Positions 1 through 64,000 of a DNA stretch of 64,000 nucleotides are shown here, piece by piece. The notes beneath the pieces were generated by a model that was given only the letters and a program-made list of their open reading frames with translations, made no database searches and was not told the DNA's origin. The stretch covers positions 1 through 64,000 of the forward strand of contig JAHQJS010000003.1 of NCBI GenBank assembly GCA_019057385.1. The letters run 5' to 3'. Each line of letters begins with the position of its first letter. Position 1 is the stretch's first letter. Made by a program: the position numbers and the translations under genes. Source of the DNA: Candidatus Borrarchaeum weybense (GTDB lineage Archaea; Asgardarchaeota; Sifarchaeia; Borrarchaeales; Borrarchaeaceae).

Positions 1-99
1 AAGGGCTCCTCTTCCACCACTAAGGGCTCCTCTTTCACCACTAAGGGCTCCTCTTTCACCACTAAGGGCTCCTCTTCCACCACTAAGGGCTCCTCTTCT
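1..99. repeat. 21-bp tandem repeat (at least 4.5 copies) encoding (E/K)EEPLVV
   Basis: aagggctcctctt(c/t)caccact repeated with period 21 and no spacers. Confidence 0.95.
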
Positions 100-956
100 T
101 CTTCCTCTTCTTCTATCTCAAGTGCTTCACCTATTATTCTGGTTAGAAGTACATCTCTGAAAAAGTGACCTATATCACGATATTCTTCAGGATTTTTTAC
201 ATAATTTTTCCAATCAACCCATAGTAGCGTAATATATTCATCAACCTTATTTTTTACTTCTAGTGGCATTGTTAAGAAGGTTTGAATTTCATTTACTATA
301 AGTTTTACCAGCGCATTGTTAACATTTTGTTCTTCTTCAGCCAAATCTTCTGGTAGGCTTTTGCTAACTGTATCGCCTAGATTTAATTTCGCGAGGCTGA
401 AAGCAATTTCTTTTAATGCTTCAGTTGTATTCATTATACCTAACGCTAATGACCTTAATCCTAATATTTCACTCATAGAACCGTATTCTTCAGAGAGGGC
501 GTCTACTAAGAAGATTTCAAGGTTGTCAAATTTAAAGGGTATGAGGGTTAAACTCTCAATACGTTTAAAACTCTCTTTTACATCTTTCTTAATACTTTTC
601 AATGCATTTTGAAAGGATTCAAGTTTTGGTTGAAGTTCTTCTCGCCACACGTTTAAATACCGATCTACATCACCTAGAAGAACTTCTGTTAATCTAGCCG
701 CAAACCCAGAGAAGATCTGATTGACTGTTGCTGGGATTTCATCGGGCATAACTAAATCGGAAAGTCGCTGTTTTAGACTTTGTGAGATAATCGTCTGATT
801 CAAAGCGCGCGCGAATTCGCTGAAGGTACTTGCTGGAGTTAAATTTTCTGCCTTCGCTTTATATTTTTCACTAAATAAGTCTTTAAAGGATTCAGATGCC
901 CGTTCTAGATGATAAATGAGATTTTGGAACGGATTTATAATGAACTTTATCTTCAT
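1..956 (-). CDS. Hypothetical protein, runs off the window start; acidic C-terminal region with heptapeptide tandem repeats
   Basis: Not in the ORF track. ATG at 956 preceded by SD AGGTGA; open frame MKIKFIINPFQNLIYHLERASESF...EIEEEEEEEEPLVVEEEPLVVKEEPLVV... to the window edge. Confidence 0.8.
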   Translation of the reverse strand, partial: MKIKFIINPFQNLIYHLERASESFKDLFSEKYKAKAENLTPASTFSEFARALNQTIISQSLKQRLSDLVMPDEIPATVNQIFSGFAARLTEVLLGDVDRYLNVWREELQPKLESFQNALKSIKKDVKESFKRIESLTLIPFKFDNLEIFLVDALSEEYGSMSEILGLRSLALGIMNTTEALKEIAFSLAKLNLGDTVSKSLPEDLAEEEQNVNNALVKLIVNEIQTFLTMPLEVKNKVDEYITLLWVDWKNYVKNPEEYRDIGHFFRDVLLTRIIGEALEIEEEEEEEEPLVVEEEPLVVKEEPLVVKEEPLVVEEEP

Positions 957-1100
957 CAGAGTCACCTAAGGAAAAAATGATGCGCTCCTATTTATTTTCT
1001 ACGATGAAAAATCAATATTTCGGAGTACTAAATTTGCTATCAAGTTTGCAATAGGCCCGTTCCCATTAAATTGGGTTATATTTCGTTTGTTTTTCAAACC

Positions 1101-2360
1101 TTAGGCATTGTCAATTGAAATTGTGATATCTTCTTCAAGTTCTTTACGAAAATTCTTCTCTAAAGCTTTCTTTATTGTATTAATTCGATCTTCACACCAA
1201 CTTTTTTCTGCAATAACTTTTGAAAATTCAAGCTGTACTTCAGATTCCCTTTTTTCTTGTTCGTGTAATTTCTTATTTAATTGGTCTTGAGTCGCAAATA
1301 ATTCCTGTGAATTGCTGATTAATGTTTTCTTTTCAGTAAGTAGCTCTTTAAGGTCTTTCTGTAGTGAAAGAATTGAATCATCCAAAACTTGTTCTACCTT
1401 TGTCTTAATTTTTGGGATGAGTTTTTTCTTCACCTCAAGACGATTCATTTCCAAACGTTCTTGGATTTCAAGAAGAAGTGCCTTTAAATTTGGATAACCA
1501 AGCACTTCTGACGTGAAAGTTTCAAATGGATCATCCATATATCCTTCCAGTGCAATTTTTTTATCCTCTGAAATATTAGTTAAACCATCGTCCACACTTT
1601 TATTGAATTTTTTAAAAGGTTTATCTAGAATAATACGTAGTGCTTGAGTAAATTTCATCTGCTTTTTCTTTAATTTTCCATCAATTTCATGCAACTCAAC
1701 AAAAACAGGTTCTTTCTTGATAGATACCTTCTGTTTTATGATTTCATCTTTTCCACTTTCGACTTCTTCAATCAAGCCTTCGCATTGTGACTGCATTATA
1801 TTAAGTTCAGAAAGTCTATCTTTTAATTTACGTAATTCTGCTATTCTCTCAAAATTTTTTTCAATAATTTGGACATAATCGTAATCCCTAGTGAGTTCCT
1901 CTAGCTTCTTCTGACTTTTCCCGATGTCTTTGAGAAAGTAAGAAAGTTCGGTGATTTCTCGCTTTAATAGTTTAGCCTTAGAAATCGGTGGTACATAGCG
2001 TCTTCCAGCATCAGTGATAGTTCGTGTGAGAATTGTTAATTCGTCTTTTACACTCTTTAAATCCGAAAATTCGACTTCATCTAGGGTGGGAAGGGTTATA
2101 TGATTAACAGAATCTTTAATAGAAGAAGCTAATCTATTTGCGCATTTTATAGCAGTTTCATGGATTTTATCACTTGCTGATTCGGTAGGTCCTGTATGTT
2201 CTTCACTTAGTTTTTCGCATGTGGATTCCATAAACTCGAACGTCTGTTCAATTTTATCAAATGCCTTACGTGCATCTTTTCTGAAGTTCTCCATTTCTTT
2301 GTGCATTATTTGTGAGTACCAATTAGATAACTCATCAATTTGAATAATTTGAGTCTTCAA
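1101..2360 (-). CDS. Long coiled-coil hypothetical protein
   Basis: 419-aa ORF rich in E/K/L heptads; TTG start after GGGGTG SD; no recognisable catalytic motif. Confidence 0.75.
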   Translation of the reverse strand: MKTQIIQIDELSNWYSQIMHKEMENFRKDARKAFDKIEQTFEFMESTCEKLSEEHTGPTESASDKIHETAIKCANRLASSIKDSVNHITLPTLDEVEFSDLKSVKDELTILTRTITDAGRRYVPPISKAKLLKREITELSYFLKDIGKSQKKLEELTRDYDYVQIIEKNFERIAELRKLKDRLSELNIMQSQCEGLIEEVESGKDEIIKQKVSIKKEPVFVELHEIDGKLKKKQMKFTQALRIILDKPFKKFNKSVDDGLTNISEDKKIALEGYMDDPFETFTSEVLGYPNLKALLLEIQERLEMNRLEVKKKLIPKIKTKVEQVLDDSILSLQKDLKELLTEKKTLISNSQELFATQDQLNKKLHEQEKRESEVQLEFSKVIAEKSWCEDRINTIKKALEKNFRKELEEDITISIDNA

Positions 2361-2737
2361 TCAAAACACCCCAAAGATAATATCAAAGGCACTAAAAAGT
2401 GTATGAGTTCATTGAACAGAGTTACAAGGAGTTTATTGATCAACAAACTAATTTATACGACATTATATTTACAAAGATTTAAACCTTATTTAAAAGGCTT
2501 TAGATTTACATCTGAAAAAAAACAGGATTTAACACGAAAATCAATAGAAAAATGAAATTAGTAGATCTCTTGAATTAGAGAAACTAAAATGATCTTAGAT
2601 ATTTCCAATCAACCTTATGTGTCAATTCTGCGCTAAACGTTGACTTTATTAGGTTTTAAACTAAAAAAAAGGCGAGGAGTTATTTGAATGATCATTTAGC
2701 ATGTATTGTATATGCTTCGGTGAACAGATTTGTACGT

Positions 2738-3979
2738 TCACCCATCTTCTGAGTGAACACGATAATGATCTATAGCAGGTTCTTTTGCGCCAATAGTCTT
2801 AAGGAACTCCCGAACGGACTTTTCAACGTCTCTTGCTTGCGTAATGTATCGTCCAACAATAACAATATCTGCACCTTTCTCTAAGGCATCTTTAGTATTT
2901 TCAGGACGAATTCCGCCTGCAACAGCGACAAGGAATTTCTTATCACTAAACTCTTGTTTAACTTCCTTTATGAGATCCCAACGTGATTTTTCGCCAGAAG
3001 TTTCTGTATCAATTCCTCTATGGAAGATTAAAACATCGGGGATATCATCCAAAGATTTTAATTTTTCGATGATATTCGTTACATTCATTAAATCAACTAT
3101 AGCATAGATACCTAGACGTTTTGCTTCGTAAATAAACTTGTTTAATGTGTCAACTGTTGCAAGTCCAGAACACACAACTGCATCTGCTGTTTCTTCATAG
3201 GCCAAGTCCACTTCTACTTTACCAACATCCAGGGTTTTAAGGTCGGCTATAATGAATAGATCTGGAACTACTTCTCGCAGTTCACGAAGCACTCGAACAC
3301 CATATTTCTTAATGAGAGGCGTCCCTGCTTCAAGAATAAGTCGATCGCTTTTTGGGATTTCGTTTCTTATCATTTCCTTTATTCTGTTAATGCTAGTAAT
3401 ATCTAGAGCGATCTGTAAATAAGGAGGACGCCATAATCGCGGTACATTAAAGCCCATAATTGGATGTTTGGCTCGATCCTTATCATAAAGGACTTTTTCT
3501 AACGGAGGGTAATTGACCAATGCTCGCTTTAATGCTAATTTCGTTGCCCCATAATTATAATTGTAAATTCTCCGATAATCTTTCGCTTCCGGGTGAATAA
3601 AAACAGAAGCTATTATCACAATTTTATCAAAATCGACATCATCTGGAAAAATTCCTTCTTCTACAGCATCAGCTACTGCTTTTGCCACTGCATACTGTGC
3701 TGGTCCAAATATTTTGGCAGCCTGTTCCATGTTTTTTACTGTAACTTTCGGTACAATCAAAGTTTGAGGTTTTGGGGGCAAATTCGGACGAATAACTGCA
3801 AGTAAAGGAGTATGTCCCGCTGAAAGTGTAGTTAGACCTTGTGCAAATGCCTGTCCGACAGGTCCTTCTTTACTTCCAATAAGTAAATCAACATGCGCAA
3901 GTTCTGGTTCATGCCCTAACAAAGCTTCTCCGATCAGCATATCTAAAATTTCCATCGCCTCCATTGAGATAATCTTCAT
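2738..3979 (-). CDS. fae-hps: Bifunctional formaldehyde-activating enzyme / 3-hexulose-6-phosphate synthase
   Basis: N-terminal Fae ([42 protein letters not shown]); C-terminal HPS barrel ([29 protein letters not shown]). Confidence 0.95.
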
Positions 3980-4059
3980 TTAACTAGTTATCAAAATATT
4001 AGGCAATTAATCCTAGGTAATCTTACCTTATTTATTTATCTGGCTTAAATCCTTATAAG

Positions 4060-4625
4060 GTGAACTACCTCACGCTAAAGCAGTGAGGCTTCCTGTTTCT
4101 GCAACCATACTTGCCTCAACATAGGCTATCTGGTTCAGATAATCCAACGCTAAGGTAGAGGTATTAGTCTCCTCAGGCGTAACTTCGGTAGGTCCCCTAC
4201 CTAGTATTCTATGACCTTCGTGTTCTAACACACAACTGCTGTTATAATCACGATCTATCACCAGACCGCAGTATTGACACTCATAGGTACGTTCGGCTAA
4301 ACCTATAGCGCACTGATGACCGCAACGTGAACAGGTCTTTGTGGAGGGGAAGAAACGGTCAACTTCCACCGACACTTCATGTGTTTACGCCGCTTCTTAG
4401 TGTCCTTTAAGGTAGCTTTGATCCGTTCGTTCTTTGTTAACATGGTATGAGTGCTCCGCACAACTTACAATAACTCGTTAATAATGTACAACATAATTGC
4501 TCACTCTGTGTACTCCATCCCTGTTTATAAACTCAGCAAAAAGTAGCACAAAGTTAAAAAATGTAAAATACTGACACCATTCATCCCCAGGCTAAAGTTA
4601 TGGGGCTTTTTTGTGTCGTAACAAG
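4060..4625 (-). mobile_element. Internally deleted IS200/IS605-family tnpB mini-element with both end hairpins (outer boundary approximate)
   Basis: Right end AGCCTCACTGCTTTAGCGTGAGGTAGTTCAC; other end hairpin ccccaggctaaagttatgggg at about 4586-4606; tnpB N- and C-terminal fragments between them. Confidence 0.8.
4070..4443 (-). pseudogene. tnpB: tnpB remnant (N-terminal helix fused out of frame to the zinc-ribbon/RuvC-III tail)
   Basis: ATG at 4443 gives MLTKNERIKATLKDTKKRRKHMKCR; another frame gives VEVDRFFPSTKTCSRCG...CQYCGLVIDRDYNSS; RuvC-I/II core absent. Confidence 0.85.
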
Positions 4626-4683
4626 TAAACTAATTCTCAATACATTGAAAGGGACTTCTTGCTCCCCAATTCGCAATAAAACA

Positions 4684-5622
4684 TTAGGTTCCTTCTTCTT
4701 CACCTGATTCGATCATCTTGAAGAATCTAGTCAATTCATCCAAACTTCGCGTCATCTGCGTCCTCAGTTGCTCACTAACTAGTTCAGATTCCTTCCAAAA
4801 TTCGATAGCAACAACTTTTCCTTCTTCGACAATGATTCGGGGAGTATACTCTTCTGCAAAAAAGACACCCTCGGGCATAGATGTAGATGTCATACGTTCC
4901 AATTGCCTCTCGACACGTTCCTCTCCTAGAAATCTTACACTTTTTTCTGAAACTGCATAACAGTCATGTCCTATAATCACTAGTTCACGCAGATATCCAT
5001 CAAGGTGCTCAATTCCGTCAAGTTTTTTCATAACAGAATCAAGATCTGGTTTCGAAGGAGCTATTGAGGGAGTAACTGTGGGAGCAGATTTCTTTTTGTC
5101 TACAGTCTCAGTTGTGGATATTTCAACTCTTTTCTCTACGACGAGGGTCTCTGAAGGTTTTTCCATTTCTGTTGGACTTTCATGAGATTTCAATGTTGGG
5201 GTAGGTACGATATCTGTAAGTTGCATATACGGGGCAGTGTCTTCTGTTGTTACTTTTTTAGTAGGAGTTTTAGATTTGCGTTTGGCACGAGGTGTTACCT
5301 TTTCAGTCTTTTTAATAGGCTTAGGTGTAGTAGAAGGTTCAGCGCCACTGATTAATGCTTTGAAATCAGGATCGTCCTCCCCTTCATCGAGACTGTGAAC
5401 TTTGAAGGTAAAACCAATATCTTGTCGTAATTCTGTAGCTGCACGTGCTCCTAGGAATTTCTTTCTTATACGCGCATTGGCACCTTTATAGATCCAGATG
5501 TCTTTTCCAGACTCATCAACGATCAGATAGACTTCTTCACTATCAAGTTGATCTTTATTTTGAAAAGGAAGTTCATTATATTCTCCTTCATCTGTGATTA
5601 TAAACAACCGTACTTTGCTCAT
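4684..5622 (-). CDS. Asgard gelsolin-domain protein (single gelsolin domain + K/T/P/E-rich linker + C-terminal domain)
   Basis: LDSEEVYLIVDESGKDIWIYKGANA...ARAATELR...VHSLDEGEDDPDF matches the gelsolin repeat pattern. Confidence 0.8.
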   Translation of the reverse strand: MSKVRLFIITDEGEYNELPFQNKDQLDSEEVYLIVDESGKDIWIYKGANARIRKKFLGARAATELRQDIGFTFKVHSLDEGEDDPDFKALISGAEPSTTPKPIKKTEKVTPRAKRKSKTPTKKVTTEDTAPYMQLTDIVPTPTLKSHESPTEMEKPSETLVVEKRVEISTTETVDKKKSAPTVTPSIAPSKPDLDSVMKKLDGIEHLDGYLRELVIIGHDCYAVSEKSVRFLGEERVERQLERMTSTSMPEGVFFAEEYTPRIIVEEGKVVAIEFWKESELVSEQLRTQMTRSLDELTRFFKMIESGEEEGT

Positions 5623-5789
5623 TTTTGTCAGCCTTTACCTCGATTGAGTCAAAATGATGACAAGGAAAGTAAGAGACAATGCTCACTATTAAAATTTACT
5701 CCAAAAGCAAGAGTTATTATAGCCCCTTTCATTATTAAATTTTTGATTTATATTATATTTTGTGGTAAATCTATCCGAAAAAACGGAGA

Positions 5790-6758
5790 GTGAACTCATC
5801 GAAATTTACCCCCGTTGCAAAATTTCGAGAAAATCTTATTCACGCACCAGAGGATGGATTCATTTCTTTCTTCAATTCTCCTTTTTATTCTCATAAGAAT
5901 ATGACTGGAATCGATATATATCCTAGTCAATTATCGTTCGGAGGTGATGTTCATAGTCCTGTTAGTGGAACTATCAGTAAAATTCAATCCTTTCGCGGTC
6001 ACTCAACATTACCAAATGTATCTAAGCTAGAATATCTTATTCTGGTGCAAAATGATGATGATCCAAGCGTGTATACTAAAATTCTTCATGTTAAACCTGC
6101 TCGCTCGCTCTCTCAAGGCGAGCATGTTGAAATTGGGGACAAAATAGGAGAGTATATACGAAGTTTTTTCTTTGCTCGTTGGACAGATCCACATCTCCAT
6201 GCAGAATTCCGACCAAAAGACGATACTGTGAGAGCGAGAGGGGCATTACAATTGAATCTCTGTCAAAAGCTCGACAATTTTTCTAAAGAATATAGAAAAA
6301 TCAGTGAAACACCTCTTGAAGCAAAGTTAGTTGAACATACACCTAACGCCTTATTCCTTGAAGTTAACGAAGACGCCTTCAGCAAGCATAAACTTACTGG
6401 ATTAAAGGTCAGTATTGAAAAATTGGGAGAAAATGTTTTATTTAGCGGGATAATTGATGCTGGAATACCACATTTTGGACACGGCGGCATTTTTACTGAA
6501 GACGCGTACAGAATTTCCCAAGGGGATATTGTAAAGATTAATGGAATTGCTATTGGCAAAATTTTTGAGACAGATCCTTTTAACAAATTAGTACGTTTTC
6601 GTCCTTATTCTTTTCATATACGTTGGAAAGATATGGCTTTCAAAGGAATTTCTTTTCGGCTCTCTTTAAAAGATAGGTTTATTAAAATTATAACAAAATC
6701 AATGAATTCATTTCAATATCAAATAGGTGATTTTGATATTATCAAGTTTGTATCGTAA
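5790..6758 (+). CDS. Peptidase M23-like protein
   Basis: H..GID, VHSPVSG, HVKP..G..V..GD.IG and DPHLH motifs. Confidence 0.65.
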   Translation: MNSSKFTPVAKFRENLIHAPEDGFISFFNSPFYSHKNMTGIDIYPSQLSFGGDVHSPVSGTISKIQSFRGHSTLPNVSKLEYLILVQNDDDPSVYTKILHVKPARSLSQGEHVEIGDKIGEYIRSFFFARWTDPHLHAEFRPKDDTVRARGALQLNLCQKLDNFSKEYRKISETPLEAKLVEHTPNALFLEVNEDAFSKHKLTGLKVSIEKLGENVLFSGIIDAGIPHFGHGGIFTEDAYRISQGDIVKINGIAIGKIFETDPFNKLVRFRPYSFHIRWKDMAFKGISFRLSLKDRFIKIITKSMNSFQYQIGDFDIIKFVS

Positions 6759-6829
6759 GATATCGACTGATTTTAAAGAAGATTTGATTGTTATTGATAT
6801 TCAGAAAGCCATCATAATAGGGATTATGA

Positions 6830-7363
6830 TTACCATTTTTCATTATGAACCATTTCTTTGTAAGCCCGCCGTTTTGGCATATCTGGTATGTCAGCAGGAT
6901 GTCCAAGTGTTATAATGCCAACAGGACGTACCTCTGCGGGAAGTTTCAGGATTTCCTGCACTGAACGTTCTTTAAATGAGCCTACCCAAGCAGCTCCCAA
7001 GCCTAGTGACACTGCCATTAATAGCATATTCTGAATTGCTGCCCCAGCACTCACAAAACAGTATACCTCGCGTCCTCGAGAGCCATACTTTTTTTCTGCA
7101 ATTTTTGTGTTAGCTGCTACTATGATTGTAACTGGAGATTCTAATACATGTGGTTGTCCTAAAGCTTCTTGAGAAAGGCTATATTTTGTTGTTTTATCAC
7201 GTACGATTATGAATTCCCATGATTGCATATTGCCCGCTGAAGGTGCCAGCATCCCTGCCTCAATGATTTTGCGGACAGTTTCATCAGAAACATCTTCTTC
7301 GGTAAATTTACGAATTGTGCGTCTAGATTTGATTACTTCTTCACCATCCAATAAGATCACCAA
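6830..7363 (-). CDS. Nitroreductase family protein
   Basis: RRTIRKF, APSAGNMQSWEF, NMLLMAVSLGLGAAWVG. Confidence 0.92.
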   Translation of the reverse strand: MVILLDGEEVIKSRRTIRKFTEEDVSDETVRKIIEAGMLAPSAGNMQSWEFIIVRDKTTKYSLSQEALGQPHVLESPVTIIVAANTKIAEKKYGSRGREVYCFVSAGAAIQNMLLMAVSLGLGAAWVGSFKERSVQEILKLPAEVRPVGIITLGHPADIPDMPKRRAYKEMVHNEKW

Positions 7364-7553
7364 CCGATTAAATTAAACAAAGGTTACCATTTCTCGTGAT
7401 GAACTACATCTTCGTAACTTCTTTGTATTATGATTTCATTATCTTAAAAACCATGCATATAAAATCCTAAGATATATGCAAAGTGAAAACAAACCGATTA
7501 AATTAAACAAAGGTTACCATTTCTTATGATGAACTACATCTTCGTAACTTCTT
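7362..7553. repeat. 62-bp direct repeat pair (7362-7423 and 7492-7553)
   Basis: aaccgattaaattaaacaaaggttaccatttct(cg/ta)tgatgaactacatcttcgtaacttctt occurs twice with 2 mismatches. Confidence 0.95.
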
Positions 7554-8035
7554 CGCCTTGGCATTCTTGGCGTTTCAGCAGGATTACCTAGTGGAATAAT
7601 GGCCACAGGTCGAATACCAACAGGTAGTTCAAGGGCTTCTTTCGCCAATACTTCATTAAATGCGCCAACCCAGCAGGTCCCAAGTCCTTTTGACACTGCC
7701 ATCAATAGCATATTCTCAATAGCAGCCGCTGTATCTTGAATACAATACAACTCTTGTCCTCGCGAACCATACCTGCTTGTTGATCGTTTTATGTTAGCAC
7801 AAACGACTATCACAACTGGTGCTTGAGACACAAACCTCTGTCCTAATGCAGCCTCAGCAAGTTTTTGTTTTGTAATCCTATCACGGACGATCAAGAATTC
7901 CCATGGTTGACAATTTCCCGCAGATGGTGCAAATGTCCCAGCCTCAATTATTTGACGCACATCCTCGTCTGAAATATCTTCATCTGTGAATGAGCGAATT
8001 GAACGTCTTCTTAAAATCGCTTCTTGAACATCCAA
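7514..8035 (-). CDS. Nitroreductase family protein (tandem paralogue)
   Basis: RRSIRSF, APSAGNCQPWEF, NMLLMAVSKGLGTCWVG; start refined to TTG 8035 after a GGGTGA SD. Confidence 0.92.
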   Translation of the reverse strand: MDVQEAILRRRSIRSFTDEDISDEDVRQIIEAGTFAPSAGNCQPWEFLIVRDRITKQKLAEAALGQRFVSQAPVVIVVCANIKRSTSRYGSRGQELYCIQDTAAAIENMLLMAVSKGLGTCWVGAFNEVLAKEALELPVGIRPVAIIPLGNPAETPRMPRRRSYEDVVHHKKW

Positions 8036-8061
8036 TAATTTCACCCAACTTGACTTAATTC

Positions 8062-8493
8062 TCAACCTTTGCTCCACGAAAGTGTGGGCATTTTGCCGCC
8101 TTCGGCAGTTGAATGAATGAATAAGATGTTTAACTGATAATCGGATGTATTTGTAATAGTATGTGCGCCTTCGGGGCCTTTAGGACAATAAAAACCCATT
8201 TCAGGTCGTAATTCAGTTTTTTTGCCTTTTGCGTCTTCTAAGGTGCCTGTCCCAGATAGCACGTATTGAAATTCTTCATAATCATGATGATGACTCTCTA
8301 TTATGGCTCCAGGCTCTAAAAATAAATATCCGACAACTAAATTCTCAGTTTGAGTAGGAGAACCTTCACCGCTCAAGACTTTCAAAGTTAATCCATTTAT
8401 ACCAACGTCCAATGCTGGAGCAGATTTGAGGTTAACTATTTCTAAGCCTTTTACTTTCTTCTTCGAACTTTTTGACTTTTTCTTAGAGGGCAT
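8062..8493 (-). CDS. Cupin domain protein
   Basis: HHHDYEEFQYVLSGTG and G..HTITN cupin motifs. Confidence 0.88.
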   Translation of the reverse strand: MPSKKKSKSSKKKVKGLEIVNLKSAPALDVGINGLTLKVLSGEGSPTQTENLVVGYLFLEPGAIIESHHHDYEEFQYVLSGTGTLEDAKGKKTELRPEMGFYCPKGPEGAHTITNTSDYQLNILFIHSTAEGGKMPTLSWSKG

Positions 8494-8713
8494 GAAATAC
8501 TACCTCCCAAAAAACATTTTGAAATAAAATGCATGGTTCTACAGATATAATTCAACTGCTATTTATTTTGAAGGGATAGCTAGCAAACCTTTTTATTCCA
8601 AACTTGGTTTCAGATGCTGCAAATAGTACGATAATATGTTGATTTGGATTAAAAACCTCAAGCTGAAGGATACTTTGTAAAGGAGAATATCTAGAAAACA
8701 CGGTGTAAAATAG

Positions 8714-9889
8714 ATGCAGGTTTCAGGGCAATTAATAGAAGCAGCGATTTACATTCTAATCATTTGGGTGTTCATCTATGTCGCCTACAAAGTTTTTGAT
8801 TTGAAAAATAAAGGCGTTGAACTTGGACCTTTTATCGCGATTTATCGGACTACAAGATTATCTATTATTGAAAAACTTGCGAAAAAATATCCTTCAGCGT
8901 GGAAAATTGCATTTTCAGCTGGAATTGTCATTGGGTTTCTCGGTATGCTTCAAATCATCATTGTTCTCCTACAAAATCTTCTCAATTTCTTCTTCGCACC
9001 ACTTCAGGCCAGCCCGGTTTTACCACTCCTTCCAGGTATTACGATTTCTAACGAATCACTTCCCTTTATTATTTTTGGTCTGGCTGTAGTTCTTTTGACA
9101 CATGAAATATCCCATGGAATTGCAGCACGTATTGAAGGTGTAAATTTAAAATCAGCAGGATTATTATTACTTGCTATTCTTCCTGGAGCTTTTGTTGAAC
9201 CTGAAGAAGAAGATGTGAAGCGTGTCAGCCCAGTCGCGAGATTACGTATTTTTGGTGCAGGATCATTTTCAAATATTGTAACTGCATTTCTAGTTCTCTT
9301 ACTTTTAACAAATTTTGGCTTATTGATTGCACCTCTTTTTGGCCAATCTACAGGTGTCTTAGTGACAGATATAGTTCCGGGGGGTCCATCAGATGGTATA
9401 CTTGAGCGAGGTAATGTTATCTTTTCTATCAACGGTATGCCGACGCAAAATGTACAAGAACTCTCTGATATTCTCTCAAATGTTCAAGCTTTTGAGACTA
9501 TCGAACTTGAAACGGATGAAGGAATAATTCAATTTAAAACCGGTGCACGACCAGATGATCCAGCAAAAGGTTATCTAGGAGTTTTTACGTTCAATTATTA
9601 TCCTTCTCGCTTTGGATTTCTAGGTACATTCTTCCCGCTTCAGTTATTTACACTCCTTCAATGGACTTTCCTACTCACTTTGAATATTGGTCTGCTCAAT
9701 TTGCTGCCCATCTTTTTCCTAGATGGAGATAGGATGCTAACAGAAGTCATTGGTTACTTCAGCCTAAAATTCAATAATTTTAAAATAATTGGAAACGTGA
9801 TTCTAAACGGTATTAGATCTTTCGCTCTTATGGTACTTCTCCTCAACATAATACTAACTTTTGTTAATATGGGACTTGTATCAATTTAA
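8714..9889 (+). CDS. Site-2 protease (M50) with PDZ domain
   Basis: HEISH, GAFVEP, AGSFSN, NLLPIFFLDG; PDZ-like segment; multiple TM helices. Confidence 0.93.
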   Translation: MQVSGQLIEAAIYILIIWVFIYVAYKVFDLKNKGVELGPFIAIYRTTRLSIIEKLAKKYPSAWKIAFSAGIVIGFLGMLQIIIVLLQNLLNFFFAPLQASPVLPLLPGITISNESLPFIIFGLAVVLLTHEISHGIAARIEGVNLKSAGLLLLAILPGAFVEPEEEDVKRVSPVARLRIFGAGSFSNIVTAFLVLLLLTNFGLLIAPLFGQSTGVLVTDIVPGGPSDGILERGNVIFSINGMPTQNVQELSDILSNVQAFETIELETDEGIIQFKTGARPDDPAKGYLGVFTFNYYPSRFGFLGTFFPLQLFTLLQWTFLLTLNIGLLNLLPIFFLDGDRMLTEVIGYFSLKFNNFKIIGNVILNGIRSFALMVLLLNIILTFVNMGLVSI

Positions 9890-9923
9890 ATATTTGAGCA
9901 GACCAAGAAGAGTGTGAGCTTAC

Positions 9924-10877
9924 TTGCAACAATGTGAATGTGGCAAAAAAGCCGTGTATTTTCAAAAACATTCGGGGCAAAAACTGTGTAAGCGGTGTTT
10001 TCTTGATTCAATAGAAAAAAAGGTTAGAAAAACCATTTCGAAACACAAAATGTTTCAAGAGAACAACCGGATAGCCTTTGCCTTGTCAGGAGGGAAGGAT
10101 AGCGTCACTTTGTTACATATTCTTCATGGGATAGAAGAAAAATTTCATAACACAGAGATGATAGCTGTTACTATAGATGAAGGAATAGTAGATTATAGAG
10201 AGGATGCAACTGCCATTGCTAAAGAAAATACAAATCAATTAGGCATTGAACATGTAATCGGGTCTTTTCACGATGTTTTTGGTGCGTCTTTGGACCAAAT
10301 CATTGAAAAAGCTGATTCCCTAAAAGAAAAAAGACTGGCCGCATGTACTTATTGTGGTGTTTTAAGAAGAAAAGCGATTAATATTGTATCACGTAATCTT
10401 AATGCAGATATCATCGTTACAGCACACAATCTTGATGATATCGCTCAAACAATTCTCATTAACTTAATCCGAGGAGATATTTGGAGATTAGGACGTGATT
10501 TAAAGTCGTCTAAAATGATTGATTCCCGCATGATTCCTAGGGTAAAGCCAGCTCGCGAAATCCCAGAAAAGGAACTAACGCTTTACGCATATTATAGAGG
10601 ACTTAATTATCATGGTGGTTCTTGCCCTTATTCAATAGAAGCATTACGTGGAGATATAAGAAATTTCCTGAATTTAATGGAAGTTAAAAGACCAGGAACT
10701 CTCTTCACACTTCTTAAAACTTCAGAAAAAATCAGTAAGGCACTTCAACTTCAGTCAAGCCAACCAATTATCCTTGGGTCATGTGAATACTGTGCAGAGC
10801 CAACTCAGAGACAAATGTGCAAAGCATGTGAGTTATTAGGTAACATTGATCTTCTTAATGAAAACAAGTCAGTCTAA
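9924..10877 (+). CDS. ncsA: tRNA 2-thiolation protein (Ncs6/CTU1/TtuA family)
   Basis: PP-loop SGGKDS, CTYCGVLRR, AHNLDD, N- and C-terminal Zn-finger cysteines. Confidence 0.88.
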   Translation: MQQCECGKKAVYFQKHSGQKLCKRCFLDSIEKKVRKTISKHKMFQENNRIAFALSGGKDSVTLLHILHGIEEKFHNTEMIAVTIDEGIVDYREDATAIAKENTNQLGIEHVIGSFHDVFGASLDQIIEKADSLKEKRLAACTYCGVLRRKAINIVSRNLNADIIVTAHNLDDIAQTILINLIRGDIWRLGRDLKSSKMIDSRMIPRVKPAREIPEKELTLYAYYRGLNYHGGSCPYSIEALRGDIRNFLNLMEVKRPGTLFTLLKTSEKISKALQLQSSQPIILGSCEYCAEPTQRQMCKACELLGNIDLLNENKSV

Positions 10878-10885
10878 AAACTAAG

Positions 10886-11001
10886 TGGCGCCGGGGGAGG
10901 GATTCGAACCCTCGAGACCATCCATAGTTTCTCGGAAGAAGAAACTTCCATGGGTCACAGACTTAGCAGGCCTGCTCCCTACCAGGCTAGGATACCCCGG
11001 C
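10886..11001 (-). tRNA. tRNA-Ser(GCT), CCA encoded, with a 28-nt intron (10920-10947) in the variable arm
   Basis: Acceptor stem GCCGGGG/CCCCGGC; anticodon arm CAGGC-CT GCT AA-GTCTG; T arm GAGGG-TTCGAAT-CCCTC; 116 nt, 88 nt after splicing. Confidence 0.95.
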
Positions 11002-11007
11002 ATAAAG

Positions 11008-11329
11008 TGCGACAGTGCTCCTAATGGTGGATATTACCTACCATTGCGGCTTATTGAAACCCGATCTCGACCCCGTGATCCCATGAGCACTCAACGTCGA
11101 GGTTTAGGTTGCTCCCTTCCGGGCCTGGCCAGGTTCGCCTCATAAAGAAAGTGACATCCTTCCTCCAAAGAATGTTCCATCTCCGCCAGTCCCATGAGGC
11201 GAGGCTTCACTGTCGTGGATTCAAGACCAACAAAGGCAAGAAAATATTGCCCATTAGGTTACTGCTCCCTGCTAAGGCCCATTGCAGGTTACAGGGCAGG
11301 GCCAGCTCCCCGAGCCTACCACTGTCGCA
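11008..11329 (-). ncRNA. ffs: Archaeal SRP (7S) RNA
   Basis: Helix-8 motif GGCCAGGCCCGGAAGGGAGCAA; Alu-domain CCTGTAACC; 10-bp terminal helix TGCGACAGTG/CACTGTCGCA; about 320 nt. Confidence 0.93.
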
Positions 11330-11447
11330 AGAAATAGTAATATATAATTACGTTTAAAAACATTTGCACTTCTAAGATGCCATGCCTTGCGCAATTTCAA
11401 ATAAATGGAACTGATAATCAGACTTTAGGTCGAACTAGTCTCTTAAG

Positions 11448-11792
11448 ATGAGAAATGGTGGTGATCGAATACAAAATGAGTATTGTTTAATGATTTTTAC
11501 TGCCGCAAATCAAGAGGAAGCAGAAAAAATTGCACAAGAATTAGTTGGAAAGAAAATGGCGGCTTGTGTTAATGTATTTGATGTTGCATCGATTTACTGG
11601 TGGGAAGGTAAAATTGATCGAGATACAGAAGCACTTGGAATGATCAAAACAAGGAAAGATTTAATTGAATCAATAATTGAAGAAATCAAAGTTAACCATT
11701 CTTATGAGTGTCCTGAAGTCATTGCAATTCCCATCATCGCAGGTAGCAAAGAATATCTTGACTGGATAGATGATAGCGTAAAAAAAACCTAG
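11448..11792 (+). CDS. cutA: Divalent-cation tolerance protein CutA
   Basis: AACVN, SIYWWEG, HSYECPEVIA. Confidence 0.93.
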   Translation: MRNGGDRIQNEYCLMIFTAANQEEAEKIAQELVGKKMAACVNVFDVASIYWWEGKIDRDTEALGMIKTRKDLIESIIEEIKVNHSYECPEVIAIPIIAGSKEYLDWIDDSVKKT

Positions 11793-11802
11793 TAGACCTT
11801 AA

Positions 11803-12528
11803 TTATGAGCCTTTCTGAACTCTTCGTCTAACCACAGGATCAGAATCTGTTATTCTTTTGAATATTTCTTCAAATATTTCATCCCTTTGAAGCATGCGCT
11901 TTAGATAGGTTCCAGTACGGCCAATATCATCACGTCTTAATAAGATCTTGACGCGCTCTTCAACAATATTCATGCTAACCCCTATTAGTCTAGCTGCTTC
12001 ACTCTCACGCCCGATTATCGGCCATTCATAATGCCCCTTTGCGCTTGGTTCAATTAAAAGCAGTCTTTTGTCAACACCTGGTACACGTTTTCCTGTTTTT
12101 AACCCATCTAAATCTAGTTTTCCTCCAAACGCATAAAATTCATGCTCCCGCGATCTCAAAGCTGTTAAAGGAAATGTAACAACTGTTAGATTATCTAGAG
12201 TTATATGAGCTTTTGGAGTATGATATGGTGTAGCATGCACAATTTCTCGCTTCTGAAAGGCATTAATACCCAAACCTTCACGAAGAGCTAATTCAACTGA
12301 AAAAGAACTAAGTACATATGGGATGACAACATCAATATCGCTTTCCTGCGATACAGAGCCTCTTGCAACACTTCCGTGAACAAAAGAGCGGATATTGGAG
12401 TGGCTTAAGCATTCGATGATTTGAGTAGCACGTCCCCTCTTCTCTTTGAGAAGTTTCCAAATGTCATCCGTATAAATAATTTCGACCCGATCGCCTCTTA
12501 GAACGGGTTTCTTGCTCATTTTTCTCAC
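11803..12528 (-). CDS. DNA polymerase beta-superfamily nucleotidyltransferase (archaeal)
   Basis: HGSVARG..SDID motif; RVPGVDKRL, RRD.IGRTG. Confidence 0.85.
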   Translation of the reverse strand: MRKMSKKPVLRGDRVEIIYTDDIWKLLKEKRGRATQIIECLSHSNIRSFVHGSVARGSVSQESDIDVVIPYVLSSFSVELALREGLGINAFQKREIVHATPYHTPKAHITLDNLTVVTFPLTALRSREHEFYAFGGKLDLDGLKTGKRVPGVDKRLLLIEPSAKGHYEWPIIGRESEAARLIGVSMNIVEERVKILLRRDDIGRTGTYLKRMLQRDEIFEEIFKRITDSDPVVRRRVQKGS

Positions 12529-12541
12529 ATGAAATAAGTTT

Positions 12542-13648
12542 TCACAGTGGGATATATAAAACCTCTAACATGTCTGCAGTAGGATATTCCTCAACAATAC
12601 CACATTTATACCCCATTTCTTTAAGTGTTGAAGACAATTCCTCTAAAATCCATCCATTAACTTCAAGTCTGTTTTTCTGTAGATTGATTCCAATATACTT
12701 AGGTGGAACGTTAAATTCACGAATTAACCTATTTCGAAGTTTATTGAGTGCTTCTTTTGAGAAGTCACCATCAATAACGCCCTTTAAAAGAAGGCCATCC
12801 TCAGTCACTTTTTCATAAGGTTTAGCAACATTTTTTGCACGCCGTAGCAATCTATTCTTCAATTGATATTGATCCTTGGTGATAATAGGGCAATAATGGG
12901 CCGTTATATTGCTATTTATTAGGATCCAGTCTAGAAGTTCAGTTGCTGTGGATTCACTGCCTTGAACAGCAGCAAATGTTCCTTTTTTGAGAACGAAGCC
13001 TCGATTTTTTAACTCACTAGCTTGTGATTCTGTAAATTCAAATTCATTTAAATTTATAAATGATCCATCAATGTTCTCTAAAAGCCGCACGAAATATTTT
13101 ATTTTGTTAATGTAGTCCTCTGTTGGAATTACTGGTACCTCAATTCCGACATCAAGTTCATATTCTTCAGCCCATTTCATTTGATCAGAAATGTCTTGAC
13201 ATGGCTGAAATCTTAATTCATCTAATCCCGCATCAATTAATTGCGAAAATAACTCTTTTGTTAAGAAAAGACCATTTGTGTAGAGATGAATGTGAAATTT
13301 TCGTCCAAATGATTCTTTCAACAAATGAATATAATGAAGTACACGCTGAGGGAAAAGAAGTGGTTCCCCCCCTGTAATACCTGCTCCCTTTGCATCCATC
13401 AACTGAGCTTCATGGACAATATCTATGTCATCTGTAACCTGAAGTTCATTCGCATAGATTACATCACGATCTCTTCTATTTTCAGATAAAGGGCAATACC
13501 AAAAACAATTCTTAGGCTTATTGCAACGACCAGTCACAAAAAGTACTAATTTTTGTCCTTTGATACAATATTGGCATCCAATAGGAAGTTTTCCAATAAC
13601 TAAAGATTTTCCTGCAGTTTCTTTAATTTTACGTGGCATAGATCTCAC
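12542..13648 (-). CDS. Radical SAM protein (archaeal conserved family)
   Basis: GCQYCIKGQKLVLFVTGRC...CFWYC, ITGGEP, HIHLYTNG. Confidence 0.88.
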   Translation of the reverse strand: MRSMPRKIKETAGKSLVIGKLPIGCQYCIKGQKLVLFVTGRCNKPKNCFWYCPLSENRRDRDVIYANELQVTDDIDIVHEAQLMDAKGAGITGGEPLLFPQRVLHYIHLLKESFGRKFHIHLYTNGLFLTKELFSQLIDAGLDELRFQPCQDISDQMKWAEEYELDVGIEVPVIPTEDYINKIKYFVRLLENIDGSFINLNEFEFTESQASELKNRGFVLKKGTFAAVQGSESTATELLDWILINSNITAHYCPIITKDQYQLKNRLLRRAKNVAKPYEKVTEDGLLLKGVIDGDFSKEALNKLRNRLIREFNVPPKYIGINLQKNRLEVNGWILEELSSTLKEMGYKCGIVEEYPTADMLEVLYIPL

Positions 13649-13719
13649 AAATAATGTGAGTTGATATTTAATAAATGGACTTCAAAAAAAGAAAAGAAAA
13701 AAAGTATGCCATGCTAAGC

Positions 13720-16119
13720 TCAGTCAGTTGAGCGCATTTGGTCGATCAACTCTTTGACAGCAAGTTTATTGTAATTTTGTTCCATATGTTGCAGTATTCC
13801 GTTTCTCCAAGCGCCAAAATCAGGATAGAAACGTGCTTTGAAAGTAAAGGGAGTAGCAAGTTCCTCCCTGATCTCCTTACCTTCGCTGTGCTTCCTTTCA
13901 AGAATCTTCTTGATAGTTGGATACTGCATATCTCTAGGCAACATTTCATAGCGTACAAATTGGTAACCGAAGAATGCCCGTCCTTGAGTGCTACTTCGAA
14001 TGACTTCATCAATACCAGTTACAGATTCTGAAGCTGGAATTTCTCCGTGAATATATGCTGTGCCTCGGGAGGTTTGTGTATCAATGATTTTGCCCCGGTG
14101 TTGCGACAAGATGGAAATTATAGATCCCATGTATTCTTCAGGTACTTTAACATCCATTCGAAGGATAGGTTCATAGAGAGCAGGATCTGCTGAAAGAAAA
14201 CTAACATTCAAAGCTGAAAATGTCATTACAAATATCTGTCCAGCGCGTGTATGAGCAGGATCCTCGTGAACTATGGCGTCTGTGACTACAACTTTTAACC
14301 CAAGAACTGGCTCTTTAGCTAGTCCTCCTTCAAATGTAAAATCACGGAAGGTTGAGATAACATATGCCTTAATTCTATCAAGTCTTTGCACTCCAACGGT
14401 TTTGTTTACTAGGATATTGGGACCTTGAATCGCCCATATATTCCTTGCCTCTTTCGTATCCCAGCCAGCCTCTTCTCTTAATATTTTTGCCCGTTCTTTT
14501 TTATCTTGATATTCATCGATTCTTTCTTCTCTGATTAATTTTATAGTCGTATCATCAAGAGGTTCGACATATAACTCAAGTTTATTATGCCCTTCTGGAC
14601 ACTTGGTCTTAATGTTAACACCTTGTCGACGGATTCTTTCCATATACACAGTTATTGGGATACCGATCTTAATTGGTACTTCTTCTTGTACACGTTTTGT
14701 TAGTATATCGATTTGTAGAGGGTCAATTCCGCTGAGAATATATTCACCACTTTTTTCGTCTTTACGGAACGAAGCTGTTGGATCAGCCATTACCCACTTA
14801 CCAACTACGTCACCTAATTTTGCAAGATCCTTAGGATCCTCAGGTTTGATACTACGGCTAACAACCGCATCAGAAGCATAAATAATCTTTTCAAAGCCGG
14901 GGAGTTCTTTATTATCTAATGAAAAGAACGTCTCACCTGAAGGTACAATATCCGGTAACTCTACAGCAAAGAGATTTCCAGCAGGTATTTCATCAACGGC
15001 TAATAACGAATCAATTTCCATAATACCTAAACGTCTGAGTCTTGCCGTCCTTCGAGCATTTGACAAGTAGATTTCGTCTCCCTGGCGCAGTGTGCCAGAA
15101 AGTACGCGTCCAATTAAAGTTGGGCGTTTGGTTTTTGGATGAATGAAAATTTTTGTTAACAATCCAATAAGAGGTCCATTAGAATCTACATTTATCAACG
15201 AATAAGCTGCCCAAGCTTCAATATCATCTTTGATTTCATCAACTGATGAGACATTCTCTCCTTTTGAGATATCGCCGCGCCATAGATGCTCCATACGATA
15301 TTTTTGCGCCTCTTTTGGGCTTGGTAAATGCTCGATTACGACTTCAAGCATTGCTTCATCTAAGGGGAGGTTGTCTCGTAACCAGAGGATTGGTTCTTCA
15401 GTATTGTTATCGATTGCCTCTTGATATTTTTCGATCACAACTTTTGCAGAAATGCCCTTTCTTTTTAACATTGGTATCGTAAAAGCCCAACCATCTTTTG
15501 CACTCCCAAAGACCACTTTTCCTGCAGTGGCATTTAAAGTCCATTCGTCCTTGAATCTTTCAGGAGCAACTGCGGTAATAGCCCTATTCACTTCCTTGAT
15601 AATGCCATCGAATCTCTCAATAACTTCTTGCGGTGGTAATTTTAACTCTCGAATTAAGCGATCTACTTTGTTAATGAATAGCACGGGTTTGCACCATTCG
15701 TCACCGACCGACAGTCGAATATTCGTTTCTGTTTGTGTCATTACGCCTTCAAGTGCATCAACAAGCAAAACAGCACCATCACTTCCTCGAAGCGCACGGC
15801 TTACTTCCCCAGTAAAACTGATGTGCCCAGGGGTGTCATTAATTTCTAACAAATACGTTTGACCTTCAAAATCATAATTGAGGAGTACGACTGATGTGAA
15901 GATAGTAATGCCTCGCATTTGTTCTTCTTCGTCGTAGTCCGTAAGCCTTCGTTCGCCTGCTAAAGTATCGCTTAATAAACCAGCACGTCTCATAAGGAAA
16001 TCGCAGGCGGTGCTTTTACCGTGATCGATATGAGCAGTAATCGAAAAAATGCGTCTTAAATCAAGCGGATGCGTCTTAACCATATTTTGAATTTCTTCTT
16101 CGCCCTTTACCTTTACCAT
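13720..16119 (-). CDS. Elongation factor 2 paralogue (aEF-2p-like)
   Basis: AHIDHGKS, RGITI, DTPGH, NKVD; EF-2 domains III-V; diphthamide loop HEDPAHTRAGQ instead of HEDPAHRGPAQ; outside the str cluster. Confidence 0.88.
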   Translation of the reverse strand: MVKVKGEEEIQNMVKTHPLDLRRIFSITAHIDHGKSTACDFLMRRAGLLSDTLAGERRLTDYDEEEQMRGITIFTSVVLLNYDFEGQTYLLEINDTPGHISFTGEVSRALRGSDGAVLLVDALEGVMTQTETNIRLSVGDEWCKPVLFINKVDRLIRELKLPPQEVIERFDGIIKEVNRAITAVAPERFKDEWTLNATAGKVVFGSAKDGWAFTIPMLKRKGISAKVVIEKYQEAIDNNTEEPILWLRDNLPLDEAMLEVVIEHLPSPKEAQKYRMEHLWRGDISKGENVSSVDEIKDDIEAWAAYSLINVDSNGPLIGLLTKIFIHPKTKRPTLIGRVLSGTLRQGDEIYLSNARRTARLRRLGIMEIDSLLAVDEIPAGNLFAVELPDIVPSGETFFSLDNKELPGFEKIIYASDAVVSRSIKPEDPKDLAKLGDVVGKWVMADPTASFRKDEKSGEYILSGIDPLQIDILTKRVQEEVPIKIGIPITVYMERIRRQGVNIKTKCPEGHNKLELYVEPLDDTTIKLIREERIDEYQDKKERAKILREEAGWDTKEARNIWAIQGPNILVNKTVGVQRLDRIKAYVISTFRDFTFEGGLAKEPVLGLKVVVTDAIVHEDPAHTRAGQIFVMTFSALNVSFLSADPALYEPILRMDVKVPEEYMGSIISILSQHRGKIIDTQTSRGTAYIHGEIPASESVTGIDEVIRSSTQGRAFFGYQFVRYEMLPRDMQYPTIKKILERKHSEGKEIREELATPFTFKARFYPDFGAWRNGILQHMEQNYNKLAVKELIDQMRSTD

Positions 16120-16404
16120 TTTAGTTCACCTTTTGTCTTATCTCAGATTTATTCAATTTATTTCAAAAGAATTAAAAGGATTTTTCAAATAATCACTAAG
16201 CTTGTTTTCGCAAGAGAACAAGTAGTATAAACGGTAGAATATATTTATTAACACATTCCGAACACCAAGTAGAATTTAAATCCTTTTCTTTGATTACATA
16301 TTCCCGAAAAATAGAATATCTATATAAATTTTATGCGCTTAAATTTTGAGCATTTACAGTAATTTTGAAAAACAAAGGAATTTTCACCTTAAATGAGACA
16401 CTTG

Positions 16405-17907
16405 TTATGTCAAAACTCGTTTGGAGAAGTCTGGTTTTTGCTTATGATATCTTGTGTTTTGTTCGAATGTATAAGCAACTTGAAGAATCTGACCTTCCTT
16501 GAAGGAATTTCCTATAATTTGTAATCCAATAGGCAAACCATTTTCAAACCCACAAGGAATAGATATCGCGGGTACCCCAGCAAGATTAACTGATACAGTA
16601 TAGATGTCCGCTAAATACATTGCTAATGGATCATCAATCTTTTCACCAATTTTGAATGAGAGATACGGCATTGTCGGTCCAATTAATACATCAACATCTT
16701 GAAATGCCTTTTCAAAATCTTGCTTAATTATCGTTCGAACTTTAAGTGCCTTAAGATAATACTGGTCATAATATCCTGCTGAAAGTGCATATGTCCCAAG
16801 CATGATTCGACGTCTTACTTCTGCTCCAAATCCTATTCGCCTATTTTGCGATATTGTTTCATCCATTGCTTTATCTTTTTCTATTCGATATCCATAACGA
16901 ATACCATCATAGCGGGCAAGATTTGAACTCGCTTCACTCATGGCGATGATATAATACGCTGGAAGCGAATATTTCAATGATGGGAGAGATAGTTCCGTGT
17001 ATACGGCCCCTAAATTCTCTAGTTTTTGTATAGCGGCCCATACGGATTTTATAACAGATTCATCTGTGCCTTCTATACCTTCTGAAATAAATTCCTGTGG
17101 TACGCCAATCTTAATGGAGGAAACATCATCCTGTAAATATTTCGTATAGTCCTCTTCAGGAGTATCAATGCTTGTACTGTCCTTTGGATCATACCCAGCA
17201 ATTACAGTCAGCAATAATGCGGCATCGTGAACATCTTTTGTAATCGGCCCTATTTGTTCTAAACTGTTAGCGTATGCGATTAATCCATACCTACTGACTA
17301 GACCATAAGTTGGCTTAAGACCAACGACAGAGCAAAAACTTGCTGGACAACGAATTGATCCTCCAGTATCAGTTCCCAGTGCCATAATTGTCTCATCTGA
17401 TGCAACTGCAGCAGCGCTTCCCCCGCTACTACCACCAGGTACCCTTTCTAGACTCCAAGGATTTAATGTGGATCCAAAATAACTTGATTCTGTGCTACTC
17501 CCCATCGCGAACTCATCCATGTTCATCTTACCAAGAGGAACCATCCCAAATGTCTTTATGAGCTCAACGACTTTGGCATCATAGGGAGGAACATAATTTT
17601 CAAGCATCTTTGAGCCACAGGTAGTGCGAATTCCCTTGGTCGAGATTGTGTCCTTGATGCCAAGAGGAATTCCGAACAGAGGTTTCCCCCATTGATCTTT
17701 CGAGAATGTGTTGTCAAGTTCTTTTGACAGATCTAGCGCGGCGTCCTTTGTAAGTGTTATAAATGCATTTAAATCCTTATCAAATCGTTCAATTTGCTCG
17801 AAACATGCTAAAACGATGGACTCAGCCGATATTTCTTGTGATTCAAGTTTTTCAAGCAATTCATGAGCCGTAAATTCATTTAAATCCACAGTGCAATAAC
17901 ACCCCAA
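16405..17907 (-). CDS. gatA: Asp/Glu-tRNA amidotransferase subunit A
   Basis: [47 protein letters not shown]. Confidence 0.95.
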
Positions 17908-17916
17908 ATTGCCATA

Positions 17917-18786
17917 TCAAATTTTTCTTATACAATCAGCAATTCGATCATACAACTCTGGACGAATATGAGTAAGGAAAGTAAATGAACGCCTTGTTTT
18001 CTCTATTTTCGAGAGATTTAATTTCACTGTTAAGAAATCTTCATCATCATATTTTGTTTTAGCGATTTGTTCTCCATTTGGCGCTGCAATCTCACTGCCA
18101 CCACAAAAGAGAACATTGTTTTCTATACCCACCAGATTGACATAGACAAAAAAAACAGTATTCTCCATAGCTCGCGCTGGTATTACCGTCTCAAACGATG
18201 CCCTACCCCATCTTGAATATGCTTTTCCAATTGCTGGAGCTGCAGATATATTAACAAGGACATCAGCTCCTTCCACAGCAAGAAATCTTGATACTTCTGG
18301 AAGAAAAGCGTCAAAGCAAATTTGCAGACCTATAGTGCCGATTGCTGTTTCAAAAACTTCAGGTACAGGCCCTGGCCTGAAATACCGAAGTTCTTCGAAG
18401 GGTCCATGGGTAGGAAGGAATTGTTTTCGATATTTACCAATATAACCTTTAGGACCTAAGAGAACGGCTGAATTATAGATGATGCCCTTTAGTCCTCCAC
18501 TCATCTCGGGCATTCCAAAAATGACATATAAATTATTCTCGATAGCAATTTCTTCAAGTTTCTTGACAGAATCACCCGGAATGGGCTCTGATAGCTCAAA
18601 TACGTGATCACGCAGACTATAACCAGTCAAAGACATCTCTGGAAATACAATTAAGTCTGATTCTTCACGAGCAGCACGTTCGATCCAACTTTGCATCTTT
18701 TCAAGATTTGCTTTTTTATTCTCCAGGAGCGGGGCCATTTGTGCTAAAGTAACAGAGATTTTTTCCTTCATAAAATCACATTCCAT
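17917..18786 (-). CDS. Carbon-nitrogen hydrolase (nitrilase family)
   Basis: FPE, YRK, ICFD catalytic E-K-C triad. Confidence 0.92.
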   Translation of the reverse strand: MECDFMKEKISVTLAQMAPLLENKKANLEKMQSWIERAAREESDLIVFPEMSLTGYSLRDHVFELSEPIPGDSVKKLEEIAIENNLYVIFGMPEMSGGLKGIIYNSAVLLGPKGYIGKYRKQFLPTHGPFEELRYFRPGPVPEVFETAIGTIGLQICFDAFLPEVSRFLAVEGADVLVNISAAPAIGKAYSRWGRASFETVIPARAMENTVFFVYVNLVGIENNVLFCGGSEIAAPNGEQIAKTKYDDEDFLTVKLNLSKIEKTRRSFTFLTHIRPELYDRIADCIRKI

Positions 18787-18884
18787 TAAGGAGATCTATT
18801 CAAATATAATCTATTGAAATCTATCTTTAAGGTAAGAAAATGTAAGAAAAAGATTGAAAACTCTTTTGAAATTTTTATACGCTT

Positions 18885-19202
18885 TTAGAACTCTTCCTCT
18901 TCTTCTTCTTCAATTTCGAGTTCTATACCTTTCCTTTTTTTGATTATATATTCGTCTTTATTATCTCCTGCAATTATTTTTAGTTCTCCCTTTAGTCGAA
19001 CATTGTGTAAATGTTTTCGAACAAGTTGGCGAAGAGTTCTTTTGCTAAAATCTCTTTCAGGAGTGTCAGTTGACACTACAATGTCCGACCCTTCGATTTT
19101 GATTGAAGTAAATCTAGGAAGTTTTTCTTCAAGGAATGTAACTAGATCCTCAAAAAACTGACCTTTTTTCTTTGATAGGTCTTCTGCAACAATAGTATAC
19201 AT
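18885..19202 (-). CDS. rpl22e: Ribosomal protein eL22 (L22e) homologue
   Basis: FFEDLVTFLEEKL...FSKRTLRQLVRKHLH...LKIIA...EY resembles the eL22 core (FSKRYLKYLTKKYL); acidic tail. Confidence 0.72.
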   Translation of the reverse strand: MYTIVAEDLSKKKGQFFEDLVTFLEEKLPRFTSIKIEGSDIVVSTDTPERDFSKRTLRQLVRKHLHNVRLKGELKIIAGDNKDEYIIKKRKGIELEIEEEEEEEF

Positions 19203-19216
19203 TTCTTTTCCTCCTC

Positions 19217-20233
19217 TTAAGCCCTTCTATCAATAATTTCTTCTACTCCCGGACCTGTTCCGATCAAGGTGACGGGTATCTTCAGTTGGGCTTCAATTTT
19301 ATGGGTAAACTCAATCGCTTCTTTCGGCAATTCTTCAAAAGTTTTTATACCGCGTACATTCGGAAATACAATATCTAACTTTGTAAGTGCACATTGAGTT
19401 GCCCCATTTAAAAAGACTGTCCGTTTTGCTAACTTATAATTAAAAGGACTTGCTCGTCGTGTACGCCCTGTCACTGTACCTTTTTCCTGCCATCCTCGCC
19501 TTATAGTCTCTTCTTCTGATAGTTCGCCTTCTAAAGGTCCTTCACCTACACGTGTTACATAAGCTTTGAAGATGACAAGAACATCGTCTATTTTAGTTGG
19601 ACCAATGCCAACGTCACTACAGATGGCACTTGCACACACATCTTTGCTTGTAACGTAGGGATACGTGCCATGATATAGCGAAAGAAATGTCCCTTGTGTT
19701 CCTTCGAGAACTACATTCTCTTGGGCATCAATAAATTCGTTTACTTCGAGAGCTACATCACATAAATATTCTTTAAGTTCAGGAATATCCTGTGCTATTT
19801 TCCCAACTCTAGACACTCTGTCAACATTACAGGGACCACTTCCTGAACCAGTGGTCCCGATTTTTTTTGAGATAATTGTACCTTTATCTCGTTCACGATG
19901 TATCGGTTCAATGATTCCCGTCTGAAAGTCAATTTTAAGCCTTTCTTTGGTGTTTGTCTCTTCGATTTCTTTGAGAATGACTTCTGGGTCGACTAACATA
20001 CCAGCAGACATGTAAAGTTTCGTCTTCTCGTTTACAAAGCCGCAAGGAATTTGACGAAGTTTGAATTTTTTGCCTTTGTAGACTACGGTATGACCAGCAT
20101 TTGTTCCACAACCTGCCCTAACCATTGCAGCAAGTTCATCCGAAATTGCCAGATATGAGGCGATCTTTCCTTTACCTTCGTCGCCGAAAAATCCTCCAAC
20201 TATAACTGTACATGCCACGTTTTTAGTCTCCAT
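19217..20233 (-). CDS. purA: Adenylosuccinate synthetase (short archaeal type)
   Basis: GDEGKGK, NAGHT, EGTQG, GTYPYVTS, GTVTGR. Confidence 0.95.
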   Translation of the reverse strand: METKNVACTVIVGGFFGDEGKGKIASYLAISDELAAMVRAGCGTNAGHTVVYKGKKFKLRQIPCGFVNEKTKLYMSAGMLVDPEVILKEIEETNTKERLKIDFQTGIIEPIHRERDKGTIISKKIGTTGSGSGPCNVDRVSRVGKIAQDIPELKEYLCDVALEVNEFIDAQENVVLEGTQGTFLSLYHGTYPYVTSKDVCASAICSDVGIGPTKIDDVLVIFKAYVTRVGEGPLEGELSEEETIRRGWQEKGTVTGRTRRASPFNYKLAKRTVFLNGATQCALTKLDIVFPNVRGIKTFEELPKEAIEFTHKIEAQLKIPVTLIGTGPGVEEIIDRRA

Positions 20234-20431
20234 GTTTAGGTCTTTTTTCGTCAGTAGAAATGAATAATCATTCGTTGTTAGTAGCCGGAGAGATTAAGAT
20301 GATACTACATTTAAACCTTTGTGTGCGACCTTTTTCGTCCCCCGCAAGTCGATTCAGTTTAAAATCAATTACCTTATTATAAAATTTTAAGAGATTCTTT
20401 ATTACAAATAGTCAGTTATGTTGGAGGTATT

Positions 20432-20878
20432 GTGATGCTAAAAATAACAAGTCCAGCTTTTGGTCATGAAGGCATGATTCCGAAGAAATATTCGTGTCAA
20501 GGGGATGATATCAACCCAGAATTGATAATCGAAGGAATTCCAGAAGGAACAAAAAGTCTAGTGCTCATCATGGATGATCCTGATGCACCTATTGGAACAT
20601 GGGATCATTGGGTAGTCTGGAATATAGATTCTAGTATATCAAATATTGAAGAGAATAGTATTCCAAAAGAAGGAATCATTGGAAGAAATAGTTGGAGTCG
20701 TAACGATTATGGTGGACCATGTCCTCCATCTGGAACACACCGATATTATTTTAAACTGTATGCTCTTGATACTAAATTAGCACTTGAAGAAAAAAGCAAC
20801 AAAAAGACTGTAGAGAAAGCTATTAAGGATCATGTTATAGAACAAGCTGTTTTGATAGGAAAATATAAGAAACACTAG
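20432..20878 (+). CDS. YbhB/YbcL (PEBP) family protein
   Basis: DPDAP..W.HWVVWNI, GPCPPSGTHRY. Confidence 0.93.
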   Translation: MMLKITSPAFGHEGMIPKKYSCQGDDINPELIIEGIPEGTKSLVLIMDDPDAPIGTWDHWVVWNIDSSISNIEENSIPKEGIIGRNSWSRNDYGGPCPPSGTHRYYFKLYALDTKLALEEKSNKKTVEKAIKDHVIEQAVLIGKYKKH

Positions 20879-20960
20879 CTTTAACTAAATCAACTTGCAT
20901 CCCTCAACGAATTTTAAAGTTAAGTCACCCATCTCATTGAATTTATTATTTGGTGAATGT

Positions 20961-21869
20961 ATGACACAATATCCAAAATTTCCTGATTTCAAAGAACTTG
21001 GGATCGAAGATAAAGCAATCTTTGATGAGTATTTTAAAAGATATCCTCCCACGATTTCTGAATTTACTTTCACAAATCTATTCATATGGAGGCATTATTA
21101 CAACTTCAAATGGGCGATACTTAACGATAATATAGCGATCATGGCGAGCCCAGAGGAAGAATCCTATTTCTTTCCACCAATCGGCTCGAACAAAATAAAA
21201 GAAACTGTTTTAGAGTGTATCACCTATTCTGAGAGTACAGGATCTGGGGAAATAATGAAAAGAGTACCAGAAAATGTTGCGAAATTGTTTTCCGATGAAG
21301 ATAAAATAAAAACCGAATTAGATCGGGATGCATCAGATTATGTGTATCTATTAAAGAACTTGGTTGAATTGCAAGGCTCAAAGTATCGTTCTCAAAGAAA
21401 AAGTATAAAGCAATTTCGACGCCAGCACGAGTTTGAATATGCATCCTTAACTAAAGAAATAGTTCCAGGTTGCTTAGAACTTCAAGAAGACTGGTGTAAT
21501 GTAAGAGCCTGCTATGATGATCCCCATATAGCAGGTGAAGATAAAGCAATTTTTGATGCATTATCCCATTTTGACATTTTGAATTTCAAGGGTGCTGTAA
21601 TCATCGTTGAAGAAAAAATAAAGGCGTTCACTATGGGTGAACCATTAAACGCCGAGACTTTAGTCGTCCATATAGAGAAAGGAAGCCACGAACGGGAATT
21701 CAGAGGAATATATGCACTCATCAATAAACTATTTCTGGAAAATGAATGGGCAAATTTCAAATATGTAAATCGAGAACAAGATACAGGAGAAGAAGGATTA
21801 AGAAAGGCGAAAATGTTATATCACCCAGAATTTATGGTTGACAAGTATTTATTAACTCAGCTATCGTAA
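20961..21869 (+). CDS. DUF2156 / aminoacyl-phosphatidylglycerol-transferase-like GNAT domain protein
   Basis: SEFTFTNLFIW, DYVY..L.G, VHIEK, NREQD.G..GLRKAK..Y.P; start refined to ATG 20961. Confidence 0.85.
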   Translation: MTQYPKFPDFKELGIEDKAIFDEYFKRYPPTISEFTFTNLFIWRHYYNFKWAILNDNIAIMASPEEESYFFPPIGSNKIKETVLECITYSESTGSGEIMKRVPENVAKLFSDEDKIKTELDRDASDYVYLLKNLVELQGSKYRSQRKSIKQFRRQHEFEYASLTKEIVPGCLELQEDWCNVRACYDDPHIAGEDKAIFDALSHFDILNFKGAVIIVEEKIKAFTMGEPLNAETLVVHIEKGSHEREFRGIYALINKLFLENEWANFKYVNREQDTGEEGLRKAKMLYHPEFMVDKYLLTQLS

Positions 21870-21887
21870 AAAGTTTCTATCAAATAT

Positions 21888-22526
21888 TTATTTGTTATAC
21901 GGAATTAACGTGAATAAGATATCGCACCAGCCGCTTAAATGTATGATTGACTTACATTTAGCTATCTTAGAATTTTGAATTCTAAATTTATGTGCTTTCG
22001 ACAATTTGAAAATTCGATTACATAATCCTTTGAGTGTGAAATCCCAAGTTATGCCATCCGCAGTTGATTGTAGTCTATTTGTGCCCTTTTTTAATTTTAC
22101 AGGGTCAAAAATGTATAAAAGAGCGTTATTGTCTTTTAAAGTTCTACGACATTCTCTAAATAACTTATGGTGAAATACAAGATGATGGAATGTATCTGGC
22201 ACTAATATTGAGTCAAAAGTTTTTTCTTTAAAAGGTAAATGATAAGCACTTGCACAGATCGGAATTGTAAGTCTATTTTTTCTGAGACCTCTTTTCAGAA
22301 ATTTTGGATTTATATCTATGTGTATCGCTTCGTTTGAATTTATTGAACTTTTACCCGTTCCACAACCTATTTCTAAAATCCTTCCACTTAAGCGAGGGAT
22401 AAGTTTATATCTTTCATTTCGTGCACCAAAATGTACCGCATGCACAGTCAAATCATAAAGAAGTCCAGATTTATCGATAATTCTTGAAAAAATGGATTCT
22501 CTAATCTTTTTTCCCAATGCAATCAA
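21888..22526 (-). CDS. Class I SAM-dependent methyltransferase
   Basis: ILEIGCGTG, LPF...FD, FHH. Confidence 0.8.
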   Translation of the reverse strand: MIALGKKIRESIFSRIIDKSGLLYDLTVHAVHFGARNERYKLIPRLSGRILEIGCGTGKSSINSNEAIHIDINPKFLKRGLRKNRLTIPICASAYHLPFKEKTFDSILVPDTFHHLVFHHKLFRECRRTLKDNNALLYIFDPVKLKKGTNRLQSTADGITWDFTLKGLCNRIFKLSKAHKFRIQNSKIAKCKSIIHLSGWCDILFTLIPYNK

Positions 22527-22692
22527 CCAAATGAACGAATGGATATTTGTTTGGAGGTATTAAAGTTTTAATTCGGCGAACAATAAACTTCCAATCTAGA
22601 CGCAAACGTCTTTTAGAGCATTTGATATTGCATATATATATGCTTATCTAATTAATTACCGCATTAGGTTTGATAGAGTCAAAAAAAACTTC

Positions 22693-23022
22693 TTAAGATG
22701 ACTCTATAGGGTAATTTGCTTCTTTCCATGCCCTCCAGCTTTCGTCGTATGCGATCACGTTTTCAAATCCATAATCAATTAATTTCTCTGCCGCAATTTT
22801 TTTCGCAGGACAGTTGATATCCTCAGAATATGTTATTATTAGATTATCTTTATCGAACATCGAATCTACTTTTTGTTCATTCATTTCTGAAATCAAAAGA
22901 TGAATGGCCCCAACAATGTGTTCTTCTTCATAATCGGGTGTATCTCGAACATCAAGGAGTATAAATTCTTCTCCTTTTTCAATTTTTTCTTTTAGTTCTT
23001 CCGTGCTGATTATTTGAACCAT
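22693..23022 (-). CDS. Rhodanese-like domain protein
   Basis: LLDVR...Y...HIVGA, W..W..A.YP. Confidence 0.85.
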   Translation of the reverse strand: MVQIISTEELKEKIEKGEEFILLDVRDTPDYEEEHIVGAIHLLISEMNEQKVDSMFDKDNLIITYSEDINCPAKKIAAEKLIDYGFENVIAYDESWRAWKEANYPIESS

Positions 23023-23086
23023 TTTTTCATCTCCAGTTACAAGAGATTTTGAGAAAAGTTATGAGTATTTTCGGGTTCACTGAAAT

Positions 23087-24529
23087 TCATGCTTCTTGGA
23101 AGTTCCCTAAGGCAAAACTAACTACTTCAGTTAGTGCAGGATGAATGTGCATTGCTTGATACAAGGGTAAGATTGTTCCATCGCCGCAATTCATAATATT
23201 GGTAATTTCTTGTATGAGTATCGAGGCGTGGACTCCAATTATGTGCGCCCCAAGAATCTTTTGCGTTTCTCTTTCGACTATTAGTTTTAAGAAACCTGGA
23301 GGATTGCCCATAGCTTCTCCCTTGGCGGTGTCTTTGTAATTGTTTTTTGCGATCAGGAGTTTCCCTTCACCAAGCTGTTCCCTTGCTTGCCGTTCTGTTA
23401 ATCCTACCCCAGCAATTTCGGGATTACTGAAAACCGCCCAAGGTACTGCATGATAATCGGCCGCCACTTTAGTAGCGTGATCTCCATGATCATGTCTATG
23501 AACTTCTTCTGGGTGAAGAGTGCTATGTGCATTATACCATGTTACCCGTGCTTCATAATTTGCGACGTGTTTAAACATGTAATGTTTAGGTCCAATCGCG
23601 TCCCCAAATGCCCATATTCTTTCTTTGCTAGTCTCAAAATACTCATTTACCTTTACCCAGCCACCCTTAGCACCTATTTCTACTCCGGTCTTTTCTAGTT
23701 TAAGGAGATCCGAATTAGACCTTCTACCTGCAGCAATTAAAATAGCTTCAGCACTAAGTCTTGTTTCCTTCCCAGTGTCATTTTCTTCGGCTATTACTTC
23801 TTTCAGCCCACCTTGAATCTCACTGACCGATTTAACTTCATAGCCAGTAAAAATATCCATTTTCTTACCCATTTCACTCTTTAAAAGCTCTGATATTTCC
23901 GGTTCCTGTTCTTTAACTAATCTTGTAGCTCTTTGAACTATAGTAACTTTACTACCCATGCTTGAAAGGAAATGTGCATATTCACAAGCAATATAGCCTC
24001 CTCCCACCACAACAAAGCTCTTAGGCAATTCTTCAAGTTCAAGGAGAGTGGCGCTTGTTAAGTAATCAATATTGTCAAGTCCTTCGATAGGGGGGATATA
24101 AGGACGTGCACCTGAAACTATAAACACGGCATCTGCCTTTATTTTAGTGCCATTAACCTTCAGTGTGTAATCGCTTACAAACTCACCAATTCCCTTATAC
24201 CATTTTAAATTTGGTACTCGTTCTACGTACTGTTCTCGCTTTTGATCTTCTGCAAGGATGCCTCGCATCCTGTTCATGATATACTTAAAATCAATGGAGA
24301 CTATTTTTGCATTAATTCCAAATTTTCCAGCATTTTTGATGGTATCAACTACATCTGCAGGATATAACAAAATTTTGCTCGGAATGCAACCACGATTCGC
24401 ACATGTACCTCCTAATGGGCCTCTTTCGATTAAAGCAACCTTCATCCCGTGAGATAACGCATAATCAAGAATAATCTCTCCAGAACCAGCACCTATTACC
24501 ATAACATCGAAGTTGTCCACAAAATACAC
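23087..24529 (-). CDS. Dihydrolipoamide dehydrogenase / mycothione-reductase-like flavoprotein disulfide reductase
   Basis: GAGSG, GGTCANRGCIPSK, GGGYIACE, HIHPALTE. Confidence 0.88.
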   Translation of the reverse strand: MYFVDNFDVMVIGAGSGEIILDYALSHGMKVALIERGPLGGTCANRGCIPSKILLYPADVVDTIKNAGKFGINAKIVSIDFKYIMNRMRGILAEDQKREQYVERVPNLKWYKGIGEFVSDYTLKVNGTKIKADAVFIVSGARPYIPPIEGLDNIDYLTSATLLELEELPKSFVVVGGGYIACEYAHFLSSMGSKVTIVQRATRLVKEQEPEISELLKSEMGKKMDIFTGYEVKSVSEIQGGLKEVIAEENDTGKETRLSAEAILIAAGRRSNSDLLKLEKTGVEIGAKGGWVKVNEYFETSKERIWAFGDAIGPKHYMFKHVANYEARVTWYNAHSTLHPEEVHRHDHGDHATKVAADYHAVPWAVFSNPEIAGVGLTERQAREQLGEGKLLIAKNNYKDTAKGEAMGNPPGFLKLIVERETQKILGAHIIGVHASILIQEITNIMNCGDGTILPLYQAMHIHPALTEVVSFALGNFQEA

Positions 24530-24735
24530 CTCGTTCGTATTACAGAAGTATTGTAAACAATTTAAGAAGATTTGAAACCATCCAGTAAGATATAAACCTT
24601 CTGATCACGGAAAAAATTCGTCTAAGTTATATAAATAGAGTTAAGGTGTAATAAAGTAAATTAAGAGAATAACACTGCACAGATGAATGGTATGGTTTGA
24701 AATAGTAGAACGGGAAGATACAGAAAGAGGGAGAT

Positions 24736-25260
24736 GTGTTTATGAGTGGTAAAATTGACCCAGAAGCACTCCGTAATTTAAGTTCAGGCCTCTATATTGT
24801 CACCTCACACTTCAAAAACAAAACAAACGGTCAAATAGTCAATACTGTAATGCAGGTTGCTGGTGATCCGCCCTGTGTTGCGACGAGCATCAATAAGAAG
24901 AACCTAACTCATGATTATATCACCAAAAGTGGTATGTTTGCTATCTCAGTCCTTGCTGAATCTACGCCGATGAAATTTATTGGCCGTTTTGGTTTTAGGT
25001 CAGGCAGAGACATTGATAAATTTGACCAGGTTTCCCATAAGAAAGGTGTTTATAATAGCCCCATGATCACCGAACACACTCTTGCAGTTTTGGAGGCCAA
25101 GGTTCGTGACCAAGTTGACGTTGTCACCCATACTGTGTTTATTGGAGAAGTTGTTTGTTCTGAATTCCTGAGGGAAGGGAGACCACTTACCTATGCGTGG
25201 TATCACGAAGAACTCAAAGGAAAGAGTCCGAAAACTGCGCCAACTTATATGAAACCTTAA
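24736..25260 (+). CDS. Flavin reductase family protein
   Basis: GLYIVTS, NLTHDYI, FGFRSGRDIDKF, THTVFIGEV. Confidence 0.9.
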   Translation: MFMSGKIDPEALRNLSSGLYIVTSHFKNKTNGQIVNTVMQVAGDPPCVATSINKKNLTHDYITKSGMFAISVLAESTPMKFIGRFGFRSGRDIDKFDQVSHKKGVYNSPMITEHTLAVLEAKVRDQVDVVTHTVFIGEVVCSEFLREGRPLTYAWYHEELKGKSPKTAPTYMKP

Positions 25261-25434
25261 GAACGTTGAAAACTCATAAAAGTACAATCGATTATAGCTA
25301 CAGAATAGCCGTTTCTAACGTAGGATGCTATATACCCTATGTTGAGAGATGGGAACTTAAAAATCGCGAAATCATCGTTGAAAATGGGTAAATTAGCAGT
25401 AAATCAACCACTCAGTTCACCGAATCTGCTTTTG

Positions 25435-26241
25435 TTACAGACTTATCTTTTGAGTGTCGTAAGCTACATGAATGTACTCATAAGATCCCAAATACGTTTC
25501 TAATTCGTCATGTGGTTTGCATCGATGTGACATATGCATCAAGTATGTTTCTTTCGCATTTGATATTTGGGCGAATCGAATAGCCTCAGAAATAGACATA
25601 TGAACTTCTTTGAAGCGTTCTGTATCTGCATCCGTAAACATGTCGGTTATCAAAACATCAGGTGAAGCATTTTGGATTAATTTAAGGCTTTCTTCAGGAA
25701 TACTAAATCCCGTATCACCAGTAATCACAATCTTCTTGCTTGTCTCATCTTCTATTAAAAAGCCTATAGGTTTTGTTAATGCGGATTTGTGCAGCACATA
25801 AAATGGAGTTATTTTCAACCCATGATAATCTATTGGAACGTATGGTTCTAAAGGATGTGGTGTGGTTTTGACTTTAAATCTAAAATTCTTGATAAAATTT
25901 AGAGTTTCCTCCGTACTAAGAACATCTAGACTGCCCCTATTATGATAAAAATCGCCGAAACCAACCATGTGATCGTAGTGCATGTGTGTCCAGAATATCG
26001 CATCAATATCTTCAATCCCAGCTTGGAGTAACTGCATTCTACAATCAGGTCCAGTATCAATAAGGATATTTGTGGTGTTTGTCGGATCAGATTTAGAATA
26101 ATGCGTCAATAAAATTCCAAATCGTGTTCGTGAAAACGGAATGCCGTTTTTTCTCGCAATTTCACATGTTTCACACCTGCAGGCAAGTTTTGGAGTTCCG
26201 ATAGAATCTCCTGAACCAAGAATAATTATATCAATTGGCAT
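25435..26241 (-). CDS. MBL-fold metallo-hydrolase (PhnP-like)
   Basis: LGSG..G.P...C.C..C, THMHYDH, GDT, HMSH. Confidence 0.9.
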   Translation of the reverse strand: MPIDIIILGSGDSIGTPKLACRCETCEIARKNGIPFSRTRFGILLTHYSKSDPTNTTNILIDTGPDCRMQLLQAGIEDIDAIFWTHMHYDHMVGFGDFYHNRGSLDVLSTEETLNFIKNFRFKVKTTPHPLEPYVPIDYHGLKITPFYVLHKSALTKPIGFLIEDETSKKIVITGDTGFSIPEESLKLIQNASPDVLITDMFTDADTERFKEVHMSISEAIRFAQISNAKETYLMHMSHRCKPHDELETYLGSYEYIHVAYDTQKISL

Positions 26242-26571
26242 TTAATTACATCCCTAAAATTCATTAAATTTCTCGGGTACTCTTTAACATAAGCACGCCA
26301 TCATATTTTTCTAATTTTTCAACGATCTGTTATAGAATATCATTTTTTATTTTTATCGAGCCTGATTCAAAGCTAATTTTTCTTCAAAGTGATTCCTATG
26401 ACAAACATGATTTTTTTTCTCTCTCTCTAAATATAAACATTCAAACATTATAATCAATATATTTTTGAATCCTAAAGTTTTTGCTCTTAGCGCACTTATT
26501 TGAATTTGCTGTTGTTTGAATTAGAAATTATGATGTTGAACCAGCGGCTAAAATTTGGAGTTGCGCAAAAA

Positions 26572-27450
26572 ATGAAAATTAATCTTATCCAGGTACCGTA
26601 TGATTTAGGGGAGGAGCAAGTTGGAATGGGAAAGGGACCAATTCGTTTTATCCAAGCAGGTGCAGATCGTAATCTGTTAGACCAAGGTTTTGAAGTCAAG
26701 GTTGAGACAATTAAACGAGATGTTCCTGCAAAAGATGATATGCTGAAGAAAATAGCTAATATCAATGCTAATCTTGCAAAGAGCATAAAAAAAGCTATCA
26801 GTGAAGGTTATTTCCCCTTGGTGCTTGGAGGAAATTGCAACACCATCCTTGGCATACTTGCTGGGTTGCCCCCATCCAAAATTGGGATAATCTATTTCGA
26901 CGCGCACGGAGATTTTAACACCCCAGAGATCTCTATAAGCGGTTTCTTCGATGGAATGCCTCTTGCCATTGCGACTGGACAGTGTTATCCAGACCTCTTA
27001 ACACATATTGGAAATATGAGCCCTATCCCCGAGTCACACACTATGCACGTTGGTGCTCGTGATCTAGATCCTAAAGAACGGGAACTTCTTGAGAATTCAG
27101 AGGTTCAAGTTGTCACTACTGATGAATTAAAAGAAGATATAGAAATGAGAATACTACATTCTGCACTTACAAAACTTCATCCTCAAGTCCAAGAAGTTTA
27201 TCTCCATATTGATATTGATGTGATTGACCCACAAGAAGCACCTGGCGTTAATTATAGGACTCCAAACGGGCTTAGTCTGGACGAAATGGAGAAAGCAATA
27301 AAGACGATTGCCGCACATTTCAGGATAAAAGCAGCAGCTCTTACCGCCTATAACCCGGATCACGAGGAAGATGAAAAGACGCTTCAAACGGGTTTTCGCC
27401 TTTTGAATGTAATTGCAGATGCTGTAGCCAGCTCATTAACATCAAAATAA
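26572..27450 (+). CDS. Arginase/agmatinase family protein
   Basis: GGNC, DAHGD, HIDIDVIDP; start refined to ATG 26572. Confidence 0.88.
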   Translation: MKINLIQVPYDLGEEQVGMGKGPIRFIQAGADRNLLDQGFEVKVETIKRDVPAKDDMLKKIANINANLAKSIKKAISEGYFPLVLGGNCNTILGILAGLPPSKIGIIYFDAHGDFNTPEISISGFFDGMPLAIATGQCYPDLLTHIGNMSPIPESHTMHVGARDLDPKERELLENSEVQVVTTDELKEDIEMRILHSALTKLHPQVQEVYLHIDIDVIDPQEAPGVNYRTPNGLSLDEMEKAIKTIAAHFRIKAAALTAYNPDHEEDEKTLQTGFRLLNVIADAVASSLTSK

Positions 27451-27515
27451 AAGTTTATTTTGGAAATCATCACTTTAATACTACTGAACTATTCTGAATA
27501 TAAGCAGGGGATCAC

Positions 27516-28295
27516 ATGATTGTCGTCATAATCGGTCATTTGAAGAGAGCAGTTCGTAAATTTACAAAAACGGATTTCTTCAAAGCATTCATCTACATTA
27601 TAGTTGCGGTATCAATCGCGACCATTGGTTTTTCTTATTTAGAGGGACGATCTCTTGCGGATTCCTTTTATTGGGCAGTTATCACGCTTACAACAGTCGG
27701 ATACGGTGATATCACCCCCGCTACATCTGCTGGACGGATTTTTGTTGTTTTCGTCAGCATTTTGGGAATTGGAATGGTTGCGATTTTTGCGGGTACATTT
27801 GCTAGTTACTTAATAGGAATTCAACCAGAAAGAGAAATGCGGAGGCTTAAGAAAATGACAGATATAGTGTTAATTTGTGGATATAATGAAAAAATTAAAA
27901 ATTTCCTTAAAGAAATAGACATTAACTCAAAGGAATCAAAGGATATGGTGTGCATAGCGCCATTAGAAGAAAGACCAGAAGACCTTCCAGAGAGCATTGT
28001 TTTTATCTCAGGGAAACCATATGAGGACAAGTTTTTACTGAAAGCTAAGATCTTTGACGTTACTGAAGCAATAATCTCTTTAGATCATGATCAAGACGCT
28101 ATTTTAACCGCCTTAGCAATAGGGGGACTCAATCGTAAAACTGAAATTATTTGCAATGTCATTAGAGAAGAGAATGTAAAACATCTGTACAAAATCGGTG
28201 TCAAAAAAGTGCTATGTGATGAGACTGTAGGTGGGCAAATGCTTGCTTCGATGTATAAGGAAGAAGCTACATTCGAAATTCTTCATCACGCTTAA
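27516..28295 (+). CDS. Potassium channel with RCK/TrkA-N domain
   Basis: TLTTVGYGD selectivity filter between two TM helices; C-terminal Rossmann-like RCK domain. Confidence 0.92.
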   Translation: MIVVIIGHLKRAVRKFTKTDFFKAFIYIIVAVSIATIGFSYLEGRSLADSFYWAVITLTTVGYGDITPATSAGRIFVVFVSILGIGMVAIFAGTFASYLIGIQPEREMRRLKKMTDIVLICGYNEKIKNFLKEIDINSKESKDMVCIAPLEERPEDLPESIVFISGKPYEDKFLLKAKIFDVTEAIISLDHDQDAILTALAIGGLNRKTEIICNVIREENVKHLYKIGVKKVLCDETVGGQMLASMYKEEATFEILHHA

Positions 28296-28419
28296 TCTAA
28301 AAAGTATTTGGACAATTACACTTAAAAAATACACAAAATTCAATTCTCATCCATTCTGCAACGCTCCGCTATGTAAATCTTCACAGAAGCGCTATAATTG
28401 TTTTTTATAACTCCTTGCA

Positions 28420-29589
28420 ATGCCATTAGGAGGTTATAAAATGAAAAAACTTGACGTGATCATAATTGGGGCAGGGAGTGTTGGAACGCCAACTGCTATG
28501 GCACTTGGAGAGATCGGTGAGTTTAAGATTGCAGTAATTGAGAAAAATGCCGAGGTGGGACAAGGACAAAATAATCGAGCGCTCGGAGGAGTAAGAGCAA
28601 CTCATTCGAATTTTTCGAAGATTATCACTTGTCTCAAATCTATCGAAGTCTTTTCCAACTGGGAAAAGAAACATGGCGATAACATTGGATGGGATAGAGG
28701 AGGTTACTCCTTTCTAGCGTATAGCAAAGAACACGAGGAACTTCTAAAAAGAAGTATAGACCTCCAAAAATCTCTTGGATTAAACAATGACTGGTTGAAT
28801 GCTGAGCAGATAAGTGAACTAATACCGGGAATTATACGGAAAGGATTACGAGGAGGATCATATTCACCTGAGGATGGGAGGGCTTCGCCTCCTTTAGCAA
28901 TAAACGCTTTTTACAAATATGCCTTGTCTTTAGATGTAGAATTCAAATTTAAGGAAATTGTAAAGAATTTTTCAATAAAAGACAATAAAATCAAGGGTGT
29001 TATTACGAACAAAGATGCATATGAAACAACTTGGGTCATAAACGCAGCAGGTATATCCGCATCTAAAATAGGAGCTCTTGTGGAGTTAAATTTACCAGTC
29101 TATCCTGACCTTCATAAGGCTGGAATCACAGAATCTGCAAGATCTTTAGAGCACTTTACCAAACCACTTGTCGTTGATATACGTTCTGTTCCTGACTGCA
29201 ATAATTTCTATTTTTTTCAAAACCAGGAAAACAAAATTGCATTTACCATTAGCCCCACACACAAAATGCCGGGTTATGGTGATGTTGTGCCCATTTTTGC
29301 TGAAAGAATGGAAATGCTAATACCTAGTATAAAAAGCCTAAAAGTGCTCCGAAAATGGGCTGGAGCGTATCCTATGACGCCAGATGGAATTCCAATTGTC
29401 GGAACTGTGGATTCAAGAGAAGGTTATATCAACACCGTGGGGATGTGTGGTCAAGGCTTCATGTCAGGACCAGGGATAGGACAACTCATCTCCCGAGTCA
29501 TCACAAACCAACTGACGGAAGCGGATAAAGAAGTGTTGGAAGGTTTTTCACTTACTAGGAGTTTGAAAGAACCAGAAATTCTACAATAA
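28420..29589 (+). CDS. FAD-dependent oxidoreductase (sarcosine oxidase beta / DAO family)
   Basis: GAGSVG, WAGAYPMTPDG.P.VG, GQGF. Confidence 0.88.
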   Translation: MPLGGYKMKKLDVIIIGAGSVGTPTAMALGEIGEFKIAVIEKNAEVGQGQNNRALGGVRATHSNFSKIITCLKSIEVFSNWEKKHGDNIGWDRGGYSFLAYSKEHEELLKRSIDLQKSLGLNNDWLNAEQISELIPGIIRKGLRGGSYSPEDGRASPPLAINAFYKYALSLDVEFKFKEIVKNFSIKDNKIKGVITNKDAYETTWVINAAGISASKIGALVELNLPVYPDLHKAGITESARSLEHFTKPLVVDIRSVPDCNNFYFFQNQENKIAFTISPTHKMPGYGDVVPIFAERMEMLIPSIKSLKVLRKWAGAYPMTPDGIPIVGTVDSREGYINTVGMCGQGFMSGPGIGQLISRVITNQLTEADKEVLEGFSLTRSLKEPEILQ

Positions 29590-29996
29590 TATTCTAAAAA
29601 CTTTGAATTACTTAATAGGAACTCTAATTTTTGTTTACGGTCAATTTTGATGTATAGCAAGTGAGATGAGACAAATAGGAATTTCAGAGATTCAGAAGAA
29701 AATTATTTATAATACAAAATCGGGGTGAATCATAGGTGATGAATTTAAAAGGATAATCAAAATATCAGTTAAGTTTCAAATTCAGTCGCTTGAAAAAGGA
29801 AATGTGAAAACTAATACACCCGAACTATTAATGAAACAATGGATAATGTCTGAAACATAAAAACGTTTTTTCACGCTTAGTATAATTTACTAAATGAGTA
29901 ATTGAATGCTTCATAAGTTAGGCACTTGTACTAGGCACTTGGGCACTTGAGTTTCGGGCATTGCGATCTCTGTGAGTATTTAGGGATCTAATTCAC

Positions 29997-31403
29997 TTGA
30001 GAAAGAGCGAGGATGAGAAGATATTGTGTGCCTCAAAAACGAGAAAAGAATATCGAATTAAAATAGTCGTTGCTGGAGACGGGGGAGTAGGCAAAACAAG
30101 CTTATTGAATCGATATGTTTCAGACACATTTTTAACAGCAATGAAGATGACTATTGGCACAGACTTCTTTTCTAAAGTTATGGAAAGAGATAATAGTGTA
30201 GTTAAACTTCAACTGTGGGATTTTGGTGGTGAAAAACGGTTTCGCTTCCTTCTTCCTGGTTATTGCAAGGGCGCCCGTGGCGTGTTATTGGCATTTGACC
30301 TGAATGATTTTACGACATTAATGAGTTTAGATGAATGGATCCAGATTGTTAAGGAAAACACAACAGATCCTAAAATACTTCTTGTGGGAACTAAAGTAGA
30401 TATCGCGGGAGGAGTCACGGAAGAGGAATTCATTAGAGATTTTTGTGAAAAGCATAATATACATGAATTCATCCCAACAAGCTCAAAAACTGGAGAAAAC
30501 GTGGATTTTGTCTTCCAAGAATTAGTTGATCGAATCCTCGCGCCTTTAATTCCTGAAATTCCTCTTGTACCTATTACTCCACCTGAGATCCTTGAACCTA
30601 CTACCCCTCTGGAAGCCCCCGAACCTATTACTCCACCTGAGATCCTTGAACCTACTACCCCTCTGGAAGCCCCCGAACCTATTACTCCACCTGAGATCCC
30701 CGAACCTATCGCTCCACCTGAAATCTCTAAGCCCATTATCCCACCTGAAATACCCGAACCTATCACTACTCCACCTGAGATCCCCGAACCTATCGCTCCA
30801 CCTGAGATACCTAAGCCCATTATCCCACCTGAAATACCCGAACCTATCACTACTCCACCTGAGATCCCCGAACCTATTATCCCATCTGAAGTCTCTGAAC
30901 CTACCCCTCCACCTGAGATACCTAAGCCTATTATCCCACCTAAGATCCCCGAACCCACCCCTCCACCTGTAATACCTGAACCTACTCCTCCACCCGAGAT
31001 CCCTGAGCCCATTACACCACGTGTAATTCCTGAACCTACCCCTCCACCTGAGATACCTAAGCCTATTATCCCACCTGAAATCCCCGAATCTATCCCTGTC
31101 CCAATTCTATCGGATATAGAATTTACCCTTGAACCTGGTGAAAACAAAGATTGGAAAATCAAACTTTATGTATTATCAAGAGGTGGGTTTGGTCTTCGTG
31201 CACTTAAATTTCTAAAGAATCAGTCTATTGAATTTGAGTATGTATTTGTAGACGAGTTAGACGAAAAGGTTGCAAATGAATTACGTGGAATATTGAAAGA
31301 GAAATATGGCCGACATGTTTCCTATCCTTTCCTTATTATTGATGACAAAAAGTGCTTAGTTGGTTTTGACGAAACTGAATACTATTCAATTTTTGGCAAG
31401 TAA
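29997..31403 (+). CDS. Rab/Ras-like small GTPase fused through a Pro-rich repeat linker to a glutaredoxin-like domain lacking CxxC
   Basis: G1 GDGGVGKT, G2 TIG, G3 WDFGG, G4 TKVD, G5 SSK; about 180-aa PEP repeats; C-terminal LYVLSRGGFGLRALKFL...VSYPFLII...VGFD. Confidence 0.88.
   Translation: MRKSEDEKILCASKTRKEYRIKIVVAGDGGVGKTSLLNRYVSDTFLTAMKMTIGTDFFSKVMERDNSVVKLQLWDFGGEKRFRFLLPGYCKGARGVLLAFDLNDFTTLMSLDEWIQIVKENTTDPKILLVGTKVDIAGGVTEEEFIRDFCEKHNIHEFIPTSSKTGENVDFVFQELVDRILAPLIPEIPLVPITPPEILEPTTPLEAPEPITPPEILEPTTPLEAPEPITPPEIPEPIAPPEISKPIIPPEIPEPITTPPEIPEPIAPPEIPKPIIPPEIPEPITTPPEIPEPIIPSEVSEPTPPPEIPKPIIPPKIPEPTPPPVIPEPTPPPEIPEPITPRVIPEPTPPPEIPKPIIPPEIPESIPVPILSDIEFTLEPGENKDWKIKLYVLSRGGFGLRALKFLKNQSIEFEYVFVDELDEKVANELRGILKEKYGRHVSYPFLIIDDKKCLVGFDETEYYSIFGK
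30570..31100 (+). repeat. Coding Pro/Glu/Ile-rich degenerate tandem repeats (about 27-bp period, with 54-bp and 84-bp higher-order duplications)
   Basis: PITPPEILEPTTPLEAPE x2; PEPIAPPEI(S/P)KPIIPPEIPEPITTPPEI x2. Confidence 0.9.
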
Positions 31404-31449
31404 TAAGCAACTAAAATAGATTTTTATTTAACACAAGTACATATTTTGA

Positions 31450-31800
31450 ATGGTGAGTGTTTTGACTGTATCCCAAAAGGAAAAAAATATTGAAGATGCA
31501 AAACTATTTGCTAAAATGACTGCTAAACATCAAGGATGGGAGTTAAATCACGATAAAGAACTTAACGAGTTGCTCTTTGAAGGTCTAACTACTAATTGGA
31601 ATCGATATGGATATTTTGCCTGTCCTTGTCGACTTGCCGATGGAGTTAGAGAAGAAGATAAGGATATTATCTGCCCTTGTGAGTATGCTAAACCTGATCT
31701 TGAAGAATATGGGCATTGTTATTGCGGTTTATATTTGACAAAAGAGTTTTTTGCGTCTGGCAAGCAATCTAAATATATCCCAGATCGCCGCCCTGAATAA
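31450..31800 (+). CDS. Ferredoxin:thioredoxin reductase catalytic-subunit family protein
   Basis: CPCR, ICPC, CYCGLY motifs. Confidence 0.92.
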   Translation: MVSVLTVSQKEKNIEDAKLFAKMTAKHQGWELNHDKELNELLFEGLTTNWNRYGYFACPCRLADGVREEDKDIICPCEYAKPDLEEYGHCYCGLYLTKEFFASGKQSKYIPDRRPE

Positions 31801-31815
31801 GTCCCTTTTGTACGA

Positions 31816-32184
31816 TTACTTGTTTGCCATTGTAAATTCTTCGACTGTTGGAAATTCAAAAGCTGATGCAAAATAAGTAGTTACTAGCTCCTCAAGGATC
31901 TCGGAGTCGTAGCTCCCACACACTCTCAAAAAGTCGGGAAAAATAACTGTTGGGCAGGCCACGATATCATGTTTCTCAGCTACCTCAGGCGTTTTTAAAA
32001 CGTCTATTTTAATCATTTTTATTGGCAACATTTTCCTATCTATAACTTCCAAAAGACATTGTTCCATTTTAGGACAAGGGCCGCATAAGGGGGAGGTAAA
32101 AAAGAAAATCTCCAGAAATGAATCGTAGTTATTACTTGAATCATGATTATGGCTTTTGATTTTTTCTTCATGAATGTTAGACAT
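31816..32184 (-). CDS. Thioredoxin-like protein (CGPC)
   Basis: FFTSPLCGPC...IDVLKTPEVAEKHDIVACPT. Confidence 0.85.
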   Translation of the reverse strand: MSNIHEEKIKSHNHDSSNNYDSFLEIFFFTSPLCGPCPKMEQCLLEVIDRKMLPIKMIKIDVLKTPEVAEKHDIVACPTVIFPDFLRVCGSYDSEILEELVTTYFASAFEFPTVEEFTMANK

Positions 32185-32539
32185 GACTTACACCACCAAT
32201 AGAAGTCATAGATGATTGATGTTTAAATTCTGAAGATGAGTAAAGCTTTACCAACTCGTCTAGCTCTTCTTCACAATTTCCATAGATTTTCATAAAATTT
32301 CGGAAAATTAGTGTAGGACATGCTACTATATTATGTTCTTCCGCTGCCTCAGGAGCTCTTAAAACATCTATTTTTGTTACTTTTATAGGCAATTCTCTTT
32401 GCTCAATTGCCTTTAGAAGTCGCCTCTCTAGTTTAGGTTGATGACTAGTAGGCGAAGTGAAGAACAGAATTTCTAGATTCGGATCTTGATTATGATTTTC
32501 ATACTCTGCTAGATTGTTCGACATTTTTAACCCCACCAA
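32177..32539 (-). CDS. Thioredoxin/KaiB-like protein lacking CxxC (paralogue of the adjacent gene)
   Basis: FFTSPTSHQPKLE...IDVLRAPEAAEEHNIVACPTLIF. Confidence 0.78.
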   Translation of the reverse strand: MVGLKMSNNLAEYENHNQDPNLEILFFTSPTSHQPKLERRLLKAIEQRELPIKVTKIDVLRAPEAAEEHNIVACPTLIFRNFMKIYGNCEEELDELVKLYSSSEFKHQSSMTSIGGVSHV

Positions 32540-33152
32540 AACTCATTTCTCGGGCGATAACTCGCCGAATTAACTCTTTAAAGACAAAATCCACGTTTTT
32601 TCCTGTTTTGGAACTTGTTGGTATGTATTCGTCGATTTCGTTTTGTATACAAAACTCTTTAATAATTTCTTCATCCAAAAGATTTGTATTGTCTGCTTTC
32701 GTTCCAACAAGAATTGTTACGGGATTTTCGGTATTCCCCCTGATAAGTTGTAGCCATTCCTTAACACTTAGTAACGTGGAAAAATCTGATAGGTCAAAGG
32801 CCAATAACACGCCACTGGCGCCGATACAATAATCCGGCAAAATGAATCTAAATCGTGGCTCGCCTCCAAAATCCCATATTTGAATTTTTATTTTATGCTC
32901 CTTGAAATCACAGGCTTGACTGAAAAAGTCTGAACCAACTGTTAAACTCATGCTTTCAATAAAGTCATTTGAGATGTATCTGTTTAGTAAACTTGTTTTA
33001 CCTACTCCCCCGTCACCTGCGACAATTATTTTCATGCGATTATATTCCGTTTTCATTTTCGGACACTCTTCCAAAATAGTTTTCTCACCGTTTTCAATGC
33101 CAACGATGTTTAATGGGTTGTACAAAGACATTGTCGAAACTTTTTTCACCAC
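32499..33152 (-). CDS. Rab/Ras-like small GTPase
   Basis: GDGGVGKT, TVG, WDFGG, TKAD, SSKTG. Confidence 0.92.
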   Translation of the reverse strand: MVKKVSTMSLYNPLNIVGIENGEKTILEECPKMKTEYNRMKIIVAGDGGVGKTSLLNRYISNDFIESMSLTVGSDFFSQACDFKEHKIKIQIWDFGGEPRFRFILPDYCIGASGVLLAFDLSDFSTLLSVKEWLQLIRGNTENPVTILVGTKADNTNLLDEEIIKEFCIQNEIDEYIPTSSKTGKNVDFVFKELIRRVIAREMSFGGVKNVEQSSRV

Positions 33153-33156
33153 CTAG

Positions 33157-33258
33157 TCAGAAGGGAACAGGAAAAACATCTTCTTTGTAGAAGAGAAAAC
33201 GCTTTGTGTGATCTCTTTTATTCTCATCTATTTTTTTACTTAAATCATTCATTTCCAT
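33157..33258 (-). CDS. Putative 33-aa small protein
   Basis: SD AAGGAGA then ATG; MEMNDLSKKIDENKRDHTKRFLFYKEDVFPVPF*; fills the gap in the operon. Confidence 0.45.
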   Translation of the reverse strand: MEMNDLSKKIDENKRDHTKRFLFYKEDVFPVPF

Positions 33259-33291
33259 CTTGCTATCTCCTTTGATTCGTTCGTTTCCCAG

Positions 33292-33633
33292 TTATGAAGC
33301 GAGGAAAAGTGTTGTAGCATCGGATGTCAAAAGAGCTTTCTCATTTCTTTGCATCAAATCGAGGAGCTTCGTCCTGTCAAGGACTCCTGACAAGAAAGCC
33401 TCTACACCAACGAAAATATCTGCGATTGCTGTCATAAATTGCGAAAACAGTTGATAATCACGCGGTAGTACTTGTTTCGCATCTACGACTTCCCAGAACC
33501 TGTAGATGTATTCTTTTAACGGATTTAAAAGGTTTTTAAGATATATATCTGCATATTTTCCGTCTTCCTTGAAACCAACTTCCACGATTTTTCCAAACAC
33601 GTTTTTAAGCACATCTTGTATATCCCATTCCAT
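33292..33633 (-). CDS. Hypothetical helical protein
   Basis: ATG 33633 after GGGGTGA SD; 113 aa. Confidence 0.65.
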   Translation of the reverse strand: MEWDIQDVLKNVFGKIVEVGFKEDGKYADIYLKNLLNPLKEYIYRFWEVVDAKQVLPRDYQLFSQFMTAIADIFVGVEAFLSGVLDRTKLLDLMQRNEKALLTSDATTLFLAS

Positions 33634-33925
33634 GCGCGTCACCCCAGCAAATTTTGATTTTTTGGTTGCCGCGATCGAAATTTTTTTGAAGAAAAAATTT
33701 TTTCATCGCGAAGCCAATCAAAAGAAGAAACGCATCAAACCTTGATAAATTCTGTCCCAATCTTTTGTTTTCTGTGCGGAGAAGATGCGTCTGCAATTCT
33801 TAACATTAATAGGTAATACGGTAATGTTCCCAAAATTGCATATTCATTTTACAAAATCACAAAAAGCCTATGACATGTTTATGAGTTTGGAAAAATTGAG
33901 TAAAAATCATAGAGCGAAAAAACAA

Positions 33926-35041
33926 CTATACCTTTTTCAGCAGATTCATCAACACTCTTGGAATTTCGGAGTGTGAATGAACTTTTGCATAACGTCCTTT
34001 TCCAAATCTTGCCAGATCTTTACATATATGTTCTCCTTTTTTTCTGGCAGAGTTTTGGGAAGGCGACTGGATGACATGAAGTTTTTGGAAACTACGGGCA
34101 AATGGTCTGGGATCTCCTCCTTTATTGTATTCTCCGTCCGTTACAATAATGCCCCATTTTCGTGGATTCTGCCTTTTTTTCTCTAATTCTTTTAGTCCTT
34201 CTTTTAAAGCTGCTTCTATATTGGTGTATCCAGCGGGTTCCATGTCAAGAATTCCTTCAATCAACTCGGAAATTTCAGTATTCGCATCTATTTTTTTGAT
34301 AGTATTTGCGTCATTATTGAAAATAATCACTGAATATTCATCCTTATGCATATGATGCGACAGTACTGCGACTGTAAGACACGCGTTTACCAGCTTTTCA
34401 CCATACATCGACCCTGAGGTATCTAACATCAACACGCCTGTCTTTTTTCGTTCGGTTTTTTCTATGCCTACGATGTCGCTATATTTAAGATGTTCTGAAT
34501 TCTGTTCCAAGAAGCGATCAATAGTTTCTTCCACAGAGAACTCAGACATTCCAGGCACATATATAGTATCCCTCTTTAGATCGCCTCTTAATCCCCGCCC
34601 ACTTATCCGCATAGCGGATTTTATGATAAAATTTCGCGTTAATCTCCGAAAAATCGGGAGATATCCTTGAGAAAATGACTTCTTAAGGAGAAAGAATAAC
34701 TCGGGAATGGCTTCTGAACTCTTCTGAATATTATTGGAAAATAATTCAACACCATCTTTAGAAGATAATGTATCAGCTACAGCTCGTTGACTGCACATTG
34801 AGAGCCCTAGAAGAGCAGAAAGATTCTCATTTTGAATGGCAGTTTCAGCAAGTCGAGAGATCGTGCTATAGGGAAGACCTTCTGCCAACTGAGAATAAGA
34901 TTTTGGAGATTTTTTGGATCCGGCTGCAATTTCAGATTCTAAGATATCTTCTTTTGAGAAATTCCATGATGGAGAAAATTCTTTTTGTGATACATCATCA
35001 AGGACATCTGGTTGAAATGAAAATGTCCTCTCCTGTTCTAA
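33926..35041 (-). CDS. VWA domain protein (probably the C-terminal part of a frameshifted MoxR-VWA fusion)
   Basis: MIDAS DTSGSM...GYTN...VTDG; frame is open for 51 codons upstream of the first TTG (34888) and overlaps the MoxR stop. Confidence 0.85.
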   Translation of the reverse strand, partial: LEQERTFSFQPDVLDDVSQKEFSPSWNFSKEDILESEIAAGSKKSPKSYSQLAEGLPYSTISRLAETAIQNENLSALLGLSMCSQRAVADTLSSKDGVELFSNNIQKSSEAIPELFFLLKKSFSQGYLPIFRRLTRNFIIKSAMRISGRGLRGDLKRDTIYVPGMSEFSVEETIDRFLEQNSEHLKYSDIVGIEKTERKKTGVLMLDTSGSMYGEKLVNACLTVAVLSHHMHKDEYSVIIFNNDANTIKKIDANTEISELIEGILDMEPAGYTNIEAALKEGLKELEKKRQNPRKWGIIVTDGEYNKGGDPRPFARSFQKLHVIQSPSQNSARKKGEHICKDLARFGKGRYAKVHSHSEIPRVLMNLLKKV

Positions 35042-35047
35042 AAATCC
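35000..35047 (-). promoter_or_regulatory. Candidate -1 ribosomal frameshift signal (G_GAU_UUU heptamer + UAG + 10-bp hairpin)
   Basis: GGG GAT TTT TAG at the MoxR end; stem GAGGACATTT/AGATGTCCTT starting 10 nt downstream. Confidence 0.6.
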
Positions 35048-35886
35048 CCCAATACATATCCTACGATTTCTCGTATAACATCTTCAACCGATTTCTCTAA
35101 TCCATCCTCAAGTTCGATCTTGGTTGCCAACGCCATAATTGCGCTGCTTACCCAATCTTCATACGTTGGGGAGTCATAAAATCGAATAATGTTTGCGAGA
35201 TCAATAGCACCTCTAACTGAGGACCCTCGTCGAAGGTCAGCATAACCTCTTGTAGTACGCACAATTGCGACTACTTTTTTGATGGTATCTTCATCTTCAC
35301 ATTGGGATTGGAGTTTCACAATTCGTCTTTCTTCCTCTTCATCTTGGAAATCTAATTTGACCCATACAAATCGGTCTCTTAGAGCTTCACAAAGAGAAGT
35401 TGTGCCAATAAATTCTTCAGGATTTTGAGTAGCAATTATCTGAAAACCGTTTTCTCCTGTAACTGTTCCAAGTTTGGGAATAATGATTTGCCGTTCATCA
35501 AGAGCAGGTAAAAGCACGTTTTGCGTGCCCTCTGGAAGTCTATTAGCCTCATTAATAAATAAAATTGCGCCAGCCTGCATAGCTTCAGTTAAAGGACCAG
35601 GCACAAAAGAATTCCACGTCCATCCTTCTTTAACAACTAATGGAGGGTCGAATATACCAGTCAATTTCGTTTCTGTAAAACGTTCGTCACCATCGACCCT
35701 CAGGAAGTCTTTGTTAAAATGTGATGCCACAGCTTTTGCTAAAGTTGTTTTTCCAACTCCAACTGACCCTTCAATAAGAGCATGTTGTCCAGCAAGATGA
35801 GCTATGACCACTTTCTTGAGTTCATGCTCTCTTCCAACGATATCATAATTGGTTTGGATCTCTTGGGCTATTTCGTTAACATTCAT
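35038..35886 (-). CDS. MoxR-family AAA+ ATPase
   Basis: Walker A GSVGVGKT, FVPGPL, Walker B LFINEANR, ATQNP, ALRDRF, SVRGAID. Confidence 0.92.
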   Translation of the reverse strand: MNVNEIAQEIQTNYDIVGREHELKKVVIAHLAGQHALIEGSVGVGKTTLAKAVASHFNKDFLRVDGDERFTETKLTGIFDPPLVVKEGWTWNSFVPGPLTEAMQAGAILFINEANRLPEGTQNVLLPALDERQIIIPKLGTVTGENGFQIIATQNPEEFIGTTSLCEALRDRFVWVKLDFQDEEEERRIVKLQSQCEDEDTIKKVVAIVRTTRGYADLRRGSSVRGAIDLANIIRFYDSPTYEDWVSSAIMALATKIELEDGLEKSVEDVIREIVGYVLGDF

Positions 35887-36111
35887 TTTTCTATTTCACC
35901 TAAGCTGTATGAAATTCATATTGTCATAAAATTCTTACAATTTTGGTTATTGTAGTCGAGTTCCAAATGTTTGTAACGGAACTGATTAAAAACATTTTGC
36001 ATTATTCGAAAAGCGTTTCTTAGTATCCAATTCTTCCCTGAAAAGAAACGTACCTGATTTAAAATACAAAAGAAACTATCTTATGCCTGTATTTAACAAA
36101 GATTTAATTAA

Positions 36112-36642
36112 CTAAGAAGCTGAAGTACCATTCTCAATTGTGCGTCTTAATTTCAGCAGTTTTTCCTCAAGTGTCGATACTATTTGTTCGTTTTGTTGAT
36201 GGTTTAGCACTCCACCACAAGTTGGACATTTAAATGAATTTTCTACAGCTTGATTGAATGTACAGCGAGGGCAAGTTGGTGTCGAGCATTCAAAAAACAT
36301 GTTCATTTGCTCGTATGAGAGCCGATCTTCAAGTATTTTTAGCACTTGTCTCTTTCGTTTCAGTAACAGTTCTTTTACGCGGTCAGGAACCAATTTCCAA
36401 TAATATACGAACCATCCAGTATTCTGATCTCGCGTTCTCCTATACGCAGCTAACTGATTATCATACAATTTATAGAGGATTTTCCTTACAACGTTTAATC
36501 TGAGTTCAGTTTCTGAAGCAATTTCTTCATCTGTTATTTCTTGTTCTTCAGATAAGATCTCAATTATCTGGAGTGCGTCATTGCCTCCGATCTCTTCTAC
36601 GAAGGTATTAAGTATATCTTGGTGCTTTGTCTCTTGCTGGAT
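36112..36642 (-). CDS. tfe: Transcription factor E alpha subunit (non-canonical start, probably ATC at 36642)
   Basis: ITDEEIA..TELRLNVVRKILYKLYD...R.RD..TGWFVYYW and Zn ribbon C..C...CPTCG; the winged-helix N-half lies upstream of the first TTG. Confidence 0.9.
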   Translation of the reverse strand: MQQETKHQDILNTFVEEIGGNDALQIIEILSEEQEITDEEIASETELRLNVVRKILYKLYDNQLAAYRRTRDQNTGWFVYYWKLVPDRVKELLLKRKRQVLKILEDRLSYEQMNMFFECSTPTCPRCTFNQAVENSFKCPTCGGVLNHQQNEQIVSTLEEKLLKLRRTIENGTSAS

Positions 36643-36654
36643 CTTCGATTCCTC

Positions 36655-36735
36655 CTAGAAGCGGTAGCTAAACCGCCTTTTTTTCTGGACGTCAATGAAC
36701 GCCATGTAGCTTTCCTTGAAATACCCCCATCTCAT
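36655..36735 (-). other. Upstream ORF (26 aa) in frame with tfe, ending in TAG
   Basis: ATG 36735 MRWGYFKESYMAFIDVQKKRRFSYRF*; TATA-like TTTAAA at 36753-36758. Confidence 0.45.
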
Positions 36736-37204
36736 AGTATACGATGTTAAAGTTTAAATGTCTTTTATTAGGAGTAATCGCACTATTGTAATGATCTATT
36801 AGGACAATTATGGATTCTCATATCTTTAGTTGTGTGTTAATAACCACGATTTTGGGAGAATAGCAACTTAGATCAAGAAATTCTATGTATCCAGAGTTTT
36901 GCTTAATAGAAAAAATCTGACATAATAGTGGTAAATAGTAAGAAGTTCACAGAAATAAGATCTTATAGCGCGTTCTAGAAAAAAAATTCCGTCAATGCCT
37001 GAAAAGGTAGTCAATCATATTTATTAAAACGCAGGTAGCGACATGTTTCCTTGCAGATAAGAGCAATTTGCTTTTTTCAATTGAACAAATGATCGCTTTT
37101 ATTTCACTACATTTTGATATAGTGATATTTTTTATTATACTGGTTCAATATTCTTTAAAAAACACGATGTTTCTTAAAGTTCAGCGAGTATAACTTTACC
37201 TTTG

Positions 37205-37762
37205 TCAAGAATTGCACTCCATCACGCGTTTACCTCGTGCAGTCGGAATTATTTTTAATTTAGCCCCCTTAAATTGTATACTTCCCCTAACAGCGTTTCC
37301 TTCGAATAATCGATCCAAAAAAATGCAAAGGGCTGCGATTTCAGAATGTGGCTGGTTCGTAACAGCAACATTATACTCCGATATCTGGTAAATCTCTCCG
37401 GGTACCTTTTCTGAACCTACAATGATTAGTTTTTTCTTTGGTGATTGCTTTATCCCTTCGATAACTTCAGGAAGTGGAAGCCCATACATCGTTAAATGAA
37501 TAACCTCTCCTCCCTTAGTTTGCCATCTTTCAATTATATCACTCCATGAGCCCCCCATTTCAACAAAGAATGGTCCTCCGAATCGTTCTACTACTCCCTC
37601 TATATTAACTTTAAGTTCTTTATCAGTTGTATCGAAGAATATCCCATCCGCTCCAAATGCTCTGGCAACAAGCGCGGTATGTGTGCTAACTCGCTTATCA
37701 CGTGCGGGACGATGACCATATCGTAAAATTGCGACTTCTTTCGACAAATTTATCCCTTCCAA
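37205..37762 (-). CDS. trm56: tRNA (cytidine56-2'-O)-methyltransferase
   Basis: LRYGHRPARDKRVSTH, HLTMYG, VGSEKVP, NQPHSE. Confidence 0.95.
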   Translation of the reverse strand: MEGINLSKEVAILRYGHRPARDKRVSTHTALVARAFGADGIFFDTTDKELKVNIEGVVERFGGPFFVEMGGSWSDIIERWQTKGGEVIHLTMYGLPLPEVIEGIKQSPKKKLIIVGSEKVPGEIYQISEYNVAVTNQPHSEIAALCIFLDRLFEGNAVRGSIQFKGAKLKIIPTARGKRVMECNS

Positions 37763-37844
37763 CAGAATATTAGGATCAGTCTAATAATATTTTTAAGTTA
37801 TTCATTCTAAGTTAAACAAATGCAAACAAAAGTGTGAAACCTGG

Positions 37845-39065
37845 ATGACGCCTGTTAGTAAAGGAGAAAGAATATCATTTCCATTACGTAAAATTACTGA
37901 AGGAAGAGTCTCTTTCTATATACCAGATACCGCAGAAAAGGATACAAATTTTGTAAAGACACCTGTTTTTTATAATCCATTAATGGAATTGAATAGGGAC
38001 ATATCACTACTAGCAGTTCAGGTGTTTCAACAAGAAGAAAAACAACGCCAAATTCGGTTCTGTGAACCATTAACAGGTTGTGGAGTCCGAGGTATTCGAA
38101 TTGCATTAGAAATTCCTGATGTTCAACAAATACATCTTAATGATAAAAACAAGTCTGCATACGAACTGACAAGAGAGAATATAAGAGAAAATGAATTGCA
38201 AGATAAAGTTACTGTATCAAACGAAGATGCGAACCTCTTTCTTGATAAGCAAACTTCAAGCGGAAATCGATTTGACGTTATTGATATCGACCCCTTCGGA
38301 TCTCCTGTAACGTTCATTGATTCTTCCGTCCGTGCACTTAGAAAAAAAAATAGTTTATTGTGTGCTACAGCAACTGATATGGCTCCTCTTTGTGGTGTCT
38401 ATCCAAACGTTAGCCTTAGAAAATACGGAGGATACTCCTTAAAGACAAAATATTGCCATGAAATCGCTGTTAGACTATTAGCAGGATGTATTGTAAGGAC
38501 CGCCGCTCGATTTAGCATGGGCACCAAAGTGAGATTCGTCCATAGTACAGATCACTATATTCGAGTTTATGTGGAGACAGATCATGGTGATACAAAAGCA
38601 AATATCTCTTTGCAGGAATTGGGTTATGTGTTACATTGTTTTTCATGTAGTTATAGAGAGCTTGTTAGAGGAATGTCTACTCATCTCGTTCAGTTTTGTC
38701 CTAATTGCAATTCAGTTTTATCAATTGGTGGGCCTTTATTCGCGGGGGAATTATTCGATAAATCGTTTTGTGAAAGAATAAAAAGTGAAGCTGAGAAAAG
38801 AAAGTTTGATGATGCAAAAAAACGTGTTACACGCCTTTTAGATAGGGTTATTGAAGAAGCAGACGGTCCTCCTCTATATTATGATGTTCATTCATTATGC
38901 GACGAATTATCCATTCGAGTTCCAAAAATAGAGCACGTAATGAGCGATTTAGAGAAAAATGGTTTTAAAGTAACAAGAACGCATTTCAAGCCTACTGCGC
39001 TTCGTACTGATGCAGGTGTAGAAGATGTTAAAGGTGTATTAATGAAATGTGTGAAAATCGAATGA
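37845..39065 (+). CDS. trm1: tRNA (guanine26-N2)-dimethyltransferase
   Basis: VFYNP.M.LNRD, G.RGIR, DIDPFGSP, TATD, THF. Confidence 0.95.
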   Translation: MTPVSKGERISFPLRKITEGRVSFYIPDTAEKDTNFVKTPVFYNPLMELNRDISLLAVQVFQQEEKQRQIRFCEPLTGCGVRGIRIALEIPDVQQIHLNDKNKSAYELTRENIRENELQDKVTVSNEDANLFLDKQTSSGNRFDVIDIDPFGSPVTFIDSSVRALRKKNSLLCATATDMAPLCGVYPNVSLRKYGGYSLKTKYCHEIAVRLLAGCIVRTAARFSMGTKVRFVHSTDHYIRVYVETDHGDTKANISLQELGYVLHCFSCSYRELVRGMSTHLVQFCPNCNSVLSIGGPLFAGELFDKSFCERIKSEAEKRKFDDAKKRVTRLLDRVIEEADGPPLYYDVHSLCDELSIRVPKIEHVMSDLEKNGFKVTRTHFKPTALRTDAGVEDVKGVLMKCVKIE

Positions 39066-39071
39066 GGCCTG

Positions 39072-39995
39072 TCAGTGAAGTAACTTAAGAAGTTCTTCAC
39101 TAATTTCTTTAGCTTTTGAAATATCCTTTGCAAGATCAATAGTATTTCTTAAAGTAAGTGAATCAAAAGTGATTTCCTTAATATCTTCTCGGTTGTCTTG
39201 TACAAGATCTTTTAGAGGGCTTAGTTTTTGATGTGATAGAAAGAAAATCGGAAATAATTTTTGCCCGACTTCAAACCCATTTTGTGTGGCTAATTCTATA
39301 AACCTTTTATCAGCTTCTTTTTGATCCATTTTTTCTTTATTCCAAACAAGACGTGCTATTATAGAGACACGATCACCCGTAGTTTGAAGCCTTGGTTGAA
39401 GCAGTGCCATCTCTGATGATTTGGCGCTTTCTACAAGTTTTCCCCATCTCTCAACATGATAAGGGATGTAAATCACCCAATCTCCTGTAAATTTCAGTTC
39501 TACTTCAATTTGGGGAGTTTGAAAAATTGCGACTCCGCGTGAAAGATTAATTCGCGTTAATCGAAAATTATCTTCTGTTAAAATATTCGCATGTTTTTCA
39601 CATCGAAGGGGAAAATCATGACCCGATGGGATTTTAAAAAAGAAGTGTAGCATAACTGATTGAAACCCCCAGATCACTCTAGAAATTTGAGATGCAGGAG
39701 TCTCTTGAATTTCCAACATTTGTCGTGCATTACAACGTGGGAATGTATGCTGACAATAACGGATATAATTAATACGAAGATCTAGTTTTTGATTTATTTG
39801 TTCTAATTTACTTCGAATTCGTTCGTGGTCCTCAAAAAAAAGATTTCTACACAAACCAACTAGCAAAGAAAGGTCTACAAGATCACTAGATTTGCGTTCA
39901 TAAATAATTATATCGTCTAAGGCTCGCTGATAGAAATCAGAGTATACCTTTGCCTTGACATTCTCAAGAATATTTGGGGTCATAGTAACGACCAA
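39072..39995 (-). CDS. Hypothetical protein
   Basis: 307-aa ORF overlapping the rlmE end; no motif recognised. Confidence 0.65.
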   Translation of the reverse strand: MVVTMTPNILENVKAKVYSDFYQRALDDIIIYERKSSDLVDLSLLVGLCRNLFFEDHERIRSKLEQINQKLDLRINYIRYCQHTFPRCNARQMLEIQETPASQISRVIWGFQSVMLHFFFKIPSGHDFPLRCEKHANILTEDNFRLTRINLSRGVAIFQTPQIEVELKFTGDWVIYIPYHVERWGKLVESAKSSEMALLQPRLQTTGDRVSIIARLVWNKEKMDQKEADKRFIELATQNGFEVGQKLFPIFFLSHQKLSPLKDLVQDNREDIKEITFDSLTLRNTIDLAKDISKAKEISEELLKLLH

Positions 39996-40569
39996 CTACA
40001 TATATTTCAGAACTTCTTTTTCTCGAAGCATCAGGCTTGCTTATCAAGACTTTCTCAAAGATTTTTTTCATTTTATCAATGAACTCTTTAAAAAACTCTC
40101 CTTGAAAAACCTTAACGATGAAGTTACCTCCCCTAATGAGAAAATGGTTACACAGCCCTAATGATATCTCAGCTAGATATATTTGGCGGGCATGATCGAT
40201 CTCCCAGTTTCCGCTTACATTAGGGCTACAATCAGAGGTTATTACATTAAAGCTAGTGTTATATTCTTTAATTTCAGTTATAGTATTTTCGTCCGTGATA
40301 TCACCTAAAATTAACTTCACCTGGGGAATCGGAGTTATAGGCTGTAAATCAACCCCTACAACTATTCCCTCACCCACAAGGTCTTTAATCGCTTTTAGCC
40401 AACCACCTGGAGCGGACCCTAAATCTAAAACACTGTCGCCTTGCTTTATTAACTGGAATTTGTTATTTAACTGAATGATTTTAAAAGCAGCTCTTGAGCG
40501 GAGATTCTCTTTTTTAGCTTTTTTGTAATAAAAATCCTTTTTTCTTTCGTTTAACCACCGTTTACCCAT
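39964..40569 (-). CDS. rlmE: 23S rRNA 2'-O-methyltransferase RlmE/FtsJ
   Basis: RSRAAFK, LDLGSAPGGW, SD.SPN.SG, KVFQG, ASR..SSE.Y. Confidence 0.93.
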   Translation of the reverse strand: MGKRWLNERKKDFYYKKAKKENLRSRAAFKIIQLNNKFQLIKQGDSVLDLGSAPGGWLKAIKDLVGEGIVVGVDLQPITPIPQVKLILGDITDENTITEIKEYNTSFNVITSDCSPNVSGNWEIDHARQIYLAEISLGLCNHFLIRGGNFIVKVFQGEFFKEFIDKMKKIFEKVLISKPDASRKRSSEIYVVGRYYDPKYS

Positions 40570-40647
40570 CTATAAATGCTCCTCAATTAATTCATAGTTT
40601 AATGATAAAAAATACCTCTGTTTATATCCCCTTCCCTTATTGAACAT

Positions 40648-41055
40648 CTATGACGATGCATTATTCAAAGAAGTTTTCGCGAGTTTTAGAAGCCAGTGAT
40701 CCAAACGGACACAAAAAACGGGCGATATTGATTGTAGATCTCCACATCTCGCCAAATCACCGCAAGTGAAACAGGGACATCCCCCAAGAGTATTTTCAGA
40801 TCCAATTTTCGAGGTACTTGAGGTTTTTGCAATAAGTCTGAAGCTCCATCTTCCATCCACAAGTTCCTTTTTTCTGTTAATTAGGCCTTTTTTTTCTAAG
40901 CGTACAGCTAGTCTTGAACCTTCTCGGCTTGTAGTTTCCAGCTTTTTCCAAAGATCAGACTGCAAAATACCTTGCACTCCTGTATTAAGAATGATCTTCA
41001 TTGCATTATCTTCTAAAGTTGTCACTCTTGTCTTTCTCCTAAACTCCAGTATCAT
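40648..41055 (-). CDS. TFE beta / RPC34-like winged-helix Fe-S protein
   Basis: GILQSDLWK.L...SREGSR...LEKKGLI.R and C-terminal CPCFTC.....C......SP..C..L..W. Confidence 0.8.
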   Translation of the reverse strand: MILEFRRKTRVTTLEDNAMKIILNTGVQGILQSDLWKKLETTSREGSRLAVRLEKKGLINRKKELVDGRWSFRLIAKTSSTSKIGSENTLGGCPCFTCGDLARCGDLQSISPVFCVRLDHWLLKLAKTSLNNASS

Positions 41056-41283
41056 TGATTTATTGTATCATTTCATTTCTTGTATTGGTTCAACTGCATA
41101 TATAATGGAGATCTAATTATTCTCAAATATTCTTAAACTCAATTCTATGTAGTATGTAAGTTCTAACATTTAAAGTATTGTTAATTAGGTAATGCGCGGC
41201 ATTTTTTATTCTAAAAAATAAAGGGTTTCATGTGTTTGCCTTGCAGTGATCTGATTTTAATTGATCTTCTAAAAGAAAGTTCT

Positions 41284-41973
41284 TTATAAATCTAGCATAT
41301 TGTTGGCTTCTTCTTTGCTTTTATCCTGGCTTCCCTTCTTCTCTAACAACCTCTTGATATGTCTCATCCTAACAAAAGATTCCCTTTCACGTTCTTCTAG
41401 GTACTGTTCAATGAAATTGATTGTTGTTGCAAGACGCGGGATAATTACATAATTCAAGGCATTAACCCGACGTTTAGTGCTGATAATCTCATCGGCTAAC
41501 CGTTCCATTGTTGCGATGACTTGGGCGTAGTTGCAGATCTTTTCAAGTATCTTCTGGAAAAGGGTCACTGATTCGTCTAGCGTTGTCGGTGTGTCTATAA
41601 ATCCGTAAAAGGGTGTTGTTTCATTACCTTCACGTTTTTTCTCAAGATGTAAAACAGGGACCCGGACTCCCATTAGATTTCTTGTTTCGGCTTCTATTTT
41701 GAACAAAGATGGTGCTATTGCAGAGATTTCTTTGAGCCTCATCGCCCCTAAAACCATTTTGGTTTCTTTTAACGAGGTAAATGCTCTTGAAACCATTTCA
41801 GAGAGTTCTGTTCGTACTGTTTTAACGTCTTCTAGAATCGCAAAGAACTCCATAATAAGGGCATCCATTTTTTCACTCAAAAGTCCGTGACCTTTCACGG
41901 CAAGTGACTGTCTGTCTTTTAAAGACAATAATTCCATTCTTGTGGGTCGGACGCCCGCCATAAGTTCACTCAT
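41284..41973 (-). CDS. atpD: A/V-type ATP synthase subunit D
   Basis: PTRMEL, GH.LL..K.DAL, TKRRVNAL..VIIP, LEE.ERE.F.R. Confidence 0.93.
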   Translation of the reverse strand: MSELMAGVRPTRMELLSLKDRQSLAVKGHGLLSEKMDALIMEFFAILEDVKTVRTELSEMVSRAFTSLKETKMVLGAMRLKEISAIAPSLFKIEAETRNLMGVRVPVLHLEKKREGNETTPFYGFIDTPTTLDESVTLFQKILEKICNYAQVIATMERLADEIISTKRRVNALNYVIIPRLATTINFIEQYLEERERESFVRMRHIKRLLEKKGSQDKSKEEANNMLDL

Positions 41974-42033
41974 TTACTTTTCCTCCGTGATCCTCATATA
42001 AAGGAAAGAATATTAGTAAAGAATATCTTATTC

Positions 42034-43428
42034 TTACTGCGCGCGATATGAAGGATGCCATTTTTTAATTGTATCAGGGTCGATCCTTTTGAGTTCTTTT
42101 TCGGGTAATTTTGTAAGAAGTTCCCAGCCAATATCCAATGTCTCATCGATTGAGCGATCCTCATCCATCCGTTGGCTTGTGAATTCTCGTTCGAAGCGCT
42201 CACTGAACTCTAAGTATCTTTTATCTCTCTCTGTAAGCGCCTCTTCTCCTACTACTGCTACAAGTTCTCGCAGATCTCTTCCTTCAGAGTAACCATAGTA
42301 CAACTGGTCGGCAACTTCTCTGTGGTCTTCACGTGTTAGTCCTTTTCCAATACCTTCTTTCATCAAGCGTGATAGTGAAGGTAAGACGTCGATTGGTGGA
42401 TAGATCCCGCGTCGATGCAATCCCCTATCGATGTAAATTTGTCCTTCGGTTATATAACCGCTTAGGTCGGGTATGGGGTGTGTTATATCATCCGAAGGCA
42501 TTGTAAGGATCGGCATCTGTGTGATTGTACCCTTTCTTCCTGTAATTCTTCCTGCCCTCTCATAAATGCTTGCAAGGTCGGTGTAAAGGTAACCTGGATA
42601 ACCCCTTCTAGCCGGTACTTCTTCTCGGGCAGCAGAAATTTCCCGTAGGGATTCGCAATAGTTCGTCATATCTGTAAGAATAACCAAAACCTGATAATCT
42701 TGTTCATACGCGAGATACTCTGCACAAGTTAGTGCTACGCGTGGTGTAATTATACGCTCGACAGCAGGATCATCAGCCAGATTCAGAAAGAGAGTAACAC
42801 GTTCTAGCGCACCTGTCTCCTCAAAGTCTCTACGGAAGTAAGCTGCCTCTTCATAAGTAATACCCATGGCAGCGAAAACGATAGCAAACTCTTCCGCCTC
42901 TCCTAAAACCTTAGCTTGCCGTGCAATTTGAGCGGCGATATAATTGTGTGGAAGCCCTGCACCTGAGAAAAGTGGCAGTTTTTGTCCACGAACGAGTGTA
43001 TTTAATCCGTCTATTGTAGAAATGCCTGTTTGGATAAACTCTCTTGGATAAGTTCGCGCTTCTGGGTTAATTGGAGCGCCTGTAATGTCGAAATGGTCAT
43101 CAGGAATAATCTTCGGACCACGATCTATCGGTTCTCCACTTCCATCAAAAACACGTCCTAATATATCGGCAGAGACAGGAAGTTTGAGTGTTTCACCAAG
43201 AAATCTTACTGACGTTGCCGATGTGTCCAAGCCAGATGTACCTTCAAAAACCTGAACTACGGCAAGGCTCTCTGTTACTTCAAGTACTTGTCCTCTTCTT
43301 CTTTCACCAGAAGGTGTTTCTACTTCAACAATTTCTGCATATCCTACACCTGACACGCCTTCAACAAAAAGAAGTGGACCTGTAACTTCGCTAGAAGTTC
43401 TATATTCCTTCATAGTATCATAAGTCAT
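42034..43428 (-). CDS. atpB: A/V-type ATP synthase subunit B
   Basis: [42 protein letters not shown]; start refined to ATG 43428. Confidence 0.96.
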
Positions 43429-43545
43429 AATAATTACCTCATTGATGAAATTTAATTCATGGACTTTTGTCAAGTGTATTTTTCTTTTAAAATTTTGCTA
43501 ATTATTAATAATATTCCTCACATCTATTTCAGAAGGTTGAATTGA

Positions 43546-44028
43546 ATGGACCTAGAATCGTGGGAAAAACTTAGGAAAATCCAAGGGATTGCCAACTACC
43601 AATTTGGGGAAAATATCGGAGACCTGTTATTCCCTTCAGAGGTAGTTATAGCACTTTCACCAAGTACAAAGCGGATTCGTCATGTTTACTTGAATGATGA
43701 ACTGCTTGCAACATTACGCCCTAAAGATGGACTTTTTGCTTTGACCATAACCGGAGCGCAACAAATTCTTGAAAAAACAAGAGGAGATATCCGCTTTAAG
43801 GTTCAAGTCAATGATGAATCTGTTCCGTTTGTTAGAAAAGGCAGAAATGTATTTGCAAAACATGTAATCTATACAAGTCCTGATGTTCGTCCTAAGTCTG
43901 AAGTGATTGTAGTAGATAGTCTTAATAACCTTCTTGCTGTTGGAAAAAGTGTATTATCTGGAAATGAAATGCTCGCCTTTCAAAAAGGGATAGCAGTAAA
44001 AGTAAGGCGAGGTATTGGTGAAAAATGA
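43546..44028 (+). CDS. PUA domain protein (TGT C-terminal-like)
   Basis: IANYQFG, LATLRPKDG, GRNVFAKHV, AVKVRRG. Confidence 0.88.
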   Translation: MDLESWEKLRKIQGIANYQFGENIGDLLFPSEVVIALSPSTKRIRHVYLNDELLATLRPKDGLFALTITGAQQILEKTRGDIRFKVQVNDESVPFVRKGRNVFAKHVIYTSPDVRPKSEVIVVDSLNNLLAVGKSVLSGNEMLAFQKGIAVKVRRGIGEK

Positions 44029-44207
44029 TATAATATTTACTTATATTAATGCCTAATGATAACTTACACATCTCATGATTAAATTATAATAAGGGTATAG
44101 GATACCGTCGGTTGTCGTCTCCTGAAACCAGAACTTTGTCTTATCACCATTTTTTTATATAGTTCAACCTACATATAACTCAAAAATTTTCTAAGGAGAA
44201 CGAAAAA

Positions 44208-44582
44208 ATGGTCAAAAAAGGGAAGAAGATTTCTCCAAGACAAATGAAGCGTATGATGAAACAAATGGGTCTAAAAGAAATAGAAGATGTACAAGAAGTC
44301 ATCATCCGGACTTTGGAGAAAGAACTAGTAATAAAAGAACCTCAAGTCACTGTTATGACACAAGCGGGACAAAAACTCTGGCAAGTAGTAGGGCAGAGTG
44401 CAGAAGAAAGACCACTTTCTGGTGAAGTAGAAGACGAAGCTGTAGCAGTGATTCCAGAAGAGGATGTTCATTTAGTAGCCCAGCAATCAGGAGTTGATGT
44501 CGAAACAGCACGTGCTGCGCTTGTAGATGCTGGTGGTGATTTAGCGAAAGCCATACTTGCTTTGAAAACTCAATCATTATGA
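44208..44582 (+). CDS. nac: Nascent polypeptide-associated complex protein
   Basis: MKRMMKQMG, NAC domain plus C-terminal UBA-like EEDV.LVAQQ.GV...A..AL....GDLA.AI. Confidence 0.92.
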   Translation: MVKKGKKISPRQMKRMMKQMGLKEIEDVQEVIIRTLEKELVIKEPQVTVMTQAGQKLWQVVGQSAEERPLSGEVEDEAVAVIPEEDVHLVAQQSGVDVETARAALVDAGGDLAKAILALKTQSL

Positions 44583-44591
44583 TAACACGAG

Positions 44592-45455
44592 GTGCGTAAA
44601 AATCATATGGTAAGTGTTAACTCGCTTCATCAAAAGTGCCGAGACACTATCCCTGAAGAACTCCTCCCATATCTACCTCGCAGATGGTTTATTTTAGGAC
44701 ATGTGCTTCTTTTTCAACTTCATCCCAAGTTAGATCCATGGAAAGAAATGATTGGTAAATTTTTATTAGATGTAGATCATAGACCTGTAAGAACCGCGAT
44801 CATGCAGATTGGAACCATATCTGGCGATTTCCGAATACCTCAATACAAATTTGTTTATGGAGATCCGCACACTGAAACCATACACAAAGAAGTGGGCTGT
44901 ATTTTCAAACTTGATCCAACAAAAATAATGTTTTCTCCTGGAAACACTGAAGAACGCCAACGATTGCCGGGATTTGTCCAAGAGAATGATGTGGTCGTAG
45001 ATTTTTTTGCTTGTGTTGGACAATGGTCGATTCCTATAGGGAAACATAGCAAACCAAAAAAAGTCTATTCAATCGAACTCAACGAACTTGCTTTTTCATA
45101 TTTGTGTGAAAATATTCAACTTAACAAACTTGAGGATCAAATTATTCCTCTATTAGGAGACTGCAATGAAATAGCACCTGAAAAATGTGCTGATCATGTG
45201 ATTCTAGGCTACTTGTTTAATACAGATAAATACCTGCAAAAAGGCATCAATGCATTAAGATCAAAAAAGGGTGGATGGATACACTATCATGAGACTCTAC
45301 CTCACCATGAGTTCCCCTATTTGTCTATTAAAAAAATAAAAACAGCGAGTGAAGCACTTGGATTCGAAATAAAGGAAAAAAAAGTAAGACTCATAAAAGA
45401 TTATGCCCCGGGCATCGTTCATGGAAGAGTTTCAGCTTATCTAAAGCCTTTATAG
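44592..45455 (+). CDS. taw2: tRNA(Phe) aminocarboxypropyltransferase Taw2 / Trm5-family methyltransferase
   Basis: TETIHKE.G..F.LD..KIMFSPGN.EER, VD.FACVG, GWIHYH. Confidence 0.75.
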   Translation: MRKNHMVSVNSLHQKCRDTIPEELLPYLPRRWFILGHVLLFQLHPKLDPWKEMIGKFLLDVDHRPVRTAIMQIGTISGDFRIPQYKFVYGDPHTETIHKEVGCIFKLDPTKIMFSPGNTEERQRLPGFVQENDVVVDFFACVGQWSIPIGKHSKPKKVYSIELNELAFSYLCENIQLNKLEDQIIPLLGDCNEIAPEKCADHVILGYLFNTDKYLQKGINALRSKKGGWIHYHETLPHHEFPYLSIKKIKTASEALGFEIKEKKVRLIKDYAPGIVHGRVSAYLKPL

Positions 45456-45481
45456 AATGAACTCTATGTAATGTTGTTTAT

Positions 45482-46675
45482 ATGACATTACCTCTAGAAG
45501 GAATCAGAGTCCTTGATTTATCACGACTTCTACCAGGACCATTTGCTACTATGTTATTAGCTGATTTTGGAGCTGAAGTGATAAAAATTGAGGATCCGAT
45601 TCAAGGAGATTATATGCGCTGGTGGCCACCATTTTACACTAAAGATACAAACAAAGAGAGCGCAGCCTTTCTTCATCTGAACCGAAATAAGAAGTCTATC
45701 ATTCTTGATTTAAAGGATCCAGAAGGGCAGGAGATTTTCTATAGATTAGCCGAGAAATCTGACGTGGTTCTTGAGAGTTTTAGACCAGGGGTTGTGAAAA
45801 AACTTCAGATAGATTATGATACAATAAGTAGAGTTAACTCCCAGATTATATACTGCTCATTGTCAGGATATGGTCAGACCGGACCATACAGAGACCTACC
45901 AGGCCACGATGTGAATTATCTAGGAGTTGCAGGGGTTGCAAGTTTAACAGGAGAGCCAGATCAACCAAAATTAATTGGTGTGCAAGTGGCAGATATTGGT
46001 GCTGGAAGTTTAAATACGGTCTTAGCAATTTTAATGAGTATAATTGCACGTAACAAAACAGGACGAGGGCAATATATTGACGTTTCAATGCTTGATGGAG
46101 CGATGACTTGGTTAGCGTTTGCGTTTCCTCGTTTTTGGGCATCAAAGGAAATTCCCATGAGAGGTGATGACTTGCTTACGGGCGGGCGTCCGGGATATGG
46201 AATTTATAAGGCTAAAGATAATAAATTTGTGGCAGTTGGAGCATTAGAAAAAAAGTTTTGGAGAAACCTTTGCACCACAATCAAACGAGAAGATTTACTT
46301 GAGCCAGCTGATATGGAAAAAAAAGAAATTAGTGAAATCCTAAAAAAAGTCATATTGACCAAAACCAGAGATGAATGGTTTGAACTATCAAAACAGACCG
46401 ATATTTGCATTTCACCAGTCTATGAATTAGACGAGATAATGGCGGATCCACAAGTTCAAGCACGTGAAATGATTGTAGATTTTAAAGATGAGCGCTTTGG
46501 CAACATTAAGTACATAGGTATGCCATTCAAGCTTTCAGAAACGCCTGGCAATATAAGAACCAGAGCGCCAGGGTATGGGGAACACACTGAAGAGATTTTA
46601 AGATCTCTTAATTATTCAACGCAGGAAATTGAAACACTTCGCAAAAAAGAAGTGATTAGTCCTAAATATAAATAA
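45482..46675 (+). CDS. CaiB/BaiF family III CoA-transferase
   Basis: LEGIRVLDLSRLLPGP, LNRNKKS, FRPGV, GHDVNY, APGYGEHT. Confidence 0.93.
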   Translation: MTLPLEGIRVLDLSRLLPGPFATMLLADFGAEVIKIEDPIQGDYMRWWPPFYTKDTNKESAAFLHLNRNKKSIILDLKDPEGQEIFYRLAEKSDVVLESFRPGVVKKLQIDYDTISRVNSQIIYCSLSGYGQTGPYRDLPGHDVNYLGVAGVASLTGEPDQPKLIGVQVADIGAGSLNTVLAILMSIIARNKTGRGQYIDVSMLDGAMTWLAFAFPRFWASKEIPMRGDDLLTGGRPGYGIYKAKDNKFVAVGALEKKFWRNLCTTIKREDLLEPADMEKKEISEILKKVILTKTRDEWFELSKQTDICISPVYELDEIMADPQVQAREMIVDFKDERFGNIKYIGMPFKLSETPGNIRTRAPGYGEHTEEILRSLNYSTQEIETLRKKEVISPKYK

Positions 46676-46751
46676 CGGAAAGTTTCGATTCAGAAATAAT
46701 CAATGCAACAAAAAATAGGTGCTAAAAAATAGTGCAGAATAACCCTACGAA

Positions 46752-48095
46752 CTAGGCGTAGAACTGCGCTTTTCTTTCATCCGCTCTGCTTTTGCCTAAA
46801 ACTTTCTCAATAGCATTTTCGAAATCTTCTACTGTAGCTAGAATTGACTCATCCTCATCTTCAGGATTTGCAATTATTCGACGAATTGCAAACATTCCTG
46901 CTTCTGTGCAAATATTTTTTATGTCTGCTCCAGATGCACCCTCACTTGAATTCATCAACCGAGTAAAATCAATTTCAGAATCTAATTTCATATTACTGGA
47001 ATGAATTTTGTAAATTGACGCCATAGCTTCCCTATCTGGCAAAGGAACCTCAATAATCCGATCAAAGCGACCAGGTCGAAGAAGCGCTGGATCTAGTATA
47101 TCTGGACGATTGGTTGCAGCGACAAGTTTAACATCCCCACGAGGATCAAATCCATCCATAGCACTTAGTAATTGCATAAGTGTCCTTTGTACTTCTCTAT
47201 CACCGCTTGTAGCGATTTCCAGTCTCTTTCCACCAATAGCGTCAAGTTCATCAATGAAAACAATACTTGGTGATTTTTCTCGTGCGAAAGTGAATATTTC
47301 ACGCACTAATCGCGCTCCTTCTCCAATATACTTCTGAACTAATTCAGATCCAATAACGCGAATAAATTTCGCTGAAGTCTCGTGGGCAACAGCACGAGCA
47401 AGTAGTGTCTTACCAGTTCCTGGTGGTCCGTAAAGGAGAAGTCCTTTCGGTGGCTCAATGCCCACTTGTTCAAAAAGTTCTGGTCTTAACATGGGTAACT
47501 CAACAATTTCACGTATTTCTTTAATTTGGTCAGAAAGTCCTCCTATATCTTGATAAGTAACCTGTGGTGATTCTTCTACTTCCATTCCACGAACCATAGG
47601 ATCCATGACAGGAGGCAAAATTTCAACTATTGACATCGAACGTTGGTTAAGAGCAACACGTGCTGAATTTGTAACCGTAGAAGGGTCAAGAGAGGGTGAA
47701 ACTTGAACCACGAAGTGAGGACCCGTAGTACTCTTCACAATAACGCGCTTATCTTGTAAGACATCAATAATGCTACCAGCTAAAAGTGGAGGTGCGCGTA
47801 ATTGCTCAAGCTCAGTGTGCAATGTTTGAAGTTCGCGTTCTAGTTTTGTCTTATCAGTTTTGAGTATTTGTTTTTCGGTCTCAAGCGTTCTAATTCTTTG
47901 CTCAAAGTGTTTCATCATTCCCGTTTTTCTATCCATTTTCGAGACTAGTTCCTCAAGTTCGCGCTCTAGTTTGATTTTATCAGCCTTAAGTATCTCTCTT
48001 TCGGTCTCTATCATACGAATTCTATTTTCAAGTGTTCTTATCACATCACTTGCAAATTCTTCTCTGTCGTTTGATGATCCTGTACCTTCGTTCAT
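46752..48095 (-). CDS. pan: Proteasome-activating nucleotidase
   Basis: Coiled coil + OB + AAA (GPPGTGKT, KYIGEGAR, DELDAIG, DPALLRPGRFDR); C-terminal HbYX FYA. Confidence 0.96.
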   Translation of the reverse strand: MNEGTGSSNDREEFASDVIRTLENRIRMIETEREILKADKIKLERELEELVSKMDRKTGMMKHFEQRIRTLETEKQILKTDKTKLERELQTLHTELEQLRAPPLLAGSIIDVLQDKRVIVKSTTGPHFVVQVSPSLDPSTVTNSARVALNQRSMSIVEILPPVMDPMVRGMEVEESPQVTYQDIGGLSDQIKEIREIVELPMLRPELFEQVGIEPPKGLLLYGPPGTGKTLLARAVAHETSAKFIRVIGSELVQKYIGEGARLVREIFTFAREKSPSIVFIDELDAIGGKRLEIATSGDREVQRTLMQLLSAMDGFDPRGDVKLVAATNRPDILDPALLRPGRFDRIIEVPLPDREAMASIYKIHSSNMKLDSEIDFTRLMNSSEGASGADIKNICTEAGMFAIRRIIANPEDEDESILATVEDFENAIEKVLGKSRADERKAQFYA

Positions 48096-48304
48096 TAAGT
48101 TCCCTCAGTTCACTCATTAGTCTTATTGAACGTAGTAACGAATAAATGTGTTTTTATATTTCTATGCATTAAAGCACTTTTCTCAAAGACAAAGATTTCT
48201 TTTCTTCAGAAAGATATATTCGACGATACAATGCGAGGTCCTCCTGAAAGCTTGGGGTTTATTAATGAACCGTAATACAAGGTATAAAGGAGAAGTCGAT
48301 CATC

Positions 48305-49738
48305 ATGATCCAGACCATCAAATTCAGGATGTATCCTGATGGGATACAAGAACGCAAACTCCATGAGATCTTCACAATCTATAACCGGGTGAAACGCATC
48401 GGTTATAACCTATTGTTTCATGGCGACGATTATATGGCAGCAAGCTTCGGTGAGGACAAAACCATACAACTATGTTTGATGAGTCTGTGTTACAATAACC
48501 CTTATGTCAACACCATCTTGAATGATAACAAGGCGAAACTGGAAGCACAACAAACATGGCTGGAAAAACGACGGAAATACATGAAACAGCAGATAAAGGT
48601 CATTACTAAGAAAATCAACGCAATAAAGGAGAAAAATAAACATGGCAGACGGTTAAAAGGGTTATACGCGCGTAGATCTTCGATAATGGCTAAATTAAAC
48701 AATTTGCACCTTGAACCCGTGGTATTCGGCACTAAGAAATTGTTCAGAGACCGAATTCTTGGAAAAATAAGTAGAGAAGAGTTCAGGATAAGGCGTGATT
48801 CTTCCTTTAGTTGTATCGGAAAGAAACAGCACGGAGTTAAAAACCTGAATATCAAGGTATTGCCTGATAAGACAGTCAAGATACGAACTTTCTCTAAGCA
48901 AAAGGGACGGAAATGGCTTATTATCCATATATCAGTGAATCATGTGCAGGAAAAGTGGTTTCAACAAATTCTTAATGCTGATAAATGCACAGTGACAGTG
49001 AAAAGGAAACTCTTCAAGGGAGAAATACGCTACTTTGTCCATGTGTCGTATGAACTCCCAGAACCCGCACCAAGTTATGGCTACGAACATGGTGCCATCG
49101 GCTTAGATTTCAACTATAATTTTATTGCTCTTACCAATGTGGATAAAAACGGTAATTTACTCTCCTACCATAATATATCATTTGGCAACCTTCACAGCTA
49201 TCGAACAGATAAACGTAACTTGTACATCTCCTACAAGATGGATAAGATCGTCAATTATTGCATTAATAAAGATAAAGGCATCGTGGTTGAGGATTTGCAA
49301 TTCAACCAAGAATTTTCATATAATACAAAACGCAACCGAAAATTAAGCAATATGAAGACCACCGCCTTGCAACTATTAGAGAGAAAGTGTAAAAAGCGCG
49401 GTGTATCCATTCGAAAGGTATTCCCAGGATATACCTCTATCATGGGCAGATATAACTATTCAAGGTTACATAATTTGTCGGTACATCACTTAGCAAGTTG
49501 TGTAATAGCTCGAAGAGGTCTGGGCATTAAGGAAGCATTTCCATCCATTTACGATTGGGTACTTTCACAAGTTGAGGAGTTCATAGAACCTCATTTGAAA
49601 AAGGGTAGTCCTTACCGTAGATGGTCGATGATCCATGACCTTTTTGAGCACAGCGGGATAACCTCCTTCAAGACTGCCGAAATACTTAAAAAAACCGTAT
49701 TAATGAAGCATGTGTTGAACTCGGTGACGAGCGCATAG
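48305..49738 (+). mobile_element. IS200/IS605 accessory TnpB-related protein gene (no TnpA), probably ending at a premature TAG
   Basis: RuvC-I GLDFN, RuvC-II VVEDL, PGYTS.MG, SVH..A..VIARRGLG; frame continues 30 codons past the TAG to TAA 49831. Confidence 0.8.
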
Positions 49739-49908
49739 CCCGATAACCTTAAGGCTGGTCTTTCCTCTCATGGAAAGATTGATGATTATTATAAAGCGTG
49801 GGATTTTATACATAATGACCCCGTTTTATAAATAATTGTAAGGTTTCACAAAATTCTCACTGTGCTCTAATTCTTGGATGTCTACTGTACAAATTTGAGG
49901 AGATAAAT

Positions 49909-50478
49909 TTGCCCAAAAGAAACGTAGTAAGATATTGCGAGATATGTGGAAATGTAATTGAGGGTAGAGGGATTGAAAGATTGATTGAAGGTACGAAAAT
50001 GATCGTTTGCATTAGTTGCGCGCGTTTTGGCGAAGCAACTAAAAGATCTCCTCCAGTCACTGCAGAAACTTCTGTAATCCCTGTACGAAGAAAAAGAAAA
50101 ACTACTACCCGCACACACACTCCTAAAAGCAAGAGAAAAAAAGTTACTATTCCTTCTCCAGAAAAGTTCTTCAGTCGTTATGAAATCGTAGAGGATTACT
50201 CAGCGATTATTCGAAAAGCACGTGAAAAAATGGAATTGACACAAGAAGAACTTGGACAAGAATTAAACGTAAAGGGATCTGTGATTCAAAAACTTGAGAC
50301 TGGTAAAACGAAACCCACAGATCCAAAATCCATTATAAAATTGGAGTCAATTCTGAACATCAAAATCCACAAACCTATTGAGAAAGAAGAGTATACACCC
50401 CCTAAAACGAAAGGGACAGATTTTACTACACTTGGGGAAGTTGTGAAATTTCGCAAAAAGAAGAAGGACGAAGAGTAA
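49909..50478 (+). CDS. mbf1: Archaeal multiprotein bridging factor 1
   Basis: N-terminal Zn ribbon CEICG...C..C.RFG; HTH IRKARE...TQEELG; TLGEV. Confidence 0.9.
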   Translation: MPKRNVVRYCEICGNVIEGRGIERLIEGTKMIVCISCARFGEATKRSPPVTAETSVIPVRRKRKTTTRTHTPKSKRKKVTIPSPEKFFSRYEIVEDYSAIIRKAREKMELTQEELGQELNVKGSVIQKLETGKTKPTDPKSIIKLESILNIKIHKPIEKEEYTPPKTKGTDFTTLGEVVKFRKKKKDEE

Positions 50479-50497
50479 CTAGGAGAATTAGGAAAAT

Positions 50498-51361
50498 ATG
50501 GTATACGAGTCATTCGAATTGACGGATGACCTTAGAGAAGCCTTGCCAGGAAAATTCATTGAACTTTCGGATGGAATTGTCCATTATGAATTAGAAGGAT
50601 CCAGTAGAGACGTTGTTGTTCTGGTGCATGGGTTCTCATCACCGTTTTTCGTGTGGGATCAAAACTTCAAGTTTTTAGTAAAAAAAGGCTTTAAGGTATT
50701 GAGATACGATTTATTCGGTCGAGGCTATTCGGATCGCCCTAAAGTAAAGTATAACATGGATCTTTTCATCCGACAACTCTTCGAATTGGTTAATCAGCTT
50801 GGCTTAACACAACAAAAATTCAGTCTTGTTGGACTTTCAATGGGTGGTGGAATTTGCGTCGTTTTCGCTGATAAATATCCTGAATTAGTGAAAAAAGTAT
50901 CGCTGATAGATCCCATTGGATTTCCTATGGGAAGAAGTGCCTTTTCATCGGTTTTAAAGACACCAGGATTGAAAAAATTGATACTAAGGCGTCTTAATCA
51001 TGAAAAAATGATTGAGAATCAAAAAGGAGACTTCTATCGTTACGATAGGATCAATGAGTATCTGGAAAAATATGCTGAGCAAATGAGATACACTGGCTGG
51101 CTAAGAGCTATTCGATCTACTATTCTAAATCTGCCATTTGGTAATTTGAAAAAGACCTATGAAAGACTTGGAAGCAGGAAATTACCTGTGCAACTTTTTT
51201 GGGGAGAGTTCGATCAAACGATACCGTTTTCCAATAGTCAAAAGATTCGTGATGCAGTACCTGATATAAGGTTTCACCTAATCAAAGAATGCGGACACAT
51301 GCCTCACTATGTCCGCCCTAATGAGGTAAACCCGCTACTACTGAACTTTTTGCAACAGTAA
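50498..51361 (+). CDS. Alpha/beta hydrolase
   Basis: VHGFS, DLFGRGYS, GLSMGG, WGE.D, GH. Confidence 0.9.
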   Translation: MVYESFELTDDLREALPGKFIELSDGIVHYELEGSSRDVVVLVHGFSSPFFVWDQNFKFLVKKGFKVLRYDLFGRGYSDRPKVKYNMDLFIRQLFELVNQLGLTQQKFSLVGLSMGGGICVVFADKYPELVKKVSLIDPIGFPMGRSAFSSVLKTPGLKKLILRRLNHEKMIENQKGDFYRYDRINEYLEKYAEQMRYTGWLRAIRSTILNLPFGNLKKTYERLGSRKLPVQLFWGEFDQTIPFSNSQKIRDAVPDIRFHLIKECGHMPHYVRPNEVNPLLLNFLQQ

Positions 51362-51486
51362 GAAATCATTGAAGATATTAGTTGCGTGAAAGAAAGGTAA
51401 GTTTAATGCAATTTATTTTTCTCAAAAATATCGGGATTTCATCGTTTTCAGTTAAAACAAATCTATAGTCAAATAAAAAAATCGAT

Positions 51487-52776
51487 CTAAAATTCGTTTT
51501 GGGTAACAAAAGATCCATTAAGGTTGTTTACATACTTTTTTGCTCTAGTTATTACCTGAGATGACGCTTCAATTTCAAATGAGATCTCCGAGTTCATATT
51601 CTGTTGATCAAGGACATATGTCTGATCATAGAGCCATGAAATAAAACTCATGACTTTACCGTTTGAAGGAACAGTAATATATGCACGTTTAGTAGGAATA
51701 AAATCCATAATAGTTTCTCTTATTCTATTTAGATTGATTTTTTGAAGTGCTGAAATAGGTATACAAATTTTATCTCTGAAGAGTTGCATTTTTTCTTCGA
51801 TTTCAAATTCATCACAACGATCTATTTTGTTTGCAACAACAAAATAGGAATTCATGTTAACAGTTATTTCTTTTAGTGTTTGTAGACAAACTGTGTACTT
51901 TCGTATTATTTCATCTTTTGTATCACTAAGATCTACTAAAATAGCAATTACGTCTGATAAGTTTATCTCCTCTAATGTACTATGGAAGGCGCGGATCATA
52001 TCATGAGAAAGGCCGTCCACAAGTCCTACAGTATCTGTTATTAGAATCTTACAACCTCTAATATTTAGAAGTCTAGTAAACGTATTCAATGTTGTGAACA
52101 GTTTGTTTGCTACAGGAACAGAACTCTCAGTTAATGCATTGAGTAATGAACTTTTACCACTATTTGTATAACCCATCAATGCAACAAGTGAGAAGTCTAA
52201 TCTTTTTCTTCTTTTTCTACTGATTGTTCTTCTTTTCCTATATTGTTCTAATTCATTTTCTATTCTCTTGATCTTTCTTTTAGTGCTTTCAAAATGTTTT
52301 TCAACAGCATATTGACCAGGTCCATGAAATCCTGGTAATTCAGTCTTCTTAGAAAGACTGACATATTCCTTTAAACGTGGAAGCGCATACTTAAGACTCG
52401 CAAGTTCAATTTGCAGTTTTGCTTCCTTAGATCCTGCTCTCAGGGCGAATATTTCAAGTATTAGTTCAGTTTTACTGATAACTTCACAGTTAAGTCGCTT
52501 CTGAAGATTATAAATCTGAATAGGTTTTAATTCGTTCTCAAAAATAACTTTGGTAGGCATAATTTGATTTACAAGTTCCTCTAATTCCTTAACCTTTCCT
52601 TTTCCGATTTGAAATGCAGAATTTGGTTCTCCAATTTGCTCTAATACATCAATAACTGTGTATCCAGCGTCTAAAGCAAGTCTATTGAGTTCTGCAATTC
52701 TCGATCTTTCTCCTCTATGTCTTCGCTCTACTAAAATCGCTGTAGCGGTATATGGTTCACTCATATCTGATATCAC
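51487..52776 (-). CDS. hflX: GTPase HflX
   Basis: IG.GKV.EL, EAKLQIELA, GYTNSGKSS, FTTL, DTVG, NKID. Confidence 0.92.
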   Translation of the reverse strand: MISDMSEPYTATAILVERRHRGERSRIAELNRLALDAGYTVIDVLEQIGEPNSAFQIGKGKVKELEELVNQIMPTKVIFENELKPIQIYNLQKRLNCEVISKTELILEIFALRAGSKEAKLQIELASLKYALPRLKEYVSLSKKTELPGFHGPGQYAVEKHFESTKRKIKRIENELEQYRKRRTISRKRRKRLDFSLVALMGYTNSGKSSLLNALTESSVPVANKLFTTLNTFTRLLNIRGCKILITDTVGLVDGLSHDMIRAFHSTLEEINLSDVIAILVDLSDTKDEIIRKYTVCLQTLKEITVNMNSYFVVANKIDRCDEFEIEEKMQLFRDKICIPISALQKINLNRIRETIMDFIPTKRAYITVPSNGKVMSFISWLYDQTYVLDQQNMNSEISFEIEASSQVITRAKKYVNNLNGSFVTQNEF

Positions 52777-52949
52777 TTACTTCAAGTAAATAATTTAATG
52801 CAAAAAATTTGATCTGTCCATTTTAAATGTCATTTTAGGCTTTAATTAAACTTCGATATGGTATAAAAAACTAGATTTCTCTTAATATGACTTAGAAACC
52901 ATATTTGAAAACAATACAAGTCACAATTGAAGTGTAAATTGTGAGTTGA

Positions 52950-53507
52950 ATGTCTGATTATACCCCTCTTAAAAAGATAAATGCCCTTATACAAGGACCT
53001 CCCAGGACTGGAAAGAGTACATTAGTCGCTAAGCTTTGTTCTATGTTAGAAACAAAGGGATACAATATAGGAGGCATTCAAACCCCAGAGATTAGAGAAA
53101 AAAATAGACGAGTTGGTTTTTGGGTAGTTGATCTTCATACTGAAAAAAAGGAGATTTTAGCCCACGTTGAAATTAAAAGTAGATTTAGAGTAAGTAAATA
53201 TGGTGTGGATCTTAACTCTTTCAATGAACTTGCTATCACTGCGATCAAATCTGCTATTGAAAATTATGATATAGTTGTAATTGATGAGATTGGTAAAATG
53301 GAACTATTTTCTGAAAAATTTCAAGACGTCGTGATAAGAGGATTAAATTCGAGTAAACCAGTCATCGGCACGATGGGCAAGATTAATCATCCTTTTGTGC
53401 GATTATTAAAGTCTAGATCCGACGTAAATGTATTAACAATTGATAGAGGGAACATGGAAGATACTTATCAAGAAATATGTAGGCTTCTCGGTCTAAGAAC
53501 TATTTAA
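52950..53507 (+). CDS. Nucleoside-triphosphatase (THEP1 family)
   Basis: GPPRTGKST, T.EIRE...RVGF, VIDEIGKMEL. Confidence 0.9.
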   Translation: MSDYTPLKKINALIQGPPRTGKSTLVAKLCSMLETKGYNIGGIQTPEIREKNRRVGFWVVDLHTEKKEILAHVEIKSRFRVSKYGVDLNSFNELAITAIKSAIENYDIVVIDEIGKMELFSEKFQDVVIRGLNSSKPVIGTMGKINHPFVRLLKSRSDVNVLTIDRGNMEDTYQEICRLLGLRTI

Positions 53508-53581
53508 TCAGTTTGCTCAAAGATAGATATTTATAAAAGAATTTAATCAGTTTATACAAAACTTGATAGTTTGCCCAGAAG

Positions 53582-53830
53582 GTCAACTACCCCACCCTAA
53601 AGGGTAGAGGCTTGTGAAAATCAAGCCTCTTAGTTGATTAGAGGGCTTCCGTTTATTAGGGGAAGCAGCAGTTGTTTAGGTTATGACACCCTGGGGTGTT
53701 CCACTAGCCCCTTGCTCTGTCGTCCGCTGATTATAAGTCCTGAGGGGTAGGGACGGTGTCACGGGCATGAAAGCCTTTACAACAGCCTCGAAGTGGACCA
53801 ACCTACTTTAAAGCAATTTAAAGGAGACGA
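53582..53830 (+). ncRNA. IscB omegaRNA scaffold (HEARO-like); 3' boundary approximate
   Basis: gtcaactac...tagttgattagagggc...gcagcag...acaccctggggtgttccactagcccc..gctctgt...cctcgaagtgga pattern immediately upstream of iscB. Confidence 0.8.
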
Positions 53831-53836
53831 TAGGTC

Positions 53837-55039
53837 TTGAGAGTACCTATCTACGTGTTAAACATGAGAGGGCAACCGCTTATGCCAACCACTCAAAAAA
53901 AAGGAAAAAAATTATTAAGAGAGGGTAAGGCAAAGGTTGTAAAACGATGTCCTTTTACTATTCAATTAACCTATGCAACTGGAGAGGCAAGACAGCCTAT
54001 TAAACTAGGAGTGGACATAGGATATACGAACATTGGCTTTAGTGCAACAACAAAAAGGTTAGAGGTTATAAGCGGAACTTTAACACTTCGCAAAGACATT
54101 TCCAAAAAGATAGATGAACGACGAAGGTATCGTAGAACTCGTAGAGGCAGATTGTGGTATAGAAAACCGCGTTTTTTTAATAGGAAAAAGGACGAAGGAT
54201 GGATAGCCCATAGTACTCATCACAGGTTAGCTTCTCATCTTAGCCTAGTTAAAAAACTTAAGTCTTTACTGCCGATAACCTTCAAAAGAATCGAGGTCAG
54301 CAATTTAGATACACAAAAAATGCAGAATCCTGAAATTACAGGAATGGAATATCAACAGGGCGAACTTCAGGGCTACGAAGTTAAAGAATACCTTTTAGAG
54401 AAATGGGGGCGTACATGTGCCTATTGTGGCAGATCAGGCGTTCCCTTAGAAGTAGAGCATATTATCCCTTCTAGTAGAGGTGGAACAGATCGCGTGTCGA
54501 ATTTGACGATCTCATGTAGAGCCTGCAATGTAAAGAAGGGAGATCAGACTGCCGAGGAGTTTGGATACCCTGTCATCCAGCAACAGGCAAAGCAGCCTCT
54601 TAAAGCAGCTGCATGTCTGAACAACATTCGTTGGAGGATAGTGGAGCAGTTAGGAGCAGAACATACTTACGGATACATTACCAAATACCAGCGTAACAAG
54701 TTAGATCTGGAAAAGTCTCATGTTAATGACGCGTTCGTAATCTCAAGCGGCACCAATCAAGAACGATGTCGTCCTTATCAAGTAATTCAAGTTAAGAGGA
54801 GAAACCGTTCCTTACAATTGAACCGTAAAGGCTTCAAACCGTCAATTAGGAGACAACGATACCATTTACAACCCCACGATCTAGTAAAATTTGATGGTAG
54901 CACTTATAAAGTAAAGGGAGTCCATTGTTATGGAACACGGGTTATATTAAAAAATGTGAAGGGACAAGACAAGAGTGTAGTGATCACCAAAGTGGAATTA
55001 GTTAAATACGGAAAAGGATTATTATTCAACTTATGTTAG
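53837..55039 (+). CDS. iscB: RNA-guided endonuclease IscB (intact)
   Basis: PLMP, RuvC-I GVDIG, bridge helix RRRYRRTRR, RuvC-II IE, HNH CAYCG..EHIIP..RGG...SNL...C..CN, RuvC-III SHVNDA. Confidence 0.95.
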   Translation: MRVPIYVLNMRGQPLMPTTQKKGKKLLREGKAKVVKRCPFTIQLTYATGEARQPIKLGVDIGYTNIGFSATTKRLEVISGTLTLRKDISKKIDERRRYRRTRRGRLWYRKPRFFNRKKDEGWIAHSTHHRLASHLSLVKKLKSLLPITFKRIEVSNLDTQKMQNPEITGMEYQQGELQGYEVKEYLLEKWGRTCAYCGRSGVPLEVEHIIPSSRGGTDRVSNLTISCRACNVKKGDQTAEEFGYPVIQQQAKQPLKAAACLNNIRWRIVEQLGAEHTYGYITKYQRNKLDLEKSHVNDAFVISSGTNQERCRPYQVIQVKRRNRSLQLNRKGFKPSIRRQRYHLQPHDLVKFDGSTYKVKGVHCYGTRVILKNVKGQDKSVVITKVELVKYGKGLLFNLC

Positions 55040-55097
55040 GCTAAACGCCTCTTTCCTGCCCATCCTAATAGGGAAAGAGCTTACAAAAGCGGGAGTA

Positions 55098-56081
55098 GTG
55101 AACTTAATGTTCGGCAATCGCTCTGAGCTCGCTCAATACGTGCAAAAACTGTTTGTTCAAAAAAAGTTTGCTATCAGTGGACAGTGTAATCTTAAATCTG
55201 CCTGTTTTGATTTTTTTGCCCGAAAGGATGTAATATTATGGCTTATTAAAGTGTTAATCAATATCGACAGTCTACAACAGTATCATGCAGATGAATTGAA
55301 ACTTCTGGGTAACTTATTTTCAGGAACACCTTTACTTGTTGGAGAAAAAACGCACAGAGAACTATTAGAAGATGGTGTGGTGTACAATAGATATTCAGTT
55401 CCTGCAGTGAACCCACCTACCTTAGCGTCTATTCTATTTCATGAATTCTTTCCAAAAGTATTTGCAAAACGTGGTGGCCTTTATGCTAGAATTCTTGGAG
55501 AAACCTTAAGAGAAAGAAGAGAAGAAGAGAATTTATCACGGGCTCAACTTGCAGAAAAAGTTGGTGTTTCAGAACGCTGCATTTACGAGTATGAACGTGG
55601 AACAATGGATGCTAGTAAAGAAAACCTTCTGCGACTAGAAAAAATTCTTGATACCGACTTAAGTTTACCAATTGATCTTTTAGAGTATGATTTCGGCAAT
55701 ATAAAACAACATACTCCAGCAAAGATTGATGATTTTGAACAAAATATCCAAGAAAAATTACTAGAAATAGGTTTTGATGTTTTCTGGACGGAATGTACGC
55801 CATTTAACGCTATCACAAAAGAAAAAGAAACAGAAAATGAGACTCAAAAGTTAATTATTGCTGGTGTAGGACATAAATCCGAAAAAAACATCAAAAAGAG
55901 AGTTCAAATAACAGGAAGCATTTCTGATATCACGAGAAAAATTGCAATGTTTGTGTTGGAGGGGTCATCAACCAAAAATATCGAAGGCGTACCAATTATG
56001 AGACTCAAAGAATTATCAAAATTTGAGACTCCAAATGAATTAAAAAGAACGATTAAGAAGCGTAAGGGTAGTTCTAGTTAG
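55098..56081 (+). CDS. Archaeal HTH (XRE) transcriptional regulator with N-terminal REase-like domain (start GTG 55098 or ATG 55107)
   Basis: FDFFAR, LIKVLINID, LEDGVVY.RY, RGGLYA, LRERRE...SR..LA..VGVS...IYEYE. Confidence 0.85.
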   Translation: MNLMFGNRSELAQYVQKLFVQKKFAISGQCNLKSACFDFFARKDVILWLIKVLINIDSLQQYHADELKLLGNLFSGTPLLVGEKTHRELLEDGVVYNRYSVPAVNPPTLASILFHEFFPKVFAKRGGLYARILGETLRERREEENLSRAQLAEKVGVSERCIYEYERGTMDASKENLLRLEKILDTDLSLPIDLLEYDFGNIKQHTPAKIDDFEQNIQEKLLEIGFDVFWTECTPFNAITKEKETENETQKLIIAGVGHKSEKNIKKRVQITGSISDITRKIAMFVLEGSSTKNIEGVPIMRLKELSKFETPNELKRTIKKRKGSSS

Positions 56082-56761
56082 CGTTCTCCTCGAACATCAA
56101 AAAATTGTGTAATTTTTGCATTTTTTTGCAAATCTCTCATCTTAACAAATGTGTGCCAGCTTTTTCGTACGAAAAAAGGAATATTTCTATTTTTTATCCA
56201 ATCTTTCAAGGAACTTATAGTTTGTGGGTCAGAAGGATATCCGCTTCCTATATCCTGAAACTTAGATTCCTTTCTCAGTGCTTCTATAGCGCGGTCTCTT
56301 GTTACTTTAGCAATAATTGATGCGGCAGCTACCATTGGGTACAATTCATCAGCTTTGTTCTCAGCAATTATTGTAGTGTTTTTGTAAACGAGATGTTGTT
56401 TTAACATCTCCGTGAATTTCTTAGGGTTAGATGTGATAGCATCAATATATACCATTGAAGGTTTTAGAGCGTCAATTATCTCGCCCATTTTTTGTATTTC
56501 GAGCAGATTTAAGTTCGATTTAATATCGAAAACTGAATCATCTATCTCCCGAGGTTCGACCTCTATAATCTTGCATTCTTTACACAAATTCATGATTTCA
56601 GGAAACAATGCTTCTCTTTTCTTAGGCGTCAGTTTTTTTGAGTCTTTTACACCTATATTGATAAGTTCATTTATGTCAGTTTTTTTAAAAGATACTCCAG
56701 CAATAACTAAATTCCCTAGAACCGCCCCTCTACCAGCCTCATCAATTCCAAGGATTTTCAC
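56078..56761 (-). CDS. rnhB: Ribonuclease HII
   Basis: GIDEAGRG, VKDSKKL, AASIIAKV.RD, GSGYPSDP, PIP-like ITQFF; start refined to GTG 56761. Confidence 0.95.
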   Translation of the reverse strand: MKILGIDEAGRGAVLGNLVIAGVSFKKTDINELINIGVKDSKKLTPKKREALFPEIMNLCKECKIIEVEPREIDDSVFDIKSNLNLLEIQKMGEIIDALKPSMVYIDAITSNPKKFTEMLKQHLVYKNTTIIAENKADELYPMVAAASIIAKVTRDRAIEALRKESKFQDIGSGYPSDPQTISSLKDWIKNRNIPFFVRKSWHTFVKMRDLQKNAKITQFFDVRGER

Positions 56762-56837
56762 TGGACCATCTTGAGGAAGAGTACTAAGAGGCGTATTGAG
56801 GTGAAAGTGAGAACTTTTACCTGTAATACACTTTGAG

Positions 56838-57299
56838 TTAGATGGTGCTAGCGCCGGCGCTAAATCCGATCGTAAAAAGTGTTTTAAATTTTTTCCTAAA
56901 CGCACGCAAATCCGCCCAATAGAAATACTTTGGAAGATCAAGATTAAATATTTTATACTGATTGATGGGATCGTCAATTAAGTCAATGAGTTTTCGAGCT
57001 ACTAAATTTTCAAGTTTTCCTCCATTAAGAACAAAAATAGATTTCCCGAGATCAGTACGACGAATAAAAAGAAATGGCAACCTCAGCTGAGAATGAAACT
57101 CTTCTGGTAATTGTGATTTTAATTCTGCTAACTCATTTTTGTTAAAGATGAATTTCGTCCCATCTTTCGTCAAAACAGAGGGTTTGTCTTCTTTTAAAAG
57201 TGTATCAAGAGTCTTAAATTGTCGTGGTAGATGATTATTTATTTTTGCGATGTCTAATTTGAATAAAATATCTATGGACTTCTTGGGAGTTGATTTCAC
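56838..57299 (-). CDS. DUF61/UPF0216 family protein
   Basis: INNHLP...TL..LL.E..P...TKDG....F...EL..L......LRLP. Confidence 0.75.
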   Translation of the reverse strand: MKSTPKKSIDILFKLDIAKINNHLPRQFKTLDTLLKEDKPSVLTKDGTKFIFNKNELAELKSQLPEEFHSQLRLPFLFIRRTDLGKSIFVLNGGKLENLVARKLIDLIDDPINQYKIFNLDLPKYFYWADLRAFRKKFKTLFTIGFSAGASTI

Positions 57300-57400
57300 C
57301 TTTTGTCACTGCCTTGACATAGAAAATTAAGACTCGTATTAAAATAAATAAGATGTTAATTAAACAAATTTAAGGAAAGAATAGTTATTTTTATTAAAAA

Positions 57401-57562
57401 TTAACGTGCCTGACCAACTTCGCGCCCTTTTACATATCGTTTAAGATAATTTTTCTTATTTCGCATTCTCGGTATTGCTGAATGTCTCTCTTTACCCTTA
57501 ACCTTTGGTGTCTGGGAGCGAACCTTACCTGCTTTGGTCAATGAACCATGTGAACCTGGCAT
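57401..57562 (-). CDS. rps30e: Ribosomal protein eS30
   Basis: Missed by the ORF track: [21 protein letters not shown]... 53 aa, GAGGTGA SD. Confidence 0.95.
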
Positions 57563-57690
57563 TTCTTATTCACCTCACTACTCAATCTGTACGTGAGATT
57601 TATAAATTTATGCTTACTGCTTACCACGGTTGTTGAGGAAATACTTCGCAAGTTTCCATTTTCTTGCGTTCTAAGAAAGGAGGTTTTTTA

Positions 57691-57843
57691 ATGGAAGTTA
57701 AATTACAAGTAAACGATGACGTAATAAAACTTCATCCGTTTGTTAAAGCAGTCTTTCGTAGTGTCGTATTTAGTCTTATTAACGAGTTAAGGGATATACC
57801 TGAAACCATTCGAGAAGTGCAACTATCTATAAAAGCAGACTAG
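57691..57843 (+). CDS. Small protein resembling the C-terminal domain of archaeal MobB
   Basis: AAGGAGGT SD; MEVKLQVNDDVIKLHPFVKAVFRSVVFSLINELRDIPETIREVQLSIKAD*. Confidence 0.65.
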   Translation: MEVKLQVNDDVIKLHPFVKAVFRSVVFSLINELRDIPETIREVQLSIKAD

Positions 57844-57898
57844 ATGCATTTCACAATATTTGCACTTGTATTTTCTAAAATACATTCTTGTCCATGCA

Positions 57899-58828
57899 TT
57901 AGATAAGTTTCTTGAGGAGTTCATTATAGGCTTCCTGATATAATGGTGTTTCCACTCCTAATTCCTTGCCAGTTTTTACAATATAACCAGCAAATGTCTC
58001 AATTTCTGTTGTTTTTCTTCCACTTTCGAAATCTCTTTGCATCGAAGTTTTTGTCTCATATGGAAAGCCGGACGCCTTCTCCAAGGACAATGGAATGATA
58101 TCCTCCGGTAAAAATATTCCTCTCTTTTTGGCAATTAAATTAACTTCTTCCATAAGCCCTTTCAACATTTGCTTGTTATTTTCATTTTCAATAATTGCAC
58201 CAAGAGGTTTTCGTAACAATGAGTCGATTGTTGCCAGCGGACCAATAAAAATGTACTTAGTCCAAACTTGGACTGAGATGTCGGCAGTTAACTCTGCCCT
58301 TATATCGGCATTCCTTAATATTTCCTCAATATACCGATATTTTTCGGGATCGTTGTTTTCAGGTCCAAATATCAATTTTCGGGGACCACCAATTTGTCTT
58401 ATGACACCAGGCGCCTGAATGGTAGAACTAATGTATACGCATCCATTCAGCACCGTGCTCCTTGTTAGTATAGTTCTTAATCTATCTGTGTTATCGACTC
58501 CATTGAGGATGGTAATAGCTACAGTTTTTTCGTGGATATTGTCTATTAGTTGTTGTGCTGCAGATTCAAGATCATAAGTCTTTACACAGAAGAGCACAAG
58601 ATCTACTAATCCTAGATCTTTTGGATCATCTGTTGCAGTAGTAGGTATCGCTGTAAATTCCCCCTCTTCCTGAGTTATCACTTTGAGTCCATTTTTCCTG
58701 ATTTCGGCTAAATGTTCGCCACGAGCTACGAAAAAAATATCATGTTCACCTGTGCTGCCATATTTCTGTGCTAGCTTCCCTCCATAATATCCTCCCACTC
58801 CTCCTATACCAATAATCGCTATCTTCAT
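57899..58828 (-). CDS. panE: 2-dehydropantoate 2-reductase
   Basis: GIGGVGGYYG, CVKTYD, NG, W.KY, SMQRD...G..TE. Confidence 0.9.
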   Translation of the reverse strand: MKIAIIGIGGVGGYYGGKLAQKYGSTGEHDIFFVARGEHLAEIRKNGLKVITQEEGEFTAIPTTATDDPKDLGLVDLVLFCVKTYDLESAAQQLIDNIHEKTVAITILNGVDNTDRLRTILTRSTVLNGCVYISSTIQAPGVIRQIGGPRKLIFGPENNDPEKYRYIEEILRNADIRAELTADISVQVWTKYIFIGPLATIDSLLRKPLGAIIENENNKQMLKGLMEEVNLIAKKRGIFLPEDIIPLSLEKASGFPYETKTSMQRDFESGRKTTEIETFAGYIVKTGKELGVETPLYQEAYNELLKKLI

Positions 58829-58887
58829 GAACTTCCCTCCTATTGTCTTATCTCAAATAATCTGTTCTTGTTGCGACAAAACTTGTT

Positions 58888-59544
58888 TTAGGAAATAAGT
58901 TGACCGATCACCATACAGTGATCTTTATCAAAAGGTTTCAGACTTTCAATGTTCTCTTCCACTACGAAACCACTTTTTTTAAGAATATCAATTTCCTCTG
59001 AGAATATCTTAGATATCTCTTTGGAGGAATCTATACTTCTTGCTTTAATAGCCAGCATCGCAAAACCTCTTTTTTTAAGAAAAAGTTTTGCATTATCAAC
59101 TAAAATGATCGCCTGAGCAGGCTGGGCAACATCTTGATAAATCACATCTACAGGTCCAATAAACATCCTGTAAGTTTCTGGAAACCTCGCATCCGCTAAT
59201 ATTGGAATCATATTGGATCTGTTTTCACATACTCGTAACAAATCTCTCGTCGCACGAGGGGAAAATTCTACACAGTACACTATACCCTCTTGTCCTAAAA
59301 TATCTGAAACATGACTAGCTGTTGTGCCTGATGCAGCTCCCAAGTAAAGTACATGCATTTTTGGTTGGATAGGGATTTGTTTTAACCCTTTTCGAATAGC
59401 TGCAGCAAATTTACTACGATACGGATCCCATTCGCGAAATTCTTCCCCTTCGAATTGAAGTAAACGCTCCCCGTAGACGGTTTTCCCCGGAGCTAGATTC
59501 TTTGTTGCGATCCTTTTTTCTATAAAATGAATATTTTCGTTCAT
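58888..59544 (-). CDS. flpA: Fibrillarin-like rRNA/tRNA 2'-O-methyltransferase
   Basis: VYGE, WDPYRSK.AA, VLYLGAASGTT.SHVSD, DVAQP.Q. Confidence 0.96.
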   Translation of the reverse strand: MNENIHFIEKRIATKNLAPGKTVYGERLLQFEGEEFREWDPYRSKFAAAIRKGLKQIPIQPKMHVLYLGAASGTTASHVSDILGQEGIVYCVEFSPRATRDLLRVCENRSNMIPILADARFPETYRMFIGPVDVIYQDVAQPAQAIILVDNAKLFLKKRGFAMLAIKARSIDSSKEISKIFSEEIDILKKSGFVVEENIESLKPFDKDHCMVIGQLIS

Positions 59545-59546
59545 AT

Positions 59547-60800
59547 TTACCCCTCAGGCGGTTTTTTCTTCTCGTGCATTCTCTTTCCCTTGCCTTTCTT
59601 TTTCTTCTTCTTTTTCTTTTTCTTTTTTGCTTTTACTTCTTTTCTTACAGGTGGAGAGGGATATTTTTTCTCAATCTCTTCAATACGCTTCATAATTTCG
59701 ATAACTAATTCGTCTCCAATAAACTCGCCTGCGTAAGCATCTACTCTTGCTGCTATCGTTAGCTTTCCAGCTATCGCTCTTGCTATTTTACCTCGCAACC
59801 ACCACTTAGCATTGTGAATCTCAGGTTTCTGAAATAATACACCATGTTTCGGAGGTTTACTCCCAGTTTTAATGGCTCTAAATAGTGCTTTCTCCGCACC
59901 TAGGACTTGAACTGTGCTAGCGGGAAGACGTGCTAGTTCAAGAAGACCTCCTGCAATGCTAATAATTCGAGCCCCTAGTAGTGCGCCGACTATTGCAGTC
60001 ACATTTGGCGCAACTTCACGCATTGTAGTTTCAATATAGTGCTCACTTTCTTTCCTGACTTTGTATAAGTCATCTGTAATTCGTGCAAACTTAACAAGCG
60101 ATTCTAGATCTGCTTCATCCATTTCTGCTCCAATTGAGTTTTTAACATAACCCTCTATCTCTTTTGCCTTGTCTAAAGGTACGCCTGTTATTCTTTGAAT
60201 TTCCGAAACTAAAAAGCGATCGCGTGGACCCAATGCTCCTACTAATCCAACATATATTTCGTGATTTTCGACTTTATCCAATTCTGGAAAATGAAGACCA
60301 TACCATTCTCGGATTCGAGTTGAGAATAAATTTAACGTTTGATCGATATCATCTATAGCTTTAATCGCTTGTGCAACCATTTTATCTCTTCGTTCAGAGG
60401 CACGCTTTATCTTCTTTTGTGATTGCAGCAAACCTACTGATTGTAATATAAACTGGAAGTTATTGATCCCTTCTTCTTTTGCTATACTGAAGGACTGTTC
60501 ACGAAAATTTTTGAATATTGAATTTCCTTTTTCAGTTAACGTTTGAATATCAAATTGCTCCTGAATATTCCTTGCTAGTTTTTCGTCTTCAAGGACGATT
60601 TCTTGAACCTCTTTTTGCTTTAGTACACCTAGAACATCTTTTAATTCGTCAATAAGTTGTCCTGATTGAAGAAGTTCAATTTTTTCTACAATTTTCTCTG
60701 GCGTACTTGGAAAAAGCGCACGATAAATAATTTCGCTATTCTCATCGACCCCATAGATTCCTGCAACATTCTCCACAATATATGCACGTATTGATGTCAT
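59547..60800 (-). CDS. nop5: Box C/D RNP protein Nop5 (Nop56/58)
   Basis: REWYGLHFPEL, PASTVQVLGAEKALFRA, PKHG, GKIARAIA.K, Lys-rich tail. Confidence 0.96.
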   Translation of the reverse strand: MTSIRAYIVENVAGIYGVDENSEIIYRALFPSTPEKIVEKIELLQSGQLIDELKDVLGVLKQKEVQEIVLEDEKLARNIQEQFDIQTLTEKGNSIFKNFREQSFSIAKEEGINNFQFILQSVGLLQSQKKIKRASERRDKMVAQAIKAIDDIDQTLNLFSTRIREWYGLHFPELDKVENHEIYVGLVGALGPRDRFLVSEIQRITGVPLDKAKEIEGYVKNSIGAEMDEADLESLVKFARITDDLYKVRKESEHYIETTMREVAPNVTAIVGALLGARIISIAGGLLELARLPASTVQVLGAEKALFRAIKTGSKPPKHGVLFQKPEIHNAKWWLRGKIARAIAGKLTIAARVDAYAGEFIGDELVIEIMKRIEEIEKKYPSPPVRKEVKAKKKKKKKKKKKGKGKRMHEKKKPPEG

Positions 60801-61089
60801 TCAGATCCCATCTTCTATTATTAAGTTTTTAAGAACTTAATAGAATATCACGTATCTTTTGTATCTACTGGATTTTATTTCTCACGAGAAAATAAGGGTT
60901 TTTTCACCATTTTAATGTTTTTCCAAAAACTTATTTATCCTTTTAGAAAGCAATACTTGTTTATAATTCGAGAGAATAAATTATCTTATTCTAAATTATA
61001 TTTCACAATAGTGGGAGCGTAAAATATTTCTAGAAATTTGATTTCAAGAAATGTGTAGATACTCAAATGCGTTAAGAAGGAACTAATAA

Positions 61090-62445
61090 ATGATAGTCAC
61101 AGATTTGGTAAATTTAGCAAAAAAATCGGTCAAAATATTTAACGAACATGTTATTAAGGAAAACCTAGAACCACCAATGAGAGCCTATATTAGAGAATTT
61201 CCTACTAAATTTGAATTAACCGAATCAGGACACAGTTGTGGATTTTCAGGAGAAATAGTTCATAAACCGGACTGGTCTATGATAATATTTAATTTCATAG
61301 ACAAAATCAAAAAAAAGCCAGCCTTCGCACAACTTGCTCAATCAATTGCAGCAAGATATAAAAAGAACATCCAAGATCTGGCCGAAGGGTGCAATGAGTT
61401 AGCACAAGTCACTTTTTGGTTGGAGCGATTTATTCAGAAGATAATTTATAATAATTTAGATAAAGAACTTTCAGAAAATCAAATTATAGAATATGCTGTA
61501 TTGTTTAATTCTGATCTTGAATTAAATCCTTCAGAATATAATTACACTTTCTATTTAAACGGTATTTTCTTAGAATGTGAATCGGTAAAGATTAATGATA
61601 ACGTAATCATTAGAAAACCGCAAAAAGAGGATTTTGAATATACTAGAGATATTTTCTTCGATATTCCAAGACATCATCATATTAGAATTCCTTCATCAAT
61701 ACTGGAAATGAATATGATCGCTAAAGATAACAAAGAATGTAGAGCCTACGCCAATAGAATACTTAACGCATTAAGGCTATATAAACTGGGTTCAATTTAC
61801 CCTATTAATCAGATTGAAACTAGAAAGTCTATCATTTGGGGAGGTTCTCAAATAAGTTGGAATGGAAATTATACTTCCATCAAAAATTATACTGTAAATG
61901 AAACTGAACTTAAAGATTTTATTGATATTGTTATTGAAATTGAACAGAAATTGAATTTTAACAAAAAAGAAAAGAAAAATTGGGGGCTCCTTATTTCTCT
62001 TGAAAGATACAACTCTGCTCTTCTAGAATCTTTAGATATTGATCGAAAAGTAATGACTACAATTATGGGATTAGAATCTTTATTTTCTCTTGAAAAGGAT
62101 AGGGGCGAAAATGCGTATAAATTGGGCGTTAGAGTTGCGAAGTTACTCGGATTTATGAGACCGGATATTGAAGAAGTAAGAACATTGATAGAAAGTGGGT
62201 ATAAATTCAGAAATGATGTTGTTCACGGTATGTATATTAAACAAAACCAAAGAGAGAAAATGGAAAAAAACCTCCTGAAACTTCTCGACTATCTAAGAAT
62301 GTCTTTAATATTTTTTCTGATAAATCAACAACAAGGAAAAAATAAGTTAGTTGACATAATCGATAAATCACTAATAAGCGACAATTATGGCGAACAACTG
62401 AAAAGATTATTTCAAAACGGTATTATTATCTGTCCAAACATGTAG
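61090..62445 (+). CDS. ApeA-like HEPN domain protein
   Basis: C-terminal GLESLF...YKL..RVA.LL...YKFRNDVVHG (RxxxxH). Confidence 0.75.
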   Translation: MIVTDLVNLAKKSVKIFNEHVIKENLEPPMRAYIREFPTKFELTESGHSCGFSGEIVHKPDWSMIIFNFIDKIKKKPAFAQLAQSIAARYKKNIQDLAEGCNELAQVTFWLERFIQKIIYNNLDKELSENQIIEYAVLFNSDLELNPSEYNYTFYLNGIFLECESVKINDNVIIRKPQKEDFEYTRDIFFDIPRHHHIRIPSSILEMNMIAKDNKECRAYANRILNALRLYKLGSIYPINQIETRKSIIWGGSQISWNGNYTSIKNYTVNETELKDFIDIVIEIEQKLNFNKKEKKNWGLLISLERYNSALLESLDIDRKVMTTIMGLESLFSLEKDRGENAYKLGVRVAKLLGFMRPDIEEVRTLIESGYKFRNDVVHGMYIKQNQREKMEKNLLKLLDYLRMSLIFFLINQQQGKNKLVDIIDKSLISDNYGEQLKRLFQNGIIICPNM

Positions 62446-62550
62446 AAATCTCTAATAGATGAGTTTGAGTTATCTTAAATTTCAAACGACTCAGTTGAGC
62501 AAAAATAGATAATAATTAGTATAGATGTTTAAAATAAGTTAGTGGTATGA

Positions 62551-63612
62551 ATGGTATCTAAGATTAATCACTTTACCGATGCAGGAGAACTGTTTAGAAG
62601 ATTGGATACAATAGAAAGATTCCCAAATGTGCCTATTAAAACGGTATTGTTCATCTATGATTTCAGGTACAAATTATTAGACATCTTAGATAGAATAACA
62701 CCCCAGGAATATCAAAAATCGTCTTATAAAATTAAATTTGAAAACGATGATGTTGTCTTGTTAGATGTGAAGATCGTAAAAGATTTAGATATAATTTCAA
62801 GTGATAGGAGAAAAGTATTTCTTATAATAGATAAGAATAAGCCATTTTGTATTTTGATTACAAATTCTGAGGGAAATTATTTCAAAAAAGTATTATCATT
62901 TTTCAATAAACATTATCCGCTATTATCAAGAATTTTTTTACGCTCAAATGAAATAAAAGACTTATTAAACTATCTAGAGGAAAAAGAAGAAGCGAAGTTG
63001 ACCGTTTTAAGTTATGTTGTTAAAAGATACTATGTAAGGCCAGAGACAAGAATTGCCTATGAGAAAATCAGTTTTAGAGAAGTCTTTGATAAGGCATCAG
63101 ATGATTTTCTTTGGGTAGATAGTATTTATTTAGCAATTGAAAAAAGATCCAAGAGTAAAATTAGGATAAATAGACGAGGAGTCATATCATATTATAGGAA
63201 TTTAGATTATTCAAATATTCATTTGATTCTTATCTCTCAAATTCTTATTAAATACTCAAAAATATATACAAGTATCCTAATGGAAAGATCGAGAAGTCTT
63301 GAAAATTTAGAACCCCGACCAGTAAGGTTTTTTATAAACGAAGACGTCTTCAATTCATCAGAAGATATCGATAGGTTCTTAGAAGCTTTGCATAAATATT
63401 TGCTTAATTGGGGATATTCAACATTATTTAAAGAAAGAAACTACCTTTATCTCATACTTCACGATTATCAAACAGGTTCAAGTTACGATATTTTGATCAG
63501 TTCTCCTTATGAAATATTTGTTACTCCACAAACTCAAGTTACGAGCATTTCTTTTGGCGCTCTAGTCAACTTTCTTGTTGATAATTATGATGGAGTTGTT
63601 GAAAATGTCTAA
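62551..63612 (+). CDS. Hypothetical protein (putative defence-associated)
   Basis: 353-aa AT-rich ORF translationally coupled to the next gene. Confidence 0.7.
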   Translation: MVSKINHFTDAGELFRRLDTIERFPNVPIKTVLFIYDFRYKLLDILDRITPQEYQKSSYKIKFENDDVVLLDVKIVKDLDIISSDRRKVFLIIDKNKPFCILITNSEGNYFKKVLSFFNKHYPLLSRIFLRSNEIKDLLNYLEEKEEAKLTVLSYVVKRYYVRPETRIAYEKISFREVFDKASDDFLWVDSIYLAIEKRSKSKIRINRRGVISYYRNLDYSNIHLILISQILIKYSKIYTSILMERSRSLENLEPRPVRFFINEDVFNSSEDIDRFLEALHKYLLNWGYSTLFKERNYLYLILHDYQTGSSYDILISSPYEIFVTPQTQVTSISFGALVNFLVDNYDGVVENV

Positions 63613-64000
63613 AGATAATAATGAAGAATTAATGAGATTTAGAAAAATAGATATCAGCAACTATATCAAAGCGCTAAAATCTCTGATATGTTTAAGGAAA
63701 ATGATTATAAACGAGTTATCAGGTGAATTCTATTTTGGTAGTAAGTTAAATTACAAAAATAAACAAGGAGATCCTCAAACACCTGACTTTATTACAAAAC
63801 TAAGCAATACTGCATGGATAGGAGAGCTTAAAAGATCGCTTCCTGAACCTAAAAATTTTACTTCTGAAGAAGAATATGTCGAGAAAATTGTAGAAAAACT
63901 TATCGAACAGTTGCAAAAATATGATGAATCTTTTAAGGAATTAGATTCTTATCAGCATGATATTATACTAATGACTCCATCATTAGCAACAGATGCAATA
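63605..64000 (+). CDS. Putative PD-(D/E)xK nuclease, runs off the window end
   Basis: Not in the ORF track; ATG 63605 overlaps the previous stop; MSKDNNEE...QTPDFI...WIGELKRS...EQLQKYD. Confidence 0.65.
   Translation, partial: MSKDNNEELMRFRKIDISNYIKALKSLICLRKMIINELSGEFYFGSKLNYKNKQGDPQTPDFITKLSNTAWIGELKRSLPEPKNFTSEEEYVEKIVEKLIEQLQKYDESFKELDSYQHDIILMTPSLATDAI

Follow-up and report, generated by a model that had tools for sequence, protein, structure and literature searches.

Between positions 29997 and 33633 of the window, by which we mean the whole 64,000-nucleotide stretch of Candidatus Borrarchaeum weybense DNA analysed here, lie seven genes in two convergent units. The layout is as described in the initial annotation: ORF calling bore out all seven genes at their positions, and dN/dS values indicate purifying selection on every one. 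The plus strand carries a 468-aa ORF (29997–31403) for a fusion of a Rab-like G domain (GTPase-1), a Pro/Glu-rich spacer and a Cys-less glutaredoxin-like (Grx-like) domain, followed by a 116-aa FeThRed_B ORF (31450–31800) for a predicted ferredoxin:thioredoxin reductase (FTR) catalytic subunit, FTR-B. The minus strand carries a five-gene operon. Its first gene encodes an orphan four-helix-bundle protein (33292–33633; 113 aa from a conserved ATG at 33633, the longest ORF being 116 aa at 33292–33642). It is followed by a 33-aa micropeptide with a conserved C-terminal FPVPF motif (33157–33258), the Rab-like GTPase-2 of the DFGGE subfamily (32499–33152; 217-aa ORF), a Cys-less thioredoxin (Trx) paralogue (32177–32539; 120-aa ORF, probably starting at the ATG at 32524) and finally an MJ0307-like CGPC thioredoxin (31816–32184; 122-aa ORF).

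The minus-strand genes are tightly packed, with spacings of −26, −8, +4 and +33 nt. The Cys-less Trx gene shares 26 nt with the GTPase-2 gene and 8 nt with that of the CGPC Trx, and a 4-nt gap separates the end of the peptide ORF from GTPase-2. The CGPC Trx and FTR-B genes are convergent, their stop codons lying 15 nt apart.

The four-helix protein matched no Pfam or NCBIfam family in profile searches; its model shows four helices (pLDDT 70), and it belongs to a narrow family of 15 clusters with dN/dS of 0.08–0.13. The 33-aa peptide is conserved in 6 of 6 loci (dN/dS 0.03–0.35), and in two further settings a helical paralogue is followed by a peptide paralogue with the same C-terminal ending. 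We found a second paralogous module in G004, composed of helical, peptide, Trx-like and GTPase genes with no FTR nearby, which suggests that GTPase, helical protein, peptide and Trx-fold protein make up the core unit. Since this second module lacks both FTR and the candidate Cys residues considered below, the core link between GTPase and Trx-fold protein needs no FTR. Independently of one another, GTPases co-occur with Trx-fold or helical genes in the G004 module, in a Thorarchaeal cluster and in a TrmB-GTPase operon, the last of which adjoins a distant helical homologue.

Each Borrarchaeum-type contig that was found carries the whole arrangement (~10 protein clusters), which is thus not unique to this genome. 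A search of Asgard relatives did not find it outside the genus Candidatus Borrarchaeum. The neighbourhood as a whole is syntenic within the genus, which makes conserved gene order weak evidence. For a GTPase to lie beside a Trx-fold locus is nothing unusual by itself in this genome (P ~0.11 under random placement); the weight rests on the fusion and on the overlapping genes. Profile searches showed the upstream MoxR (AAA_5) and VWA domains to be genuine. Their proposed role in remodelling the complex found no backing beyond whole-neighbourhood synteny in close relatives: they are missing from the second module, and none occurs near the GTPase/Trx genes of the Thorarchaeal and TrmB-GTPase (f20) contexts.

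Two sister Rab-like GTPases

Both GTPases match the Ras family (PF00071; E 6e-36 and 2e-34 in profile searches), and both contain GDGGVGKT, the switch-I Thr, DxxG, TKxD and SSK. The G domain of GTPase-1 spans residues ~19–185 (30051–30551, plus strand) and has GDGGVGKTS as G1, DFGGE as G3, TKVD as G4 and SSK as G5; the best solved matches of GTPase-2 are Rab1, Rab35 and Ypt. The true start of GTPase-1 is probably the TTG at 30024, which would give an N-terminus of MCAS; the G001 orthologue begins with ATG where the window has this TTG. The two proteins are 58% identical across 170 residues, alignment recovers in both the near-identical blocks that had been quoted for them, and, of the genome's 31 or more paralogues, each is the nearest to the other.

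In both GTPases the catalytic Gln after DxxG (Ras Q61/Rab1 Q67) is replaced by Glu, giving DFGGE, and six more of the genome's paralogues have this Glu as well. The C-terminal prenylatable Cys of eukaryotic Rabs is absent: the C-terminus of GTPase-2 contains no Cys, and GTPase-1 runs into the spacer. The same absence has been reported for other Asgard Rabs (PMC10933270).

Cys-less redoxins and the FTR-B slot

The Pro/Glu/Ile-rich spacer of GTPase-1 is encoded by a tandem repeat at 30569–31094 on the plus strand (27-nt unit, ~19 copies; 27/81-nt repeat). It is 150–200 aa long, differs in length among relatives and has a dN/dS of 0.18–0.33. The fusion is found in 10 clusters from independent samples, plus G004, with proteins of 376–454 aa in 9 other clusters; it is split in G001 and G003 solely by assembly breaks inside the repeat.

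The Cys-less Grx-like domain (31137–31400, plus strand) matches the methanoredoxin-type glutaredoxins 5CAX (E 1.5e-8) and 3NZN (E 8e-8). It scores 17.5 bits in Pfam, under the cut-off of 22.9, but CxxC Grx-like proteins encoded by other Asgard genomes can be aligned with it from end to end. By tblastn it is 24–45% identical to the FTR-adjacent Grx-like proteins of other families and 19% identical to the Grx–FTR fusion of G029. Its STCxxC motif has become SRGGFG, and the cis-Pro (YP) is retained. All 5 orthologues compared have SRGGFG instead of STCGFC, both Cys being Gly. Apart from this TC..C to RG..G change the domain is conserved (dN/dS 0.20–0.26), it keeps the surface residues round the cis-Pro loop and round what was once the active site, and in the tree the clade of Cys-less domains sits on a short stem branch. 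The active-site/cis-Pro face is where redoxins dock on reductases, as in FTR–Trx complexes. Three live Grx-like genes are retained elsewhere in the genome and are kept in the genus.

FTR-B is the sole copy in the genome and, judged by its sequence, is predicted to belong to the single-subunit FDR (FTR-like ferredoxin:disulfide reductase) type of FTR catalytic subunits. It matches PF02943 at 87.5 bits (cut-off 22; E 8e-25) and 4TPU at E 1.9e-27, and its CPC...CPC...CYC pattern is complete, all six cluster/disulfide Cys aligning with those of 4TPU. A Grx-like gene lies directly upstream in 16 of the 20 FTR-B loci fetched. Thirteen of these 16 are outside the genus, and STCxxC is present in every one (13/13); one of the 13 is a Grx–FTR fusion, and P0014 is another such fusion. 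The Grx-like/FTR-B pair is therefore widespread, as the initial annotation held, occurring at FTR-B loci of other Asgard families. At this locus the Cys-less Grx domain occupies the slot that a separate or FTR-fused CxxC partner fills in those families.

The CGPC Trx matches PF00085 at 33.4 bits (cut-off 23.5), has its CGPC active site and closes the GTPase-2 operon at every one of the 6 loci compared. The Cys-less Trx falls under the Pfam cut-off, is 51% identical to its CGPC paralogue and matches 1FO5 at E 2.6e-4. Its active site reads TSHQP, with a one-residue deletion, and the Cys before the cis-Pro (ACPT) is retained. CxxC is lost in 8 of 8 orthologous or duplicate copies, of which relatives carry one or two. 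With a dN/dS of 0.06–0.13, the Cys-less Trx is under tighter constraint than the live CGPC Trx. Both copies that had been called redox-dead have thus lost CxxC, and the selection on them marks them as functional proteins. KaiB was considered as an identity within this Trx subfamily and rejected: the PF07689 score (25.8 bits) lies below the cut-off of 27, the signal comes from a shared (A)xPTL stretch, and the locus has no KaiC-type gene.

Relation to known systems

The nearest known system is that of FDR and its Grx-like partners in anaerobes (Methanosarcina acetivorans FDR, 4TPU; methanoredoxin, 5CAX; PMC7278568). FTR-B is most similar to 4TPU, with which it shares all cluster/disulfide Cys. 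A methanoredoxin-type gene lies directly upstream here too, as in the 13 loci of other Asgard families. Unlike in FDR/Grx-like systems, the upstream domain here lacks both active-site Cys and forms the C-terminal part of a Rab-like GTPase, and FTR-B is without the rubredoxin extension.

With Asgard Rab-like GTPases such as Thor-Rab, the present pair has in common the Rab-like G domain and a large paralogous family (PMC10933270; 10.1101/2020.10.19.343400). It differs from them in having Glu for the catalytic Gln, and neither source describes a GTPase–Grx architecture. In contrast to the Asgard roadblock/longin GTPases, those of this locus are partnered by Trx-fold proteins together with one four-helix protein and one micropeptide, and the locus contains no roadblock, longin or TRAPP domain. 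A Thorarchaeal cluster (L077–L082) has a Rab-like GTPase divergent from a series of Roadblock, Trx (CxxC) and two KaiC-type ATPase genes, and so places the same small-Trx subfamily (30–39% identity) beside a Rab-like GTPase module. Unlike the Cys-less Trx, the Thorarchaeal Trx is redox-competent and is partnered by Roadblock and KaiC-type ATPases. That cluster is without the fusion, helical protein or peptide, and no FTR-B was found in its family.

Inactive Trx-fold adaptors are known in KaiB, the Trx-like domain of plant TTL scaffolds (10.1101/351056) and the UAS domain of UBXN7 (PMC10080908), all CxxC-less, conserved and partner-binding. The dead copies here differ from these in being recent paralogues of live redoxins beside a reductase, and have no sequence-level membership in any of the three. 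In agreement with the initial annotation, which knew of no described system, a literature search gave no published description of a GTPase/dead-redoxin/FTR arrangement.

Redoxin domains as possible docking adaptors

Our preferred reading, to which we give a probability of roughly 40%, is that of a genus-specific module in which two sister GTPases, each with a dead Trx-fold partner, stand around the sole FTR-B, the dead redoxin domains being adaptors through which the GTPases dock on, and are coupled to, the FTR/Trx system. The recurrent fusion, the FTR slot, the conservation of the dead domain outside its active site, the operon packing, the retention of live partners, the tighter constraint on the dead Trx than on the live one and the independent co-occurrences support such a module. 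Weighing against it are the confinement to one syntenic genus, the chance level of adjacency, the second module with neither FTR nor candidate Cys, a TnpB element that one relative tolerates between the fusion gene and FTR-B, and the absence of NKCD. Mechanistically, the Cys-less Grx domain would still dock on FTR-B as a non-reducible pseudo-substrate and would either tether GTPase-1 to the reductase or compete at its docking site. FTR-B would reduce the CGPC Trx, the three live Grx-like paralogues or both, and the Cys-less Trx, as an adaptor, may link GTPase-2 either to the live Trx or to the targets of that Trx. The helical protein and peptide may regulate the GTPases or serve as their effectors. 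Taken together, these links would tie the redox state of ferredoxin and thiols to the GTP/GDP state of both switches, in either direction. Direct reduction of Cys on the GTPases is possible and is the least supported step. The fully specified version is unlikely to hold as a whole: there, the Cys-less Grx is a pseudo-substrate on FTR-B, the Cys-less Trx plays the like part between GTPase-2 and the CGPC Trx, and ferredoxin reduction is read out as GTP/GDP state or localisation.

A somewhat unlikely alternative is that the Cys-less Grx and Trx are neofunctionalised, plain binding modules (effector, GDI-like or KaiB-like) with no redox role. The adjacency of FTR-B would then be a relic of fusion to a pre-existing Grx-like gene, and FTR-B would serve the live Grx-like proteins and Trx independently. 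Strong purifying selection after loss of both catalytic Cys argues for this, as does the link of Trx-fold protein to GTPase without FTR, seen in the second module and again in the Thorarchaeal cluster. It also draws on a TnpB element tolerated between the fusion gene and FTR-B in one relative, on an A/T-rich promoter-like stretch 20–28 nt upstream of the FTR-B ATG that FTR-B appears to own, and on the weak KaiB-profile signals of this Trx subfamily. Against it, the dead Grx domain keeps the reductase-docking face, the live CGPC Trx is kept throughout the operons compared, and the locus offers no KaiC-type partner.

The initial annotation had proposed a chain from ferredoxin through FTR-B and the CGPC Trx to regulatory Cys on the GTPases (YC in switch II, FC in helix 4) that would gate the GTP cycle. 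The two Cys it named show no variation among the 10 orthologues of both GTPases, a complete Fd–FTR–Trx chain is encoded alongside, and Cys-based redox control is established for eukaryotic Ras, Rap and some Rab proteins (Cys118 in the NKCD motif, a Cys-containing G4; PMC6695279), with which the locus shares the concept of thiol modulation. The FC Cys, among at least 31 paralogues, is essentially confined to these two GTPases and one distant paralogue. However, the FC Cys also occurs in a stand-alone G003 paralogue, and the YC Cys is common to eight DFGGE-type paralogues and one Gln-retaining paralogue (C4_1157854), most of them without Trx neighbours. In the second-module GTPase the corresponding residues are YS and FI. 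The candidate Cys lie elsewhere than in the eukaryotic proteins and are partly subfamily traits; G4 reads TKAD and TKVD, NKCD being absent from both GTPases, and the eukaryotic GTPases have no dedicated reductase genetically linked to them. YC (end of helix 2) and FC would be parted by helix 3, as judged from the Ras fold, which makes an intramolecular disulfide unlikely. The Cys-switch claim is weakened by these comparisons, and we consider the chain improbable.

It is likewise quite doubtful that a GTPase operon lies beside a Grx–FTR unit by chance in a GTPase-rich genome and that the fusion arose as an accident of this lineage with little consequence for function: the chance level of adjacency, the restriction to one genus with extended synteny, and the large, extensively shuffled Asgard GTPase families (10.1101/2020.10.19.343400) would allow it, but purifying selection acts on fusion, spacer and dead domain alike across lineages close to saturation at synonymous sites, each sister GTPase is paired with a dead Trx-fold protein, genes overlap, and the paralogous module retains the same four components.

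If the fully specified version, unlikely as it is, were correct, the locus would encode a dedicated redox-to-small-GTPase pathway in archaeal relatives of eukaryotes, and would be one case of a wider, repeatedly evolved Asgard pairing of Rab-like GTPases with Trx-fold partners. The arrangement appears to be undescribed and may tie GTPase signalling to the redox state of the cell.

The fusion gene, its reductase neighbour and the minus-strand operon

ORF calling on both strands recovered every reading frame of the initial annotation and confirmed the arrangement it had described. The first plus-strand gene (29997–31403) encodes a 468-residue fusion of a Ras-family G domain (GTPase-1; E 6e-36), a Pro/Glu/Ile-rich spacer specified by a 27/81-nt tandem repeat (30569–31094, plus strand) and a C-terminal domain of 88 residues. 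The gene for a 116-residue ferredoxin:thioredoxin reductase catalytic subunit (FTR-B; 31450–31800, plus strand; PF02943, 87.5 bits) lies 46 nt 3' of it. The minus strand carries, in order, genes for a helical protein without known family (113/116 residues; 33292–33633), a 33-residue peptide (33157–33258), a second Ras-family GTPase of 217 residues (GTPase-2; 32499–33152), a thioredoxin-fold protein of 120 residues without CxxC (32177–32539) and a CGPC thioredoxin of 122 residues (31816–32184). The successive spacings of +33, +4, −26 and −8 nt indicate one operon with coupled translation. The FTR-B and CGPC thioredoxin genes are convergent with 15 nt between their stop codons, no hairpin terminator was found between them (31798–31818), and antisense overlap of their transcripts is probable. 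The likely start of the fusion protein is a TTG codon at 30024, giving the N-terminus Met-Cys-Ala-Ser (30024–30035); the orthologue in G001, another Borrarchaeum genome, has ATG at this position. The N-terminal cysteine is kept in all fusion orthologues, and it is possible that it is exposed.

The genome comprises 4.18 Mb in 8 contigs, and its closest named relative is the Asgard archaeon Candidatus Borrarchaeum yapensis Yap2000.bin9.141, described in a preprint (10.1101/2020.10.19.343400). We found the GTPase–glutaredoxin fusion in nine further protein clusters from JGI, ENA and NCBI data (376–454 residues, glutaredoxin part 76–97% identical). Every contig examined carries the full set of fusion, FTR-B, CGPC thioredoxin, one or two dead thioredoxin copies, GTPase-2, peptide and helical protein. 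The assemblies of G001 and of a further Borrarchaeum genome, G003, are broken within the Pro-rich repeat; one G001 contig (C175) ends in the repeat after a G domain and another (C88) starts in it. Synteny among Borrarchaeum contigs is extended, with arginase, K+ channel and DAO genes on one side and VWA, MoxR, TFE and Trm56 genes on the other, so that conserved gene order in this clade is weak evidence by itself. The proposal that MoxR/VWA may remodel the complex finds no association past this synteny. On the contig of fusion cluster P0016 (JGI sample 3300042731), a 427-residue IS605 OrfB/TnpB gene sits between the fusion and FTR-B, indicating that co-transcription of the two genes is not required.

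Outside the genus, no comparable arrangement was found beside FTR-B in the surroundings of this gene in 20 genomes. Rosetta-stone searches returned long proteins with this glutaredoxin domain or this G domain from the Borrarchaeum fusion clade only, and the helical family is essentially genus-restricted. The adjacency of a GTPase to a thioredoxin-fold locus is unimpressive when taken alone (P about 0.11).

Redox-dead domains beside the reductase and the live thioredoxin

The C-terminal domain of the fusion falls under the Pfam glutaredoxin cut-off. It matches methanoredoxin-type glutaredoxins (5CAX, E 1.5e-8; 3NZN, E 8e-8) and aligns end to end with glutaredoxin-like proteins from other Asgard genomes. 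FTR-B, a single-copy gene in this genome, has 4TPU, an archaeal ferredoxin:disulfide reductase, as its nearest match and retains all cluster and disulfide cysteines; archaeal enzymes of this kind and glutaredoxin-like proteins have been reviewed (PMC7278568). Comparison of FTR-B neighbourhoods in 20 genomes of the phylum revealed 13 loci outside the genus with a glutaredoxin-like gene containing STCxxC directly upstream on the same strand. In the Asgard genome G029 the two form a single protein of 236 residues, and cluster P0014 is another such fusion. The solved structure 7PWE was considered as a glutaredoxin–FTR fusion and set aside, as its N-terminal part gave no sequence match to the glutaredoxin domain.

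In the Borrarchaeum genomes, it is the C-terminal domain of the fusion protein that fills the slot upstream of FTR-B, with SRGGFG at its active site. Substitutions have removed the Thr-Cys and the second cysteine but left the intervening and flanking residues, and the cis-proline, in place. The site usually taken by the partner of FTR-B thus now contains a redox-dead version joined to a GTPase. The tree unites the dead domains in a single clade (support 98/97) with a short stem, placed among FTR-adjacent sequences and live paralogues, a topology compatible both with an origin in place and with an origin from one of three live paralogues. These three are tandem genes at a separate site of the genome (C7:737770–738875) and are kept in two other Borrarchaeum genomes (G004 and G002). 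A conventional cluster on contig C5 (77401–80158; L116) groups a thioredoxin reductase-like flavoprotein, a FIST-domain protein and a CGLC thioredoxin, and looks like a housekeeping thioredoxin system with a sensor-type domain in its middle. Together with the three live glutaredoxin-like genes, this cluster indicates that redox-competent partners have not been lost from the organism.

The dead and live thioredoxins are paralogues of the small MJ0307 type with 51% identity. An exhaustive profile search of the dead-thioredoxin family gave 23 representatives and no GTPase fusion. Complex prediction for GTPase-2 with the Cys-less thioredoxin, using two orthologue alignments (A2 and A3), scored 0.01, which speaks neither for nor against binding. 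A 302-residue protein from the sister family in this class (L074:720–1628; G005:C159) joins a CPFC thioredoxin of this subfamily to a C-terminal domain of ~170 residues; this domain contains cysteines, belongs to no recognised family and is not a GTPase. Three Ras-family proteins of 245–254 residues in G029 were also rejected as GTPase–thioredoxin fusions, since they have charged or coiled-coil tails and no thioredoxin domain.

The helical protein is modelled as a four-helix bundle (pLDDT 70). It has no match in Pfam, NCBIfam or Atlas features, and the neighbours that Foldseek against the PDB and an Atlas shape search brought up were all generic four-helix bundles, none of them informative, so that its function is not readable from its fold. 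The C-terminal half of the 33-residue peptide is invariant and ends in FPVPF.

Against orthologues with synonymous sites near saturation (dS about 1), dN/dS was 0.03–0.35 for all parts of the locus. The dead thioredoxin (0.06–0.13) is under stronger constraint than the live one (0.21–0.25); the dead glutaredoxin domain gave 0.20–0.26 and the spacer 0.18–0.33. These values, with the invariant half of the peptide, mark the dead domains, and likewise the peptide, as functional.

Related modules and the proposed cysteine switch

A second, FTR-free paralogous module (L097:3703–5112, corresponding to G004:C40:35702–37111) is present on 21 near-identical contigs. It comprises a helical protein with 49% identity, a 40-residue peptide ending in ESFPVPF, a thioredoxin-like gene with LSSCC in place of CxxC and a DFGGE-type GTPase. 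The last two have no canonical start codons for full N-termini, and this copy may therefore be decaying. At L114, a locus of a more distant lineage, a helical protein is accompanied by a 32-residue peptide ending in VYPVPF, with no GTPase in the 580 nt after the peptide. In the f20 family, a distant helical homologue (E about 1e-5; L104:1450–1761, L105:1411–1722 and L106:1450–1761) is divergent from an operon of overlapping genes for a TrmB-like regulator and a small GTPase. In the f7 family, five genomes of four genera (L077, L078, L080, L081 and L082; for example L080:302–3269) have a Roadblock/LC7, small thioredoxin (CGFC or CAFC, same subfamily), KaiC, KaiC operon divergent from a Rab-like GTPase. 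The thioredoxin of this cluster gives a weak KaiB signal, both KaiC-type genes encode ATPases, and no FTR-B was found in the family in six genomes searched. Taken together, these contexts suggest that the evolutionary core is the helical protein with the peptide, commonly joined by a GTPase and a thioredoxin-fold protein, and that the tie to FTR is peculiar to the fused glutaredoxin domain. A family of small Cys-containing proteins was dropped as a GTPase neighbour, with one of six genome members near a GTPase.

GTPase-1 and GTPase-2 share 58% identity, and of the genome's paralogues, which number at least 31, each is closest to the other. Among solved structures, these Rab-like proteins match Rab1, Rab35 and Ypt best (E about 1e-27). 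They belong to a subfamily of eight on contigs C3, C4, C6 and C7 (for example C6:731336–731872, C4:855105–855650 and C4:931257–933338), with Glu for the catalytic Gln (DFGGE), TKxD in both (TKxD/SKxD across the subfamily) instead of NKxD at G4, and YC.GA at the YYRGA-equivalent motif.

The initial annotation had electrons passing from ferredoxin through FTR and thioredoxin to cysteine switches on the GTPases, with the dead domains as scaffolds. This interpretation is borne out in part; the switch is weakly supported. The YC cysteine is a subfamily trait, common to the eight DFGGE-type paralogues and one Gln-retaining paralogue, most of them without a nearby thioredoxin. The FC cysteine is invariant in both GTPases and also occurs in one stand-alone paralogue; the GTPase of the second module has YSAGA and AFIERY, and thus neither cysteine. 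The redox motif NKCD is absent from the GTPases. The YC and FC positions are presumably separated by helix 3 of the Ras fold, and a disulfide linking the two therefore seems improbable. It is plausible that the dead domains act as docking or scaffold adaptors: they are conserved, and one of them occupies the slot of the reductase partner.

Novelty and meaning for Asgard GTPases

The components of the locus (GTPase, FTR and redoxins) are of known kinds; the fusion and the operon that unite them are undescribed and confined to one genus. Full-text literature searches bore out the view that no such system has been described, returning no paper that ties Asgard small GTPases to thioredoxin or glutaredoxin. 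In the main surveys of small GTPases, Asgard and prokaryotic (PMC10933270 and preprint 10.1101/2020.10.19.343400 among them), the partners listed are roadblock, longin, TRAPP and DENN, with redoxins absent. Partners of the Asgard proteins are hard to assign because their genes are rarely in operons (PMC10933270).

The function and regulation of Asgard small GTPases are largely obscure, and the fusion and the tight operon point to concrete candidate partners for two Rab-like members: a pseudo-glutaredoxin next to the reductase of its ancestors, two thioredoxins of which one is dead and one live, a four-helix protein and a conserved micropeptide. Should the dead domains not dock, the locus would be a case of domain shuffling limited to one lineage, and of modest interest. 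If the dead redoxins do dock on FTR or thioredoxin, the locus would offer the first example from a prokaryote of a small-GTPase switch coupled to a defined thiol-redox system, and a clear instance of redox enzymes that have become signalling adaptors.

Follow-up and report, generated by a model that had tools for sequence, protein, structure and literature searches.

A Rab-like GTPase fused to a cysteine-less glutaredoxin fold and encoded beside an Fe-S disulfide reductase in Candidatus Borrarchaeum weybense

Small archaeal glutaredoxin-like proteins have been described together with a ferredoxin-dependent Fe-S reductase (FDR) in Methanosarcina, where they are represented by methanoredoxin and an NrdH-like redoxin (Yenugudhati 2016 and Wei 2015, as relayed in PMC7278568, PMC5704485, and PMC11846895). 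In the relayed account of Wei et al. 2015 (Biochemistry 54:7019; via PMC5704485 and PMC11846895), an FDR passes electrons to class III RNR. Both Methanosarcina redoxins are stand-alone CxxC redox enzymes. It is reportedly through the NrdH-like redoxin that FDR electrons reach class III RNR. Glutaredoxin (Grx) and FDR also occur as natural fusions, in two metagenomic relatives of the domain described below (P0013 and P0021) and likewise in the Desulfotalea psychrophila protein of PDB 7PWE. These fusions show this type of Grx and this type of reductase as a physical pair, and their Grx keeps its CxxC. Thioredoxin (Trx) folds without CxxC, including KaiB, the SasA N-domain, and phosducin/PhLP, have been reused in protein binding; phosducin has a role in G-protein signalling, and the partner of KaiB is a P-loop NTPase.

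Eukaryotic Rab proteins consist of a G domain plus a variable, unstructured tail with a targeting element at its end. The Asgard Rabs so far described are without a C-terminal extension (PMC10933270), and the GTPase-longin/roadblock fusions of Asgard archaea (Tran et al. 2024, PMC10933270) carry an attached candidate regulator or partner domain. The gene that we describe here likewise attaches such a candidate domain to a small GTPase, but the domain is a Trx/Grx fold, which is not listed by Tran et al., and the two parts are joined by a long repeat spacer. We found no such fusion in the literature on Asgard small GTPases with thioredoxin or on archaeal FTR with glutaredoxin-like proteins.

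The gene lies in a 64,000-nucleotide stretch of Candidatus Borrarchaeum weybense (assembly GCA_019057385.1, contig JAHQJS010000003.1), hereafter the window. A single uninterrupted plus-strand ORF (29997..31403; 468 aa if read from 29997) encodes, in order, a Ras/Rab-like GTPase, an acidic Pro-rich repeat linker, and a C-terminal glutaredoxin fold without active-site cysteines, hereafter the Cys-less Grx. The start codon is probably the TTG at 30024 (M-C-A-S...), with which the starts of 10 out of 10 orthologues align, as ATG, TTG, or GTG. The fusion gene would then span 30024..31403 and encode 459 aa, with its stop at 31401-31403. A 300-aa minus-strand ORF at 30260..31162 (G-I-S-G-G repeats) is a mirror image of the Pro-rich repeat and was rejected as a gene. 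The conserved 400-nt stretch upstream of the fusion gene had no Rfam match, and covariation across three sequences gave no support for a structure in it.

The fusion is a genuine gene that selection has maintained, and it is restricted to Borrarchaeum and close relatives. Nine more full-length versions were found in other assemblies, with identical architecture and linkers of 108–191 aa, and the whole locus was kept in six independent contigs. One genome (G004) carried a contiguous orthologue of 431 aa, and a more divergent fragment (P0011) was 65% identical and read G-A-F-G at the active site. In a 77% complete genome of the same genus (G002), the locus was not found with the queries used, and the only PF02943 match was a different CPC/CWC protein adjoining a CPWC Grx.

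An assembly chimera across the repeats had been named beforehand, in an earlier note on this DNA, as a way in which the fusion could prove false. Logan short-read contigs from public runs do stop inside the linker repeat, with no record spanning the whole linker. However, a chimera is ruled out by ten independent full-length ORFs of differing linker length, nine of them from other assemblies with the same architecture, and the flanks of broken assemblies both enter the repeat in frame, as at the two contig ends of genome G001. Exact unitigs of one run (X1) tile the linker repeat, and another run (X7) holds a linker form 329 nt shorter; none of the 21 public runs listed was an RNA run. With the evidence for selection given below, we regard the probability of an artefact, whether a chimera or a neutrally decaying glutaredoxin remnant, as close to negligible.

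The GTPase domain (30060..30539, plus strand; residues 22–181) matched Pfam Ras at 5.9e-36 (PF00071, 123.9 bits against a cut-off of 21.6) and TIGR00231 at 89.6 against a cut-off of 42.5. Its closest PDB matches were Rab18, Rab12, Sec4, and Rab1 (E 1e-31 to 1e-27), and its dN/dS was 0.09–0.17. The motifs read GDGGVGKT in the P-loop, WDFGGE in G3, TKVD in G4, and SSK in G5; the G1 GxxxxGK[ST] and G3 DxxG patterns are both present and align with those of Rab18/Rab12. Compared with eukaryotic Rab, Glu stands in place of the catalytic Gln (WDFGGEK versus WDTAGQE), and G4 reads TKVD instead of NKxD. Both features are common to a second GTPase of the locus (GTPase2) and to a paralogue in genome G004 (G004:C40). 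Behind the G domain, the tail is 3–5 times longer than in eukaryotic Rab, and it ends in the folded Cys-less Grx (...SIFGK), not in the prenylatable terminal Cys that defines eukaryotic Rab.

The tail is an acidic, Pro-rich repeat linker of 191 aa (30546..31118, plus strand) of the PEIPEP(T/I)PP type, as identified by TRF and composition. In the window it contains 40% Pro, 17% Glu, and 20% Ile, with a net charge of −27 and Pro runs of at most 3 residues. Across the ten orthologues, Pro content ranged from 36% to 47%, and the longest Pro run was 3–4 residues. TRF reported periods of 27/81 nt across 30569-31094. Both recent tandem duplications that had been claimed for the linker were located on the plus strand: two near-identical 54-bp copies at 30569..30676 (86 nt matching at period 54 with at most 2 mismatches) and two near-identical 84-bp copies at 30723..30877 (71 nt matching at period 84 with at most 2 mismatches).

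Long P/E-rich tails were also observed in other Asgard Rab-like GTPases, where they end in unrelated small domains. Such tails, together with a linker that is always long and rich in Pro, would fit the repeat itself being the active part of the protein, for example as a multivalent ligand of profilin-like or SH3-like binders, with the Cys-less Grx serving only as a stable end cap. We consider this highly improbable, since the Pro runs are short for classical poly-proline ligands and since linker length and sequence vary freely among close relatives, whereas the Cys-less Grx is strongly conserved.

The Cys-less Grx (31119..31400, plus strand) was assigned to the Trx/Grx fold by PDB and structure matches. 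The last ~90 aa of the protein matched the PDB sequences 5cax (E 1.6e-8) and 3nzn (E 8.9e-8). The AF2 model (pLDDT 95.9) has the order beta-alpha-beta-alpha-beta-beta-alpha, and in Foldseek it matched methanoredoxin 5cax with a TM of 0.74–0.78 (E 2e-7), which makes methanoredoxin the nearest solved structure by sequence and by fold. We note that the assignment rests on these matches because the Pfam Glutaredoxin score was below its cut-off (PF00462, 17.2 bits against 22.9); TIGR02196 was likewise below (20.9 against 88.55).

Both active-site cysteines have been lost while the fold was kept, as had been proposed from the sequence. The site reads G-G-F-G (31182..31193, plus strand; GGT GGG TTT GGT) in place of an ancestral C-G-F-C, and it aligns with C-V-W-C of 5cax and with C-G-F-C of stand-alone homologues, the genome's own paralogues included. 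Neither CxxC nor CxxS is found at the N-terminus of helix 1, and the single conserved Cys of the domain sits in beta-4. The cis-Pro loop is kept as S-Y-P, aligned to S-F-P of 5cax and invariant in the fused clade, and the G-F-D-E loop is also retained. From its sequence, the domain is predicted to be incapable of thiol-disulfide exchange at the GGFG site, and disulfide reductase activity is not expected because neither Cys is present there.

Selection has maintained the altered domain. The motif S-R-G-G-F-G is invariant across the 10 full-length orthologues, and the Gly codons of the site differ synonymously between species. The dN/dS of the domain was 0.11–0.25 (four species; dS up to 1.0), in the same range as for FDR, Trx, and GTPase2. 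We conclude from these ratios and from the synonymous variation that the domain is not decaying, and neutral decay is ruled out. The two other objections anticipated in the earlier note, that the domain might not be a Trx fold or might be decaying neutrally, were thus not borne out. The likeness to KaiB, the SasA N-domain, and phosducin lies in the fold alone, with no known sequence relation; in contrast to the Cys-less Grx, none of them is known to have arisen from the cognate substrate of a reductase or to form part of a small-GTPase fusion.

Sequence comparison across Asgard archaea shows the Cys-less Grx as a descendant of an FDR-linked Grx subfamily. In 15 out of 15 other Asgard loci, its best homologue was a stand-alone Grx directly upstream of an FTR/FDR-type reductase gene, and a sister family (G005) has a grx(CGFC)-ftr pair without a GTPase. 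These loci support the proposed capture from a grx-ftr pair, and the stand-alone homologues carry CGFC, as anticipated, or once CGHC. Elsewhere in Asgard archaea, the FDR-adjacent Grx is presumably the operon partner and substrate of the FTR/FDR-type [4Fe-4S] disulfide reductase. Among 1.84 billion representative proteins there were 76 matches, of which the fused clade alone was without CxxC, two short site-lacking fragments aside. Most other Asgard genomes had one Grx match each; the source genome has three tandem, redox-active stand-alone paralogues on another contig (C7; CGFC, CAHC, CGFC).

In the Asgard Grx tree, the Cys-less Grx was monophyletic (100/98) with a stem of 0.31, in a polytomy with two genus paralogues, so its descent from the FDR-adjacent copy in particular is argued from synteny. 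The Grx of 7PWE, P0013, and P0021 belongs to the same subfamily (TM 0.73 between 7PWE and the model). In those proteins the CxxC-bearing Grx is fused to its reductase, whereas here the Cys-less Grx is attached to a GTPase and the reductase has a gene of its own. It differs in the same two respects, fusion and absence of CxxC, from the Methanosarcina redoxins.

The reductase gene (31450..31800, plus strand) begins after a gap of 46 nt and belongs to the FTR catalytic-subunit family (PF02943 FeThRed_B, 7.6e-25; 87.5 bits against a cut-off of 22), of which it is the sole copy in the genome. Its six Cys (C58, C60, C75, C77, C90, and C92, arranged as CPC...CPC...CYC) are invariant, and its dN/dS was 0.09–0.25. 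The best PDB matches were 4tpu (1.9e-27) and 7pwe (3.5e-27), with plant-type/cyanobacterial FTR matching only at 1e-5 to 1e-8. The third motif reads C-Y-C, which FDR 4tpu and 7pwe share, and the C-H-C of plant-type/cyanobacterial FTR is absent. The earlier description of a partner FTR gene following directly is therefore right as to position and family, and we refine it to the FDR class, as in 7PWE, in place of plant-type FTR. In one relative the fusion gene is separated from the FDR gene by a TnpB/IS605 element, which means that the two need not be tightly co-transcribed.

The interpretation that we favour, and to which we give an even chance, is that the Cys-less Grx is a redox-dead docking module, held on a tether, for the adjacent FDR. 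No longer a substrate, the domain would bind non-covalently, with its former active-site face resting on the CPC site of the reductase. It could then work in one of two ways, as a long tether between reductase and GTPase or as a competitor of redox-active Grx/Trx for the reductase; in both cases a GTPase switch would become linked to the ferredoxin-driven thiol system. The tether and terminal docking domain would work like the hypervariable tail and anchor of Rab, except that the lipid is replaced by a domain that binds protein.

Whereas the capture of the Grx and the loss of its cysteines were borne out by comparative evidence, the docking role has the support of a complex model. The model of the Cys-less Grx with FDR scored an ipSAE of 0.61 (best control, 0.01), a mark reached by 58 out of 80 solved complexes and 2 out of 110 mismatched pairs, but this score may reflect recall of solved FTR-Trx complexes and of the Grx-FDR fusion 7PWE. 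The alignment fed to the model consisted mostly of redox-active homologues. Runs agreed in at least 89% of contacts, with partner pLDDT of at least 88. In the modelled interface, FDR residues 59–65 (the CPC loop) face the R-G-G-F segment, the S-Y cis-Pro loop, and the V-G-F-D-E loop of the Cys-less Grx. Interface residues in the fused clade were invariant at 14 of 20 positions versus 31 of 65 elsewhere, which is no significant excess (Fisher p = 0.12).

Trx-fold proteins recognise reductase and clients with one and the same face. Conservation of the former active-site face would thus also suit an adaptor for the glutaredoxin's former clients, which would recognise substrates without chemistry and bring the GTPase to disulfide-containing targets, not to the reductase. 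This seems improbable to us, as nothing in the locus indicates a client and Grx-client contacts are usually weak without a mixed disulfide.

The neighbouring minus-strand genes bring in a second GTPase and a second degenerate fold. Converging on the FDR gene, and conserved in the genus, is a gene for a small CGPC thioredoxin of MJ0307 type (31816..32184; Pfam Thioredoxin 4.7e-8; TIGR00411). Next to it is a Cys-less Trx-fold paralogue (32177..32539; probable start 32524) with T-S-H-Q-P for C-G-P-C, ~51% identity to the CGPC Trx, and a dN/dS of 0.06–0.22. The gene for this paralogue overlaps the end of the gene for GTPase2 (32499..33152; Pfam Ras 1.7e-34), which is a WDFGGE paralogue of the fused GTPase (~59% identity). 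If the docking interpretation holds, GTPase2 and the overlapping gene would be an unfused version of the same design. Upstream of GTPase2 lies hyp116 (33292..33642), a helical protein of 113–116 aa found in the genus only and modelled by AF2 as a 5-helix bundle. It had no Pfam or Atlas match, and Foldseek returned generic four-helix-bundle matches only (best E 0.06). At G004:C40, a 48% paralogue of hyp116 again adjoins a Trx-like gene and a WDFGGE GTPase, and we consider hyp116 a candidate GTPase partner.

These genes could also point to a direct partnership, in which the degenerate Trx-fold domain is a regulator or effector of the WDFGGE GTPase subfamily, the Cys-less Grx binds its own or the sister GTPase, and adjacency to FDR reflects only the origin of the gene. 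WDFGGE GTPases are tied to degenerate-site Trx-fold proteins three times in the genus, by the fusion, by the GTPase2 overlap, and at G004:C40, where a hyp116-like gene, a Trx-like gene (S-S-C-C), and a GTPase occur together and the 3.3 kb read contain no FDR gene. In another Asgard family (f7), four of the five genomes with a match have their best Trx homologue no more than about 1 kb away from a GTPase gene. The three pairings fit a direct partnership at least as well as docking. However, the Cys-less Grx belongs to the FDR-partner Grx subfamily, whereas the other GTPase pairs involve the Trx family, it retains the canonical reductase-facing surface in the complex model, and binding in cis would not need a spacer of 108–191 residues. 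We therefore hold a direct partnership, the chief rival of docking, to be possible but doubtful.

Many Rab-/Ras-like GTPases are found in Asgard archaea, and almost none of their partners or inputs are known. This locus offers a concrete set of candidate GTPase partners, namely a pseudo-glutaredoxin, an FDR-type Fe-S reductase, a Cys-less thioredoxin, and a small helical protein, all of them small, soluble, and expressible. It also provides a clean natural case of an enzyme's cognate substrate turning, after duplication, into what would be a pseudo-enzyme docking module, with both Cys changed to Gly and long held in that state. If docking is wrong, the fusion would be a lineage-restricted domain combination of modest general interest. 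If docking is true, it would link anaerobic ferredoxin/thiol metabolism to a eukaryote-like switch and would place the tail-plus-anchor layout of a Rab-like GTPase outside eukaryotes. More speculatively, and we think this rather unlikely as a whole, Borrarchaeum may possess a redox-to-GTPase device, in which two Rab-like GTPases, the first through its fusion and the second through gene overlap, are each coupled to a dead mimic of a substrate of a ferredoxin-driven disulfide reductase. Reductase occupancy, and with it the redox state of the ferredoxin/thiol pool, would then be read by, or controlled via, the GTPases, and the tail with its docking domain would be the prokaryotic equivalent, believed to be missing from Asgard Rabs, of the hypervariable tail and anchor.

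The gene at 29997..31403 (+) is a single open frame of 468 amino acids. The earlier note had read it as a GTPase joined by a Pro-rich tether to a glutaredoxin with a GGFG site, with an FTR gene next, and this proved correct in every item (open frame, Pfam, TRF, PDB, AF2/Foldseek, and codons). On this strand, a Ras-family GTPase domain occupies residues 22–181 (Pfam, 5.9e-36), a repeat region residues 184–374 (TRF periods of 27 and 81 nt across 30569–31094), and a glutaredoxin-like domain, which we call Grx*, the final ~95 residues. The linker duplications that the note had described are both present as near-exact tandem copies, one of 54 bp starting at 30569 and the other of 84 bp starting at 30723. 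Grx* matches archaeal glutaredoxins in the PDB by sequence (5cax, a methanoredoxin, E 1.6e-8; 3nzn, 8.9e-8), and its AF2 model (pLDDT 95.9, alignment of 49 rows) matches 5cax, 3nzn, 3ic4, and the Grx domain of 7pwe in Foldseek at TM 0.71–0.78. The Pfam Glutaredoxin profile alone scores the domain under its cut-off. At 31182–31193, G-G-F-G (codons GGT GGG TTT GGT) stands where 5cax and 3nzn have C-x-x-C. The next gene, 31450..31800 (+), belongs to the FTR catalytic-subunit family.

The true product is probably 459 amino acids, since every orthologue begins at the position of TTG 30024. The Cys right after this start codon (M-C-A-S, 30024–30035) is invariant in fused GTPase orthologues; the N-terminus of GTPase2, the neighbouring paralogue, does not conserve it, and the stand-alone paralogue lacks it. 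We rejected a minus-strand frame (30260–31162, 300 amino acids, G-I-S-G-G repeats) as a reverse-complement shadow of the Pro-rich repeat. Upstream, a non-coding stretch of ~400 nt (29590–29996) is unusually conserved among species at a coding dS of about 1.2. Within it are invariant blocks, among them the TATA-like AAAATTATTTATAATAC, and GGCACTTG occurs three times in this genome, at about 29921–29949. The stretch gave no Rfam match and no covariation support, and may act as a promoter or as a long leader containing sites for regulators.

A chimeric assembly, the possibility raised in the earlier note, is excluded as the source of the fusion, although the true linker may differ somewhat in length from the one in this assembly (4.18 Mb, 8 contigs). 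A second species, G004, has a contiguous 431-residue orthologue with the same three parts. In the related genome G001 an assembly break divides the gene: past the GTPase, one contig stops in frame within the Pro-rich repeat, and a second opens in frame within the repeat, ahead of the Grx domain. The second half was seen likewise in G003. A search of 5.8 billion proteins returned nine more full-length fusions (376–454 amino acids), which come from ENA, JGI, and NCBI assemblies. S-R-G-G-F-G is invariant in the fusion alignment, while linker length ranges from 108 to 191 residues. Short-read contigs from public runs stop inside the repeat, as expected, and one run holds a form 329 nt shorter.

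Linker composition (36%–47% Pro, 15%–20% Glu, net charge −13 to −37, longest Pro run at most 4) is consistent with a spacer that is extended and non-globular. Close relatives differ in its length and repeat make-up, with a minimum of about 108 residues. Among other Asgard Rab-like GTPases, too, long Pro/Glu/Ser-rich C-terminal tails bear small, unrelated end domains, which are helical in G015 (L050:1266–2420), a zinc ribbon in G033 (L051:628–2295), and a coiled coil in G004 (L052:404–2458). This layout seems common among them and is similar to the hypervariable tail and anchor of Rabs. Asgard Rabs have been stated to be without a C-terminal extension, and longin and roadblock alone are listed as Asgard small GTPase fusions (PMC10933270).

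Grx* has kept its fold, as the note had supposed, and it is not in neutral decay. Across six species pairs, its dN/dS is 0.11–0.25 (Nei–Gojobori, dS up to 1.0), in the same range as that of the neighbouring genes for the FTR-family protein, Trx, its Cys-less paralogue Trx*, GTPase2, and hyp116 (0.06–0.40). The Gly codons replacing Cys vary synonymously among species (the first GGT/GGC), and the middle Gly is encoded by GGG, GGA, or GGT. P0011, a fragment from a more distant relative (65% identical, Pro-rich linker ahead), reads G-A-F-G. Ser is likewise one mutational step from Cys, yet Gly occupies both positions in both lineages, from which we infer that selection may have favoured the absence of a side chain there.

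Gene neighbourhoods suggest where Grx* came from. The fused Cys-less form is confined to this genus among 400 Asgard genomes, and other best matches are stand-alone proteins of about 100 residues. As the note anticipated for stand-alone homologues, all 15 loci examined from other Asgard lineages have an S-T-C-G-F-C glutaredoxin (C-G-H-C once) directly upstream of an FTR-family gene on the same strand; G005, from the sister family, has this pair and no GTPase nearby. Searched without word index, 1.84 billion representative proteins yielded 76 matches, all with CxxC outside the fused clade, bar two short fragments lacking that region. Grx is naturally fused with a ferredoxin:disulfide reductase (FDR) in P0013 and P0021, two of the closest relatives outside Borrarchaeum, and in 7PWE, which matches the Grx* model and the neighbour gene alike. 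By sequence, this neighbour belongs to the FDR class: its matches to 4tpu and 7pwe (E 1e-27) are far closer than those to FTR of the plant or cyanobacterial type (1e-5 to 1e-8), and it has C-Y-C, not C-H-C. It is the sole FDR gene in the genome. Three stand-alone Grx paralogues (CGFC, CAHC, CGFC) lie in tandem on another contig, against a single match in most other Asgard genomes. In the simplest history, the FDR-partner Grx would have duplicated, and the FDR-adjacent copy would then have been fused to a GTPase gene and lost its chemistry; the tree favours no one order of these steps. No intermediate, whether fused with CxxC kept or Cys-less and unfused, turned up in the Asgard genomes and protein searches.

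Six contigs preserve the locus as one block, in which genes for a MoxR-type AAA+ protein and a VWA protein are followed by hyp116, GTPase2 (32499..33152, −), one or two Trx* genes, and Trx(CGPC), with the FDR and fusion genes converging on the Trx(CGPC) end from the opposite side. GTPase2 is 59% identical to the fused GTPase, and both have an unusual WDFGGE (Glu for the catalytic Gln). The GTPase2 and Trx* genes overlap. The locus thus pairs each of its two GTPase paralogues with a Trx-fold module that is redox-dead and derives from a likely FDR substrate, which fits docking. In one relative (P0010 contig, JGI 3300042731) an OrfB_IS605/TnpB gene lies between the fusion and FDR genes in an otherwise syntenic locus, so their co-transcription is not essential.

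The thioredoxins (31816–32539, −), one CGPC and one Cys-less (T-S-H-Q-P), are in tandem, the latter gene overlapping the end of GTPase2; both are under purifying selection, and G001 has two Cys-less copies. WDFGGE with TKxD (for NKxD) occurs in both GTPases (30060–30539 and 32553–33062) and further genus paralogues, and this pattern suggests altered or partner-dependent GTP hydrolysis. Hyp116 (33292–33642, −; also L057:1495–1845) is a genus-specific five-helix protein that matched no family or fold. A similar gene recurs at a second G004 locus, where its neighbours are a Trx-like gene and one for a WDFGGE-type GTPase, which makes hyp116 a candidate GTPase partner. The G001 FDR gene (L024:730–1437, G001:C88) has a divergent N-terminus, and a second FDR-like fragment (24 amino acids) about 330 nt upstream may reflect partial duplication or a frameshift. 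In G002, a genome of the same genus that is 77% complete, the GTPase locus was not found; L058:3–901 (G002:C158) encodes a Rieske-like protein, a CPWC Grx, and an FTR-like protein with CPC...CPC...CWC.

We modelled the FDR–Grx* complex, with the [4Fe-4S] cluster riding along, and obtained ipSAE 0.61 against 0.01 for the best of three controls, a pass that indicates likeness rather than binding because like complexes have been solved (FTR–Trx, 7PWE) and the alignment is mostly of redox-active homologues. Among solved complexes, 58 of 80 attain this ipSAE mark, as do 2 of 110 mismatched pairs. Runs share at least 89% of contacts, with partner pLDDT at least 88. At the predicted interface, the FDR CPC loop (residues 59–65) meets the face of Grx* that once held the active site (R-G-G-F, the cis-Pro loop with S-Y, and the loop V-G-F-D-E), in canonical reductase–substrate geometry. 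Interface residues showed no significant excess of conservation inside the fused clade (p = 0.12). On this basis we give the note's proposal of an FTR-docking module about an even chance.

Direct partnership between the GTPase and the Trx-fold domain is a serious, if less probable, rival that is compatible with FDR docking. It is serious because a third cluster, elsewhere in G004, combines genes for a WDFGGE GTPase, a Trx-like protein (S-S-C-C), and a hyp116-like protein with no FDR gene within the 3.3-kb stretch read, and because Trx homologues adjoin GTPases in another Asgard family too.

The families of the parts are known, as is the theme of redox-dead Trx folds serving as binding modules. 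Our literature search turned up no account of a pseudo-glutaredoxin attached to a small GTPase, nor of an FDR substrate present as a dead copy. The GTPase–Grx* system is confined to one genus, and support for its function is purely computational. That Grx* is a pseudo-enzyme binding module under selection is much firmer than FDR docking, under which it would serve FDR as a redox-dead docking module on a long leash.

Follow-up and report, generated by a model that had tools for sequence, protein, structure and literature searches.

The window analysed here is a stretch of 64,000 nucleotides from the Asgard archaeon Candidatus Borrarchaeum weybense. On its minus strand lie two overlapping open reading frames (ORFs), one for a MoxR-like AAA+ ATPase and the other for a VWA protein (Table 1). 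We found that the ATPase scores above the Pfam cut-offs of both AAA_5 (81 bits) and AAA_3 (64 bits), and that its nearest solved single-domain relatives in the PDB are MoxR (2r44), CbbQ (5c3c) and NorQ (9qh4). The Asn that replaces the usual Asp of Walker B is present in 70/72 aligned sequences and the catalytic Glu in 72/72, and conservation among orthologues extends to the sensor-1 Asn and the DR motif. The VWA protein consists of an all-helical domain, whose ILE.EI block is conserved across families, and a VWA domain with an intact metal-site motif, in which the Thr of GYTNI (71/73) and the Asp of TDG (73/73) are kept as well. Foldseek ranks NorD of the NorQD complex (9qhd_G, probability 1.0) first among its structural matches, with a sequence identity of 13-16% and a modest TM-score (0.41 by query, 0.56 by target). 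As judged from sequence families and structural models, the locus appears to pair an AAA_5 ATPase of the NorQ/CbbQ-like sort with a VWA protein resembling NorD. Its neighbours in the window include TFE-alpha, tRNA methyltransferases, Ras-like GTPases and thioredoxins, and the flanks of about 1.5 kb around orthologous loci hold no gene neighbours shared beyond the family level.

Table 1. Features of the overlapping ATPase and VWA reading frames, numbered along the window.
Feature	Position	Strand	Basis
Zero-frame ORF, MoxR-like AAA+ ATPase (AAA_5), 282 aa	35886-35038	minus	ORF list, Pfam
Walker A P-loop, GSVGVGKT	35746..35769	minus	kept in 69-71 of 71 ungapped sequences (73 aligned, 2 gapped)
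Walker B, ILFINE, Asn for the usual Asp, catalytic Glu kept	35548..35565	minus	alignment
Putative shift site G_GAU_UUU, in phase and adjoining the stop	35041..35047	minus	sequence
Zero-frame stop UAG, directly 3' of the putative shift site, ending the 282-aa product	35038..35040	minus	sequence
Start-less -1 segment, 51 codons without ATG/GTG/TTG	34889..35041	minus	translation
Hairpin, 10-bp stem and 11-nt loop, candidate frameshift stimulator	35000..35030	minus	folding, covariation
All-helical N-terminal domain of the VWA protein, starting ...ILESEI...	34601..34954	minus	AlphaFold, helices H30-H147, pLDDT ~90
TTG, first canonical VWA-frame start, annotated start of a 320-aa ORF	34886..34888	minus	ORF list
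MIDAS motif DTSGS (DxSxS)	34409..34423	minus	D, S and S invariant in 73/73 aligned sequences
VWA/MIDAS domain	33929..34582	minus	Pfam VWA_2 and VWA
VWA stop codon	33926-33928	minus	sequence

The two reading frames meet in an unusual way. The ATPase ORF ends in GGG GAU UUU UAG, and the VWA ORF occupies the -1 frame relative to it, being open from 35083 through this site. After the junction the first ATG, GTG or TTG is the TTG at 34888, 51 codons past the shift point, at the end of a segment beginning LEQERTFSFQPDVLDD. A sequence-only reading of this DNA had described the in-phase heptamer before the stop, the open -1 frame, the 51 start-less codons, a 10-bp stem starting 10 nt downstream and a fusion of about 653 aa. 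The sequence and its ORFs bear out the first three, the stem is recovered as the minimum-free-energy fold, and translation of the predicted trans-frame product yields 653 aa. Within its own genome the locus is an outlier: among 148 places with an ORF of at least 200 codons and at least 200 open -1-frame codons across its stop, it has the most distant first start (51 codons), followed by 44, 31 and 30 codons, most others lying at 0-15. With GAU unable to re-pair as GGA, GGAUUUU falls outside the canonical X_XXY_YYZ heptamers. A tRNA-Phe on UUU can re-pair with the UUU one base back and, since the GAU in the P site is unable to re-pair in the -1 frame, a slip of tRNA-Phe alone on U_UUU would be as likely as a tandem slip. 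It is possible that the zero-frame UAG acts as a pause element.

This arrangement is widespread. Of 400 genomes from the phylum, 258 carry the VWA family, and our comparative set comprises 73 non-redundant loci, 56 of which, from 18 families that diverge to about 40% protein identity, have the -1 relation together with an in-phase NNU_UUY site. Each of these 56 loci has a VWA frame that stays open past the ATPase stop, and the NNU_UUY codons lie 0-2 codons before the stop in 55 and 5 codons before it in one. The stop directly follows the UUY codon in 22/56 and comes one codon later in 32/56. GGAUUUU is the most frequent heptamer (19), followed by AAAUUUU (9), UUUUUUC (8) and AGAUUUU (7), and canonical X_XXY_YYZ sites account for only 25/56. 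One further -1 locus, L041, carries the canonical heptamer A_AAC_CCU at its stop. Hence the overlap and in-phase U-run that the sequence-only reading had pointed to in a single contig are kept in every -1-frame orthologue of this class.

Additionally, we found that the stem downstream of the stop is conserved. In the window it is formed by GAGGACAUUU and AGAUGUCCUU, with 35030-35021 pairing with 35009-35000 through two G.U pairs and others. Taken by itself this fold is not significant (z = -1.24, with 26/200 shuffles folding equally well), and the weight of the hairpin comes from its conservation in relatives rather than from the window. In an alignment of 23 orthologues, picked for good alignment and related to one another rather than independent, the basal 5 bp show compensatory changes at every pair, with pairing in 96.5% of cells compared with 78.8% after shuffling (0/500 as high) and at most 71% in slid alignments, and with 33 double changes observed against 9.4 in shuffles. 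Moreover, the hairpin region is folded more stably than windows elsewhere in the same genes in 17/18 families (mean z -1.49, p = 3.6e-6), and in family f10 nucleotides 4-19 past the site are nearly invariant, synonymous positions included. The spacer of 10 nt between heptamer and hairpin is long for a slip in the A site and compatible with one in the P site.

The homopolymer at the junction, which reaches 6-8 T's in 15/56 loci, also brings to mind slippage of the RNA polymerase, by which a share of the mRNAs would carry one U fewer (or two more) and encode the fusion. Slippage by the polymerase is not known from runs shorter than about 7-9, yet the run holds only 3-5 T's in 41/56 loci and 5 in the window. 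The covarying hairpin at a fixed spacing and the adjacent stop are in turn features of ribosomal frameshifting and foreign to polymerase slippage. In chlD reporters the shift rose with the length of the A-run (PMC3711429), a behaviour common to both mechanisms. Overall, we consider a transcriptional origin of the fusion very unlikely.

The start-less segment encodes an acidic disordered linker of about 29 aa and the first two helices of the VWA N-terminal domain; the AlphaFold model of the VWA protein has a pLDDT under 60 over residues 1-28 and over 90 from residue 30 onwards. The dN/dS of this segment is 0.16-0.27 within the genus and 0.12-0.27 across pairs with at least 45 codons, and the genus also holds an in-frame indel of 6 nt there. 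Over the 24 codons after the ATPase stop, the 56 loci have no stop in the -1 frame, 39 in frame 0 and 162 in frame +1. From these substitution and frame patterns, the segment is under purifying selection, and its coding character, which the sequence-only reading had taken from a single sequence, extends to the orthologues. The TTG at 34888 fares differently. It sits 21 codons inside the confidently folded helical domain, so that a start there would delete two confident helices, and it is missing from a locus of the same genus (L003). Both the model and the comparison of loci therefore disfavour this codon, which is probably not the true VWA N-terminus. Database entries for the VWA family start inconsistently, with lengths of 297-367 aa.

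A broader form of the same idea is that these are two ordinary genes, the VWA protein being initiated at a non-canonical start, by re-initiation once ribosomes have terminated at the ATPase stop, or at the TTG, and the overlap reflecting nothing beyond translational coupling. In this regard, a canonical start lies within 30 nt of the stop in 10/56 of the -1 loci, including four TTG and one ATG overlapping a UGA stop, and in two families with the VWA ORF in the +1 frame (f23 and f17) an ATG lies 10-13 nt past the stop. On account of these starts, some lineages appear able to make do with a VWA protein translated on its own. A Met recurs 7 residues before the folded domain in many members of f5, f14, f19, f20 and f23, where it could be an internal start. 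Nevertheless, the first ATG, GTG or TTG lies at least 30 codons past the stop in 22/56 loci from 6 families (about 200 codons in L065), and the protein is conserved upstream of it. A purine-rich, GGAGG-like tract after the stop might also speak for initiation, but it forms the 5' arm of the covarying hairpin. We rejected the idea that this tract serves a concealed start as its Shine-Dalgarno sequence: the window offers no suitable -1-frame codon, near-cognate ones included, at a fitting distance past GGAG, and the ATG within the conserved GAUGA belongs to frame 0, where a stop usually follows within 24 codons. Independent initiation would also give no reason for a -1 frame that stays open past the stop, next to an in-phase U-run, in 56/56 loci. 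We regard it as unlikely.

Natural proteins in which the two halves are joined in one frame provide a further line of evidence. Over residues 2-642 the predicted trans-frame product aligns in one unbroken segment with a 712-aa in-frame orthologue from Njordarchaeales (40% identity, E = 6e-157), and it also aligns with an in-frame paralogue in the same genome. We found 215 proteins of at least 495 aa that match the ATPase at E <= 1e-30; among the best 120 of these, all have AAA-family Pfam matches and nearly all have VWA, and those named include Bathyarchaeota/Bathyarchaeia, Nitrososphaerales/Nitrososphaeria, Methanomethylicia, Njordarchaeales and Promethearchaeota. In all in-frame relatives compared, the two halves meet at one and the same position of the protein, so that some lineages are fused exactly where the sequence-only reading had placed the shift. 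Judging by these homologues, the ATPase-VWA fusion is a natural protein. In the tree, the -1 arrangement is both deep-rooted and the predominant one within the Asgard clade, whose sister clade is in frame.

The existence of in-frame relatives, and of homopolymers flanking the junction, could have signalled an artefact or decay, in the form of an assembly indel in the G5/T5 run or of a recently broken fusion gene (pseudogene). However, the -1 relation recurs in 56 independently assembled genomes of the 18 families with differing junction nucleotides, and both halves as well as the linker are under purifying selection. Furthermore, an independent Logan assembly of the probable source run gives an identical sequence at a depth of about 31 without an indel, a confirmation of the junction that comes from this run only, as the contigs of two independent studies do not cover 35036-35180. 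We consider assembly error excluded, and the comparative data effectively refute recent decay as well.

Collectively, our data favour programmed -1 frameshifting, by which the ATPase and VWA ORFs would form one recoded gene with two products, a free ATPase and an ATPase-VWA fusion, and to which we assign a probability of about 75% on comparative sequence evidence. According to this model, most ribosomes translating the AAA+ ORF would terminate at the UAG and release the 282-aa ATPase, while a fraction would slip back by one base with tRNA-Phe on the UUU of the heptamer, a step probably helped by the slow stop codon next to it and by the downstream hairpin. The ribosomes that slipped would read on through the acidic disordered linker into the helical domain and the MIDAS-bearing VWA domain, and the 282-aa ATPase would double as the N-terminal module of the resulting fusion. 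Because this module is the same as the free protein, the fusion should enter the same ring, and a mixed ring would keep the number of VWA adaptors tethered to the hexamer limited, as NorD on NorQ and ChlD with ChlI. We infer the shift by ribosomes from the signal and its conservation; its efficiency, the co-assembly of the two products and a substrate in the cell are conditional on it. The sequence-only reading had called the fusion a minor product, which, like any ratio between the two, would be a supposition.

It is tempting to speculate that the junction is decoded differently from lineage to lineage, mostly by a -1 shift on U_UUU, in some by a +1 shift and in others in frame, the direction having been switched while the output of two products was kept. 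We regard this idea as tentative and rather doubtful. In f23, f17 and a paralogue in f18, a +1 shift may take place on UUU_UUU_CGN, where tRNA-Phe would leave UUU for UUC ahead of the Arg codon CGN; among the Arg codons of f23 genes CGG is the rarest. For Njordarchaeales, as for one other in-frame group, no shift is required. If such switching did occur, the efficiency of the shift would set how many VWA adaptors are tethered per AAA+ hexamer.

Asgard archaea are the closest known relatives of eukaryotes, and the locus described here emerges as a candidate for a phylum-wide and deeply conserved -1 frameshift among them. Its signal is simple (a U-run, a stop and a hairpin) and comes with natural in-frame and +1 variants as controls, so it could be used for testing frameshifting by archaeal ribosomes; the chlD frameshift has been tested only in E. 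coli reporters (PMC3711429). There are also implications for annotation, since hundreds of Asgard entries named 'VWA domain-containing protein' would start at arbitrary internal codons, with the predicted product of some 650 aa missing from databases. Our search of the literature on the VWA/AAA_5 family and frameshifting found no relevant publication.

Several known systems resemble parts of this locus. NorQ-NorD and CbbQ-CbbO share its ATPase family (48.8 bits to CbbQ 5c3c and 47.3 bits to NorQ 9qh4), the structure closest to the VWA protein is that of NorD bound to the NorQ ring, and the MIDAS is intact. These systems consist of separately translated proteins, and we know of no recoding described for them. 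The locus also differs from NorQ and CbbQ in having NE rather than DE in Walker B, and a nor or Rubisco gene context is absent from its neighbours in the window and from the flanks of its orthologues. Midasin/Rea1 likewise has AAA_5 modules and an acidic linker, with a MIDAS domain at its C terminus, although it has six tandem AAA_5 modules and the locus a single AAA module. A special kinship with Midasin was rejected, given that its E value of 1.8e-37 in the PDB search is a sum over six modules, the best single one of which scores 39.8 bits, compared with 56 bits for bacterial MoxR (2r44).

With regard to the signal, GGAUUUU is identical to the heptamer of umbraviruses and dianthoviruses (e.g. 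PEMV2, PMC4737148), which also have a downstream hairpin. The viral sites act on eukaryotic ribosomes and viral RNA with long-range RNA interactions, and the likeness is one of signal only. In archaea, programmed -1 frameshifting has been described for the alpha-L-fucosidase gene fucA1 of Saccharolobus solfataricus (PMC1616953), the only reported case in this domain according to a 2021 review (PMC8211752). P-site-only slippage has been considered for fucA1 too; that gene belongs to an unrelated family, has an A-rich heptamer and was described in a single species, in contrast to the phylum-wide distribution found here.

The closest parallel is chlD, annotated as 'magnesium/cobalt chelatase', for which reporters have shown that a -1 frameshift links the AAA+ half with the VWA half (Antonov et al. 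2013, PMC3711429; PMC9227772). There, too, the shift comes at the end of the AAA+ module and leads into a linker and a C-terminal VWA domain, so that both a short ATPase and a longer ATPase-VWA chain are made; the gene is annotated as two adjacent genes, has in-frame relatives and occurs in bacteria and archaea. As far as the account of Antonov 2020 cited in Kuznetsov et al. 2022 (PMC9227772) extends, frameshifted chlD is the same kind of gene. The ChlD-like architecture first suggested for this DNA, an AAA+ module, an acidic linker and a VWA domain reached through a predicted -1 shift, holds; the gene family is a different one. The chlD ATPase is of the ChlI type and works with CobN/ChlH, and its slip site is a run of 7-11 A's, whereas our locus has an AAA_5 ATPase and a short U-run beside a stop with a hairpin. 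We rejected membership in chlD on the grounds of the wrong AAA family and the lack of CobN: Mg_chelatase (PF01078) matches the ATPase with 27 bits over residues 15-55 only (41 residues), TIGR02031 gives 30.6 bits against a cut-off of 499.55, and CobN (PF02514) was not found in genome G000, which is 100% complete by marker genes, while five control genomes scored. The kind of gene is thus already known from frameshifted chlD, from which the locus differs by its AAA family and its signal, and the analogy suggests that MoxR-VWA machines, like Mg-chelatase, may set the ratio of ATPase to adaptor by recoding.

The upstream gene encodes a MoxR-class AAA+ ATPase that belongs to AAA_5 (81 bits), its nearest solved single-domain relatives being MoxR 2r44, CbbQ and NorQ; the downstream protein carries at its C-terminus a VWA domain whose MIDAS motif is complete. 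In the AlphaFold model of the latter (mean pLDDT 86), about 28 disordered linker residues lead into an all-helical domain and then the VWA fold, and NorD, as it sits on the NorQ ring, is the top structural match. The best database relatives carry the names Lokiarchaeota, Heimdallarchaeota, Thorarchaeota and other Asgard groups. A chelatase identity was rejected: ChlI and ChlD models scored far under their cut-offs, and CobN/ChlH was not found in the genome, which is complete by marker genes. The ATPase has an unusual Walker B motif, but its Asn recurs in 70/72 aligned family members and is thus a family trait rather than a local mutation. The same genome also holds three in-frame AAA_5-VWA fusion paralogues (636-659 aa), with ATPase parts 36-41% identical to the one studied here.

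Features of the locus, its neighbourhood and related genes of the same genome (C4 and C6 are contigs of that genome)
Feature	Position	Strand	Remarks
ATPase ORF, 282 aa	35886-35038	-	ends GGG GAT TTT TAG
VWA ORF	open from 35083	-	-1 frame relative to ATPase ORF; translation of minus strand
Predicted shift site	35047-35041	-	G_GAU_UUU
First ATG/GTG/TTG in -1 frame	34888	-	TTG, 51 codons past predicted shift point
10-bp stem	35030-35021 + 35009-35000	-	minimum-free-energy fold
GAUGA pentamer	35003-34999	-	immediately 3' of the hairpin's 3' arm
Walker B motif of ATPase	35548-35565	-	hhhhNE where hhhhDE expected
TFIIE-alpha (TFE) region	36115-36654	-	first canonical start TTG 36468
In-frame AAA_5-VWA paralogue	C6:248722-250455	+
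In-frame AAA_5-VWA paralogue	C4:651208-652866	+
In-frame AAA_5-VWA paralogue	C4:491771-490035	-
Other -1 ORF pair	C4:1109403	+	44 codons lacking a start
Other -1 ORF pair	C4:815359	+	31 codons lacking a start
Other -1 ORF pair	C6:866605	-	30 codons lacking a start
Other -1 ORF pair	C4:867939	-	25 codons lacking a start; U-run at stop

Rereading the minus strand and listing its ORFs confirmed what the sequence-only reading had described, all coordinates included: the ATPase stop, the VWA gene in the -1 frame, the 51 start-less codons and the 10-bp stem. Across the stop region the -1 frame translates as ...GGFLEQERTFSFQPDVLDD..., and among 148 ORF pairs of this genome with a long -1 continuation the first start codon is most distant here. 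The interpretation in that sequence-only reading, a programmed -1 frameshift, is supported by comparison with orthologous loci. Of 400 phylum genomes searched with a VWA profile, 258 carry the family; 84 loci were fetched and 73 non-redundant ones analysed. Of these, 56, spread over 18 families, have the VWA gene in the -1 frame relative to the ATPase, with that frame open across the ATPase stop, and all 56 keep an in-phase NNU_UUY located 0 (22 loci), 1 (32), 2 (1) or 5 (1) codons before that stop. The heptamers are GGAUUUU (19), AAAUUUU (9), UUUUUUC (8), AGAUUUU (7) and others, with a canonical X_XXY_YYZ in 25/56. One further -1 locus (L041, genome G148, family f25) lacks a U-run and has a canonical A_AAC_CCU directly before a UGA stop, together with TTG, TTG and GTG starts within 23 nt; this locus may be intermediate between recoding and separate genes. 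In flanks of about 1.5 kb, neighbouring genes are shared within families at most, indicating that the ATPase-VWA pair is a self-contained unit.

Several comparisons point to -1-frame translation of the start-less stretch. Over the 24 codons past the ATPase stop, the 56 loci contain no stops in the -1 frame, whereas frame 0 has 39 and frame +1 has 162. The stop-to-first-start segment has a dN/dS of 0.12-0.27 between close pairs, and a 6-nt indel seen in it among members of the window's genus preserves the frame. The conserved arrangement, this purifying selection and an independent assembly of what is probably the source run (depth about 31) rule out an assembly error or a pseudogene. Independent initiation of the VWA protein is possible in lineages with a start near the stop, as in 10/56 loci, and may coexist with frameshifting, but it cannot serve the 22 loci (6 families) where 30 or more codons pass before the first canonical start, and it leaves the always-open frame and the U-run unexplained. 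At L016, L015 and L065 that start comes only at +245, +269 and +605 nt, within or past conserved protein sequence. As for the TTG of the window, it sits 21 codons inside helices modelled with pLDDT >90 and is missing from a same-genus locus (L003).

In most lineages a hairpin begins about 10 nt past the UUY codon, its sequence varying by lineage (for example GGACAU, GGAGG, GGGAAUUC and CGCACGGCC). In an alignment of 23 orthologues, picked for alignability, a choice that favours the result, compensatory changes occur in each of the five basal pairs; the share of paired cells is 96.5%, versus 78.8% in shuffles (0/500 as high) and at most 71% in slid controls, with 33 double changes against 9.4 expected. 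Over the unselected set of 56 loci, the segment past the site folds more stably than other segments of the same genes in 17/18 families (mean z -1.49, t-test p = 3.6e-6). Family f10 shows near-invariance at nucleotides 4-19 past the site, synonymous positions included, while upstream third positions vary freely. Polymerase slippage as the source of the predicted fusion is unlikely because the T-run is just 3-5 long in 41/56 loci and the positioned hairpin is conserved. For ribosomal frameshifting, the 10-nt spacer and the stop or sense codon right after UUU fit P-site slippage of tRNA-Phe while the A site is slow, though the slip may instead be a tandem one. In the window and at the equivalent place in orthologues, GAUGA encodes Asp-Asp/Glu within an S/P-D-D/E linker motif; the pentamer is identical in 22 of the 23 aligned orthologues, always GAU and never GAC, under a constraint that may act on either the RNA or the peptide, and in f10 it precedes the hairpin.

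The predicted 653-aa trans-frame product resembles a natural protein. It aligns in one segment (residues 2-642, 40% identity, E = 6e-157) with an in-frame 712-aa orthologue of family f31, and likewise with the in-frame 636-aa paralogue of its own genome. Family f31 corresponds to Njordarchaeales: in the tree, zero branch length separates its locus L079 from a named database entry, and in the alignment the two have the same junction sequence. Longer relatives of the ATPase number 215 at E <= 1e-30; among the 120 matches listed, all have AAA-family and nearly all VWA Pfam hits, the named ones being Bathyarchaeota/Bathyarchaeia, Nitrososphaerales/Nitrososphaeria, Methanomethylicia, Njordarchaeales and Promethearchaeota. 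Whatever the arrangement, the junction occupies one and the same position in the protein, behind a (D/N/T)F(F) motif. In trees computed after removing the junction columns, -1 is a deep state of the Asgard clade and the predominant one, with in-frame and +1 states nested inside and an in-frame sister clade, polarity being inferred from midpoint or paralogue roots. An in-frame fusion was likely recoded at the Asgard base and reverted to an in-frame gene at least twice.

Family f23 (11 loci, L021-L031), f17 (L077) and an f18 paralogue (L080, L082) have the VWA gene in the +1 frame; in these loci UUU UUU CGN occurs in the ATPase frame, 2-9 codons ahead of the ATPase stop. These sequences can reasonably be read as candidate +1 slip sites, with tRNA-Phe moving from UUU to UUC. 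In f23, CGG is invariant after UUU UUU yet is the rarest Arg codon of these genes (19/483), and the T-run, which precedes an ATG at +10/+13, is precisely where the pattern of variable positions changes from the zero frame to +1. Nearby TTG or ATG starts are the alternative, in f23 a TTG 20-23 nt before the stop; at L080 the first start codon comes only at +193. Four other ORF pairs of the window's genome keep the -1 frame open across a stop and lack a canonical start over 25-44 codons, and may be further recoding or mis-start candidates. Within the window, the TFE open frame extends upstream of its first canonical start, and the domain match begins in that part.

A 2021 review lists a single reported -1 frameshift in Archaea (PMC8211752), and full-text literature searches found no report of this ATPase-VWA family. 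Umbraviruses use GGAUUUU as their shift heptamer (PMC4737148). The nearest known parallel is frameshifted chlD of bacteria and methanogens: slipping by -1 at a poly-A run fuses a ChlI-like AAA+ half with a VWA half, and E. coli reporters gave efficiencies of 10-63% (PMC3711429; PMC9227772). Our comparisons support the view that the ATPase-VWA locus is a new, well-conserved case of this already known type of recoding. While the logic of a -1 shift linking AAA+ and VWA halves is the same, the Asgard ATPase is NorQ-like AAA_5 rather than ChlI-like, its gene lacks any chelatase context, the putative signal is a U-run, stop and hairpin instead of a poly-A run, and the distribution is Asgard-wide.
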